The position numbers and the translations under genes were made by a program. A DNA stretch of 64,000 nt. Origin: Podarcis filfolensis. Lineage: Eukaryota. Of the stretch, positions 1-64,000 are shown one piece after another. The stretch lies in assembly GCA_964270895.1 (NCBI GenBank), contig OZ185437.1; one strand, written 5' to 3'. How positions within the stretch are numbered: position 1 is the stretch's first letter; the number at the start of each line of letters is the position of its first letter. Below the pieces are notes generated by a model, which made no database searches, was not told the DNA's origin, and worked only from the letters and a program-made list of their open reading frames with translations.

Positions 1-312
1 AATTGACCCTACCTGCTCTCAGTTGGGAGTGGGAGAGAAAGAGATGCAGTGTCACCTTCCCCTTTCCCCTCCCAGCTGTATGTTTAATTAGGTTGTTTTT
101 TTTAAAAAAAAAAAACCTATTTGAACATTAGCTCTGCCCCCAACTAATTCAGGATCAGATCCCACGTAGGGTGGATGTTCCCCACATTGGCCCAGGGCAG
201 GTTGACCTTATTAGGGACCTATAGATTGGGACTGTGAGACAGATGTAGGGCTGCGCACAACCTTATTTCACACATCTAGGATCCCTTGGATCCAGGCAGA
301 TTATAGCTATAC

Positions 313-350
<38 letters not shown>
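313..350. repeat. (CT)n(GT)n compound microsatellite
   Basis: Read directly. Confidence 0.95.
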
Positions 351-3300
351 AAGAGTGTTATATATATTATATTAAATACTCAGCATCATACTCAGTTTGC
401 AACATTGGCCAATTTGTGGTGTGTCATAATTCCAATGGGTGTTTCCTAAGATGCACATTGCTTTCAGCAATATTCAAAGCCTCGAACTTGATAAAGTGAT
501 TGAAAAGGTCACGTTCAAACCCCATTATTTCCATCACTTAAGACAGCTGACACTGAAATCAATACATTCTGAAATGAGTTAAAATACCAGGAGGCCTCAT
601 CATTTCCATTTCAAAGTCGTAACAAGAAGCTTCGTTCAGAAATTCACGCTGTCAAAAACGTGATATACAGAATAATACATATTAGTAGTGAATTATGCAA
701 TTATTATTCTTATTTTAACCACTGCATACCTAACAAAAACAATTTGGAATGACAATTGAAGTGATTGACATTAGAGAACCTTAAAAAACTTTCTTGTAGG
801 AGGCATCCCCAGATATCTTGAAAATTTGAAAGGCTTGGCTTGGGACTGGTGGTTTCTGCCGAGGAAGAGTGAAAGCTTAGTCTATATTGCATTGCACTTG
901 TGGCAGTGAAGCCTCAGGCGTCTACTGACCATGGATGCTGTAAGGCACAGAGACCTGAGTCTTGGCTCTTTTACACAGGATCCCATATCTCCTGCCCTTT
1001 CTCTTCTTTTTTAAACTAAAGAAAAACCCACATATTTTGCTTTCCTGGTGGCTTTCCCTCTGAAAATTGGCGCCCAGATTTGTACCTCTAAACATAAAGT
1101 AGCATACGCAAATTTATATACCAATTTGTGCCACAGGCCTGCACCCCAAGTCTTTTAAAGACCTAGTAATGCCTCTGCTACTGACTGAGCTTAAGTGACA
1201 GCACAGAATGTTCATAGCCATTCCAACTTTCAGGCAACAAAGGTGTCATCAGCAAGTCAGTCACATATATTTGCCAGAAACTACTGGCCATCACAAAAAA
1301 AGAAGATGTCATCAGATCTGCAGTGTAGGCCACTTCAGTTGGGGAAGTGAAAGCTGTCAGTTTAGCTAGGATTAAAACCTTACACAGGTCCTAACAGCAT
1401 CATTTTGTGGGGTTGTCTGAGGACTGGGAAGGAGCTATGGATGTCAGGGACAGACAGCTTGTTAATGCTGGAAGTCTAAACCCATGAAGAGTTGCAAAGG
1501 AAGGAAATTCTGATAGTTGTGGCTGCCTGGCTTCTGCTCACACCAAGTGCATGCAACCAATTTAGTTTGTTTTTAAATGCTGTGTATCTATGACTCATGC
1601 AAATGTATTGCCTTTGCTTTTATAACCCCCAAGGATGGCCTTTAAATACGTACTTGCTGGAACGCAAAGGGCTATTCTGAAAATAAAGTTTGTATTTTTT
1701 CAGTAACTTGTGCTCTTCTTTTAACACTGTGGCATGGGGTTTGGGCAAAGCTAAGGGGGTAAAGGCAGCCAAGAAACAGTGGAATGCCCGAAATTTCACA
1801 CAATGGTTTGAACAAACCAGCAACTTATTTGGCTGTAGGCTTCCACTGTACAGATGAATATTGTTCACCTTCACTGTCAGAATATGAAGCTTCAGTCAAT
1901 ACACTTTCCTCTTATTTCCATGGCATGCATTATTTAAGATGACTGCTCCATGACCACAAGCTCTTTTGTTTCATTTTTGGTTCACGTAAAGGCTAATTGA
2001 TCATTTCTAAGGATGCCCTAAAAACTCAAGGAACTGAACACTGCAGCACAGACTGGGCCAACATTCTTATCTCCAGTTTATCTCATCAATTCTACACTGT
2101 CCGAAGGATGTAATGCTTTGCAAAGCAGCACCAGAACATCAGGCAGCACACCAAAATCGTACACACTTATTTATCGCATCAGTCTCATGGGCACTCAAAA
2201 GTTATAGGGATAAAATGTATGCACTTAAATAGAAATGGGGGCATAGGTGGAACAATGTGTAGTCATTTTATTCGGCTGACATTACACATTGAGACCACTG
2301 AACTTCCAAATACATTGAATTTCACATGTAATCAGTTTGCTGCTGAATGCTGTAGAACTGCATATTGATGAATGTTGCATGCTGAAAGTCTTATGTGAGT
2401 GGGGCAGGATAATTCACACAGGACTGAGTAGTAGAATTGGATAATTCACATGACTGGGTAGTTGTAATATTCTCTCCTACCTTTCCAAGATATTATGCAA
2501 TGAAAAATGCACCCTGCCATATAGCCTTGACGCAATGATCTAAAACCAATTCCTAGCTGACGGATATCCCTGCATTTGGAACACTTGCTGTAACATGATG
2601 AGGCAGAAATGATGAAATAAATGCTAGTCTCTATTGAACAGGCAGGCTAACGGTCTACATTGCCACATCTTATGTGGCCTCTGACACCTCCTGCAGAAGC
2701 CCCATTTGGCATCACCTGAAGAGTGTCTTTCTTCCTATTTGTTTCCTCCTTCAAATGCGTTCTAAACTTTATGTAGGGTTCGTAACAATTAGAAAGGCTG
2801 AAAAAAGACTTAAAAAACCCCCTCCCCCCCAACGTATGGCCTCAATGCGTGTTTATATTGAGACACACGAAGAGTGCCACACAGCACGTACCATTTGCAC
2901 ACCACAGCCTGAATGTCCATTTGCAGAAGGAAACAGAAGGAAAGGGAAGAGTTTGTGGAAGTAATAGGTTTCAAATATGGATGCAAGTATGACAAAGGTG
3001 TGACACGGAATATATTTGAGCTTAGACATATCTACACTTCTTTAGATAAGAATTTGCAGCATAATTTACACCCAAGAAGGGAGTTCAAGGCAAGAAGGAC
3101 AATCAAGAAGATTAAGGAGAATCAGCAGCACACGAAGGAAGCACTGGAATAGAAGAAATAAGAGATCGATTGTCTTGGGCAGGATTAAGACTCAAATGTA
3201 GAGGCTGGTGTTGTTTGTGAGCACTGTAATTGAAACCTATGTCTCCCTACGTTTTATTTATTTCTTTAATTTCTATACCGCTTTATATTTTTAATAAAAA

Positions 3301-3949
3301 TCTCAAAGCAGTTTACAGCCTATTAAAACAATAAAACTATAGCTATGCGATGTTCCTCTGGCCTCATGAGGAGCCTCCGGGCTTTCATTTTAAGAGTCTA
3401 CTGGGAATGTTCTGTTTTTCCTTATTTTGGAGTAACACTTTGGGTTATGGTGACCTTGACATTACATATTGCCAAGGGTGCTTCAACACTATGTGTTTTG
3501 TAGAGAACAGAAAAAACAACAACTACACTTGTGGTTGTGTGTATGTCAAAATGTATGGTAATTCTGTTTCTACAATCATCTGTCAATCATCCATTTACAG
3601 AGAGGGCGAAATAATTCAGCTTGATATGGGCTTTAGTGCACCGGCTAGTTGCGGTGAACTGTTAATTATAAGCTCTGGATTGGACAAGGAGCCAGCAAAT
3701 TATTTACAGTGAAGTGAAGGGCCTTTGTCCTGAACCCACATGCAATCCCATCCAGATCCTTTCAGGCATTACAATCTGCTAAGAATAGATAGCTGTAGCT
3801 ATCAAGATTGCCCATAGATAGGAAACAGTTCTGGTCCACCCACGTGATCCCTTAATGTATCAGGTACAATGCAGAAGTGCACCCATCTTCACAAGATGAC
3901 ACTCATACATGTTGAAGTTGAAGGGATGAACAGAGCTTTTCTAAATTAT

Positions 3950-4590
3950 TTCAATTATCCTTGAGAAAGAGTCACACGATTCCTGGAATTTATCAAGGAT
4001 ATTATATAGGTGGAAGAACACGCATGTTATGAACTGAATGGACATTATTTCTGGGTTACAAAACTGAATATTATTTATCTCTGAGCTTCAGAATTCTTCA
4101 GTTCTTGGGTGGATGGTAATATTTGTCCAAATAAAAGCAATCACTGGACAAAATGTCTCTAAACATGCAGGGAGGGCTCACCTAAATCTTTTCATGGGAG
4201 ACAATGTTAAGCTGCAGTTTAAACCTCCAATAAGTTCTTTTCTACTAGCAGCCAGGCTCATAATAATGGGATACTGGAATAATTTAGAAGGTGCCTCTCT
4301 GACAAATTGGCACAGCAAAGTATGGCAAAAAGCACTTGTGGGAAAATTAAATAATAAAATGAAATTGGCTAATAACGAAAATGGAGGACTCCTCTCACAT
4401 TACAGAACATTTTGGTTAACTTAAAATGATTATTGCATTGTCCAAATAGTAGTTTGGGATAAGAACTGATGTTATTTGGCCATTATGTATTTATGTATTG
4501 TCTAAATAACAGCTTCTAGGTAAGGGTGTGATATTTCATTATTTATCTGTATAAATGTTGTTGTATATTGAAAGAATTTAATAAAAGAAG
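3950..4590 (+). mobile_element. Old L1 ORF2 C-terminal / 3' fragment
   Basis: LLAARLIIMGYW...SLTNWHSKVW...KL resembles the squamate L1 ORF2 C-terminus; A-rich end near 4580; boundaries approximate. Confidence 0.55.
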
Positions 4591-7500
4591 ATGAAAGAAA
4601 CAATTATATTCCTTTTTTTAATGATATTTTCCTTGTTTGGGGAGGAGAGAATCCATGTTTAAATGTATTTCATTTGGAAAGAAGAGCTATATGGCTTAAA
4701 AAAAAAATACCGAAAAGAATTCACATAAAACATTCAATCCACACAAGACTTTAGGGAGAGATTTACAGATTTCATTTCTGCGGAGGTAGAATATGCTAAG
4801 TTTCATTGCGTTTAGATAGGATTAATAAAATAGTAATTAAAGGGGGGGGGGGAAATAGCTTAAAGTAAGGACATTCAGAAGGCATAATAGGTTTACAGTA
4901 ATAAACATTTTAAGCTTGTGACAAATATAAGCATTAAAAACACCACAGGAAACAATTAAGAACAATAATAAAAAATAACTGTTGAGGAAATGAGACCATT
5001 TAAAGCCTGCTCTTTAGGAAAGCAATTTCTCTTAAAGGGACCATTCTTAGGATCAATAGGTAGGCTGGGGGCCTATTCTGAGAAAATAAATGTTTAAAAT
5101 GGTGTTTGATGTATACTAATTAAATGAAGACAGTTTGAAGCATATTTCCAGAACATAAATATTACATCTGAGGCATTGTTTTACGGAAGTTTTTTGAGTT
5201 TCAGTATTTATTTATTTACTTTTGTCCCTTTGCACATTCAGTGATGGGCAAAGCAACCATGTCAAGAAGGTTGGCTTCAAGGTGGCAGGTCCTGCATAGC
5301 AAAAGAAACCAAAATAAAAACAATAACCTCAAGCTATTTGTTCAAATAAACCAAATAACCAATCCAGATTCTGAGGGACCTTTAGAATATCGAGGCTTTG
5401 ATCAGTGTATCTGATATGACATTTACCTCGATTGCTCAGTGAATAGTGAAAGGTCATAAGCTACACAAATAAGCAGCTGAACACAAATGCAGAAGAATTC
5501 ATTTCTCCGTACAAGGACACCCAAACCTTTCAATTTGCTCCCACATCTATGACCCTGGCAGTGATTTAAAAGGAAAGCAGTGTTCCAGAAAAGCTCTTTT
5601 GTTTGACGGCACATTCCATTTGTCCCTTTCCTTTAGTACTCTTATGTCTGGAATAGAAACCATTAGATCTATAACATGAAGACATATCTATATCCCCTAC
5701 AGGTAACCTTTGCATACAACAATCTACAGGACATGCTAATATCAAGTCCTCAAACATCAGACACAAATCAACATGGTTGGAGATGTAAGAGAATGTGCTG
5801 TGTCTTAATAACAAGCATTTCCTACAGAATGTGTTTCAATAAGATTCACGTTTCAAATAATTGTGAGAAACTTCTAAACTTGTTTGCAGCTATCTAAAAC
5901 CAAATCTTAAGTTTCCATTCATTTATCACTCTAAATCTAGAAAGATTTAGATATATACCATGACAGTTCAAAATACACTGAACAATCAGCACTATTTTTC
6001 TATAAAAAGGAGTGCCAAAACTCTGAGAACAATGATGATAAACCTTCAAACCCATAGATCCCTGAAGCATGGCTCCCTGGGTGGGTGGCTAAAGTTAGGT
6101 ATTAACCACTGGGGTTGAACAGGGTGGGGCAGCATTGCTTATCCAGCTTTCCAATGCAGAGTTGACCGCTGGTAACTATGAGGGACAGGTGAACAGGGAG
6201 GTAGGCATTGTGCGGACGCAATGTTGTAGCTAACCGATATTCCCACTCCTGCTCCTGCGCTACACTAACCTCAGCTCTCCCACTCTCAGTTATTGGCAGT
6301 GACTTCCATATTTGGCAGCCAGGTAATCAACTTGGCCCAAGCCTACTCCACAGCACCAGCTGATACTGGCATTAACCTGTTACTCTGGCACTCCAAAATA
6401 CACCCCAAAATTGTGAAATGAAGGGATTTGGTGCATCAGCAATGTACCTATTTTTTGCAGGGGTGGGGACGGACGGACAGAAGACTTCATCTCTCTATGT
6501 CAGAAGCTAGGTAATCCTATGGACTGAACCATGTAAGGACAGTCTGGAGTCCATTCCATAAGGGGTTAAAGTAGAGTAAATAGGGACAGAGGGAAGAGGA
6601 ATTATTCCGGCTTAATCTGACACTCCTGAATTTCCTTGCTTATAGAATCACAATCCCCAGTCAGCTTGGCACACACTTTTCCAGATTCTGCAATGCAGCT
6701 CCAGTGCACAAAACGTGCTCTGAAATGTGTCTTCTATGTAAAAGATGCACACAAACTGTGTGTTTTATGGATCAATGCATCAAAAAGTGTATATTTGATG
6801 TTATGTTACAGAATGTGTACGATTTAATGATAGATTTGTGTATTCTATTAGGAAACAGAATTGGCCTGTGATGAGCACCACCAGCAAGACTTAAACAGGA
6901 TGAAATCCTGTCTACGATCCATTCCCTAAGACTGAACTCTTAAACTTCAGTGAAAACTTTCATGTTTGGAGGAAACAGTAATTTTAGCTGACAGGACAAT
7001 TAGAGCAGAAGATGTTAGACATTAGACCTATACATGGCTAGAAGAATGTGATACACAAACATATAAATGGCATGGCATCCAGTATGAAAGAAAATGCAAC
7101 CAATCATATACTGGAATGCATTATGTTTCTTAACTAGAAATAGGACCATAAATAGATGTCCAAACCCATCTAATCTTCTCTGATATAATATATTAAATGA
7201 AAATGTGAAGTCCCCTAGCCAGACACATACATATTCAGTTTTATTGTAATTGATACAATTTTTTAAAAAAGAAAAGAAAATAGACTGTATTTTTTTCTTC
7301 CAGGACTATAGGAGTTAATGTGTTTTACTATTTTATACAAAATGGTTGCTTTGGTTTCCCACTCTTTCTCAAATGAAGGCAATTTAATGACTTTTCTGGT
7401 AATTGGATATGTTTAAATTTGAACTGTATTTTTTGGTCTCAATGATACCCACAAAAAATAACTGCTGCTATCTGGGGTCTTTTCTCAAATTTGCAATGTC

Positions 7501-8280
7501 TCTCTTTAACCTTCTAGCTACTTGGCCCTTATTTTGCAATTAAGTTTGAAGAAAGAAATCTCAGACTGCTAAATGGAAAAATCCGGCTGCTTCACCACAT
7601 TTAACTTGGCTTCAGGCATGTACACAAACCTCTTTGATTTATTTCTGTTATACCTACCGTTTCTGAAATACGGTTTGCGCTTCCTTTGTCAGATGGGCTG
7701 TGCTTTTCTTTTTTTAAAAAAACCAACTACGTTGCACTGATGTTCCATGCATCTTCTAAACTACCATAATCACACCAATAAATGTCAGAAACATCAGCAG
7801 GAAATTGACAAGATGGGTCATCTACCAATAAACTACTCCTAAATGGTCCAAGCGTTAAACTTGTCATTTTCTCTGGGCACGAATATTATGTGCATCGTTA
7901 CTTTTTCACTTCCTCTTCCCACTGCCCTTTTAGGCAGTTACATGGGATAGCTTTGTTCACAAATTAGAAAGCCAGAATTTTATAGATCTCTCCCTCTTTC
8001 CCATCTCCTTCTTTCCCACCCAGCTCAAGGTCGTAACTTTCTCCTTTCTATGGAGGCAGGTTATCGCTGTGCTTAACAGCGAGGTATACTAATCCCCAAA
8101 GCTGTCATCTTCATTGGAAAGGTTTCAGAGTAAATTCCACAAACTGCATTTGAGTCTCCCCTCTTTCCAAAGCAACATTCTATATGGCACAGACAACCAA
8201 GGCAGTGTACTGGGGTAACCAGCTTGGTGTGTTGGCTAGGGGTGATCCTGTTTCAAAGTTGATTTGGTGTTTTCTAAAGC

Positions 8281-8490
8281 ACTGGCGGAGGAAGGGGGTG
8301 CGGTAGGTGCAGTCCATCCTGGGTGTCATCCCTGGGGGGCTGACATCGCTGCCCTGCCCTCCTGGGACTCTTGCCGCGGGCGGCACCCCCCTGGGACCCT
8401 CGCCCCATAGGTGGCGACCCTGCAGGCAGCTAGCCCCGCCCCCATGGGCAGCTAGCTCCGCTCCTGGGTGCACAGTATATACACCACTCT
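8281..8490. mobile_element. GC-rich MITE-like repeat
   Basis: Begins CACTGGCGGAGGAAGG, ends near ...ACACCACT; GC-rich island in AT-rich DNA; no TSD confirmed. Confidence 0.35.
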
Positions 8491-11079
8491 TAAACAGCTA
8501 GCTCCGCCTCTATTCTAAAGGAGACTGCCTCAGTCTGAGGAATCATAGAATCATTGATTCATAGAGTTGGAAGAGACCACAAGGGCCATCGAGTCCAACC
8601 CCCTGCCAAGCAGGAAACACCATCAGAGCACTCCTGACATATGGTTGTCAAGCCTCTGCTTAAAGACCTCCAAAGAAGGAGACTCCACCACACTCCTTGG
8701 CAGCAAATTCCACTGTCGAACAGCTCTTACTGTCAGGAAGTTCTTCCTAATGTTTAGGTGGAATCTTCTTTCTTGTAGTTTGGATCCATTGCTCCGTGTC
8801 CGCTTCTCTGGAGCAGCAGAAAACAACCTTTCTCCCTCCTCTATGTGACATCCTTTTATATATTTGAACATGGCTATCATATCACCCCTTAACCTCCTCT
8901 TCTCCAGGCTAAACATGCCCAGCTCCCTTAGCCGTTCCTCATAAGGCATCGTTTCCAGGCCTTTGACCAATTTGTTTGCCCTCCTCTGGACACGTTCCAG
9001 TTTGTCAGTGTCCTTCTTGAACTGTGGTGCCCAGAACTGGACACAGTACTCCAGGTGAGGTCTGACCAGAGCAGAATACAGTGGCACTATTACTTCCCTT
9101 GATCTAGATGCTATACTCCTATTGATGCAGCCCAGAATTGCATTGGCTTTTTTAGCTGCCGCGTCACACTGTTGGCTCATGTCAAGTTTGTGGTCAACCA
9201 AGACTCCTAGATCCTTTTCACATGTACTGCTCTCAAGCCAGGTGTCACCCATCTTGTATTTGTGCCTCTCATTTTTTTTGCCCAAGTGCAATACTTTACA
9301 TTTCTCCCTGTTAAAATTCATCTTGTTTGTTTTGGCCCAGTTCTCTAATCTGTTAAGGTCGTTTTGAAGTGTGATCCTGTCCTCTGGGGTGTTAGCCACC
9401 CCTCCCAGTTTGGTGTCATCTGAAAATTTGATCAGGATGCCCTTGAGTCCATCATCCAAGTCATTGATAAAGATGTTGAATAAGACTGGGCCCAAGACAG
9501 AACCCTGTGGCACCCCACTAGTCACTCTTCTCCAGGATGAAGAGGAACCATTGATGAGCACCCTTTGGGTTCGGTCAGTCAGCCAGTTACAAATCCACTG
9601 AGTGGTAGCATAGTCAAGACCGCATTTTACCAGCTTCTTTACAAGAATATCATGGGGCACCTTGTCAAATGCCTTGCTGAAATCAAGGTAGGCTATATCC
9701 ACTGCGTTCCCTTCATCTACCAGGGTTGTAATTCTGTCAAAAAACGAGATCAGGTTAGTCTGACATGACTTATTTTTCAGAAATCCATGCTGACTATTGG
9801 TGATCACAGCATTCCTTTCTAGGTGCTCACAGACTGTTTGCTTAATGATCTGCTCCAGAATCTTCCCTGGTATTGATGTCAGACTGACTGGGCGGTAATT
9901 ATTTGGGTCCTCTCTTTCCCCCTTTTTGAAAATAGGGACAACATTTGCCCTCCTCCAGTCTGCCGGGACTTCGCCTGTTCTCCAGGAATTCTCAAAGATG
10001 ACTGCCAGTGGTTCTGAGATCACATCTGCCAGTTCTTTTAATACTCTTGGATGCAGTTCATCTGGCCCTGGAGACTTGAATACATCTAAGCTAGCCAAGT
10101 ATTCTTGTACTATCTCCTTAGTTTTTCTGGGCTGTGTTTCCTCTGTTGAATCATTTGCTCCAAATTCTTCAGGTCGGGCATTGTTTTCTTTATCGGAGAA
10201 GAGTGAGGCAAAGAAGGCATTGAGGAGTTCAGCCCTTTCTGTGTCCCCTGTTTGCATTTCACCATCTTCTCCTCTGAGTGACCCCACTGTTTCTTTGTTC
10301 TTCCTTTTGCTACGAACATACCCATAAAAACCTTTTTTGTTGCTTTTAACCTCTCTAGCAAGCCTGAGTTCATTCTGTGCTTTAGCTTTTTTGACTTTGT
10401 GTCTACATGTGCTGGCTATTTGTTTGAATTCCTCTTTGGTGGTTTCCCCCCTTTTCCATTTTTTGTACGCATCCTTTTTTAATCTTAACTCAGTTAAAAG
10501 TTCTTTAGATAGCCACCCTGGCTTCTTTAGGCACCTTCCATGTTTCCGTCTCACTGGTATTGCCTGAAGTTGTGCTTTTACTATCTCCCTCTTAACAAAC
10601 TCCCAGCCATCATGAACTCCCTTTCCTTTTAGTATTACTGTCCATGGGATCTCACCCAGCACTTCCCTAAGTTTTATGAAGTCGGCTTTCTTAAAGTCAA
10701 GAAATTGAGTCCTAGTATGCTTGGCTGCTCCTTTCCGCTGTATAGTAAACTTCAGAAGAGCATGATCACTCGCGCCTAATGATCCTTCCACTTCTACCCC
10801 ACTAACCCAGGTCATCAACATTGGTTAGGACCAGATCTAAAATGGCTGTTCCTCTTGTTGCTTCTCCCACTTTCTGGACAATGAAGTTGTCTGCAAGGCC
10901 AGTAAGGAATCTGTTTGACCTTATGCTCTTGGCTGAGTTTGACATCCAACAAATATCTGGGTAATTGAAGTCCCTCATTACTACTATCTCCCTTCCTTTT
11001 GCATGCTTGGCCATCTGTTCCAGGAAGGCATCATCTATGTCCTCCGTTTGGCTTGGGGATCTATAGTAAACTCCCACAA

Positions 11080-11456
11080 TGTCCGTGGGAGTCAATTACG
11101 TCCAGGGGTCCGGCACACTTCCCTGCGCCTCCTCTGACCCTTCCGAAGACCTTTGACTCAGCAGAGCGTAAAACACAGCGGATGTAGAAGCTTGAAACGT
11201 TCTGTCGTGTGGTGGCAATAACTCAGGCTGACACGCAGCTCTCCTTATCTTAAAGTCTTTATTCCCGTACAGATCAACACATCGTAAATCTTCCCGGTGA
11301 GACGCAACTCATGTCGACTCTCTCTCACACTGCGTGCGTCTTTCTCTCTCTCTCTCGGAGATACTGGCCACTCCCAGTGTTCTATCCCCGCCCTCAGAAT
11401 GTGAGGCGTCATCACTCAGAACTCTTAACCCTGTAAGTTCAAAGCCTCTATTAACA
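11080..11456 (-). repeat. 3' LTR (377 bp)
   Basis: Identical to 14226-14602 except at 11357 and 11441-11442; minus-strand AATAAA at 11258-11263; preceded on the minus strand by the PPT. Confidence 0.96.
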
Positions 11457-13971
11457 CCCCCTCTCGAATCACGTTCTGAGGGGACTTCTGAGTGTTCAAC
11501 ACCTTCCCCATTGCCTTCCGCCCCTTCCTGGCATCGTTGTTAGGCACCTGTTGAACCTCACAAACCTCAGGTTCGCACTGTGCGAAACCAACCCACGCAT
11601 TTGTGACCTGAAACCTCTCAGGTGGAATTCCCTTTGTTGCCCTTGAAGACCGCCTGGGCACAAACTGGGATTCTTCTCCTGACCCACTGGGGCCAGCATG
11701 TGTGTCTTCCTCATCAGAAGACTCCCCCTCTGACTTGACACGTCTGTGAGCTTTCTCCATTATGCGCACAGGAGATGAGGGCTCACTCTTGGACACTCTT
11801 TTCACAACCTGTGGAGACGCCTCCCCCTGGTCCTGATCCTGATCATCGACCAGATCACCATTACCTGGCTCTCCCTCCTGCTCAGATTCGGATTCAGACA
11901 GACAATCTGAGACAGTGTCATGGCTGACTTTGAGCCTTGACCTATTTCCCTGCTGCTCTTTGAACTCAGCATGCTTGCTGACCAGAAGCTTGGTCTGATC
12001 ACCTTCTGGGTATGCAAACCTCCACCCTTTTGTCGCGGGTTCATACCCACAGAAGATCATTTCCTGGTACCTTGGACCACCTTCTTGCTGCAAACACTTT
12101 GGTACAGGCACCATGGCCCTGCAACCAAACGAACGGAAGAAATGCACAAGCGGCTTCTGTCCGTTGAGCAAGAAATATGGGGTGTCACCTACCACTGCAT
12201 TGTAGCACCTGTTCATCGTGAAATTGGCCGTCTTTACCGCCTCCCCCCAAAAACTGTGAGGCAAACCAGAGTCATCCAGTAGAATCTCGGATGCTCGAAC
12301 CAGCGCTTTACTCTTAAGCTCTGCCACGCCACTCTCTTGAGGCGAAGTCACCTTGTGACGTATCCCCCTCTGGCGAAAGAAACTCTTTAGAGCAGACCCA
12401 GTGACCTCAGAACCACGGTCAAACTGGAAACCTTGCACCTTGGTGGAGAACCTCAGTTCCACCTCCGCAACCCAATCTTTGATCAGTTGCGCTGCTTCCT
12501 CCTTAGCTTTCAGCGTGAAAGCCCATGCGTTCCTAGTATAATCATCTGTCAGCACCATCAGCCACTTGGCCTTGCCCAGACTTGGCTGTGGCATACCTAT
12601 AAGGTCTGCATGCACAAGCTCAAAAGGCCTTGTGGTCACTCTCTCCACTCTGGGATGGCTAAATCCCTTGTTTCTGGCTTTCCTGCAAGCCTTGCAATTC
12701 AAAGGTTTACCACATTCTTTTACCTTGCAACCTTTGGTGCACTCTGATAACATCTGGACGTCCTCACAGGACCCATGTGACATCCTCTTGTGCCACACGC
12801 AAGCACACGACACATGAGTGTGCCCCCCTCCCTCTAGAGGTGATTCCAGAACAAAGAGGTTGTTCTGATTTTTCTCAACACGTACCAGTTGCTCTCCACC
12901 TCTGGAAATGGTACAGATATTGTTTTCAAAACTCACAGAATATCCTTCCTGTAAAAGGCATGGTACAGATAGCAGGCTATGTTTTAACTCAGGGAGAACA
13001 TAAACCTTCAATTCAGCCTGTAAAAAAGGGACAAACATATTAGAAATATGGGTTACACGGCCCTGTGAACCTGTAGCAAATCTAACTGTTTTCTCAGTGG
13101 AAACAGCCTTGCAGTTCCACATTTGTCCATCAGGTGGCGCTGATACCAAATGGGCATTCGCAGCTGAGTCAACAACCCAACGTAGGACTCTCCCCGCTCT
13201 GGAGCTGTCCTTCTTTGTTGCCTTAGCAACTGCCTTCCTGCTGCCCCCGACCTTGGAGCTGCAGGTGTCGTTGCTGTCCAAAACCGCCAGAGAAGCAGTC
13301 AGCTGATAAACTTTCTCACGCCTGCTCCCTATGCAGGCCCAGTTGCCATGGAAACCCGGCTGGTTCCCATGGGAAACGACCTTGGGACCTTCCTGCCCTT
13401 TGTCTCGCTGTGGACAGCTTCGGCGCAGGTGCTCCGGAGAACCGCAAGCAAAACATCTCCGAGTGGAAAACTTTGCAACTTTGCCTTTGGTCTTTTCTGC
13501 CCCCCCAACCTTTCCAGCAGCCCTCCTCCTTGAGGCTTTTCTGCCGTTGGGAAAATGGCTTTTGGCTTCTGCTGTGGTTGCTCTGCAAACCCCTTCCAGC
13601 TCCTGCCAAACAGCCTGGGCACTCTCAAGACCCTTGGAATGGCCTTTCTGGCCTGCACCCCCAAACTCTGGTGCAAAACCTCCAGAGGAACAGCTTGCCA
13701 CTGCTTTCCTCTTTCCAGCTTTCAGCAGCTTCCCAGCACACGGCTGCTCATCTCTCTGGCGTGTCAAAGCATCGCAGCAGCTTTCAGACACGGCTTCAGC
13801 CCACTTTGGGCTTCCAGGGCGTCTCACAGCCCCTCCTGGACGTCCCTCAGGCTGGCGTCTGGCCCCCTCTGATGTGGCTCCCACTCTTCTGAGTGCCTGC
13901 CAACCTTCCCAGGGCTTCTTCCCGTCTGCCTCTTCAAAAGGGACTGTACGCGATTCCTGGCTGTCTGCCAT
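11425..13971 (-). CDS. Single gag-remnant/protease/integrase polyprotein ORF (848 aa from ATG at 13971)
   Basis: ATG in strong Kozak context (GAGATGG); the ORF-track start at 14052 is a GTG. CCHC knuckle CFACGSPEHLRRSC (13414-13455); protease WVVDSAANAH (Asp 13168-13170); HHCC region WHKRMSH...CKAC; integrase HADL / FDRG / GVAE; stop TAA at 11425-11427 inside the 3' LTR. Confidence 0.88.
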   Translation of the reverse strand: MADSQESRTVPFEEADGKKPWEGWQALRRVGATSEGARRQPEGRPGGAVRRPGSPKWAEAVSESCCDALTRQRDEQPCAGKLLKAGKRKAVASCSSGGFAPEFGGAGQKGHSKGLESAQAVWQELEGVCRATTAEAKSHFPNGRKASRRRAAGKVGGAEKTKGKVAKFSTRRCFACGSPEHLRRSCPQRDKGQEGPKVVSHGNQPGFHGNWACIGSRREKVYQLTASLAVLDSNDTCSSKVGGSRKAVAKATKKDSSRAGRVLRWVVDSAANAHLVSAPPDGQMWNCKAVSTEKTVRFATGSQGRVTHISNMFVPFLQAELKVYVLPELKHSLLSVPCLLQEGYSVSFENNICTISRGGEQLVRVEKNQNNLFVLESPLEGGGHTHVSCACVWHKRMSHGSCEDVQMLSECTKGCKVKECGKPLNCKACRKARNKGFSHPRVERVTTRPFELVHADLIGMPQPSLGKAKWLMVLTDDYTRNAWAFTLKAKEEAAQLIKDWVAEVELRFSTKVQGFQFDRGSEVTGSALKSFFRQRGIRHKVTSPQESGVAELKSKALVRASEILLDDSGLPHSFWGEAVKTANFTMNRCYNAVVGDTPYFLLNGQKPLVHFFRSFGCRAMVPVPKCLQQEGGPRYQEMIFCGYEPATKGWRFAYPEGDQTKLLVSKHAEFKEQQGNRSRLKVSHDTVSDCLSESESEQEGEPGNGDLVDDQDQDQGEASPQVVKRVSKSEPSSPVRIMEKAHRRVKSEGESSDEEDTHAGPSGSGEESQFVPRRSSRATKGIPPERFQVTNAWVGFAQCEPEVCEVQQVPNNDARKGRKAMGKVLNTQKSPQNVIREGVLIEALNLQG
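11457..11465 (-). promoter_or_regulatory. Polypurine tract
   Basis: GAGAGGGGG immediately precedes the TGTTAATAG start of the 3' LTR on the minus strand. Confidence 0.88.
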
Positions 13972-14210
13972 CTCTCCCCGGGGGCCCAGCTTACTTACAG
14001 GTACCTCCCGGTCCGGCAGATCAGATCCTCCCAGCGAACTCCTGGCTGGCACCAGCTACCCCTTAGCTGGCCTCTGGCTGCTCCTCAGCCGATTCTGCCT
14101 GCAGCTTTCACTTCCCAGCAAGCTCCCTTCGCTTCAGCTGGCACCAGCTTCTCCTTACTGGCCTTTGGCTGCAGCCCCCTCACACGTACGAACGTTGCTT
14201 ATCTTTATTG

Positions 14211-14225
14211 CTGACACCCATAACC
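14211..14225 (-). promoter_or_regulatory. Primer binding site, copia half-tRNAiMet type
   Basis: GGTTATGGGTGTCAG directly follows the 5' LTR. The first 9 nt are complementary to CCCAUAACC in the anticodon arm of initiator tRNA-Met (copia-type PBS GGTTATGGGCCCAG). Confidence 0.85.
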
Positions 14226-14602
14226 TGTCCGTGGGAGTCAATTACGTCCAGGGGTCCGGCACACTTCCCTGCGCCTCCTCTGACCCTTCCGAAGACCTTT
14301 GACTCAGCAGAGCGTAAAACACAGCGGATGTAGAAGCTTGAAACGTTCTGTCGTGTGGTGGCAATAACTCAGGCTGACACGCAGCTCTCCTTATCTTAAA
14401 GTCTTTATTCCCGTACAGATCAACACATCGTAAATCTTCCCGGTGAGACGCAACTCATGTCGACTCTCTCTCACACTGCGTGCGTCTTTCTCTCTCTCTC
14501 TCAGAGATACTGGCCACTCCCAGTGTTCTATCCCCGCCCTCAGAATGTGAGGCGTCATCACTCAGAACTCTTAACCCTGTAAGTTCTGAGCCTCTATTAA
14601 CA
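14226..14602 (-). repeat. 5' LTR (377 bp)
   Basis: Direct repeat of 11080-11456 with 3 substitutions (14503, 14587-14588); followed on the minus strand by the PBS; CpG-rich, with GGGCGGGG and TGAGTCA motifs. Confidence 0.96.
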
Positions 14603-16469
14603 CACAATGAGGTCACTGTTATTCTTCTCTCCCTTAATTTTGACCCAAATGCTCTCACTTTGGCTTTGAGGTTCTAAATCTTGGATCTCTTCACAGGTAT
14701 ACACATCCCTGACATATAACGCCACTCCTCCTCCTTTCTTGTCTGGTCTGTTTCTCTGAAATAGATTGTATCCCTCCATTATTACATTCCAATCGTGGGA
14801 CTTATCCCACCAGGTTTCAGTGATGCTTATTATGTCATATTTAGTTTGCTGTACCAAGAGCTCAAGCTCATCTTGTTTATTTCCCATGTTTTGCGCATTA
14901 GTGTACAGACATTGAAGTCCATTAATCATTCCCCCGTGACTCTTATTTAAGGATTTTTTCCTCCCACCACTAGGTCTGCGTGCTGTTTGCTCCATTTGGC
15001 CTATGATATTTGGATTATCATCTTCATCAATTGATAGACTCCTACCTTCAGGAGCACTGTCTCCCTCCCCCACATTAGTCAGTTTAAAGCCCTCCTGATG
15101 AGGTTTCTGAGATTTTTGGCAAAAACATTCCTCCCAACCGTTGTGAGGTGCAGCCCATCGCTTGCCAGAAGTCCATCTTCAAGAAACTGCAGTCCGTGAT
15201 CTAAGAATCCAAACCGTTCCTGTTTACACCATTTGCGAAGCCAGGAGCTTCATAGATTGCCTAATTTAACTCATGTGTTGAGTCTGCTTCATTTCCCTAC
15301 TTTCCCATTCACTATTGGGAAATAATAATAATAAAAAGGCTATTAATGTTTATGTTAGATAGAAGTGGGTGAAATTTGTAAGCATACTAGGCCCTCCAGA
15401 GCAGATAAAGCCTGCCAAATTAAATATGTCAGGGACCTTTTTTTCTGGACACTTCTAAAATGTTATCTTTTTAAAATGTTGCTTAATTGCATGAAATTTC
15501 CCAGCGTGGTCAACTTCTGAGGGATGAGGATTGTTGAAGTTCTTCATACTTGCTGCAGAAGTTTTTCTGCAAAAGGCAGACTCTGAAGTTTTGGACTGAG
15601 TAAAATAGGAATACTTCCCTCCCCCACCCTTGGTTTTTTGTGGGTCATCGGAATGAAAACTACATACCAAGAAAGGTGAGCCTGCCTGAGAAACCTGCCA
15701 AATTTCAGATGCATAGGTCCAAGGGCTTACAAACTTGATCTGCTCAAAACCTCACGAAGTTTACTGAGTAACTTAGGGCCAATCCAAACTGATCTAAACC
15801 GACCTTTTCTGTGAAGTAGGAGAACTGCTTACACTTACTTCCTTGTGCTCTTTGGCTCATGTAACTGGTTTCACAATTCCTTGGTTCCTGGTTACTGTAT
15901 ATAATTCAAGCATAACTACTAGGTATCTGCATTACACATAAAACATCAATTCCCCTCCCTTCCTAACAAAGAAATTCCCTGAGGAAGGAAATCAACCTTC
16001 ACTGCAAAGTGAGATGTTTGTCAAGCAAGAGAGTGTTCCTGGGTAACAAATTCATTCAGTAGCAAAACATATGTCCTTGCTTAAATACAAGCTAAATTAG
16101 TCCATACTGCGCTAACTGAAACACCTGCAGGACTGGCATGAAAGGAGCTCTGACAAACTAATGCCTCTTCAGAGCTGAAAATAACTTCTCCAAAGAACTG
16201 CCAGATGTCTTACACTTACAAGGAATTCTTCACTTTGAAGAAACTCACCTCTGCAGAGGTTAATACATGCCATTTATTTCAAGACTTTGCAGGTAATCTC
16301 CATACGCATATAGAGCTCCATTGCTTCCCCATCCCAGATGTTGTACAGTATATTGATATCTGATGGTTAGTGTATGGAGGTAAATAGGGAAGGTAAAGGG
16401 TCACTTCAGCAGTGACAAGCCTCCTCCCCACTTCAGGAGTGGGAAGCTGGGCACTTAGGAGTTGCAAGA

Positions 16470-16781
16470 CGGTCCTTTATACCTGAAGGAGCGTCTCCAC
16501 CCCCATCAAGGCACCGAGGGCCTTCTGGCAGTTCCCTCATTGTGAGAAGTGAGGTTACAGGGAACCAGACAGAGGGCCTTCTCGGTAGTGGCACCCACCC
16601 TGTGGAACGCCTTCCCTTCAGATGTGAATGAAATAAGCAGCTATCTTATCTTTAAAAGACATCTGAAGGCAGCCCTGTTTAGGGAAGTTTTTAATATTTA
16701 ATGCTGTATTGTTTTTAACACTCGATTGGAAGCTGCCCAGAGTGGCTGGGGAAACTCAGCCAGATGGGCGGGGTATAAATA

Positions 16782-16830
<49 letters not shown>
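16470..16830 (+). mobile_element. L2-type LINE 3' fragment with (TAT)n tail
   Basis: AGGGCCTTCTCGGTAGTGGCACCCACCCTGTGGAAC motif, ...GGGCGGGGTATAAAT end, and a (TAT)n tail at 16785-16830. Confidence 0.8.
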
Positions 16831-16831
<1 letters not shown>

Positions 16832-17833
16832 CCCTTCTTATTTAATATCACTAGGACTATAACTAACAGCTTGTTCACCCTTCTGCTTGTCCTGTGCCAG
16901 AAATCATGGGTCCGAGTGGTTTTGCCTTTGCCCTACCACTTTCCCCTGAAAAGTCTGCTCTTTAGTGCTAAATTGGAACATATGGCAATCCGCAGAAAAC
17001 CTGGTTACCGTTCGCTCCTATTCAGTGGTAAAAATAAACAAAGCAAAGCAAAGCAAACTGCTTGGACATACAGTTTTAAAGCCCAGAGCTGTGCCCAGAA
17101 ATGCAGCACAAAAGGAAGTCTGGATGCATCCTAAATGAACAAGGGGGAAATGGCAAGTACATTCTGTGTCCTAAAAGGTAAATTGAGCTATTTCTTAATG
17201 GATCTGTCTCAAATTTGGTTGCTTATAATGCTCGACGTGTAGCTACTGTATGCCAAATTTCGGGAAGTTGGAGAAATCATCTCCATTCTGTTAAGTTTTG
17301 CAGCATTCATGCTTTACAATGGTACAATGAAGTTTGACCTATCCACTTCAGCTATACAGGCGCTATTGTGACTGCATAATATTTCCTTTGATCAATGGAA
17401 TGCTGCTGAGCAGTGTATTGGTAGACAGAGGGTGTCTGCTTATGCATGCCGAGGCTCAAAAGAAGCAATTTTTTCCTATATAGCACAAAATGCTTTCAAG
17501 TACTGTACTCGCTCTTTACCTCATAATATACATAATGTGTGTACAGTCTCTTAAAAAGCTAATACACAGGAAGAAACTCTTCAGCATATTGTACGTGGAG
17601 AAGTCATGAGATAATGGAGCGCACTGAAGCATCTTGCTGTTTTGATATTTTATTAAACACACAGAGAGACCATTTGTTTGCAGATAAGAACAGGGAATGG
17701 CGAAGCCAGGATTGCTCGTGATTTCCATCATCTATTGGGTTTATTAATAAATAAAGCCCAGTAGATGACAATGATATTTCAGGGAAATGAACCAGACCCA
17801 AATTTAATAATCTGTTAATTGTTCTTTCCCACT

Positions 17834-17834
<1 letters not shown>

Positions 17835-17867
<33 letters not shown>
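17835..17867. repeat. (CA)n microsatellite
   Basis: Read directly. Confidence 0.95.
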
Positions 17868-17869
<2 letters not shown>

Positions 17870-17977
17870 TGGGGGGGGGGAGTGGAGAGAGAGAGAAGCA
17901 AGAATATGAACAGAGGCTTTAAGAATAATGGAAGTTATTTGTAAATGATTTCATCTCATGGTGGCTTTGCACTGGTG

Positions 17978-18296
17978 CATGGGTAGGCAAACTAAGACCC
18001 TGGGGCCGGATCCAGTCCAATCGCCTTCTAAATCCAGCCTGCAGATGGTCTGGGAATCAGCGTGTTTTTACATGAGTTGAATGTGTCCTTTTTTTAAAAG
18101 TGTATCTCTGGGTTATTTGCGGGGCCTGTCTGGTGTTTTTACATGAGTAGAATGTGTGCTTTTATTTAAAATGCATCTCTGGGTTATTTGTGGAGCATAG
18201 GAATTCATTCATTTCCCCCCAAAAATATAGTTCGTCCCCCCACAAGGTCTGAGGGACAGTGGACCAGTCCTTGCTGAAAAAGTTTGCTGACCCCTG
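17978..18296. mobile_element. hAT-type MITE
   Basis: CATGGGTAGGCAAACT...AGTTTGCTGACCCCTG; 8-bp TSD CACTGGTG / CACTAGTG (7 of 8). Confidence 0.8.
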
Positions 18297-19564
18297 CACT
18301 AGTGGAAAGTGCTTCTCTCACATAAGACAAGGCTCCTGACAGTAGCGATGTCAAAATTCAGTGCCCCCTGCCTTTCGCCTTCCATTATACATCATAGTTG
18401 TGGCAACCCCTGCGGCGCCACACCCGGTGCGACTCCCCTAAATCTGCCTCTGCTCCTGTCCTTTGTGGATTTCCCCTACTTACTGCAGCCCTCTCTGCCA
18501 TATGCCATGCTGTACCAGAGGAACATCAAATCCTCAGGAATGGATATTCTGGGAGCATTGGTGGGGGAGGTCCAGTGGGGAGAGAGGATTAGTGACTGGT
18601 TGTAAATCACTTAGATAACAATCCTAATTGAGGTGAGGTGGGGGGAAGACCAGATTTCCCCCCACTGTGCTCAGAGCCCTGATCACTCCTGCCTGCCAAT
18701 GTAGAATGTGTGTTGCTTTGTTTTACCTATGTTGTTGTGCCAGCTCCAGGCTGCCACAGTACTCTTCAGGAACCTGACTTACTTAGGATTCAGCAGATCC
18801 ATCCCTAACCCTGCTTTGCCTCCCAAGTGCCCCATTTTGTGACCTTATGTTAGCTGTCACCAGTGGTAGCATGCACTCTGAGTCTCATTTGATGGGTGCA
18901 GGGGAGGCCCCCACTAGCCACGCCACTAGCAGAGGGACAATTCCTTCAAATACTAATCTTTACCAGTAGTGCAGATCAGAGGTTAAGATTAATGTTTGCA
19001 AAATGGCTTAAATGGCTCTAAGGCTTAATAGTTCGGAAAGAATTAAGATTAACAATTTTTTTCCAGCATATAACAGGTCTTGCCATGAAACTGGTTTGAG
19101 TGCTAACTCAGATGGTCATCTTTGTGGCTTCATGTATATAAATATACTGAGTACAGAGTCCCAAGTTTTGACATTAGGAAAGTTCTATTGTCCACCTGAG
19201 GATGTGATTGCTTTAAAAAAACAAAACAAAAACCAGCTGCTGCGGTATTACCCTCCTTGTAGTGAACTGTGTGTGTAAACTAGTACACAGTTGGTTGCAC
19301 TTTAGATCCTTTGTGGATGTATTAGGTGGAGTGATACTTTGTTGACGTTGTGATTTATTTATTTTTGCCAGAGCAATGCTAATGTCAAAGGTGGCCTAAA
19401 GGTCAGTTCTAAGCAAAAATAAAAATTTCCACCATCGCATTCCTTTATCAAAACTACACAGGAAAAACAACCCCATTCTTCATACTGAATAAAGCAAGAA
19501 AAGAAACACAATTCTGTAATAGAGCCATAAACCTAAACTGCTGTCCAGGTAAATTTGCCCTATT

Positions 19565-20030
19565 GTCCGTATAGTTTTAAAGCTATAGTTTTCCCAGTAG
19601 TGATGTATGGAAGTGAGAGCTGGACCATAAAGAAGGCTGATCGCCGAAGAATTGATGCTTTTGAATTATGGTGCTGAAGGAGACTCTTGAGAGTCCCATG
19701 GACTGCAAGAAGATCAAACCTATCCATTCTGAAGGAATCAGCCCTGAGTGCTCACTGGAAGAACAGATCCTGAAGCTGAGGCTCCAAGACTTTGGCCACC
19801 TCATGAGAAGGGAAGACTCCCTGGAAAAGACCCTGATGTTGGGAAAGATTGAGGGCACAAGGAAAAGGGGACGACAGAGGACGAGATGGTTGGACAGTGT
19901 TCTCGAAGCTACCAACAGGAGTTTGACCAAACTGCGGGAGGCAGTGGAAGACAGGAGTGCCTGGCGTGCTCTGGTCCATGGGGTCATGAAGAGTCGGAAA
20001 CAACTAAATGACTAAACAACAACAACAACA
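19565..20030 (+). mobile_element. RTE-BovB LINE, 5'-truncated 3' fragment
   Basis: Encodes a BovB ORF C-terminus (...LMRREDSLEKTLMLGKIEG...WLD...WRALVHGV) and ends in a (CAA)n tail. Confidence 0.92.
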
Positions 20031-21141
20031 AAATTATTGTAGCCAACTCCAGAATAGAGCTAATAGTCAGCAGATATGGCTGTCTGATACCACTAGAGCA
20101 CAGTTCCATGCATGCCCACTTGGAAACAAGTTCCACTGTTCAGTGGAGGTTACTGCTTAGCAAGTGTGAAGCATTCCAGCCTACAATAATTTACTGAAAT
20201 GGATCAATACTGGTTTATACACTTAGCCCTTCTTGTGCGCTTGCAGGTGGAGTCATGAAAAAGCCAAGATGTTGTTCAGTAAGCTAGTAGCACCTCCAGG
20301 TGCGAGATGAATCGATGCATGAATGGCGGGGGTTTTTCGGGTTTGCAGATCTTGTGGAAATTCTGACCACTGCATGCATGTTCTCCCACGGGAGGGTTCC
20401 AGTTCAACAACTGGCTGATTCTGACTGGGTTGCAAGCCCACCAATGGACTTGCTTGCTCCCACAGGAAATTCTCTGGAGACAATCAGGTCACCAGTTATA
20501 TAATCTGGTCTCTCTCCCGTGTTGCTTTCTTTGCCATTTGGACGAAGGGTGTGAAAGAAGTCTCTGAAATGTTACCTTCACTTGATACTCCTGAGAACGA
20601 TGCCAAGGAAATTGATGTTGCTTTATCAGTGATGCAAAGCAATTCTGGTTTGCTTGCTGTGCACAGGATGGTCCTGATGCTGCCTCAGAGGACATGCCTC
20701 TGTCTGTGGATCCACAGTTAGTCCCTGAGCCTATTAGCAGAGGTCTGTCAATATTCATTTTCTACGCCCAAATCTCTACTCCCAGCAACAGTCCAGGTGC
20801 ATGCTCACCTGTGCAAACAGCCTTAGTGGAACCCTGCAGCAGGGAGCAATTTGGGCAAAGAAAAATGACCTAGACAGGCAAACTTTGTTAATATGCTCAG
20901 GGAATAGCAATTGTTTACTATGACACAACAAGCAGAGGATCGGTCTGCAAACAACACACCTGAAACCTTAAAGAAGAGAAAGCAACTGGCAGGGGGGTGG
21001 GAGTGCTAAGCCAAGAACAGGGAGTTAAGATAAGAAAAGGGTTAGTGTGCACTACCCACCTATAACATGTTGAGGTGGCAGGGAACCATCTCTGGTTACA
21101 GCTCTGGTTACAGAATGGAACAAGTCTAAGAAGTGCAGATA

Positions 21142-21383
21142 CAGTGGTACCTCGGGTTACATACGCTTCAGGTTACATACGCTTCAGGTTACACACTCCG
21201 CTAACCCAGAAATAGTGCTTCAGGTTAAGAACTTTGCTTCAGGATAAGAACAGAAATCGTGCTCCGGCGGCACAGCGGCAGCGGGAGGCCCCATTAGCTA
21301 AAGTGGTGCTTCAGGTTAAGAACAGTTTCAGGTTAAGTACAGACCTCCGGAACGAATTAAGTACTTAACCCGAGGTACCACTG
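21142..21383. mobile_element. Tc1/mariner (Tigger-like) MITE
   Basis: TIRs CAGTGGTACCTCGGGTTA...TAACCCGAGGTACCACTG with TA on both sides. Confidence 0.9.
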
Positions 21384-22965
21384 TACTAGATAATCATGTT
21401 AGATATCTATTCTCACTCTGGATCTTTATGATTGAACTTGGATCATAAGTACTATCTCAACAGGTGCCTATTTGGTCAATGTAACAGGCACTCAGGAAAG
21501 ATACAACTGGCTGTAGTAGATATGGCAGGTGGTAACAGATGATGTAATCATTACAAGTTAATTCAGTAAAAACACCAAGACCTCACAGTGCAAACTGTGT
21601 GTCCTATTTGACAGTACCACATTCTCCAAAAATCAAGGGAAATTTGGTAGGTTGGTAGGTAAGAAAATAATTTTTAAAATCCATCAAGCTCTTAAGATTT
21701 TCATTTTCTAAAATGTAAACAGGGCCATGGCCTATAGACCAATTAGATTTAGAATTGTTATTTTGTTTTAGTTATACTGGCCAAAGCCTGCAGGATGGAT
21801 AAGCATGATTCCTACTCCAGTGTGGAATATGCTGGCTGTAATTCCCTCCCTCATTAATCAGTCTCGATGTTCAGATTTTGTGGTGGTATACCAGTGGTCT
21901 AGAATTTTCTCCATATGTTCAGCTGGGTTGGTGCCTACTGAAAAATCACTGGCCCATTTAACAGAATCAGAGAAAAAGATGCCAAGTGACTGGGAGATGC
22001 TTAACAAAACATTGGCTGCTTGACAACACCACATTGTCTGCTTGCTGCTTCCTGAGGAAGAAATTGAGAATAAATGAAACTCTCTACAAATTAGTTCTTC
22101 AGGGGGACTGGGGTGCCTCTGCCAGGTAAGAAAAAGAAAGCGCACATAAATTGATTCCTGCTCACAATCTATCCCTTGTGATTCCTCTCTGCAGTCTTTC
22201 CTTGCATGGAGAGATAACACATCTGGAATTCAAACATATTTTGACAAAGAGAGAGAGAGAGAGAGAGATATGATGGGGTGGGGAAGCAAGATTTGGGAGT
22301 ATTGCCATGTGGCTTCACGAGTGTCAAACCTGGTACATGAGTTTAATGTTGCCCCCCTCCCCCAGCCTATAAAGAAATCTGGTTAGTATGTATTGTCAAT
22401 GTGTTAATCCTTATTGGTGCAGTAGGAATGTGGCTTTGAGACTCCTGCAGAGCAGGTTGTGAAGCCAGAACCAGGCTGTGAAAGCCTTTTGCTTACATGC
22501 ACACTGTTGTTTCACCAGAATAAAAGCTTTGGACTATAAAATGATGAGGAGAAGGCAAATGGCTTTTTATTCTGGACTGAAAGCTGGCAACAGATATTTT
22601 TCCTTGCTGATAAGTCAGTGGAAAATCACATCGGCCATAGAATGTTCTGAACAATGTCCTTCCAATGGGGGATAGGGAAATCTGGCAATTTTGGATTCTC
22701 AACCCCACTACCCTACCAGTTCTCCATCTTTCTGCATCAGTTTGTGAACTTTCCCCTCATGAATATCTATCAACACTTCATTGCATCCCCCCCTGTAATG
22801 CAGACATTTTATAATGCAGTCTTGACCAATATAATGCATTTTTCTTTGTCATTTTATTCATATATACATTTTTGTGCACTCTCTCCTAGTATATGCAGTT
22901 TTGTATATGTTATTAAAACACGGCAATATCTAGTTGAGTTAGCAAAAATAAAAATCTAAACTATC

Positions 22966-23399
22966 TGTAATGGCTTTAGGGGTTGCTTGTGTGTAAGTTA
23001 CCGCCGCTCTGGGTTAGGTTGCCTGGTTAAACCGTTTCTCTCTGGACAGCCATCCACTCCGTGGCTGTTCAGTCGCTGGCAGAATCCGTCAGTGGGCATT
23101 TCTTGAACCTCTTCCAGCATAAAAGTTCTTTGACGCCAAGTCGCCACCTACTCTCCCTGCGCGGAAGTCTTCTGCGCAGGGTGGGTGTGGGCAGCGGAGG
23201 ACCTGTGCTCTCCTCGCTGGTCTCCTGTGAAGAGTCCTGGAGCCTGCTCTCTGCTTCCCCCATCGGCCCCCCTCTATCCCTGGTGTTGCGCTGAATTTCT
23301 TCCCCAGCCGGAGACCTGCCTCTCTCCCTGCTTGGCCCCTCTCCAGCATCGCTGTGTAGCCTCGCCTCCTCCTCTAGTTCCGATGGCAGTTCCCTGACA
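22966..23399. mobile_element. Probable solo LTR (434 bp) with 5-bp TSD
   Basis: Starts TGTAA, ends TGACA; TSD CTATC at 22961-22965 and 23400-23404; GC-rich island in AT-rich flanks. Confidence 0.68.
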
Positions 23400-23789
23400 C
23401 TATCCTTCTGAAAACTCTGTAATTTAGGCCACAGCCACCATATATGAAAGAATTACTTCTCTCACACTTGTTTTTATTGTGCTCTCAATCAAACTAATTT
23501 GTATTCAACCTAGAACAATGCATACTAGTGCTTCAACTGAGGATAAAAATAAATACATAAATAAAAAACAAACTAACCTCATATTTGCCCAGCACACCCA
23601 TTGCCTGTGTGAGGAGTGGGAGTGAGGGTAACAGAGAAGCTGCCATTGTATGCTGCTAATTGAGCTAAGAAAGGAGAAGAACAGCTGGGAAGCTGTGTCG
23701 AGGAAACAACTTTCAGCTCATTGATATGCCTCACCCATGTAAGGATAAAATAACCACAGGCAGGACAGAAGTGGTGGTTCCAAATTCAT

Positions 23790-23792
<3 letters not shown>

Positions 23793-23836
<44 letters not shown>
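23793..23836. repeat. (GA)n microsatellite
   Basis: Read directly. Confidence 0.95.
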
Positions 23837-23845
<9 letters not shown>

Positions 23846-23938
23846 CCCTTTGCTTGTATTTCAGCCTGTGGAAGTCAGAATGGAGGCAGTACCACTGACC
23901 TTGCTTATTTCAAAAATTTAACTCTTACTAAAAAGAAG
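23833..23938 (+). repeat. 106-bp exact direct repeat, copy 1 (inside a GA microsatellite)
   Basis: Identical to 25444-25549 (offset 1,611 bp). Confidence 0.95.
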
Positions 23939-25443
23939 AGAGAGAGAGTAACAAGAGGGAAGGACCACAGAGGCAGCCGCTGTATGGGCTTTGAAGCACT
24001 GAGAACTAGGAAGTTAAGAAGCATGTGCAAGAGGGTGAGGGGCCACTGGCAGAAATGACCAGTAAGGCTGGAAGTTAGAGATGCAGGCCTACTGGCTGAG
24101 CTCTATTAAGAAAGTGGGAGTTTGGGTGATGGTACAGAAAGAGGAGACTTAGAAGCTGGGCAAGGAAAGGAGCAGAAGGGAGAGAACATTATGCAACAAA
24201 GCTTTAGTTGGCCTGGACTTCCTCAGGGAGAGGAAACAAAGAAAGGCAGGAGTTTGAAGGCTCTCTAGTGTTCATTACACACATGGCAGGCCATAGACTA
24301 AACAAGGAGAGCCATGTGATAGACAAGAGGTCCAATGATGAGAAAAAATTCCAGGAGGAGAATCTGAAGAGTTCACTAGCTCTGGTGTTGTGAGAGGTTG
24401 GGTTTCTGAGGGCTTGTAGGGCACACAGCAGAAGAAGCCTCACAACACATCAGTCCATGTTTATGTTTTGCCCTGGAAACATACTTCAGTCCACCAGAAT
24501 GTGCCACATTGCTGAATAGGTATGACTGTTTTAACAGAGATAGTAACTTGGACTAAACCACCAAGAGAGTAGAATTTTTCTCTTCTATTATTTATGACCA
24601 ATTTGATGTATGGGATGCTGCAGTTTGAGAAGAGGGTAAAGTTTCAAGGCTCCCATCTGATTTTCCTCTTATTTTCCCTGTTATTCTGTCATCTATTAGA
24701 TTTCTATGTGCATTTTATGCAATTTCTTTTTCCATTTATCGCACAGTTTGCTATAGAATAAAATATCATCACTATAACTAATAAATCAGAAAAACACTAT
24801 TTTGGATGTCACAGAAAATGTGTTCCAATGTTAGTCTTAAGAGCCTATGGATCCTTTTGCTTCAGTTTAGATGGGTGAAATAAATCCATAGTACTGAGTA
24901 AGATAAAGGCACCTTGAGGCATTACTATTCAACAACTCACCAGCACCAAGTCTTCAAAAACAGCTCTTGCTACAAAAATGAACTACATGAGATAAATTTC
25001 AAAGAGCTGTGCAATTTCTCAGGGATTTCTGGGAGTCACATGGCTGAAACGGAACACCATTTTTTTTAAAAAAAAACATTTGCAGCATATATATGTAATA
25101 TGTCAGATGCAAGCAGTGCAGGCTAGGAAACAGGAACTTGGTAACTGGTGTTTTTAGCACTAAGTGATTTCAGTGGAATAATGAAGAAAAATATTGTGAC
25201 CTTGCTACAATGACAAAACAGTCACTTAAGAGCTTCCATCACATATATACTCAGTCTAAGCAATAATCCCACCCCACAGTGGCTCACACTAGAGAGAGGT
25301 AAATGGTAGGCTGGGCACTCAGTATGGCACAGTATTTCAGCATTTCAGTCACTTAGTCTCATACAAACCAAGGCAAAAGGTTCTTCAGCTCTGTACTCCA
25401 TAACAGAGATAAGTGGAAAACTCTACCAAAGCCTTTGGTGAGG

Positions 25444-25549
25444 GAGAATGAAAGAGCCCTTTGCTTGTATTTCAGCCTGTGGAAGTCAGAATGGAGGCAG
25501 TACCACTGACCTTGCTTATTTCAAAAATTTAACTCTTACTAAAAAGAAG
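25444..25549 (+). repeat. 106-bp exact direct repeat, copy 2 (ends inside the left BovB TSD)
   Basis: Identical to 23833-23938. Confidence 0.95.
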
Positions 25550-25551
25550 GA

Positions 25552-25917
25552 ATTTGAATTATGGCACTGGAGGAGAATCTTGAGAGTCCCATGGACTGCA
25601 AGAAGATCAGACCTATCCATTCTGAAGGAAATCAGCCCTGAGGGCTCACTGGAAGGACAGATCCTGAAGCTGAGACTCTAATACTTTGGCCACCTCATGA
25701 GAAGAGAAGACTCCCTGGAAAAGACCCTGATGTTGGGAAAGATTGGGGGCACAAGGAGAAGGGGACAACAGAGGACGAGATAGTTGGATAGTGTTCTTGA
25801 AGCTACTAGCATGAGTTTGACCAAACTGCGGGAAGCAGTGGAAGACAGGAGTGCCTGGCGTGCTCTGGTCCATAGGGTCACGAAGAGTCGGACACGACTA
25901 AACGACTAAACAGCAAC
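25552..25917 (+). mobile_element. RTE-BovB LINE 3' fragment with about 11-bp TSD
   Basis: Same family as 19565-20030; TSD AAAAAGAAGGA at 25541-25551 and 25918-25928. Confidence 0.92.
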
Positions 25918-27729
25918 AAAAAGAAGGATGCCAACTAGAGGTGAGACATCCTAATCTGTGGCTATTTCCAAGCATGATTATCCCTTGTTTCTATTGGCCA
26001 CATGACCAGCCACTTTGCTTTTGCAAAGTCCTAGCATGGACTGAAACCTTGATACTTATGTGACAGAAAAAAAGGGTGTCATCTCAGTGCTGGCTAAGGA
26101 TGACCTATTAGAGAAGGAGTAAAGATTACACAATCTCAGTCAATGTGCCTTCTTTCAAAAAACAACAGGAATCTGTACCACCAGAAGGGATTCTCCTTCC
26201 ACCCCACTCCCATAAGTAAACAGCACTATTAGTGACTGGGCATAGTTCAGTCATTATGTCACATAAGCAGCAGTACTACAGGCTGATACATGAGCAAAGG
26301 CCTCTTTAAGTCTCTCCCACCAGCGTGCCAAACAGAGGCTTTGGTAGTTCTCCCCATAGCTCTGTATAGGAGCAGGGAGTTGAGAGCCTGGTCGTGTTCT
26401 GTCCTACTTTTGGCAAGAAATGATGGTCAAGAAGGATGGGTCATCACAGGGAGTTAACATAATCACTCTTCAAGGATTTTACCCATGTGTAAAATCAACA
26501 AGCAAGTAGGGAGGGGCTAAACTCTTTCATCCCTATTGCCCTCCACAAGATGGAGGAAAACTGGCTCTCCCCTCATCAACTGCTCTCTTGACTTGGCCAT
26601 CTTATCTCCTTTTGGTTTTGCTTCACCTAGTCAGGATTTTCTCTCAGCAATTTCTTACTATCCTTTTTTCAGTGAGGATATTAATAAACATAGCAAAGTC
26701 AGCCTGTGTCATATAGTGTTTTGTCACAGGATGATGTAGTAGCTTGCTTTGGTGACCACTCCTCTATTTTCCAGATGAAAGTACCACATCCCTTTAATCT
26801 GCTCTCATACTTCAGCTATGGCATTGCCTTAATCCATCACATTGACAGTACAAGTGAACACCATGCACTTCACATACATACAAGATGCCATAAATTGTTT
26901 TAAAAGGCATTAGACAAATGGTTCTTACTGCTGCAAAAATAACACCACTGCACTGGTTTACCATTGTCCCCTTTATAGGAAACACAGGTGGGCAGACTGA
27001 TCTCAGTGGCATCGATCTTCTTCCTTCCAGTCGGGTTTTAGTATCCCTACAGAGCATAAAGACAATGGGCCATGTATATCCTTGATGAATGATTCCAGTA
27101 CAATGGTTCAGCTATAATCCTACAACCCTCTTTTAGAAGCAAGACTAGTTGAACTTTGAGTAAATGTAAAATGTAAAAAGGATTTGGTTGCTGGAAAACA
27201 ATTTTTATTTTCATATCTGTTGACAAAATTTTACATTTATGTAAGTGTACAGAAGAAAGGCAAGGAGAGCAATTCCAAAATATTTCCTCTCCCACCCCAC
27301 CCCATGGAAGGAACCTATGCATGCAAAATGAATAAACTGAGCATTAACTCATCTCTTTCTCAGCAGAGTGCACTACTGGACTTCCCCAACATCACATTCT
27401 GTTTTATGTCTTATGTATTATAAATAGCAGATGACAGCAGATAAATCTTGCTAGCTGAGGACCACCACTGTTACAATCACAAAGCTGGACTGTGCCAAAA
27501 GGCATTAAGCACAGCCCCTCACTGCAAGACAACACGCCGGCACTCTGTTGCTCAATCCAGAGGATTGTTTCAATTTGTATGCCACATCAAATGTTTCCCA
27601 CAAAATGTTTCCCACAAAAAAGTTTTGTGCTCTTGGCGATGCTATGTGTACCAGATGCACTCCACAGCTAATATGTGCTCAGTGAAGAGTGCTGCCCCAT
27701 TTGCACATTGGGTTTCCAACACTGGGATA

Positions 27730-28380
27730 TGAACCCTGATGGATCAGCAAAACTTGCCTAAACCACTTTTAAAGCTATATAAGGCAGCAGTTATCACCAC
27801 ATCTATGGCAGCAAATTTCATAAGTTAATGATGCTCTGTGTGAAGAGCTTTCTTTTATCTGCCCTGAATTTATTGCCAATCAATTTTATTGAGAGACCTT
27901 GAGTTCTTCTGTTATGAGAAAGGAAGAATATTGTCGCCTTCGCTCCCAATCACTCAGCGGGGTGATATCATTTCAGGTGAGGTCCTATCCTTCTCCTGTT
28001 CAAAAGTATGAATATACTTCCCTATGCCAACAAGAAATGCCTTACATAACACAATCAATAGCTGCTTTTGCCCTCAAGGCAGAAACATCATATTGGTGGC
28101 TGCTTATTATTGATTAAGTGACCAAGACACCCCATTTCCCTTCAGTCAGGTTGCCTGGCTAACAGTGAAAATGACCATTATTGGTCCCCAGGCCCAGGAC
28201 CTTATATTGTGAACTCTTGAATTTAAGATCTGTTACTTTAGTTCGTAAGGTCAAGCATGGCTTCCTAGTTGGCTTCCTCATTATTAATGCTCTTAGCAGT
28301 GTCATTCTCAGATTTATTCTCTTTATCACATTCTTCCACCCCTCTCTAAGGTCACCGAAGAAAATACTGAACAAAACCAA
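27730..28380 (-). mobile_element. Ancient CR1/L3-like LINE fragment
   Basis: Degenerate ORF2 motif LKFKSSQYKVLGLGTNN resembles CR1 [17 protein letters not shown]; decayed CR1-like 3' sequence; boundaries approximate. Confidence 0.6.
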
Positions 28381-28540
28381 GCCTACAAAGAATCCCTAAG
28401 AAGAGATTGAAAGGTTGCCTTTTATCACAACCTTTCACCTTCCATTAGTTCATTACTGATTTTATGGTGTATGCAGTGGTAGCAAATATGAGCAATGCAA
28501 TTCATTCTAGTGTTTAAGCATGTGATCTTATACTCAATTA

Positions 28541-28713
28541 CAGTGGTGCCTCGCAAGACGAAAAGAATCCGTTCTGCGAGTCTCGCAAGACATTATCGTC
28601 TTGCGAAGCAAGCCCATAGGAAATTCGTTTTGCGAAGCACCTCCAAAACGGAAAACTCTTTCGTCTAGCGAGTTTTCCGTCTTGCGAGGCATTCGTCTTG
28701 CGGGGCACCACTG
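28541..28713. mobile_element. Tc1/mariner MITE, second family
   Basis: TIRs CAGTGGTGCCTCGCAAGACG...CGTCTTGCGGGGCACCACTG; TA TSD. Confidence 0.88.
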
Positions 28714-28816
28714 TACTTAGAAGGAAACAACATTGAACTCAAAGGGACTTGCTTCTCAGGAGACATGTATAGGATTGCACTATAAATGCCAGATTTGGGA
28801 GAAGGCTTTTGTCTTG

Positions 28817-29449
28817 ATCATAGAATCATAGAATCATAGAGTTGGAAGAGACCACAAGGGCCATCGAGTCCAACCCCCTGCCAAGCAGGAAACACCATCA
28901 GAGCACTCCTGACATACGGTTGTGAAGCCTCTGCTTAAAGACCTCCAAAGAAGGAGACTCCACCACACTCCTTGGCAGCAAATTCCACTGTCGAACAGCT
29001 CTTACTGTCAGGAAGTTCTTCCTAATGTTTAGGTGGAATCTTATTTCTTGTAGTTTGGATCCACTGCTCCGTGTCCACTTCTCTGGAGCAGCAGAAAACA
29101 ACCTTTCTCCCTCCTCTATGTGACATCCTTTTATATATTTGAACATGGCTATCATATCACCCCTTAACCTCCTCTTCTCCAGGCTAAACATGCCCAGCTC
29201 CCTTAGCCGTTCCTCATAAGGCATCGTTTCCAGGCCTTTGACCATTTTGGTTGCCCTCCTCTGGATACGTTCCAGTTTGTCAGTGTCCTTCTTGAACTGT
29301 GGTGCCCAGAACTGGACACAGTACTCCAGGTGAGGTCTGACCAGAGCAGAATACAGTGGCACTATTACTTCCCTTGATCTAGATGCTATACTCCTATTGA
29401 TGCAGCCCAGAATTGCATTGGCTTTTTTAGCTGCCGTGTCACACTGTTG
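28817..29449 (-). mobile_element. CR1 LINE 3' fragment, same young subfamily as 8540-15245
   Basis: (ATTCTATG)n tail; about nine differences seen by eye over roughly 620 bp against 8560-9175; encodes the ORF2 C-terminus. Confidence 0.93.
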
Positions 29450-30175
29450 ATATTTATTTGCATTTATAATTATGATTGAATTGCACATCTAGGAAAGTCA
29501 AATACCCAACAAAGGATATATCTGACAAAAAGAAAACAATTAAATGCTCTTTGTCCATAACAGTTATTTTTAAAGTGATTATAGTGCCCAATGATGTTCT
29601 GCTACAAGAAAAAACAACAGCATTATTAGGTGAAAAGCCAACCAAAAGCATCATAAATGGCATACTCCAAATAAAGCTGAACCCTGTGTGTGTTTCTATT
29701 TCTATATTGAAAAAATGCTCGGAGGGGAAGGTGTTCTTATGTCTCTCTCCCCCCTCTGGCCCAGCTTTCTCGGGAATGATGACCCAGTGGGGATTTTATT
29801 GATCTTCTAACTATGTCACAGTCCATTTAAAACAAAATGGTATATGTTTTTGACAGAGGAATATGACATATTACTGTAGAAGGAGAACGGATAGACTTGA
29901 GTGATGGTAAGAAAACAACAACAAAAAGCCTCTTGGGACACATGAAGAAAACAAATCTAAGATATGATGCTGTAAATGGAAGTGAATTAGGCTTTTTATG
30001 GCAAGATTTAGCTGCAGAAGAAAACAGAGATTGTAAGCACAGGGAGAAGTAAGTCCCATTCAAGCAAGTAATTCCCCCCCCCCTTTTTTTGTAGATTCTC
30101 ACCAGGATACTGTTCCCAAGAGAGGAGAAAGATAAATCACGTAAGCATCATTTGGTGATGCATTAAGGAAGAAGT

Positions 30176-30424
30176 AAAAAGGTAAAGGTAAAGGATCTCT
30201 GACAGTTAAGTCCAGTCGCAGACGACACTGGGTTGTGGCGCTCATCTCACTTTACTGGCCGAGGGAGCCAACGTTTGTCCGGAGACAGTTTTTCCAGGTC
30301 ATGTGGCCAGCATGACTAAGCCGCTTCTGGCAAAACCAGAGCAGCGCACGGAAACGCCGTTTGCCTTCCTGCTGGGGCGGTACCTATTTATCTACTTGCA
30401 CTGTGACGTGCTTTCAAACTGCTA
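30176..30424 (-). mobile_element. Sauria SINE, 5'-truncated
   Basis: (ACCTTT)n tail; body homologous to 32919-33190. Confidence 0.85.
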
Positions 30425-30845
30425 CACCCTCTCCCCATCCACAACCACACTAGACCTGCTTCGCATCATTCTTGACTGTTTTAACCTGGCTGGAGTATCT
30501 CCTTCTTGGATGTAAAATAGGGGTGTGAGAGCTTGTGTAGAAACTTACCTACTGTACATTGGTAAAATCCAAATTAATTGCTCCACTCACCCCACTCACC
30601 AATGAAATGTGGCCCCCATCCCTGTCTCCAGAAAGTTGCCCAGAAGTGAATGTGGCCACCACACTGAAAACAAGTTCTCTACTTCTGAAGTACAAGAATG
30701 AAAAAGTGTTTTGTTTCCTGTCCTCTTGGAAGGCTATGCACTAAGGGAGTCTAGTTTTTTAGTACATGCACATACAACAGGTCACCATAGCACACTCCTC
30801 CCCCCTCCGCCAAAAGCGAAAATGAAATGCTTACTGTGTACTAAC

Positions 30846-30967
30846 CAAATGGAGATCCACACAGGTAGAATTGTGTTTGCATGCGTTAACGAGGCAGTCA
30901 TCAATATCTTGGTCACATTTTTGTCCTGCATACCCAGGGTTGCACAAGCAGTAGAAGCCGTCAACAA
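30846..30967 (-). CDS. EYS: EYS coding exon F (122 nt, phase 1-0), ortholog of human EYS exon 14
   Basis: Minus strand: cactgcag|TTGTTGAC...CATTTG|gttagt. Translates (V)VDGFYCLCNPGYAGQKCDQDIDDCLVNACKHNSTCVDLHL, matching recalled human [41 protein letters not shown] and its 122-nt length. Confidence 0.95.
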
Positions 30968-31504
30968 CTGCAGTGTGTGAAGTGGGGGGGGGGGAGAAGC
31001 AGGTCAATCACATTTTGTACAAAGTTAGATTGTAACTGGAACTGCAAAACACTTAAATAAAGATAGCACATAAATCCTAGAAATGTAGTCCTATTTTCTC
31101 TAGAAATATAAAGGGCAATGGAAATGGAAAGAGAGAACAAGCAAGGGGCGGGGGGAGGGAATTGAAACAGTATTGTGTAATTGTCACTGAAATGAAAAGA
31201 AGGTATGTCATACACAGGCAGGAAATGTAACCATAGGGAAACTGGATTTCTGATATAGGAGAGAATGACATCAGCAGCCATTCATGACAATTAAGTAACC
31301 CACCTAATTTGAGAAGAGGGTACACTCTCGTGCTACGCCTCATCTCCAGCATTAGGGCCATCAGGTGTAAAAGCAATTTAGCTCCACACCAGTTATGTTC
31401 CCAAATGCTCTCCGCTTTACCCACCCCCCTTATGAATTAACGGCTCTTATCCATTCGTACGAAGGAAACTGGGTGTGATTCCCATCCCAAACTATCTTGA
31501 CTGG

Positions 31505-31926
31505 ATAAATAAAAAGAATAAAAAAATTGTCCAGTAGCACCTTAGAGACCAACAACGTTTGTTCTGGATATAAGCTTTCATGTGCATGTACACTTCTTCA
31601 GATACATTGAAACAGAAGTCACCAGACCCTTATATATAGTGGGAGGGTGGGGTGGGGTTTTTCTCAGAAGGGTAGTAGGAGATGGGTGATTGGCTCAATG
31701 GGTATGATAAACCTGTTGATGAATGTTAACGACTGTCATCAGCATACTATCCCTTGCTTTTCCCTGTAGGACTAATTGCAGTCGTTAGCAGTCATCAACA
31801 GGTTTACCATACTCATTGAGTCAATCACCTATCTCCTACTACCCTTCTCATAAAAACCCCACCCTTTTTATTTTATTTTTTTATTTTGACTGTGTCAGAC
31901 CAACACAGCTACCTACCTGAATCTAG
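31505..31926. mobile_element. Penelope-like element fragment (pseudo-LTR pieces) with 12-bp TSD
   Basis: AGTAGCACCTTAGAGACCAAC...CACTTCTTCAGATAC and AGACCAACACAGCTACCTACCTGAATCT termini, recognised as typical squamate Penelope ends; TSD TATCTTGACTGG at 31493-31504 and 31927-31938; internal 86-bp inverted repeat. Confidence 0.8.
31568..31605 (-). ncRNA. Degenerate minimal type I hammerhead ribozyme motif
   Basis: Minus strand GTAT-CTGAAGA-A-GTGTACATGCACAT-GAAA-GCTT-ATAT: core boxes CUGANGA and GAAA, stem II, minimal stem III and a stem I pairing partner. Confidence 0.6.
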
Positions 31927-32918
31927 TATCTTGACTGGGACATCACAGAGCAGAGTTCATCTATTGTGATGTTCTGAAACCAACACAGTAGCCAATTCCT
32001 ACATGGCCCCACCTGACCTAACAACAGGGCAGATTTCAACACAGTGCTAATATAAAGCTAACACAAACTGCTTTACAGCACATGATATTCAGTTGCTGGA
32101 TGTTTTCCTAGATGGCAGGTGTCCGTCTTTCCCTTCCAGGTAGTCCCCCCCCCCCACAAACCAAAAATCCCTCCCCCGAGGTGCATTTCTTCTATTGGGG
32201 AAAAGAAAAAACTTGTGCCCTTGATATTTTGCATCTGTTATTTTTAAAAGAAATAGACAGGGAAAGAAACATTTATTATCTGGAGGTGCCATTTTCACAC
32301 TGTGCCACTTTATTTAAAAGAAACTGCTCAAGAGCTGAGGTTTGACAGCCTTGATCAGCTACTCTCATGAGTTTCCATGCTTCATTCTTGCCCCCTCCCA
32401 AGCTAACAATCAGTCCTTCCTCTTTTTCATCATTAGTGATGTAAAGAGAGAAGTATCTTTGGAGAGTTACATCTATACAAGGGACCCGGTGACAGCAATG
32501 ATTGCAGTTCTTACAGGCATAGATTTATTATAGCCTCACACAGGTCTCTGGGTTCTTCATTATCTCTAAGATTTACCATGTAATCCAGGCTGTCACTCAG
32601 TCTCAGCACATGTAACTGCTATTACTCTCATTAAATGCTTGGAGCCCTTTGTTCCAATACTACTTTTTTTTTTTCAAGACGCTTGGATTTTTCTTAATTC
32701 ACAGTTTTAAGATGGAGCTAAAGCAAAGCACTTCACCTCCTTTTTAACTTGTCTATCAAATCTCAATAGTTATTTACTTCCACGGATACTCAGATCTGAA
32801 CCTGAAGGGTAAGCTTTCAAGTAATTTAAAAAAAAAATTTTTTTTTGCTGAATATCCACTTCTATGGAAATTTAAACTTCTTTTCTTTTTTGCACAGCTA
32901 GTAACCATTGTTATTCTT

Positions 32919-33287
32919 AAAAAGGTAAAGGTAAAGGTACCCCTGACCATTAGGTCCAGTCGTGGCTGACTCTGGGGTTGCGGCGCTCATCTTGCTCTAT
33001 GGGCCGAGGGAGCCGGCATTTATCCGCAGACGGCTTCTTGGTCATGTGGCCAGCATGACTAAGCCGCTTCTGGCAAACCAGAGCAGCATACAGAAATGCC
33101 ATTTACCTTCCCGCTGGAACAGTACCTATTTATCTACTTGCACTTTGTTGTGCTTTCGAACTGCTAGGTTGGCAGGAGCAGGGACCGAGCAATGGGAGCT
33201 CACCCCGTCATGGGGATTCGACCCGCCAACCTTCTGATCGGCAAGTCCTAGGCTCTGTGGTTTAACCCACAGTGCCACCCGCGTCCC
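32919..33287 (-). mobile_element. Sauria SINE, near full length
   Basis: (ACCTTT)n 3' tail on the minus strand; BovB-like 3' segment GAGTCAGCCACGACT; typical Sauria SINE body. Confidence 0.9.
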
Positions 33288-33404
33288 TTATGCTCCATTC
33301 TTATCCTCCATGAATTTGTTTAATTTGTAAACCACTTAGAGGTTTTCTTACAATCAAGCAGTATATACATTTTGTTAGATAAATAAATAATCTGCTTTTG
33401 AGGA

Positions 33405-33775
33405 AGGGCTCAATAGTTGAGCAGCTGTTTTGCATGCAAAGACTCCAGGTTCCATCCCCAGCATGCCCAGGTAGGGCCGGAAGAGAACCTTGGAGAAGCT
33501 ACTGCCAGTCAATGTAGACCCGGTGTAGTCAACCTTTTTATACCTACTGCCCAATAATGCATCTTTCTTGATGGTTAAATTTCCTTACCGCCCACCAGTG
33601 CTTGATGGAAGGAAGATTCAGCTTGTGCCGTACAACCCCCTACCACCCACCTAGAATCCTGAAACGCCCACTAGTGGGCGGTAGGGACCAGGTTGACAAC
33701 CCCTGGTGTAGACAACAGGGAACTAGATGGAACACTAGTCTGACGCAGTACACGGCAGTTTCCTATGTTCCTAGT
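33405..33775 (+). mobile_element. Old tRNA-derived squamate SINE, split by the hAT MITE
   Basis: tRNA-like head (GGCTCAATAGTTGAGCA...CCAGGTTCCATCCCCAGCA), CTGCCAGTCAATGTAGAC core, GGCAGTTTCCTATGTTCCT end. Confidence 0.55.
33520..33705. mobile_element. hAT-type MITE nested in an older SINE
   Basis: CCGGTGTAGTCAACCT...AGGTTGACAACCCCTG; TSD ATGTAGAC / GTGTAGAC (7 of 8). Confidence 0.75.
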
Positions 33776-35620
33776 TAAATAAAATGGTTCAATATATATA
33801 ACTTGAAAATGGACCATGTCAGACAAATATCCACCTGGACAGACAGAAAGGGGAAGTCAAAGCGATCAAGTAACTGGAGCAATTCTCTCACGAGGGAAGG
33901 TTGCAAGATTTGGGGCATTTTATTTCAGAAAAAAGTAAGAAGGTGTTACTGAGCCCAACACTGGGGGCAAATCAGTATGCTTGGTGAAGGTGAGCATCCC
34001 AGAGAGAAGTGGAATAGAAGGAAATCTTTAGGCAAGAAGCTCTAACCACTGGGCTATGGCCCTCCTTCTTTGATCCTGAGTAACTTGAATACTCTTCTCA
34101 TCTATTGCGAAATTGCAAAAGAAAAACTCTAAACCTATAACCACAAGACCATTAGCAGTTGTGGCTCTGCTACAATGATGGTATGACATCATACTACTAG
34201 CAAAGCTTCTTTACCAAAAAATTAAGACACATTCAGTCATGGAGGAGTGAAGTGACCAATTCTACAGATGGTGGGACTTCACCACCATCAAAGGCAAAGC
34301 CTTTATCAGGCAAGGAGGACAACAATTCTTCCATCCAAACAAGAGAAACAGTTGGGGAATTTAGAAGTTCACATCCCCTTTGCTTGGTGCCTGTGAATTG
34401 CTTTCTGGGCCTAGTTCACTGACAACCCCAGTTTGTACCATGTCAGAAATGGGCAGATGACTCAGCCATGAGTTTAACCATTACAGATTTTTCTGTGGTT
34501 CTCTTTACTCTTTTCCCACAGAATTTGCAACAGAATTGGCACCCCATCTACAGTATTTAAAACCCATAGAGGAAGAGAAACAATGGCTAAGTTACTGACC
34601 AAGGGCAGATTTATGGAGCCCAGGGAATGTAAAGTATGGATACCTTTGAATCTATGGTTAGAGTTTACAGAGCAGTGACTGATGCTTCTGACAACATTAC
34701 TGCTTATAATATAATTTATTTGGGATAAGGTTTTGGAAGATTCTGAGGACATACAGACATGCTGTTCTCCCTTAAAGTAAGCAATTCTAAACAGTAACCT
34801 AACATCTTAGTCCACTGTCTGCCTCTGGCTGAACAACTACAGTATAATAAACTGCCTTAATTCTGTTGATTTTGATGACACTAAATTATCCTAAAATTCT
34901 ACTACTTAGACCTAATGGGAACTTGTGTCTTACTGTTGCAAGTGTTTCAGGGCATTGTAAAACTCTATTCAACAGGACACTTTTTTCCATTTCCAATCAG
35001 TTCATGAAGTGAAATATACAAAGTATACTGCCCTTCATATTTGGCTTTCACTTGCTTGTTCCCATAATAAAGATTTAATGGTAATATTTATAATCCTTCC
35101 ATTTCTTTAAAAAACGTGAGAGCTGAAATGCACACGGGGATTTAAACTCTGGTAAACATGGTACAGGGCTTTTTCTCTCTATATCCCACCCCACTGGACA
35201 AGCACCCTGCTTTTCATCAGCCCTGATCTCATTTTAATGCAATAGTCAAACCTATTTGTTAAACTCGCTGCAAACAGTGCCTCCTTGCACAGAGGAGCTG
35301 TTTCTGAGCACCTGAAAATTACCCAACATCAAATATATTGCACAAAAGGCATTTGGGCTAATTGAAGCATCGGATGAGACAACTAAAAAAAAAAATCATC
35401 TCATTAGAATTTCTCATTAGCTTCAATGGTGACCTCTGGAAAGATAAACCTCTGTGCCAGGAAATGAGACATCTTGGCAAAGTCCCCTTCTTTCAGAAAT
35501 AGGATGCAAAGTTGTTTCCAGGGCACACGTAATGGAGAGCGTTATCTGCTGATCTCCCTGAAATGTCTCAAATGCAGCTGCGAGGGTTGCACAAAAAGGA
35601 GAAACAAATGCCAAACTCAC

Positions 35621-35818
35621 CATCGTAGCAATATCCATGGAAGCAAGGGTTAGAGCTGCACTCGTTGACGTTGATCTCACAGCGTGGGCCTTCAAAGCCC
35701 TTCAGACACTGGCACCGGAATCCAAGGGGAAAGGCAGCCAAGTCCGTCTCTTTCAGACACACAGCTCCGTTCTCACAGGGATTCCCTCCCTCACAGGGCC
35801 TGAATTCACAATTAAAAC
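35621..35818 (-). CDS. EYS: EYS coding exon E (198 nt, phase 1-1; one full EGF plus the N-terminal part of a cbEGF)
   Basis: Minus strand: ttttccttccag|GTTTTAAT...TACGATG|gtgagt. Translates (G)[65 protein letters not shown](V); in frame with exons D and F. Confidence 0.92.
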
Positions 35819-36368
35819 CTGGAAGGAAAAGAAAACAAAAGTTGGCACCATTTAACTAATAAACTGGTTGTTACCTATCCTGTGCCGTATTGTATCCTAA
35901 GTTAACTAATTAAAGACACTTGGCACAAAATCTTTTCTAATCCTTTTATCTCCCCTTCCTCATGCAAAAAATAAAATAAAATACAAATCCAGAAATTTCT
36001 TTGCTGTTCAGTTTTAGAAACAAGAAAGTAATTCTTTTCTCTGTAGCCTACGCATATAAAACTAAGATGTACGGGTTGTTGTTTTTTAAATCTGATAAAC
36101 AAACATTTAAACAGTGTCACAAACCAAGGCACGCATTCCCATAGAAAGTAATGCACAACAGATTAATTTGTTCCAGACTTTTAAAAACAACCCCTAAAAC
36201 AGCAATTTAACATGAATTTTACTATCTAACAAGACCATTGATCCATAAAATGACAGCAATAATCAATGTAATGTACTATAAAATAAATAAGACAGTGTTT
36301 GTAGTCACAAAAACAAATTAACCCAAAAAGCCTCAAAAAGAAAAATGCAAAAACAAAAGCACCAAATA

Positions 36369-36590
36369 CAGTGGTACCTTGGTTCTCGAACTTAACCCGT
36401 TCCAAAATGTTTGAAAACCAAGGCGCGACTTCTGATTGGTGCAGGCGCCCCAGAAACAATAGCCGACAGCCGTATCAGATGTTTGACTTCCGAAAAACAT
36501 TCGAAAACCAGAACACTTACTTCTGGGTTTTCAGCATTTGAGAACCAAGGCTTTTGACTAGCAAGGTATTTGAGAACCAAGGTACCACTA
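36369..36590. mobile_element. Tc1/mariner MITE, third family
   Basis: TIRs CAGTGGTACCTTGGTTCTC...GAGAACCAAGGTACCACTA; TA TSD. Confidence 0.85.
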
Positions 36591-36837
36591 TATGTCACAT
36601 AGCCTGAGCAGTGTCTGTAACTCAGGAATGATGTACGTCCTTCTCCATTGGTTGTGTGTGTGGCTTTTGGACCCAATAATCTGATTGGCTCAGAAAGATA
36701 CTTTGCCAAATTCCAACGTTTTCCTATGAGTAGAGTTTATGTACTTGAAATTAATTTCCTGCTGAAACATGTATTTGTCTGTGTCTTAAAATATTATGGT
36801 TATCAACAATATTGAGAGAACGGTCTCACCATCCCTA

Positions 36838-37230
36838 TGTGAAAGGTATTCCATTAAAGGAATCCAGGGACTCAACTTGGTTTGGTGAACCCCCGAGAGG
36901 GGGTTGTGCCTGTACGTGAGTCCAGGGGAGCATCTGAGGAGTGAACAGAGTCTGTTCCCAGGCTTTTCACCTGCCTCAGGTGTTCACCCTTGGCTGACCT
37001 ATGATGGAGCTCTGGGTCAGCGCTACCTGCAAGGGTGTAGGGAGCTAGTCAAACCAGAGCCTATGCAACCACTCACTTTTCAGTAATCAATAAAGCTGTG
37101 GCCTAAATTCTGCCAATAACCAAAACTAAAATTTGAGTCAAATGTGTTTTTATTTAGGGGGGAAGTCTCTGGGTCTGAACACGCAATGGAATAATCATGA
37201 ACAAGATGTCTTTCATTCAGTGCTAATTCA
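36838..37230 (+). mobile_element. Possible solo LTR
   Basis: TG start, GC-richer body, AATAAA near 37089, CA end, possible 4-bp TSD CCTA. The right boundary is uncertain because a 4-bp match can be chance. Confidence 0.35.
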
Positions 37231-40200
37231 CCTATAATACCTATTTTCGTATCTGTAGAGATTCATTGTAATTCATTTTACCCTCTCCTAGAGCTATGTT
37301 CACCCTTCCTTTTAGCTGGACCATATTTCTTTAACAAGTGCATCTCAAGGTGGTTATAATACAATATACAATTAAAATAATCAAATACTACCAAGCAGTC
37401 AAATAATTATTGATCTTTTATAGTGTTAGATGCCAATAGCCACCGTGAATAGAAATGTTTTCATCATTTTTCTGAAATTGTACTGATCTTGGTACATGTC
37501 TTATTTCTGGGGGAAGGCTACTCTAGAGAGTCGGTGCTACCACAAAAAAAGGCCCCTTTCCTGGACATCACCAGATGGACACAACCAGGTGGGCCTACAT
37601 TAATGACCTTATTGACTCCATAGATCTGTTTAGAAGGTTTTCCTTCAGATAATCTGGCCCCAAGTTGTTTAGAGTAGCATTGCCTTTAAACAATGGTGTT
37701 TTATGTCCTCAGACACTGTCACCAGTCAATAACCTAGCCACCACATTGTGTATGAGCTATAGTTTCCTGAGGACACAATATGAAGATTTTAGTGACTATG
37801 TAAGTCAGACAATATTGAATATATTTTAATATACAAACCTACATAGTTCTGCCTACCTGTGGAGTCCCCCTGAGTATGCAGACACAATTGAATTATTTTT
37901 GTATATCCCCTCTGTGTTCCAAACTTAAACAATTGAGGCCACTCAAGTTCAGTGATAGATGGAAACATCGTGCCTCATAAGACAAAGGAATTTAGAGATA
38001 CATGGTTGTACCCACTAGGATATGAACTACAATAAAGACTGATATTTCAAGGGAAATGAAAGTAAAAGCTCTAATGAGATATGTCTCAAAACTTCAGTTT
38101 TCCCGCAGCTTTTTTATTGTACTTCTATCTTTAAAAAAAGAATCCTCAGCATCTCTGTGATTTATGAGTTACATGAAATAAGTAAATTAGATTTTCACTT
38201 TAGTCAGAAAGCATAATGCAATAGAAAAAAAATGAAGAATCAAAGCACTCCTGGTGGATAAAAACCTAATTAAAAAGAAGCTGACACACTCCCTGGTGAA
38301 CTCTGTTTGTTATTATTTAGCAAAATAATTTTAATAGGGAAAAAAGTTAATGCTGCCAAATCTCTAGGTACTACTTATTACCGGAATACTATTATCTTCA
38401 TGTTCAATATTATCTCATATGATGCTTCTGTGAGACATTTTTCCCTTGTTTTATTACCTTTTATCACTTTTAAGGCTCCATCTGTACTATAAACTAAATG
38501 TGTTTTAGCATTATTGCCACGGGTTTCCCTCAAGGAAGTCTGGGACGTGTAGTTTTATGATGGCACTTCTTAGATTCCTTGTTAGCAGCTCCATGTCTCC
38601 CGACAGAAATACAATGTTTAGGATTTTTAGGGTGGGGTTCATGAGACATACACCTTTTAAAGTTCCTATCAGATCCATGCTACAGGGAGAAGGTAGGGAA
38701 CCTGCTGAATTCAGCCCCTGCAAGTATGGCTAATGGACAGGGATAATGGGAGTTGTAGTCCAGTGTCACCTGTGTTCTCTTTCCCTCCCCTAGGGAATCA
38801 CTTCCCAAAATACTACAAATACCACTGTTGAACCTTATGTTTTGAAGAAAAGATACCATTCTCACATAACATTGGTCCCCCCCCCCATGCAGTGTCCTGC
38901 TTATAGATTAGAGGTCGAGAGTTTATATTTGTTATGAGTTGAAGGCTGAAGAGCTTTCTCTGCAAAGGCATCCCACTTGTGGAGCAGTTCCCTCCTTCCA
39001 GGATTCCAGGTCTTTAGACAAGCCTTCTCAGTATGTTGGGCACTATATGGTATCTGGATGTGCCAATATGTTTCTAACTGTATTTTATTGTTTTATTGTA
39101 CTTTATGCACTGGTGACCCACGCTGCTGATCATTTGTGCAAGATATAAATCCCATAAATATATGTAATTACCTGGCTGAAATATCTGCTTCTTGCATCTC
39201 AATTACTGTAGTGGGGCGACAAACCAATTATGTCATCCATCCAAGGAAATAGATGGATCCAATTAGCTTCCAGAACTAAGAGATTAACCCCACAACCCTA
39301 TACATGCCAACAACACAAGTAAGTCCCATTGAGGACAATGAGACATACTTCCTAGTAAGTGCATATAGCAGAGGTAGGGAACCTATGTGGCCCTCCAGCT
39401 GTTCCTCAACTATAGTGCTTATCACCTGTGGTCATGCTGGCTGCAGCTGATGGGAGTTTGAGTCCAAAAACATCTGGAGGGTCAAAGATGTTCCCCACTG
39501 CTGGTGTATAGGACTGCAGTGTCCAGAAGGACTTTAAAAAATCAACATGGGGTATAGGAGGCAGTGCTGGCCTGGTGGTAGAAGCCGAATAATCCTACTT
39601 TACTTGTATAGAAGAAAACAAGACTTTCATGCTCATATACCATAAGCAAAGAAATTATAGCCCTCAAGGAACAGAATGAAGACCAGCATGTGCAGCCATG
39701 ACCAACCTCTAAAATCCTCTTGCAGCTTTCTACATTATAGGCCTGCAGTTAATATGCCTATCTAAATGTTTTTGCCCCTTTCCCCCACTTAATCAAAGCT
39801 TGTTCAGCACTGCAATTTCCCCACACCCACAGTTCCTTGCCTTATGATTTTGACAGGCTGCTTGGCCTCCTTTAATCTTCAGTCTTATCAGACTGTCAAA
39901 CTCTTAAGCTTTTTAAAATCAACAGCTGAAGACTGCATACTATTCCGAAGGCTCACATATAGTAATTTATATTTCCCCCCTGACCTTCATGCTTATTTCA
40001 TTCTCCTCAGGGGAGGGAAATATGAAGTAGCATAGAGCTATGTTAATAATGGTAGCTTAAGAACTTTCTTCTTCTTTTTCTTCAAAAAAGTAGAATAACA
40101 GATTCTGCCTCTATTGTGTATAATAATATTATACCTCGCACAGTTCCTAATTACACCTACTTTGTTTTATTTGTAATGTATATGTGTAAGAGATTATCCA

Positions 40201-40436
40201 GGGGTCAAATGACTGTTCTGTGATAGTACTGGGGAACGAGAAAAACCCCGATGCTATTAGGTGATTGAATTAGTGAAGTATCAAAAACAGCAGGACTCAA
40301 ATTGCTATCAACCGCTGCTGTACAGTCTTAACTGGAAGCAGATGCTTGTTCTAAGGAAACCAGATGACATTTGCCACAAACAGCAATAATAAATGCTTAG
40401 TTTTCACTGAAATGGTAAACCTTTGCCTGGGCTATA

Positions 40437-40682
40437 CAGTGGTACCTCGGGTTAAGAACTTAATTTGTTCCAAAGGTCCGTTCTTAACCTGAAACCATTC
40501 TTAACCTGAGGACCACTTTAACTAATGGGGCCTCCCACTGCTGCCGTGCAATTTCTGTCCTCATCCTGAGGTAAAGTTCTTAATCTGAGGTACTACTTCC
40601 AGGATAGCGGAGTCTGTAACCCGAAGTGTTTGTAACCCAAGGTGTTTGTATCCTGAGGTGTTTGTAGCCTGAGGTACCACTG
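40437..40682. mobile_element. Tc1/mariner MITE, same family as 21142, opposite orientation
   Basis: CAGTGGTACCTCGGGTTA...CTGAGGTACCACTG; TA TSD; interior is the reverse complement of 21142-21383. Confidence 0.88.
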
Positions 40683-43049
40683 TACAACTTTAGATTTTAG
40701 GTGGGGGTCACATGAAGGGACACTCCCCTATACAGCCCCATCATCGCTATGTGCCTTTAAAAATGAGTTTATTAGGGAGAAGCATTCTAGACTGTTTCTC
40801 CTGATACACTAGTTTTTGTGCACAGGGATATTTCTTGTACGTAGGAACGTTCAGCATGGCTTAATATCCTGCACACATACCTCCAATATACAAAAAGGGT
40901 ATCCAAGTGCTGGTTCTCAGTGTCTTCAGGATCAGATCAGTGAGGTGAGCTGCCTCAAAGTCCCTTTAGGACCTGCTTCTTTGGGAGGAAGGAGTGGACA
41001 CTTGAAGTCAATTCTGGGGGCCCTTTTAATTTTTTCCCCTTCTAAAAGATGTTGCCATTCAGCTCTGCCCAGCAGCCGTTCCTGTACTGGCCTGATAAAG
41101 TAAAAGTGGAAAGAAAGCTGGGCAGCCAGCGATAACCTGTCCACCTTTTCTTCTAGCTTGTGCTCTGCTGAAGAACTGCTTGGGGTTGTGTCAGGTTTCT
41201 AGTCCCAGAAAAACTTCCTTCTTCTTTTTTGGAGCTTCAAACACAGTAGTCAGTGCACAGCTTCCTGCGTGTGGTTTTAGCTCTCTGAAATGGAGCCAAG
41301 GGGGGTGGGAATCATAATCCTTGGCAGGGGGTCTTGTGGGGTTGGGAAGGCCCTGTGTCAGCTGTTTCCAAAGAGATCTGAGCACCAAAGCAATCAAGAG
41401 CGAAGGGTAAACAGCTGATCTCTTTCCTGCTGTGCAGTGACCCTGTATGAGTCAGCTTCACAGAGCTTCTTTTAAAAAATATGACACTCCTTGAACTACG
41501 TCTCTGTGGGGAGTTTCCGCAGTGCACCCAAAATGACAGACACTGTCACTTCCCTCTTTACTCTGCTTGCATCAAGTGCTGTAATTTCTCCTGCAACTGT
41601 TTGTTTTTAAAGCACTATCTTTATCAATCCAGCAGCACTAACACATGGCAAAAGGACTGGCTATCCCTGGGAATTTTCACCAGATAACACTGGGAATACT
41701 TCACAGATTCAATTAAATACATCCCCCCCTATATGTGTACATGTCAAGCACACATACACACAAATACATAAACACATCTGTAAGTATGTCCCAGCACACA
41801 CAATGTGGCATTTCTCTTCACGAGAAATCAGGAAATTTGGTGTCCAAGGACAGTCATAAAAAGAAACGTTTCTGGAATAGAATACATTGACCAAATACAT
41901 GTGTGAAATTTCACAACTTCAGATACGCTCCCGCTTGCATGACAGAGTAAGCTATGCAAAACTGTCACTGAACAGAAGTGTTGCCTTTTTTTATTTTTAA
42001 GTGTTAACTGTCATAAAAGCTCTTTTAGTTTTTCTTCAGGGAGAGTGGCATTTAAAGTCACTTTCCATTTATATTTTCTCCAGTGGCCAAGGTTGGGGTG
42101 GGGTGGCAGGGAATATAAATCATATTTTTGTACAATTTAAAAATAGCAGCAAACTTCAGCAAAGGAACATTCCCCCTCCCCCATTTCCCAAATGTTCCCT
42201 GTGTTTGCACTCCATCATGTCTGGTATCACAATAGTTGTGTCCCCACACCTCCCATTTTCTGTTCCTGTCACTGCATTTCTAATAACAAAGCTAAAAGGT
42301 TTTTCAAGGTTACTGTGAATCACCTCAAGGTTTTATGGGGGGGAAATCTAATGAAAATTATTGCGTGGGATTTTTTCCTGCCTATTACAATGCCACTGAA
42401 AGATGTTGACTAATGTCACACACAGCTGAGACTTTGTAACTACTTGAAGACAGGGCTGTGATTTGTGAGGGAAAGCATTGACTTTCCCAATGATGGGCTA
42501 TTAGCACCTCTAAAGCAAATGACCACAATTATTTCTATTTGTCCGCATATAAGAAATCTACATCATAATTTCTAATCAATCTCCATTTCAGCCTAGTAGC
42601 TTTAAATAATGGGTTTTCTGGAATGCATCACTAATACTATGCTCATGAGAACTGTAGGAAATAAGAGTCAAACATGTAAGGTAGAATTTTATTTGCTTTT
42701 GATGTGAAATTTTCAAACTAAATACTAGAAAAAAGCCCTTACGATTTGCTTCTTATAACTTTGGCTGAATATTGTAAAACGATTTCTGATGACTTTGACA
42801 AAGGCTAAATTCAGCTTTAAACTTGCTATCAGTTGCATCCGTTGGATTATTTGTTCTATTAGTGCTGTGCCAAAACCGTTCTCCAATTTCTTTAATGTTT
42901 TCTTTTGTGTCTTTTCTTATCACTTGCCCCTGCACTTCTAGTGCCTAGTTCTTCCCCTCCTTGATTTGGATGATCATAAACGCTTCCCCCCCATCCTTGG
43001 TGGGGGTGTGTGATTTAGTCTGGATATTGTTGTCAGCTTTCCTCCCCCA

Positions 43050-43470
43050 AATCAGTTTAAAAGCAACTGTGCCAACAGTCTGTTTCCATCCTGGTTCAGG
43101 TGGAGCCTATTCTTTTTGTACAGGCCTTGCTTGTACCAAAATTTCCTCAGTGTCTAACAAACCCAAACCCCCTCCTCTTCCTCCTCTCATTCACTCAGCT
43201 GTGACTGTCTAGCCTGGAACAGACAGTATTTCAGAAAAATCTTCCTTGAATTTCATGGCTTTCCTCCTACCTAGCAACTTAAATTTTACTTCCCAAACCA
43301 CACGACAATATGTCCCCACGTTAGTGGTGCCAACATGAACCTCAACTACAGACTCTTCTCCATTGCTGTCTACCAGGCTGCTTAGACTATTTGTGACATC
43401 TGCAATCATTGCACCAGGAAGGCAGTCTGCATGCACATCACAAACCAAGTTATCCAAAGATTCACTCACT
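43050..43470 (-). mobile_element. Old CR1 ORF1 fragment (SGNH esterase-like domain)
   Basis: Translates CLPGAMIADV...VVEVHVGTTNVG...KFKLLGRR...FSEILSVP, then a degenerate GFGFVRH*GNFW...LHLNQDGNRLLA, matching CR1 ORF1 esterase blocks. Confidence 0.75.
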
Positions 43471-46036
43471 ACTAGGAGACACTCACTCCTGTTTCCTCAA
43501 CACAGGAGGGTAACGTTATAATGTAAACAGTCACCCCTAATTCAGGGCCCACTGTTGAGTGCACATTCCTTCAAGTAAGCAGAAGGAGCTTTGGATCAAA
43601 AAACTGCTCCTTGCAATTAATTTTTCAAAGCATATCCAGTCACCATAAAAATATGTGTTTGGAATCAGGGAAGCCCTAAAATATTCAATGGAAAGGGCAT
43701 TTTTGCCATGTTTCATGGTGGTTATCAAATTATGCGAATTGTTTTCCTCCACAAGATGAGTGAGGAACATGAGCTCCCTTCCTCCCTCCCCTCAAAAAAC
43801 CTGTGGTTGGAAAAAGCAGCTCTTAGCACCTTCAGCACAGACCCTGGAGAGTCACAAATCAATAACATTAACAAGGCCATGCAGTCATGCCAAATACAAA
43901 CAGGACACACTCTTTGACACCATGCAGAAAGAACAGAAATTGTATGCCATACCTGCGTAAAGTTCTGGAGGGGGAAAAACAGATGTGAAATACCAAATTA
44001 TTCCAAGAAACAAACACGTCTGAAGAAAATCTCTCTCTCTCTGTATAATGAACCAAGTTTGCTTCACTTGCTTATTATTTCATGTTTCATAGTGTTTCTT
44101 TAAGAGACAGTTTACAGTGTGAGAGTGTTTGGGTCAAATTGAGAGTACAGCGTACATATTTAGAGACGGACTTAAGCTAGCCATGTCAGGTGAGTTCTCT
44201 GAGTCTGCTCTGAGCACGATTTGGTCAGATACCATCCACCATTAAGAATAAACTTACAAGGTCCCACATCCTGTAAAATCCATGGTCACTAATCCAGGAA
44301 AGCAATTTCTCCCAATCAAACTGTAAACTGGACTTTACTGATGAATATTTGGAAGATGCACATATAGATTCATTAGAAAAGCAGAAATCTCAAGAATTGC
44401 TGTGATATATATATATAATACATGGTGTGTTTATTCTGAGGATGCCATTAAAATACATAATGGCTTGAATTTAGAATCAAAGCAGAAATGGCACCGATAT
44501 GTATTCACACACGTACTGGTTTGTAATCCAGTTTGTTGTAACATGGAGTTTCTTTTAAGAAACTGGATGAGCAAATGCCTCAGAACTAAAGGAAATATAT
44601 CTACACTGAAGTCTACCTTATGATAACAGCCTATGTTGTTAATAATTATTATATTGTTAATAGTTTAGATATCACAGGGTTCTCCCCTATGGGTGCTTCT
44701 CATGTATGCAAACACTTTTCATAATTCACACTTTGCAAAATTCACTTGATGTTGCTTTCATCAAAATGCCAGCCTGTATTCTCCCCATCTCCCAATTTAA
44801 TCCAAGAAAAGTCCTATGGCTGGTAGGCAACTGATTTGCTCCGGATCTTCACTTGCACAACAGAACTTGTGTCCCTCCTCTCTTCAGGCGCACCCCATTC
44901 TCTCCACAAATATTCTCCAGTGGGTTGGAGGGAGACCCATAATAGGTTTCAGGGAATGCACAGGATATGGAGGGGGGAGTTATGTTGTGCAAGCAGAAAT
45001 TCTTGAACTGATGAAACAAAAATTAGATTATTATTATTATTTAAAAAAAAACCTATTGTCAATGACCTGTTTGCAACCCATTTACAATATTAAGCCCCCC
45101 TCTGGAAACATCCAAAGCGGGCATTTTGTTGTTGTTTCACCATTATCATAAAATGATATTGGGCCCACCATAAGCTTATTACATCACTTGTTAACTTGCC
45201 CTAATAGTTTCACTATGCTACGCTGCCCTGAAAGGTCAGTCCTTAAAAATGTTGGCCATTATTAGAATTAATTTGGAGCTCCCAGTAGGGGTGTTTGACT
45301 GCTAGTCTCTCAAATATCAACTAGGGAACCCAATACATTCAGGAAGCATTAGCTGGATTAATGGAACGGCATCTTGGTGATCAAGGTGAGAGAGGGGACT
45401 GAATTCATTATCATTACTACGTCAGATTTTCCCAGAAATGGGGGGTATGTGGCCCTTCAGATGTTTTTGGACTACAACTGCCATTATCCCCAGCAGTACT
45501 GACTAGGACTGATGGGAACTGTACTCCAACACCTGGAGGGCTTCTCTGTGCCTATCATTTGTTAATTAAATGATATAACCAGCTGATGTTTTCCTATCTT
45601 TCTTTGACTGAAGGTACATCATAGCAGAGCCACCTTCATGGACGACAAATCCTGTATGAAGGGCAAGACGGATATAGCCACCTGGGAATCTTAGCTCAAC
45701 TTTTCTTAAAAGCCAGGGTTTATTTCACATTAACATGCATGGATCAATTTTATATAAAAATATTGGAGTGGAGTCCCTGCGTGGATATTTGATCCTCCTT
45801 GTAACTCATGGTTCCTGTTGTCCTTCAGCCCTATGCCCACTCCAATTTTACATGCTTTCAACCTTGGCTGAAGTACTTTGTGAGAGCCCAAAGATTACGA
45901 AGATGGTAAATAAGAAATCAAAATGTCCATGAACAGATTTTGGCATGTCTGTTCCTGACAATTCAGGCCTGGGTCATGGCATATTTCAGCAGTGCGATTG
46001 AAGTTATGTCATGCTTAGGACCTGAAGGCTATTCAA

Positions 46037-46162
46037 CAGACATAGACAAACTCAACCCTCCGGATGTTTTGGGACTACAATTCCCATCATCCCTGACCAC
46101 TGGTCCTGTTAGGGATGATGGGAGTTGTAGGCCAAAAACATCTGGAGGTTTGCCTATGCCTG
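46037..46162. mobile_element. Palindromic hAT MITE
   Basis: CAGACATAGACAAAC...GTTTGCCTATGCCTG; perfect 8-bp TSD CTATTCAA. Confidence 0.85.
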
Positions 46163-48650
46163 CTATTCAACATCCAAATGGATTTAACAAAATCATTTGG
46201 TGATGCTGCACCAAAACCTGCAGCAACTAGAGATAAAGTGTTTTAAATTGGGAGATATTGCTTTCATATTTCAGGAGAGTCTCAGATCTGAGAGATATTT
46301 GTGTTATGATAGCTGCAACTCTCCACTGAGCCATATCACAAAATGTGTAGTCTGTGATCACTGAAAGCTAATTGTTCATTTGGTCCATTATCTTTACTCT
46401 CCTGTCTCGCCTCTGTCATGAGCACTTAAAAACCTTTTACTTATAATCCAATTTCTAATTACCACTACCCATAATAGTCTCCTATACTGAAAACTCTTAT
46501 TATTATTCTAGTTATTCTCCATTTTCCCCTCTGAGCTGGTCTTGTTGACTTACCTTTTTTTACAAAATGTTTAATGGTCAATTACAATTTCAGCTTTAAT
46601 CTTATTTGGTATATATTTGGGGACATGTCATTGGGGCTGCAACAAACAGGAACACATTGTCTTTTAATTGAAGCACAGCAAAAAATAAATAAATGACTGA
46701 GTCATGAAACATTTTAGATCAAATAACAGTTTTCTTTGTCTGACATCATGGAAATAATTAAAAGAATATTACCTCAAATCACTCAACCATTCTGCAGTTT
46801 TTGAATGTTAAAGAATACAGTACTAGGCTATATTCAGACATGAACATGCTATGAATCTTTGTCTCCTTTCAGCAACGAAAATGGCTAATAGAACAGAAAA
46901 ATTGTTCCAGGTGCCTTACATAGAGCAAATTTATACTTTTTTACCATTTTTTAAACCAATTTTTACTCAATTTTACCATACCCCAGATATACTGGATATG
47001 CTGATACATAGTCATGTACTTTTCATTTCGTACTCGGTGCTGTATTCTTCTTCTTAAACCCAACTGTGGCTTTGTAGCCATTTGCTGCATTACCTGTGTG
47101 GGATAGCCAGCCTCATATAACCATCATGCTTAAGTCTAATTAATGCATGAAGAAGTTAGTACCACAGAGTGAGCTGTTCTGCCAGGCTTAGCTATGTCTA
47201 CTTCCCCTCACCTTTGGAGGAACTAGGTAATCAGGCCTATTGTTCTCGCCCAGTCTGCTTGAAAAGCTCAACATGTGAAGAGGTAAGCTGGTTGCTCAAG
47301 CTTACCTGCATGGCTCTAACAAGCCTGTGTTGAGTTTCTATACAAATAATTTAAGCACTTTCACCAATTTACAGCTAAGCCAAATTTTACTGCCTGCACA
47401 ACTTTTCTGACAGGTGTATGGCAAAGTGCATGAACCTGACCTTTGAGCAGTTTGTAGGTAAACCATTTTTTAACTTACCAAATGTGTGGTCTTTTCTTAT
47501 GATGGGGGAAGAGGGAAGTTTTGAAACTCACAAGGGCAACTTTAAAAGCCTATATTTCCACATTTTATTTGCTGCATATTTTGTGGTTTTTTTTAATCTC
47601 TGTGGGGGTTCTCTCACCAAACAGTACTTGCCCCAAATCTGGATCTTGGCATCCAGGAATTCACCTTTCATACTTATTTTTTTTCCTTAAAAAATAAGGA
47701 AATAAGGAAAATAAGCCTGGCCATTTGACACATTTTAGTTGCTCAGGACTTCAAAACCTATCACTATTACTAGCTGAAGATCACCAGGTGTTCTGGAGAT
47801 AAAAGGTGCATTGTGTTTACTTCTCTGTGCCATTAGGACTAAGATACTCCTGAATGCATTCGTGTTTTGCATATTCCTTTTTCATGGGGATTTAATTGCA
47901 TGAGTTAGGCTGACATTGGAGGGGTTTGTTTATGCAGGCCCCAGTTCAAGTTGAATATGCAATGGAGTGGAGCAGTGAGATCAGTGCTCACTCCTGAGCC
48001 CCACTACATATAAAAATTACATGCTGGGGGACCATGCGCACACTGGTGCTGTGCAACTTGAAAAGGCTAGTTATCAAGAGAGTTCTGTCTAATGGAGAAA
48101 AAGTGAAGCAATTTTGAGTTTGGGGGGAAGGTGGACAGACAGAAAACCAATGCATAGACAAGAAAACTGAGAGAATGGAAGATTTATAAAATATGGTCTC
48201 TGGAAATATCATCAAGATATCCTTAAAGAAAGAAGCAACAAACGTGAAGGAGAAGAAAAAGAAGAAGTAGAAGCAAGGGTGAGTGGCTTATATCCAGAGT
48301 GAGAGAGGCTAATTGCCCCCAAAGGAAGTTCTGAAAAATGTGCACAGCTCAATTAGGTAGCCATTGGGTAGGAAAAAATGTACTTATTCCTTTTCTTCTT
48401 GTTGTTCAGAAGACTAAAGAAGGTGACAGGTTTATAACCCCATCATTTTCAAGGACATCTTCTTAGCCCTCTCTATAGAAACGATAAACTGTGTTTATAC
48501 AGATCTTTAGGAAGGGGAAAGCATGGCTGTGCCCAGGCAAAATAAGACAAGGAAGATTCTAAAATTTACAAACCATGGCATTCTGCTTAGATAGGTGAAC
48601 GTTAAGATCTTTTATATAGCACAACATATGACCCTAAAAATAGGTACAAC

Positions 48651-48776
48651 CAGGGCTTTTTTTCAGCCAGAACTCAGTTCCGGCACCTCTCAGGAGGGTG
48701 TCATTGCCACTATAAGAGAACAAGCGAAGTGTTTGTGGTGAGTTCCAGCACCTGTTTTCCTAGAAAAACAGCACTG
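48651..48776. mobile_element. hAT MITE
   Basis: CAGGGCTTTTTT...AAAAACAGCACTG; perfect 8-bp TSD GGTACAAC. Confidence 0.85.
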
Positions 48777-50138
48777 GGTACAACCTCCTGATCTATGGTT
48801 AGGTGTGCTTTGTTCTCCAACTCTCAACAGGGGCTATGTGTTGCACTCAAAGGAACTTGTAAAGGCACTTTCATTTGGGCAAGGTAGCCCCCAATGATTT
48901 CCCCTGCTCCACCCTCGGTGTCCCATTCCAGGCCTTTTCTTAGTGTCCCCCCCCAAAAAAAAACTAAAGAGAGTTTGGTTGGTACATATGAGTGCAGTGG
49001 AAAGGAGGTTATGGGGCATGCAGCATTGGCTACATTCACATCATACATTTAAAGCACTTTAAACAGTCATGACTTCCTCCCAAAGAATCCTGGGAGCTGT
49101 AGCTTGTTAAGGGTACTGAGAGTTGTTAAGAAGTCCCTATCCCCCCCCCCCAAATCTACAATTTCCAGAGTCAATCCCTCTTCACAGGGAACTCTAGAGG
49201 GAGGAATAAGTGTCTCCTAAAAACTCTCCTAACCCTTAATAAACTACAACTCCCAGAATTCTTTGGGGACTGTTTAAGTTTAAGCTAGTAGCCATTGATA
49301 GCTTTATCCTCCACAAATTTGCCTAATTATTTTTTAAAGCCATCCAACTTGGTCCAGCTGATTTGGTTCTATGTTTTCCCCTTTAAGGCTGAATTTCCAC
49401 ATGTTCAGATTGATGGCGGCAACATCCTACTCATGAGTAAAAATCCGGAAGGGTGTCAACATTTGTCACCTCCTTAAGGAGGCGCCCTGTGTTTATTTTT
49501 TACTGCCTGCTGATTTCATATGATAATTTAAATTGATTTAATTTCATAGTTTTAATTGTATTTTAAAAGTATCGGGAGTTTGTTGGTTAGTCTTTGTTAT
49601 GCATAACATTGATGAAACTGGTGCTATTATAGAACAGGTGTCGTGTCCCCACACTCCAGAAAGGCACAAGGCCAAAAATATGCTAGTTGCAACTTTATTA
49701 ACTTCAACACATAAGGAACTGCAGCAAATGGGATTGCTTAACTCAATCCAAGCAGGCAGCCTGAGACGGGAGGCTGATAGCAGCTTTGCTGCAGCCTCTC
49801 CTGTGCTTCTCCTGAGCACAGCATCACTAAGTTAAATGGCCCATACCTTTCTTCCTTCCAAGAGGCCATGTGCTCCCGAGATCCTCTCCTATGTTTGTTA
49901 TGTTTGTTAGCATCTCTTCTAATAAATAACTGAACTCTTTCAGCAGATGAATAAACAAAGTTTATTTCACATTAGTCACAGCCTCAGAGATAATTGGCTG
50001 GTCACTTTTGAAGCTCGCTCTGAGAAAATAAAGGCCTAATAATGCTGCTCGGAAGAGTGAAATGAGTTCAGACAAGTGACAGAAATGCTTTCTAAAGTTA
50101 ATTATGTTTACTTTCCCTTCTCCCTCGGTGTTCATTAC

Positions 50139-50252
50139 CTTTAAATGGAGTCACACATTGGCAGTAGTAATTACCAGGTTGGTCAATGCAGGTGCCTCCA
50201 TGCTTGCAAGGAAACGAAGCACATTCATCTATATCAGTTTCACAGTGCATAC
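50139..50252 (-). CDS. EYS: EYS coding exon D (114 nt), ortholog of human EYS exon 13
   Basis: Minus strand: cttttcaaag|GTATGCAC...TTTAAAG|gtaatg. Translates (G)[37 protein letters not shown], closely matching human EYS [38 protein letters not shown] as recalled. Confidence 0.95.
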
Positions 50253-50669
50253 CTTTGAAAAGATAATTGAAGATGCAGCAATTTACTAAGACAGGCAGGT
50301 GTCAATTGATAATTGTTCAATTTGTACCTCAAGATTCCAGATCCATTCCATGCTGAGAATCTCCTCGAAATCAAACAAATAAGAACCTTACACACAGTAT
50401 ATTATTGTCAGAATCTATTTACTTCACACTCTCATGACTTACCGGTACATTCTCTCCTTGAATTATGTTACTTTTTGGTGACATGTGCCTCTATACTGCT
50501 CTGCAAATTACTTCTCAGTATTCTGGGAATAAGCCCTTCTGCAACACATTTGACTGGTGAATGGGGAGGATTTAGCTCAAATGTGTAGTGAAGCTGCTTC
50601 TTATAGTGAACCCTGGCTCTATTCTGCCAGAGAACAAACTACTGTCTGGCCATTAAGTATGGCCCAAAC

Positions 50670-50805
50670 CAGGCATAGACAAACTTGGCCCTCCAGATGT
50701 TTTGAGACTACAACTCCCATCATCCCTGACCACTGGTCCTGCTATCTAGGGATCATGGGAGTTGTAGGCCAAAAACATCTGGAGGGCCGAGTTTGCCTAT
50801 GCCTG
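50670..50805. mobile_element. Palindromic hAT MITE, same family as 46037
   Basis: CAGGCATAGACAAAC...GTTTGCCTATGCCTG; perfect 8-bp TSD GCCCAAAC. More decayed relatives lie near 39370-39500, 45440-45545 and 52565-52700. Confidence 0.88.
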
Positions 50806-51993
50806 GCCCAAACCATGTATGCTTATGGGAAAAAACAAAACATAACATAAAGAGCACAGCATGCAAAACTTTGTTTCATTTCAGTCAAGGTTGCAAAGTA
50901 CCCTTGTAAGGTACTCAGGGAGCAAGAGAGATGAAGATGAGAGGTTTTCATAAAAAGATTATTATTATTAATTTTAAAAAGTATAAAAAATAGCATTTTG
51001 ATGGCTAACTGTCCCAGAAATGGAAGGAGGGGAGATAAGGAGTGAGATGGCTTCAGGCCACAGAGGTTACATGGTGTGACTGTTTCAGTTCTTGAAGCCA
51101 GCATTCTGGACTAAGGGTTGGGTCCAATGTTAGTCTTATTCAGAGTAGGCTCATGGGTATTAATAAGCATGGCAAATTTAGGTCCATTAATTTTCATGGG
51201 TACACTTTGCTTAAAACTTAGTTGGATGCAGGATGAGCCCATGATAGCAAGAATCTTCTTTTGGAATCACTTGGGGCACTACTGTAAAGAACTAGCACCC
51301 ATCTGGAAGTGCATGTCTGCTAACAAATGAGACTTAGAAGGTCCAGGTAGGTTGAGGAAGACTCAGGGAGCTTTAGAGAAACTCAGAAAACTCATGGAGG
51401 TCAATGAGAATAACAAAAGCAAGGGGATGGAGCAGGCTGCCTTGGCCCCTTCCATTCATTTATTAAATCATTTAATATTATTCTAATAAACAACTTAAAC
51501 AACTTAAACATGCCCAAAGAGTGCTATGGTGTTCCTTTGATTCTGTCAGGATCCAGAGCGTTAATTATCTCAGGAGGCCCCAAAGCAGTGTATGGAGGCT
51601 GAAGAGACTTCTTTGTCCTTTTCAATAGACAGCTTCTATGGGAAACTTCAAGTGGATTTTATCCTAGCTATCTAGAACTCTCCAACCTTCCTTTCCAGTC
51701 AAAATGAAGCTTTTTGAGCCAAGGTTAGTGCTCTCTGGCAACAATTATCAAGCACATATTTATCATCCCTTTGCATAGATGTAGTCACGGTCCATTCTAG
51801 GCATGGCCCTGCTCATTTAATTTTGGAAAAGTTCACAGATGTGGCTGGCAATCCAGTTCATCTGGAATGCAAATGAATGCAAGTTGGGGAAGATAAAGAG
51901 AAACAAGAAGGAAGCAGCAGCAAATTAGTCCTAATGAATATCTTGAAGGCTACTCTTCCATAGAAAACAGGATCCATTATGGATGCCACTCAC

Positions 51994-52107
51994 CTGTGAA
52001 GCCGGAAAGGCAGACACAGTCATATCCGCCAATAAGGTCTGTACAAGTTGCATTATGGAGACAGGGGTTTGAGTGACATTCATTTATGTTGATTTCACAA
52101 AGTGTGC
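51994..52107 (-). CDS. EYS: EYS internal coding exon C (114 nt, phase 1-1, calcium-binding EGF)
   Basis: Minus strand: ttatag|GCACACTT...TTCACAG|gtgagt. Translates (G)[37 protein letters not shown](G); has the C-x-D-x4-Y-x-C motif. Confidence 0.92.
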
Positions 52108-53583
52108 CTATAAAGTAGTGGAAGGAAAGAAGACAATATTTTGCAGCATCCAGACGTTTAATCATGACTACGATTTTGTTTTGCATTTCCATGGAAAGCC
52201 ACTTACTCCTCAGAACTTTCTGTCAGTAACGTTATTATACTTTCAACCTGTCGCTCTAAAGCATTATTCGAGATATTTCACTGGTTTACTAAGAAGGCAC
52301 ACAAAGAACAAAGTCTTCACTGACACTGAATTGATTCTCAAGACTCATGGCAGGCAATTTCCTTATCAATTTGTATCAATATAAAGGGAAGAGAAAAGAA
52401 ATGACACAAATATAATAGACTGCATTTGCTGTGACATGAAGGGAAATCTTCCTTCTGTTCTTGATAAGCTAGTGAATGAATGCTCGCCAAAGTAAAAGGA
52501 GAAATTTCAAACGTAAAAAACACATTATACTACTTAAAAACCTGAGAGCGTGGTATTATATGCTGAGGCATGGGTGGGGAATATTTTGCCCTCCCGATGT
52601 TGCTGAACTACAACTCCCAGCAGCCCCAGCAAGCACAGCTGATGACCAGGGATGATAGGAGCTGTAGTTCAGCAACATCTGGCAGGCCAAAGCCCTCAGC
52701 CTTGTTTTGGGTATGTGTTTTAGGACACAGAACTCTTATTATTATTATTGCATTGTATTGAAATTATACAATGCAATATTAACAACATTTTTTTAAAAAA
52801 CCTGATAATTACAAAAACCAGGTGAGTTCTAAAAATATACACCTCAACACTTCTCAACCTCTGGTACGTCCTTCCTCTCCAATGAAGAATCAATCACTCT
52901 CTCGTCCCAACCAGTCAACCCACCAATGGCTAGTTCTAAGATGCCAGGATGGGTAAGGGTCAAGGAAGCAGATGGGTGACCACACTTCTTCAAACAGATT
53001 CTCCATATCCTCAGGCTGCCATAATCTAAACTGATTCAGTATAGGCAGAAAGACAGTGCTTTAGACACCTCCACTGGACCTCTAGCATTTCTTCCTTCAA
53101 TTAGTATCATTTGTTGATTCCTTTGCTATATCTTCTCCTTCATTCTCAAGCTCACACCGGGACAACAGGTGACAACAGAGGTGCTCATACATCTCATGAC
53201 CTGAGGCAAGCATTGGGATCATGCCCACTAGCTACACCCTTCCATATTTAAATAAAGCTAGCATTTGTTTCACATATTTATCAGCAGGAGATAGCCAAAG
53301 CACTCAACTGAAGTAACCAGGTAACTGAAAGAGCCGCTATTGTTAATTTTTACAGTAATATATTATGATTTGTGAATACAGTTATTTTTAGGATTTGAGA
53401 TAGATGAAATAATTCTACATTTCTAGCTTTGGATGAAGTTAATGGCACAATCCTATTCCCACTTACTTGAGCAAACACAAAGGGATTTACTTCTGAATTA
53501 AACATGCACTGGGATGTGCATAAATCTCCTAGATATGATTATTTGTATCCACTGCATTTTAAAGGCTGATAATTTTTGGTTAC

Positions 53584-53697
53584 CTTGAAATCCATCAGAA
53601 CACTGGCAGCTGAAGGCATTAAGCTGTTCGACACACGTAGCACCATTGTGGCAGGGGCCACTTAGGCACTCATTCATTTCTGTCTCACAGTTATTCC
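53584..53697 (-). CDS. EYS: EYS internal coding exon B (114 nt, phase 1-1, EGF-like domain); absent from the supplied ORF track
   Basis: Minus strand: cttatttcaag|GGAATAAC...TTTCAAG|gtaacc. Translates (G)NNCETEMNECLSGPCHNGATCVEQLNAFSCQCSDGFQ(G). Confidence 0.9.
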
Positions 53698-54929
53698 CTT
53701 GAAATAAGTGAAGAGGACATTTTTGAGAAATTCTTCATACAGCAGCGCAAATGGAAACAACGAAATCAAACGTATAAGTGAATACAGGTCTCTGTTTTCA
53801 TGCAGAGGATCCTACCTTTGACGTAAAGGTAACCAACATCAGGCAACATTATCTCATGAAGACAGAACACTCACATTTTCCATACAAATTGCTATAAATG
53901 TCCAACTCCTTTTGGTATTCAGTTCGCCGAGGGCAATTTGAGGAAGTTGGCCATCCCTAAGGGCGTTTGCCACAATGATCCAACAGTATGTCAAAGTCCC
54001 CAGTCGATCAACTTGATCTAACATTATGCTGAAGTTCCAGTCTTTAGCCACCCAAAGTTAAGCATATACTTCACCCTCACACAAAGCTCATGCACACGCT
54101 TACTTGCAATGCTCTTTACACCTATCGGATAAAAGTCCATAGAGCAAAGCTGCAAAAGTGAACAAGGCTAGAATGGGATTACTGTTTTGATTGCTAGTTT
54201 TAATTCTGTTCTGAAGTATTTTAATTGCTGTTTTTAACTAGTTTGCTTTTATTACTCTGCATTATATAATTATAATTTTCAATGTTGTAAGCTGCCTTGA
54301 ATCCCAACATGGAAGGAAGGTGAGATATAAATATATTAAACAAATACGGTAATTTAGATATAATACTGTTTAGACTGAGTGGTGCTGAAGCTTAACTGTG
54401 TCTATTTTGTTTCACAATTTTTTTTCCTTTCAAGTTCCCCTTAATAAAGCAGAGGAATGATGTATGTTTCTTGAGGTGATCGTAGTGATTTATTGAGCCA
54501 AGAAAACATTTGCTTTCAGCAGTTTCTTTCATGGATAAACGCAAACCCATTAGAGGTATTTAGAATGAAATTCTTTTAGAACCTAGAATTTGAAAATATA
54601 AAAGCTTTCCCATTGAAATTAATATTCTAAAAGAAAGATGTTGCTCAATGATAAAAGGAATAATCACCTCTTAGCAATCTGAAAATATATTTAAGATCAG
54701 CTCTAAGAGTTGTAATCATGGCGGGCATGACTGCTTACTTCTCTGCAATCAAAGGGAATGGCTCAGCAATTGTCATGCATTTTAAACCCTAATTTTAATG
54801 AGAGGAAATGAAGCATGTGCTTAACTTTCAAAATAGGCTTAAGACTAACAATGTCATTCAATATGTACTTACTCGGGAGTAAATCCTGCTGTAGTCTAAC
54901 TATATAACTATAACAGTTCAGGACTGCAA

Positions 54930-55270
54930 TACCTCAAGGACTCACCCCTCCATATGAACCTACCCAGACCCTGAGATTCATCTTAAGCCCTTCTTTGTGT
55001 GCTCCCTCCACGAGAGGTCCAGAGGGTGGCAACATGAGTATGGCCCTTTTCTGCAGTGTTTCCCCCCTAGGAAGTTCAGGTGGTGCCTTCATTCATGTAG
55101 TCCCCAGGAGAAAATCAGCCTGTGCCTGATTAACATCCGATGCTCTTTTAAATGTGTCTGGAAGGGAGGGTTATTCTTATTTTTATTATGTATTTTGTGT
55201 TTTTATATTGTATTTTTATGCTGCAAACTGCCCTGAGGTCTCTGGATGAAGGATAGGATACAAATTTAAT
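54930..55270 (+). mobile_element. Old L2-type LINE 3' fragment
   Basis: Decayed version of the L2 3' end (ACCCAGACCCTGAGATTCATC...AACTGCCCTGAG...AAATTTAATAAA); boundaries approximate. Confidence 0.5.
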
Positions 55271-55570
55271 AAACGTATTAATATATATTTACTTAGAATA
55301 AAGTACTACTGAATTCAGTAGGGGCTTACTCCCAGGTAAGTTGTGTTAGAGTTTCAGCAAGTTTTTATTTTAGTAGAGCATGATAAACCCTTTTCCTCCC
55401 AAGGGATGACATTTACTGTAGAAGCATGATTTACAACATCAAAATCTGCTGTTGAATAATACAAGTTACTGAGACTACCATAAATAATGCTTTAAAAAGC
55501 AAAACAAAACCATCAACTACAGTTACAACACAGATGCTTAATCAACTGACCTGTGTGACTATTTCTACAA

Positions 55571-55627
<57 letters not shown>
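55571..55627. repeat. (AT)n(GT)n compound microsatellite
   Basis: Read directly. Confidence 0.95.
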
Positions 55628-55630
<3 letters not shown>

Positions 55631-55800
55631 ATCTACAAATATATATTAAAAAATCACATTGGCTGTCTACTTTAAATGTACACTTTTTGGTGTCATTATG
55701 ATTTCATTTGGTAGTGGTGAACAATGACTCCACATCTAAAAAAAGCCAGGATAATTGGTTTTCTGCCAAAATTCCGATATTGAATTTCCAACACGAACTA

Positions 55801-56019
55801 CAGTGGTACCTCGGGTTACAGACGCTTCAGGTTACAGACTCCGCTAACCCAGAAATAGTACCTCGGGTTAAGAACTTTGCTTCAGGATGAGAACAGAAAT
55901 CGGAGGTGCAGTCGCAGCGGGAGGCCCCATTAGCTAAAGTGGTATATCAGGTTGAGAACAGTTTCAGGTTAAGAATGGACCTCCAGAAGAAATTAAGTTC
56001 TTAACCCGAGGTACCAGTG
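55801..56019. mobile_element. Tc1/mariner MITE, same family as 21142
   Basis: CAGTGGTACCTCGGGTTA...TAACCCGAGGTACCAGTG; TA TSD. Confidence 0.88.
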
Positions 56020-56994
56020 TAGTATCTAAATGCAGAGTCCTGTTAAAATCACCCTAGTAGTTTTGATTTCCAAGTAGCTACATCCAGCAAGCATGTTAGG
56101 TTTCACAGCAGCACTTTACAGTTTGCAGTAATCAATTATATTGAAGCACAAGTAGACAGTGAAAAGAAAACCCCAGTGGCCAGGGATACCAGGTCATGTG
56201 GTCCTCCTCCTTGACTTCTGATTGACAGGTTAGCAAACTGACACAGGGAAAGGAATGAGTATTATGCATTTCCAGTTACAAGGGAATTGCGAAAGATAAT
56301 CCTGAAGGCAGAGTGATGGAGAGTGGAGACAAGGAGAATTCTGCTGCAGATATTGCTGTGGCTCCTCTTCCTAATATCCAGGTCAAGCGAAGCCCTGATT
56401 AACTGCTGGTTTGAGCTTATCCTCCTATGGTCCGACCTACCCCTCTTAATCAGTGCATAGATGAATAGACAATTCACATTAAGATCCCATGGGTTATTTT
56501 AAAATTCTCATATAAGTTTAGCCAATCTCTCATGATGTGCTATGTGCGGTTTGGTACTAGAGAACAAATGCCAGCTCTGTAACAGGGATCTAATTCAGAC
56601 ACCGAGCAAGTTCTCAACCAAAAGGCTGCTGAACTGAGCAACACTTACAATCCATCCAATCAACTCTATGAGCCACAGGATGCCACTATTTTTATTTGTG
56701 AAATTCTTATGGCCCTTTCATAAAGGGCCTTCTCATACAAATCGTAGTGACTATATATTTATTTAAGTCCCACTACATATGTGTTTATGCAATTAGCACC
56801 TTCACATAATCCCTGCTGGTTTAGGAATCCAACAGCAGATTCTTGTATAAATGATCGTGCAGGAACCACAGGCGTATGAAGTGAGCCATATAGGACCAAT
56901 AGACAACAAACTGACAAAATACTAGCTGCTATGCAGCACTTTGGGGGAAGGGGTCTGCTTAATGAATTTAAAGTATCTTTAGAGCCAAACCTAC

Positions 56995-57117
56995 CTATAA
57001 AACCAGGTGCACAGAAACAACGATAACCATCAAATCCATCTTCACAGAGACTGAAAGCGCCACAAGGTCGTGACAAGCAGCCACCAATAGGTGTTTCACA
57101 CAGCTTACCAGTAAAAC
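56995..57117 (-). CDS. EYS: EYS internal coding exon A (123 nt, phase 1-1, EGF-like domain)
   Basis: Minus strand: polypyrimidine tract + caacag|GTTTTACT...TTTATAG|gtaggt. Translates (G)FTGKLCETPIGGCLSRPCGAFSLCEDGFDGYRCFCAPGFIG with EGF cysteine spacing and joins in frame to the exon at 53697. Gene identity comes from the downstream exons. Confidence 0.88.
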   Translation of the reverse strand, partial: VLLVSCVKHLLVAACHDLVALSVSVKMDLMVIVVSVHLVL

Positions 57118-57152
57118 CTGTTGAACAGAGAAATAAAGTGAATAAGCAAAGA

Positions 57153-57281
57153 NNNNNNNNNNNNNNNNNNNNNNNNNNNNNNNNNNNNNNNNNNNNNNNN
57201 NNNNNNNNNNNNNNNNNNNNNNNNNNNNNNNNNNNNNNNNNNNNNNNNNNNNNNNNNNNNNNNNNNNNNNNNNNNNNNNNN
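57153..57281. other. Assembly gap (129 N)
   Basis: Run of N bases starting 35 nt upstream (minus strand) of the first base of exon A. Confidence 0.99.
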
Positions 57282-57841
57282 TAAATAAAAAAACCTACCA
57301 ACATTATTTCTCGAAGTTTTTAGTTGCAATGCTTTAACAGCATTTCAAAGTTGGTACTCAAGAAAAATAAATGTCAAAGTAATACCCATCATTTTTATGC
57401 CCCCCTCTCAATATTAGTGACTAATGTTGCCATTTTCTACATGTCTAATTAGAAGCAAACCCCTCTGAGTTCAATGAGGGTTACTTCCAGGTAAGTGGGA
57501 TGGCAGCAGAAGGATTCTTGACATCTTCATTTTTTGTTTGATATAAAAACATGTATTATGGTGCTTGATGACTTTTTTTAAAATTTACTAGAAATCAATT
57601 GTTAGAACAGTAGCTTGTTCAAATGGACCGAATAAGCTCCGCAATTTAAATGAAGAATCTTTGAAGAACAAGGGACTGCAGAGAGGGAACCAGTGTCTTC
57701 TCTAGATCCCGAAGCGATGTGACAAGTTAGCACAGCCTTATAAAAGATCTGAAATGTACACTTCCAACAGTGCAGTTCTGTATGTGTCTACTCAGAAGTA
57801 AGCCCTACCCAGTTTTATGGTACTTATTCACAGGTAAGTGA

Positions 57842-58289
57842 GTATAGTAAAAGCTATGGTTTTCCCAGTAGTGATGTATGGAAGTGAGAGCTGGACTATA
57901 AAGAAGGCTGATCGCCGAAGAATTGATGCTTTTGAATTATGGTGCTGGAGGAGACTCTTGAGAGTCCCATGGACTGCAAGAAGATCAAACCTATCCATTC
58001 TGAAGGAAATCAGCCCTGAGTCCTCACTGGAAGGACAGATCCTGAAGCTGATGTTCCACTACTTTGGCCACCTCATAAGAAGGGAAGACTCCCTGGAAAA
58101 GACCCTGATGTTGGGAAAGATGGAGGGCACAAGGAGAAGGGGACGACAGAGGATGAGATGGTTGGATAGTGTCTTCGAAGCTACCAGCATGAGTTTGACC
58201 AAACTGCGGGAGGCAGTGGAAGACAGAAGTGCCTGGCGTGCTCTGGTCCATGGGGTCATGAAGAGTCGGACACGACTAAACAACAACAA
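57842..58289 (+). mobile_element. RTE-BovB LINE 3' fragment with 13-bp TSD
   Basis: ORF MSIVKAMVFPVVMYGSESW...; (CAA)n tail; TSD CACAGGTAAGTGA at 57829-57841 and 58290-58302. Confidence 0.94.
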
Positions 58290-59952
58290 CACAGGTAAGT
58301 GAACATAGCATTGAATTTTTGCTTTAATTATTTTCAAAGCAAATGTGCCAACAACTTATTTAGCAATTCTGGCACATCAGAATAGTTTTCTGAGGGAGGA
58401 GTGGGGTTAAGAACTCTTACATTAGATGCCAAAAGGCATGCAATTCCTTGAATTGCGGAAAATCTCGACACCGTCACCACTGTCAGCAGCGGAGTTTATT
58501 AGCGTTTCAACTTCTGTAAAGAATCTTATTTACAGGGCTACTGTTTGAAGAAGGAAATGTTGATGTAAGCAGAACAAGAATGTGAAAGCTTTGAAAATAA
58601 GTGTCCATTACAATTCTGTAAGCACAAGCAAAAACACGGATTTTATACTCACTCTTGAATGTCATTTCTGTTCTTCGCTTTATTTTTAAACAATACAAGT
58701 AACACAAATAACAAGATTGAGAGTGAAAGCGAAACGTTGTGATCAGTATGCCAGAGGAGGCTATTAGAGGTGCCTTTCAGCACCAATTATCAATGAGCTT
58801 GGTTGAAAGAACTTCTCTGCAGCCATTTCTGTTGTGTTCCTTAAGTGTCCGTATGTGGACATGTGTCCTTTAAACTCAACATGTCATAATTTAATAATGC
58901 TAGCTACCTTGCTAGCTACCTTTCTTTTAAAGCCAGCCTAGTAACCGCTTAATGCTTGTGCAATACAAATGACATCAAAAACGAGTAATTAGCATTATAA
59001 TAAAGTTGGCTATTTTCTAGCAATGGGACAATTTTATTTTTCTATTAACTATCTCTGACAGTTCTCAAACTGCTGTTATCACATTTGCTAACGTGGTAAG
59101 TTAAAACAGTCAGCTGAAGCAAGAACTCTTGATACACAAATTAAGAACATGCTAGAGAAATGCCTTTCATTAAGAGAAACAAGCTTGTATGTTGCAGGTT
59201 CCAGAAAGACTGGGGAGATTCATCAAAACGGTTTTTTGCGCCTTCTTCCCTGATTAAGGTTGCAATCCTATGCACACTTCCCTAGGAGCAGGTCCTACTG
59301 AACTAGCAAGAATTACTTTGCAGTAGACATTCAAGAAACTGTAAATTGGGGAATACAGAACTCCCCTATGCCTGGATGTCTGTAGAATGCAGTTCACTGT
59401 GGCCACAACTACATGGCTGCATCCCTAAAGAAACTCAGTGGTCCAGATTCTTAATGTATTAGAGGTGGTTGTATTTACAGAACAGAGAGGGAAATGCATT
59501 CTGCAGATGCTCAGAGTCCTCTGTAGCATAAACCTTTTCTTTAGAGAATCTAAATTCTTGTGAAGCACAGAGAAAGATCAAAGGGAAGTACTGCAATCTC
59601 TTTTGCATTTTGGTGCAATGAGCCATTGGTGATTTCAAGTTGCCTGTTCAGAATCTAGGGAAGGATGTTGTGGCTACTGGTGAATTTGCAAAGATCAGCC
59701 TTCCCCAAGCACCCCACCCCCCATTTCAGGGAGGTGTGACTTATCCTACATGCAGCAGCTGGAGCAATCTTTAATGGGGTAGGGGGTGCTTCAGAGAGCG
59801 GTTTTGACTAGACAGAAATGGACATTGAACCATGAAAGAATTTCACAATGACTTTTTGGAATTATAGAATGCTATTCCCTATATTCCAAATGACATATAC
59901 ATTTAAATCTGATTTAGTAGAGCCTCCATCACAGTAAAGGCTTCCCCCTCCA

Positions 59953-59982
59953 AAACCAAACCAAACCAAACCAAACCAAACC
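59953..59982. repeat. (AAACC)n microsatellite
   Basis: Six units, read directly. Confidence 0.9.
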
Positions 59983-61242
59983 AGGGGGACTTGATCTGCA
60001 TTCATCTACCCACTCCCCTTTTAATTTTTTTATTGACTGTCTTTGCATCACAAATAAGAAAGCTTTCACAGGCATTGTGAAAATTTTGTGGTTTCCTTGG
60101 CACAAGTCACAGCTAAATATCCCCTTGATAATCAGTGGGAAGGAAGGGTTCAACTTTGGTTTGGTTTTCAGAAAATCTCCCAGGAACATTTTCAGCAGGA
60201 TAAGAGTATTTGACTAATTCCCAAAGGGGTCATTCTGAAGCATAAGCAAAACCCTCAGGATAAGAATTTTTCTACAACATGGGCAAATGCTTCCTGTTGA
60301 TTACACTGTGCTCACATCTATAATAGCAAGAGTGCAAGCCCTACTTGTAAGGTTAAAATGGCATTATTAAGAATTTAATTATTCAGCAACCTATAAAAAA
60401 AGAAGTGATTCTTTTAACAGTGGCGTTCCTAGCACCAGGGACAAGGAGAGATGAAAGGAAACCATGGAGTCTAGTGGAGGTTCTCATGAGACAGATGTCA
60501 CACATGCCTTCAAGTGGCGTATCTGTGCAGCAACGACTGACTTTCATGAAGCATCCTAGAAGGATGTCATGTTCTCTGTTTGGCACGGTTGAAATTCCTT
60601 AAGTACTATTTGGCAGGAGCAACCAATGAGGAGTGGCAGTGCTGTGATCATGGCTTCCCAGCAGCCGGTGCCCTGCTGTATCCCGGGACGGTGCCAGGGG
60701 TAATGCAGGGCTGTGCAAAAGTGAATTTGGGGTGGTTCAGGCACACTGGAAGAGACAATCTGGTGATCTCACTGGGGCGCCCTAACCTTACTACTGACCT
60801 GCACATATATTTTATGTATAAGGCACCCGTTGAACCTCTGTTGGCAGGGTATTCCATAATAGTAAGTGAATAACAATAAAGGCTCATTTCTTGTTGTCGG
60901 CTGAGCCTCACCAATGACACTCCTACAGAGAGTCTGGGATATACGGGTCAAGGCAATCCCTAAGGTACTCTGGACCTAGGTTGTTGAGGGCTCTGTAAAT
61001 TAATGCAAGAACACTAAACTTGGCATGGTAGTAATAGCCACACAGAAATCAGTGTTTCGCTCTTTCACTTGCTAGTACTTCAAGCAAAAGGGGTCAATTA
61101 TACTTATTTAATGAATACTGAAAAGCTGTTGCCATTGCAGCATATCTAGCTCAGTAACCATCTAGCTCCCATTTAAGAGCAGTGGAAGCCCACTCCTAAT
61201 TTGAAAGGGAACTAGAATTGGTAGTTAGGTGTCACATTAAGC

Positions 61243-61589
61243 TAGGGGTTCCCAAACTTTTGAGTTTATTGACCCCTTAATGAGCTTCTAAAGTTGACAC
61301 TGACCTCAACCCAAGATCTAAGGAATGTAAATTGAACCAATTTCACTATATATTTAACATTTAACAGGTGAAAATCTTCACCTATATTTAGTAATAAAGC
61401 ACCATGGTCTGTTGTGGTATCTCTCTTATTTCTGAGGCTCATAGTTCCTAATTACTTTTTGCACACTATAATTTGTAAACTTATTTTCCTCCACTGGTCC
61501 TTTTTGATCCCACCCCTACATTTTTATTCACCCACTGCAAAATCCCATAAACTCCAGGGGCTCAATATCAACCACTTTGAGAAACCTTG
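61243..61589. mobile_element. hAT MITE
   Basis: TAGGGGTTCCCAAAC...TTTGAGAAACCTTG; TSD CATTAAGC / CATTAAGG (7 of 8). Confidence 0.7.
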
Positions 61590-63560
61590 CATTAAGGAAT
61601 AAGCCTGCATCTGCTAAAACAAAAGAAAGGAGTACATTGTTATTATATCGTATCTTTGAATTATGGCTGTATAGAAGACAACCAGAGAGACACTGTTTCC
61701 CCTGATAACCTTGAGTTAGTATAAATGGCTACCCAAATGCCTCTTTGTCCCAAAGGTGTTTGTTTCCTTGTATGTCTTGTCTTTTCATTGTCATTTATGA
61801 ACTGATCCAGGATTACAGGCTTTAATGCTGGGTCACACCTCCAAGATTGGAGCCCCTAAAGCCTAATGCTAGCTATCAATTATTATCTTATCAGTAGGCA
61901 TATAAAGTGATGCTCATAACTACTTCTTGAAAAGGTCATCATGGAATGCACTGGAAGAGTGCAAGATTACCTTGTTCGAAAATGGGTGAATTTGTCACAC
62001 AGTCCTTGCAGTTCTAATTTCTGTGATAATTCATTCAGGGTATTTAATACATAGGATAACTGTGCATTAACTGCAAATATAAATATATATTGTTGAATAG
62101 CAGTGGAATAAACCACTGCTTTGTTTTTATTGTATTATTTTATGTTGCATTGCATCAGATATAAGAGCAATGCAACATGGCATATTTGCCCAGAGGACTT
62201 GAAACTGGTAAAACCATTTCTCCTGCCCCAGATCCTCCAGCTCATCACATCTAGGCTGTCTGTCTGTGCTATTTCCATGTCTTGTATCAAATTTTATGTA
62301 ACTAAAAGAATATGCAATACAGATGCTCTTCTTCACCGGGAATTTCATTCCGTTGGAAAACCTTATATATTAAAAGCTGGCATTTCCAAGTTGATCTTCT
62401 CCAATTATTTAGTTCTGTGAGTTATCTGGACACAAAATATCCTTTTGCCTCTTGCCTAAAACCATTAAGAATCAGAGAGAAAGAAAATGCAATTGCCAGT
62501 AGGTGAGTAAAAAAAAACATCTGGCTTTAGTTGTTAGGCTAGCTAGAGGCATATCTTAGCTAAAAAAGAAATCTCAGAGATCGTTCAGTCACCTGGCCAG
62601 GTGTGTGTGTTTGTGTGTGTGAAAATCAATTAGCCAGTAATATGGAAATGAGCTCTGAACTTGCATTATATTCTGCTATGTTTCTGGAAGTTGCTTTCAC
62701 GTTATGTGAAAGCTCAAATATAATGTGGAAATTAACAATTAGGGAAAGGCTAGGGAAAATGGAATAAACTGCATGTGAATGTAGCCTCCACCTTAGCTTC
62801 ATCTCTGTTTCACCCAAGCAGTCCCATCCCCACCTCCTCATTGCTCCTGCTCTGGTGCTTTTTTGTGCTGTAACTTCTGCAGAACACAAACGGAAAGAAG
62901 AAAACCTTGCTTTATGATTTCATTTTTTGCCGCTTGGTAATAATTTTACAATGGGTTAGGTTTCTATGTACTGAGTTTTCCTCATACTTTTTTTGTGCAG
63001 CTCTGATTGATCCCTGTAACTTGTTTCCAGGAATTTTTCTTCTACTTATCTAGCCCTCCTAGGCGGAAAAAAAAAGTTATGGAGAACCAGCCTGGCTGCT
63101 CCCACCTATCACTGTTTCTAGTCAATGAGTGAAGTCAAAGCTGTGATTGTTTGGACATCAGGCAGTAGGTGCCCCTGGGGTCCTAAAGAGCTGCTGTTTT
63201 TTGCCTCTCTAGACTGCACCTTTCCTGCTTTTGTTTTGCTTAATAGTCCTCAGCTCCACCCACTTGCTACTTTTTTTGTTTTGTTTTGCTACCTGCCAGC
63301 CACGTGGTATAGCCAGCAGGCAGCTGCTTGAAAGGCTTTTTAAAAAATGTGTGTTTTGTAGTAGGAAAAGAAGCACAGGAATCATTTGTTTTGCTGCCAG
63401 CTAGCCACATGGAACAGCTGATAGGCAGCTTGATAAACATTTTTTTTGGGGGGGGGACGTGGAGGTGAGGGAAGCAATGCAGGAACCCTCCCGTTGCTGT
63501 TCTGTTTTGATTTGCTGCCTGTTTAAGACATGTCTCAGTTGGATTCCTGGATTCATTCAT

Positions 63561-63562
<2 letters not shown>

Positions 63563-63600
<38 letters not shown>
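63563..63600. repeat. (GT)n microsatellite
   Basis: Read directly. Confidence 0.95.
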
Positions 63601-63602
<2 letters not shown>

Positions 63603-64000
63603 TCTACAGCAGCACAGCTGCAACAGTGGCATAACAACCAAGACTTAACAGCATCTGGAAAAGTAGAACGTTTTCCTAACATCTTTTGTTAACAAACAAA
63701 CAAAATTGAATAGATTCCCCCCCCCCCCCCAATATTTGAACTATTTTATGTTCCCATCTCTTTTCCTTTTCCTGCTCTTTTGGAAGCGGCGGCCATTTTG
63801 TGGCAGGCCACACTCCTGACAGCAGCCATTTTCAAATTTCCAAATGTGCCCCAGACCCCAAAATGTTGGCAATCGCTAGTTTATTTTATTGATGTGCACA
63901 TATTTAAAACATTTATTTAATCTCTGTCCCTCATTCAGTGTGACACATACGGTCTAATAAAATATGAAGAAGTGGGAGGAAAGATAGTCCATTGGCAAGA

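Follow-up and report, generated by a model that had tools for sequence, protein, structure and literature searches.

Is a Ty1/copia element that has no RT and no RNase H, and that still holds an open frame of 848 codons, a single broken copy or a member of a family that lives without these enzymes? The question is raised by a lizard locus in the window, by which we mean the whole 64-kb stretch of DNA analysed in this study. Non-autonomous LTR elements are usually seen as non-coding (TRIM, LARD) or gag-only (TR-GAG) elements, mostly in plant studies. The explanation we favor, with a probability of about 0.6, is that the element belongs to a non-autonomous lizard Ty1/copia lineage, which would be defined by two internal deletions and in which the frame would be selected with the constraint on it partly relaxed.

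A recent insertion of Ty1/copia type

The element shows the structure of the Ty1/copia type, with a pair of LTRs bearing TG and CA ends, a 5-bp TSD, a PBS by the 5' LTR and a PPT by the 3' LTR (Table 1). As stated in the first-pass annotation, a reading made from the letters alone, the TSD, PBS and PPT are intact, with CACAA on both flanks and with PBS and PPT adjoining the LTRs. Its count of three differences over the 377 sites of the LTRs, and the young age of the insertion, were borne out by the LTR alignment; the differences are G/A at 11357, within a CpG, and AA/TG at the two adjoining positions 11441-11442. The element is a recent insertion. The further claim of undecayed CpGs holds for the LTRs, where the observed/expected ratio is 0.855, and only partly for the interior, where it is 0.40 (0.25 for the whole window).

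We take the PBS to correspond to an internal part of the initiator tRNA-Met, and the window contains no tRNA gene with which it could be compared. No further LTR copy is present in the 64 kb, and no tandem repeats were found in the element or nearby. Excision of the insertion in silico restores no continuous LINE ORF, only pieces of 733 and 282 amino acids in different frames; the host LINE was already broken or is older. A run of N occupies positions 57153-57281 of the window.

Table 1. Positions of the element's features in the window, listed in the element sense
Feature	Position	Strand	Basis or remark
TSD CACAA, right copy	14603..14607	.	same 5-mer on both flanks
5' LTR, 377 bp	14226..14602	-	aligns with 11080-11456
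PBS GGTTATGGGTGTCAGC (element sense)	14210..14225	-	read directly; adjoins 5' LTR
5' untranslated leader with 37-nt direct repeat (14045-14081 and 14137-14172)	13972..14209	-	
ORF, 848 codons from ATG at 13971, plus stop	11425..13971	-	end lies inside 3' LTR
Conserved N-terminal 24 gag residues including start codon	13900..13971	-	46% identity to P0008, 63% to P0172
Strongly diverged low-complexity N-terminal gag with in-frame insertions	13636..13899	-	low model confidence
Gag helix remnant and bridge over deleted gag C-terminal half	13462..13635	-	about 88% identity to P. lilfordi P0172
CCHC zinc knuckle (nucleocapsid-like)	13408..13458	-	zf-CCHC 20.9 bits, N-terminal piece scanned alone
Aspartic protease (Pol_BBD)	12940..13179	-	Pfam 15.1 bits, below cut-off
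Integrase N-terminal zinc-binding HHCC region	12676..12810	-	weak gag_pre-integrs match
Integrase catalytic core	12337..12633	-	Pfam rve, E=1.6e-11
Integrase C-terminal SH3-like domain	11950..12162	-	Pfam PF25597, E=2.9e-13
Acidic, serine-rich linker between integrase and RT, residues 675-790	11602..11949	-	pLDDT <50, predicted disordered
RT N-terminal entry remnant, residues 791-830	11482..11601	-	aligns just before RVT_2 of P0008 and P0164
Interval with RT/RNase H deletion junction	11466..11481	-	homology to autonomous polyproteins ends at 11482
PPT GAGAGGGGG (element sense)	11457..11465	-	read directly; adjoins 3' LTR
3' LTR, 377 bp, TG..CA ends	11080..11456	-	aligns with 14226-14602, 3 differences
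TSD CACAA, left copy	11075..11079	.	same 5-mer on both flanks

One frame from the zinc knuckle to the integrase

The open knuckle-protease-integrase frame without RT and RNase H, as first annotated, is exact when counted from the ATG, and Pfam and tblastn agree with it; counted from a GTG it has 875 codons (11425-14052, minus strand). Its stop codon lies about 30 nt within the 3' LTR. Pfam matches follow the order zf-CCHC, Pol_BBD (protease), gag_pre-integrs, rve and SH3_retrovirus and are succeeded by the remnant of the RT entry, which is the order of copia-type elements, and in a tree the ORF falls within the copia polyproteins. No Pfam match to RVT_2, RNase H or Retrotran_gag_2 was found in the ORF; that is, the element has neither the copia RT (RVT_2) and RNase H needed by an autonomous member nor a complete capsid-like gag domain. 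When full copia polyproteins were used as tblastn queries, they gave a single unbroken match in one frame, from 13497 to 11482, and no RT or RNase H remnant anywhere in the 64 kb. The element is a deletion derivative of Ty1/copia without autonomous capacity. A domesticated host gene was considered as another origin of the ORF and rejected, as the ORF sits between near-identical LTRs with a TSD.

All the CCHC, protease Asp, HHCC and DDE residues are retained: C173, C176, H181 and C186 in the knuckle, D268 (with S269) in the protease, H394, H399, C426 and C429 in the HHCC region, and D456, D518 and E551 in the catalytic core. The active site of the protease reads D-S-A and not D-S-G, G270 having changed to A, and the motif around E551 is changed at five conserved sites. 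In the structure model both protease and integrase are folded with confidence, and the protease has a confident beta fold.

The protease-integrase part has no stop in frame versus 11-30 stops in the other five frames. The gag-side frame is GC-rich and its neighbouring frames hold 0-3 stops, so that its openness is weak coding evidence. Its low-complexity N-terminal region (13636-13899) gave no Pfam gag match and no homology in other frames. A compensated frameshift in this scrambled part was rejected, because a search of the other frames and of the rest of the window brought up no gag or RT remnants. The helix remnant in gag and the RT-entry-like stretch, both noticed at first pass, proved to be real homology to autonomous relatives, and the reduced gag and the Ty1/copia order were likewise recovered. 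A word search with the whole ORF as query returned only matches of at most 28% identity, and a large HMMER search was then used; that the protein looks so divergent is in large part due to the small number of lizard transposon proteins in the databases.

Two deletions recur in Podarcis proteins

Relatives were seen as annotated proteins, two in number, each of which spans one end of the ORF, and neither shows both deletions. Each deletion junction recurs in one of these proteins, from another species: the RT loss in P. muralis and the gag loss in P. lilfordi.

The P. muralis protein (P0011; XP_077785850.1, LOC144327940) matches residues 565-829 of the window ORF at 54-58% identity (56% over the integrase C-terminal domain), and conserved islands in the linker between integrase and RT are common to both. 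In a tree of the integrase C-terminal domain the two form a clade with a support of 0.97, beside the autonomous protein P0008. The latter is the nearest autonomous protein, with 39-46% identity to the window ORF, and over the CCHC, protease and integrase parts the identity to the nearest autonomous relatives is 39-44%. Past the RT-entry motif, P0011 continues for 33 more codons and then stops, with no RT; in its tail, residues coded by purine-rich sequence precede C-Y, a pattern that fits an LTR starting with TGTTA as in the window. The codon positions of the RT-loss junction nearly coincide in the two, with 8 codons from junction to LTR in the window ORF versus 14 in P0011. Within the RT-entry remnant, the conserved W and E have become G in both, whereas P0008 and P0164, the closest pair of autonomous relatives, keep W and E. 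The end of homology at 11482 is only 16 nt from the PPT.

On the gag side, about 95 residues of autonomous gag, as judged against P0008, P0164 and P0010, are absent both from the window ORF and from the P. lilfordi protein (P0172), which has the bridge sequence of the window and a Pfam gag match limited to profile positions 2-78 of 172. At least five indels separate the window ORF from P0011 and five separate it from P0172, all of them in frame.

Among 1.84 billion representatives, the HMMER search yielded no autonomous protein that falls into the clade of the window ORF and P0011. No relative was detected in viral contigs scanned with the ORF or in metagenome contigs scanned with the window-plus-P0011 alignment, and the exact LTR-end-plus-PBS pattern had no match in metagenome contigs. 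We infer from the junctions shared in the protein alignments that the deletions of the element and of the Podarcis proteins are of common descent; the RT loss would be less securely dated if the clade contained an autonomous relative that has escaped sampling. With each loss found again in one of the two proteins of Podarcis wall lizards, the element probably represents a dependent family rather than a single broken copy.

Probable selection on the frame, partly relaxed

A protein so divergent and still open had been taken at first pass as a sign of selection. For a single young copy this argument fails: at an LTR divergence of 0.5-0.8% the probability that no new stop has arisen since insertion is 0.64-0.78, and because 64-78% of such copies are open by chance, an open frame in one copy proves little. 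At 10% neutral nucleotide divergence the probability of an open frame is about 3e-5, counting substitutions alone. Agreement between the window ORF and P0011 was found at 27 of the 32 columns conserved in seven autonomous integrases versus 34 of the 78 variable columns (Fisher p=1e-4), the differences between the two thus lying preferentially off the conserved sites; the conserved-site test with two autonomous sequences only, and with the linker included, gave p=0.8 and is uninformative. These alignments are evidence for continued selection on the frame and on the C-terminal domain of the integrase since the window and P. muralis copies parted. Thus, of the family and its selected frame as proposed in the first-pass annotation, the family is likely, as both deletions recur in two Podarcis species, and the selection finds its support in the comparison with P0011.

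The window ORF also deviates at 13 of the 55 columns whose conservation reaches 90% or more, whereas among the 72 other proteins the median number of such departures is 1 and the maximum 8. Its protease-integrase branch is 1.7 times as long as that of P0008. Because of these departures and the long branch, the enzymes of the element may be inactive. The best reading of these alignments would be a frame held under partly relaxed selection in an RT-less lineage.

A probable dependent lineage and other explanations

In the lineage we propose, the capsid-like gag domain would have lost its C-terminal half to one deletion, while the other would start some 12 codons into RT and reach to within about 16 nt of the PPT. 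The element has retained all the cis signals (LTRs, PBS, PPT and leader) together with one open frame for the N-terminal gag remnant, the CCHC knuckle, the protease and the integrase. As the element has no capsid, RT or RNase H, packaging and reverse transcription would fall to an autonomous copia of the same genome, Gag and RT/RNase H being borrowed in trans. The deletions presumably predate the split of the window and Podarcis copies, and if they do, purifying selection in the RT-less state would have kept the reading frame and, as a minimum, the C-terminal domain of the integrase. The most likely reason, speculative as it is, would be that the fusion protein aids its own RNA or cDNA in cis, by analogy with IAP I-delta-1, or that it supplies integrase. 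A more far-reaching version, which we regard as doubtful, is a long-lived vertebrate copia 'half-parasite' without capsid, RT and RNase H, whose own knuckle, protease and integrase would be selected. Acting in cis, the fusion protein would attach to its own RNA and enter partner particles via the conserved N-terminal and pre-knuckle gag segments, the cDNA would be integrated by an integrase tuned to the element's own LTR ends, and the changes around the catalytic Glu would be adaptation and not decay.

The element might instead be a one-off defective copy of an autonomous copia, which would have shed RT/RNase H and part of gag by template switching in the reverse transcription that produced this copy or its immediate parent, and it would be open only as it is young. 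Such a copy would stay open with the high probability given above, a lone 3' internal deletion sparing the PPT would leave protease and integrase automatically, given the PR-IN-RT-RH order, and no second copy of the element lies in the window. This origin is nevertheless unlikely. Each junction is found again in a diverged Podarcis protein, and in the RT-entry remnant the W and E of the two closest autonomous relatives are missing exactly as in P0011. The 13 departures among 55 conserved sites, together with the long branch, indicate that the element has long been evolving away from the autonomous state. Drosophila copia and barley BARE produce spliced subgenomic RNAs, and RT-less copies might likewise have been made repeatedly from a spliced RNA of an autonomous element that was packaged and reverse-transcribed, with selection on the frame acting in the parent. 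One junction would then turn up in several species although no RT-less lineage propagates itself. The nearly identical codon of the junction in the window ORF and P0011 would suit this, but the shared gag deletion needs a second intron, and a parent with such a gag would not be autonomous. The junction-to-LTR length also differs between the two, the degenerate residues shared upstream of the junction fit descent better, and no autonomous member of their clade appeared among the 1.84 billion representatives, all of which makes repeated splicing very improbable.

A third possibility accepts a true non-autonomous lineage and lets its frame be refreshed by template-switch recombination with a selected autonomous partner, its own protein being functionless. 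Recombination in reverse transcription is described as frequent among co-packaged LTR elements in a review (PMC6894440), which speaks for this. At conserved sites, however, the protease-integrase part deviates more than that of any other of the 73 proteins, and its identity to the nearest autonomous relatives is no more than 39-44%. This misfits recent refreshment from a functional partner, save for a partner that has not been sampled and deviates to the same degree, and we see little chance for this explanation.

The dependent lineage with a selected frame thus remains our preferred reading. If a vertebrate copia lineage does keep a knuckle-protease-integrase frame after the loss of RT/RNase H and capsid, it would become testable which proteins are required in cis and which are borrowed, whether translation protects or routes the RNA, and whether integrase and LTR ends co-evolve apart from RT. 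Such elements are easily mis-annotated as genes, for example the two Podarcis proteins, which are named 'hypothetical' or 'uncharacterized'.

Comparison with known systems

The unusual novelty suggested at first pass was overstated, as non-autonomous LTR elements with partial coding capacity are on record (IAP I-delta-1, Tos17, BARE-2 and sugar-beet families with POL remnants). A truncated fusion-protein form of IAP, I-delta-1, is behind most new IAP insertions. It has an internal deletion in gag and pol and one gag-pol fusion ORF, it needs gag and pol in trans, and its fusion protein has been reported to help retrotransposition in cis (PMC6466679). Like this mouse element, the present one has an in-frame fusion ORF formed by internal deletion of parts of gag and pol, the analogy being one of function and not of descent, and it would, if our reading is true, be a natural counterpart of I-delta-1. 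Unlike the present element, IAP is a betaretrovirus-like ERV with another gene order that keeps other parts of pol, whereas ours is a Ty1/copia element of a lizard host, has lost all of RT/RNase H, keeps protease and integrase, and is known from sequence alone.

Recently active copia elements have been documented in squamates (PMC4657000). The present element shares superfamily and domain order with autonomous squamate copia elements (P0008, the Podarcis P0164 family, Repbase Copia-6 of Anolis carolinensis and the corn-snake OCA2 insertion), but those carry the full Retrotran_gag_2 and RVT_2 with RNase H. TR-GAG elements keep a gag ORF and no pol enzymes, whereas here the capsid part is lost and protease and integrase are kept; TRIM and LARD have a non-coding interior, whereas here an 848-codon ORF has recognisable domains. 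Closer in superfamily are the copia elements Tos17 of rice, which keeps the pol frame and needs a partner for Gag (PMC3977881), and BARE-2 of barley, which has no working gag and is partner-dependent, as cited in PMC13570524. Both keep RT/RNase H, whereas the present element has lost RT/RNase H together with the capsid half of gag. In a sugar-beet survey, non-autonomous families keep GAG/PROT or further POL-associated domains and form a continuum of TRIM, LARD, TR-GAG and defective elements (PMC13570524). The remnants in those families are partly decayed and patchy among copies, in contrast to the full 848-codon frame with all catalytic residues that is found here in a vertebrate host.

Results

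The minus strand of the window carries the element, an LTR retrotransposon (see the table), and the structure described in the first-pass annotation was upheld in every detail. Three positions distinguish the two LTRs: a CpG site at 11357 (G/A) and two neighbouring bases at 11441-11442. The CpG observed/expected ratio reaches 0.855 within the LTRs, against 0.40 for the element interior and 0.25 for the whole window. The PBS appears complementary to an internal stretch of initiator tRNA-Met, in its anticodon arm, and in Drosophila copia the PBS likewise matches this internal stretch. PBSs matching an internal tRNA-iMet region have been reported for LTR retrotransposons of Candida albicans (PMC4139406). 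A direct repeat lies in the 5' leader, after the PBS and ahead of the start codon; it may serve in packaging or dimerisation, or may be just a duplication.

Coordinates of the copia element, the host LINE and other features of the window
Feature	Position	Strand	Remarks
LTR pair	11080-11456 and 14226-14602	minus	377 bp each, TG..CA ends
Target duplication CACAA		 	5 bp, both flanks of element
PBS	14210-14225	minus	abuts LTR
PPT	11457-11465	minus	nine purines, abuts LTR
ORF	ATG 13971 to stop 11425-11427	minus	848 codons; 875 from upstream GTG
Leader direct repeat	14045-14081 and 14137-14172		37 nt, 89% identical, 92 nt apart
Antisense ORF	13331-14302	plus	323 aa
Antisense ORF	13410-13892	plus	160 aa
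Host LINE endonuclease piece (Exo_endo_phos)	~14597-15073	minus	upstream of copia element
Host LINE RT ORF (RVT_1)	~8623-10821	minus	732 aa, downstream of copia element
ORF with EGF-like match	56759-57304	minus	181 aa

The ORF, whose stop falls ~30 nt within the 3' LTR, encodes in order a CCHC knuckle, Pol_BBD (the copia protease barrel), gag_pre-integrs, the rve core and an SH3-like integrase C-terminal domain, and Pfam found no RVT_2, RNase H or copia gag domain in it. Full-length copia polyproteins gave a single unbroken one-frame tblastn match, from 13497 to 11482, and no second copia polyprotein match anywhere in the 64-kb window. In the AlphaFold model, pLDDT is 80-96 for protease and integrase and low for residues 1-170, and disorder is predicted at residues 192-260 and 675-810.

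The copia element has landed inside a non-LTR retrotransposon that shares its minus-strand orientation. This LINE is older than the copia insertion, because in-silico removal of the insertion did not restore a single continuous LINE ORF and CpG observed/expected there is ~0.25. Elsewhere in the window, the 181-aa ORF, whose EGF-like match is below threshold, crosses a 129-base N run (57153-57281) and therefore owes part of its length to an artefact.

When the whole window ORF was used in a word search, no match exceeded 28% identity, and scans of viral and metagenome contigs for relatives of the element were empty. Among autonomous proteins, the best hits of an exhaustive HMMER search were P0008 (ENA, 1065 aa), with 39-46% identity from the CCHC region to the RT entry, and the P0009/P0164 cluster (Logan and Podarcis lilfordi, 773-1386 aa), with ~41% identity from the CCHC region through integrase. 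P0011, a 315-aa P. muralis protein (XP_077785850.1, 'uncharacterized protein LOC144327940') with 54-59% identity to residues 565-829, was likewise among the best hits. P0172, a 257-aa P. lilfordi hypothetical protein, came from a separate word search that used the first 235 residues of the ORF. Both Podarcis proteins carry ordinary host-protein labels, yet they are fragments of the truncated copia family and are probably transposon sequence mis-annotated as genes.

The deletions were mapped against the nearest autonomous relatives, P0008 and P0164, both of which have full gag and RVT_2. On the 3' side, homology spans the linker between IN and RT and then the RT-entry motif, which the first-pass annotation had noted as an RT-entry-like stretch, and ends at residue 830 (11482), just 16 nt short of the PPT. 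The loss takes in RT, RNase H and the original stop, ~1.4 kb as judged from P0164. At the RT entry, autonomous proteins read K/R-W-x-x-A-M-E/Q-K-E-L, and the window ORF and P0011 read K-G-R-(R)-K-A-M/L-G-K, with the W and E of P0008 and P0164 replaced by G in both. P0011 departs from the motif within a few residues, has a stop 33 codons on and lacks RT; its tail, Arg/Gly codons followed by C-Y, may be the translation of a PPT and then a TGTTA LTR start, as in the window copy. On the 5' side, residues 1-24 and the gag helix around A-V-W-Q-E-L, previously proposed as a remnant, are homologous to autonomous gag, whereas the C-terminal half of the element's gag is ~95 residues short ahead of the CCHC knuckle. 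The intervening residues 25-112 are low-complexity, with in-frame insertions, and showed no homology in other frames. P0172 is ~88% identical to window residues 113-170, shares the gag C-terminal deletion and bridge sequence, and has a Pfam gag match ending at profile position 78 of 172. The N-terminal half of gag can still be recognised in P0172, so the scrambling seen at residues 25-112 belongs to the window's lineage alone.

The LTR divergence of 0.5-0.8% corresponds to 7-10 expected ORF substitutions since insertion. Squamate substitution rates are near 1-2e-9 per site per year, and K/2µ would place the insertion on the order of 1-5 million years ago. With ~4% of possible substitutions making a stop, the probability that the ORF has stayed open since insertion is 0.64-0.78; openness of the window copy alone thus proves nothing, and the earlier argument from one open frame to selection fails. 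The PR-IN part has no stop in its own frame, whereas each of the five alternatives has 11-30. Over the gag-side 519 nt, however, the other frames hold just 0-6 stops, and long antisense ORFs, which reflect GC-rich, stop-poor composition, lie over this part and the leader, so open frames there are weak coding evidence.

The PR-IN tree pairs the window ORF with P0008 as its sister, and the window branch is 1.7 times longer (0.87 versus 0.51). In the integrase C-terminal domain tree, it forms a clade with P0011 (support 0.97) beside P0008, with post-split branches of 0.23 (window) and 0.69 (P0011). Residues of the window ORF and P0011 coincide at 27 of the 32 columns that seven autonomous integrases conserve, versus 34 of the 78 variable ones (Fisher p=1e-4); post-split substitutions therefore steered clear of functionally conserved sites. 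All indels are in frame, at least five against P0011 and five against P0172, and an 848-codon frame at 10% neutral nucleotide divergence would remain open with a probability of ~3e-5, counting substitutions alone.

Judged from the residues, constraint on the window ORF is incomplete. Across 72 copia PR-IN sequences, 55 columns show ≥90% conservation, and the window ORF deviates at 13 of these, whereas the other proteins deviate at a median of 1 and at no more than 8 (P0008, 4; the further autonomous relative P0010, 5; P0009, 7). The departures include protease D-S-G to D-S-A and five changes in the motif around the integrase catalytic Glu. These five cluster in a helix (12310-12340, residues 544-555) beside a 3-residue deletion, and could reflect decay or altered DNA-end recognition. 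No residue of the CCHC, HHCC or DDE sets has been lost, nor has the protease Asp.

Discussion

The simplest account is a dependent lineage, in which loss of the capsid half of gag and of all RT and RNase H would predate the divergence of the window copy, P0011 and P0172. The lineage would since have spread using Gag, RT and RNase H of an autonomous copia, its frame staying open and at least part of integrase being kept under purifying selection. The non-autonomous family with a maintained frame proposed in the first-pass annotation is thus probably right, although its support comes from the relatives and the conserved-site bias rather than from the reason given there.

A one-off young deletion, repeated reverse transcription of a spliced subgenomic RNA, or upkeep of the frame through recombination with a partner may instead account for the element, each with lower probability. 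Against all three speak the gag junction common to the relatives, the degenerate RT-entry residues common to the RT-less sequences, and the deviant PR-IN sequence. The architecture itself needs no special explanation, because in the copia gene order one PPT-sparing 3' deletion leaves PR-IN automatically; the point needing explanation is the later conservation.

For a dependent lineage, the best documented precedent for such conservation is mouse IAP I-delta-1, by analogy with which a fusion protein may act in cis. There, a gag-pol fusion ORF arose by deletion, mobility depends on trans-acting helper proteins, and the fusion protein is reported to work in cis (PMC6466679). Alternatively, the frame may be kept for a supply of integrase or because translation shields the RNA from decay. 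The copia family of the window element may already be catalogued in Dfam/Repbase, and elements of the same kind are already known in IAP I-delta-1, Tos17/BARE-2 and plant families with POL remnants.
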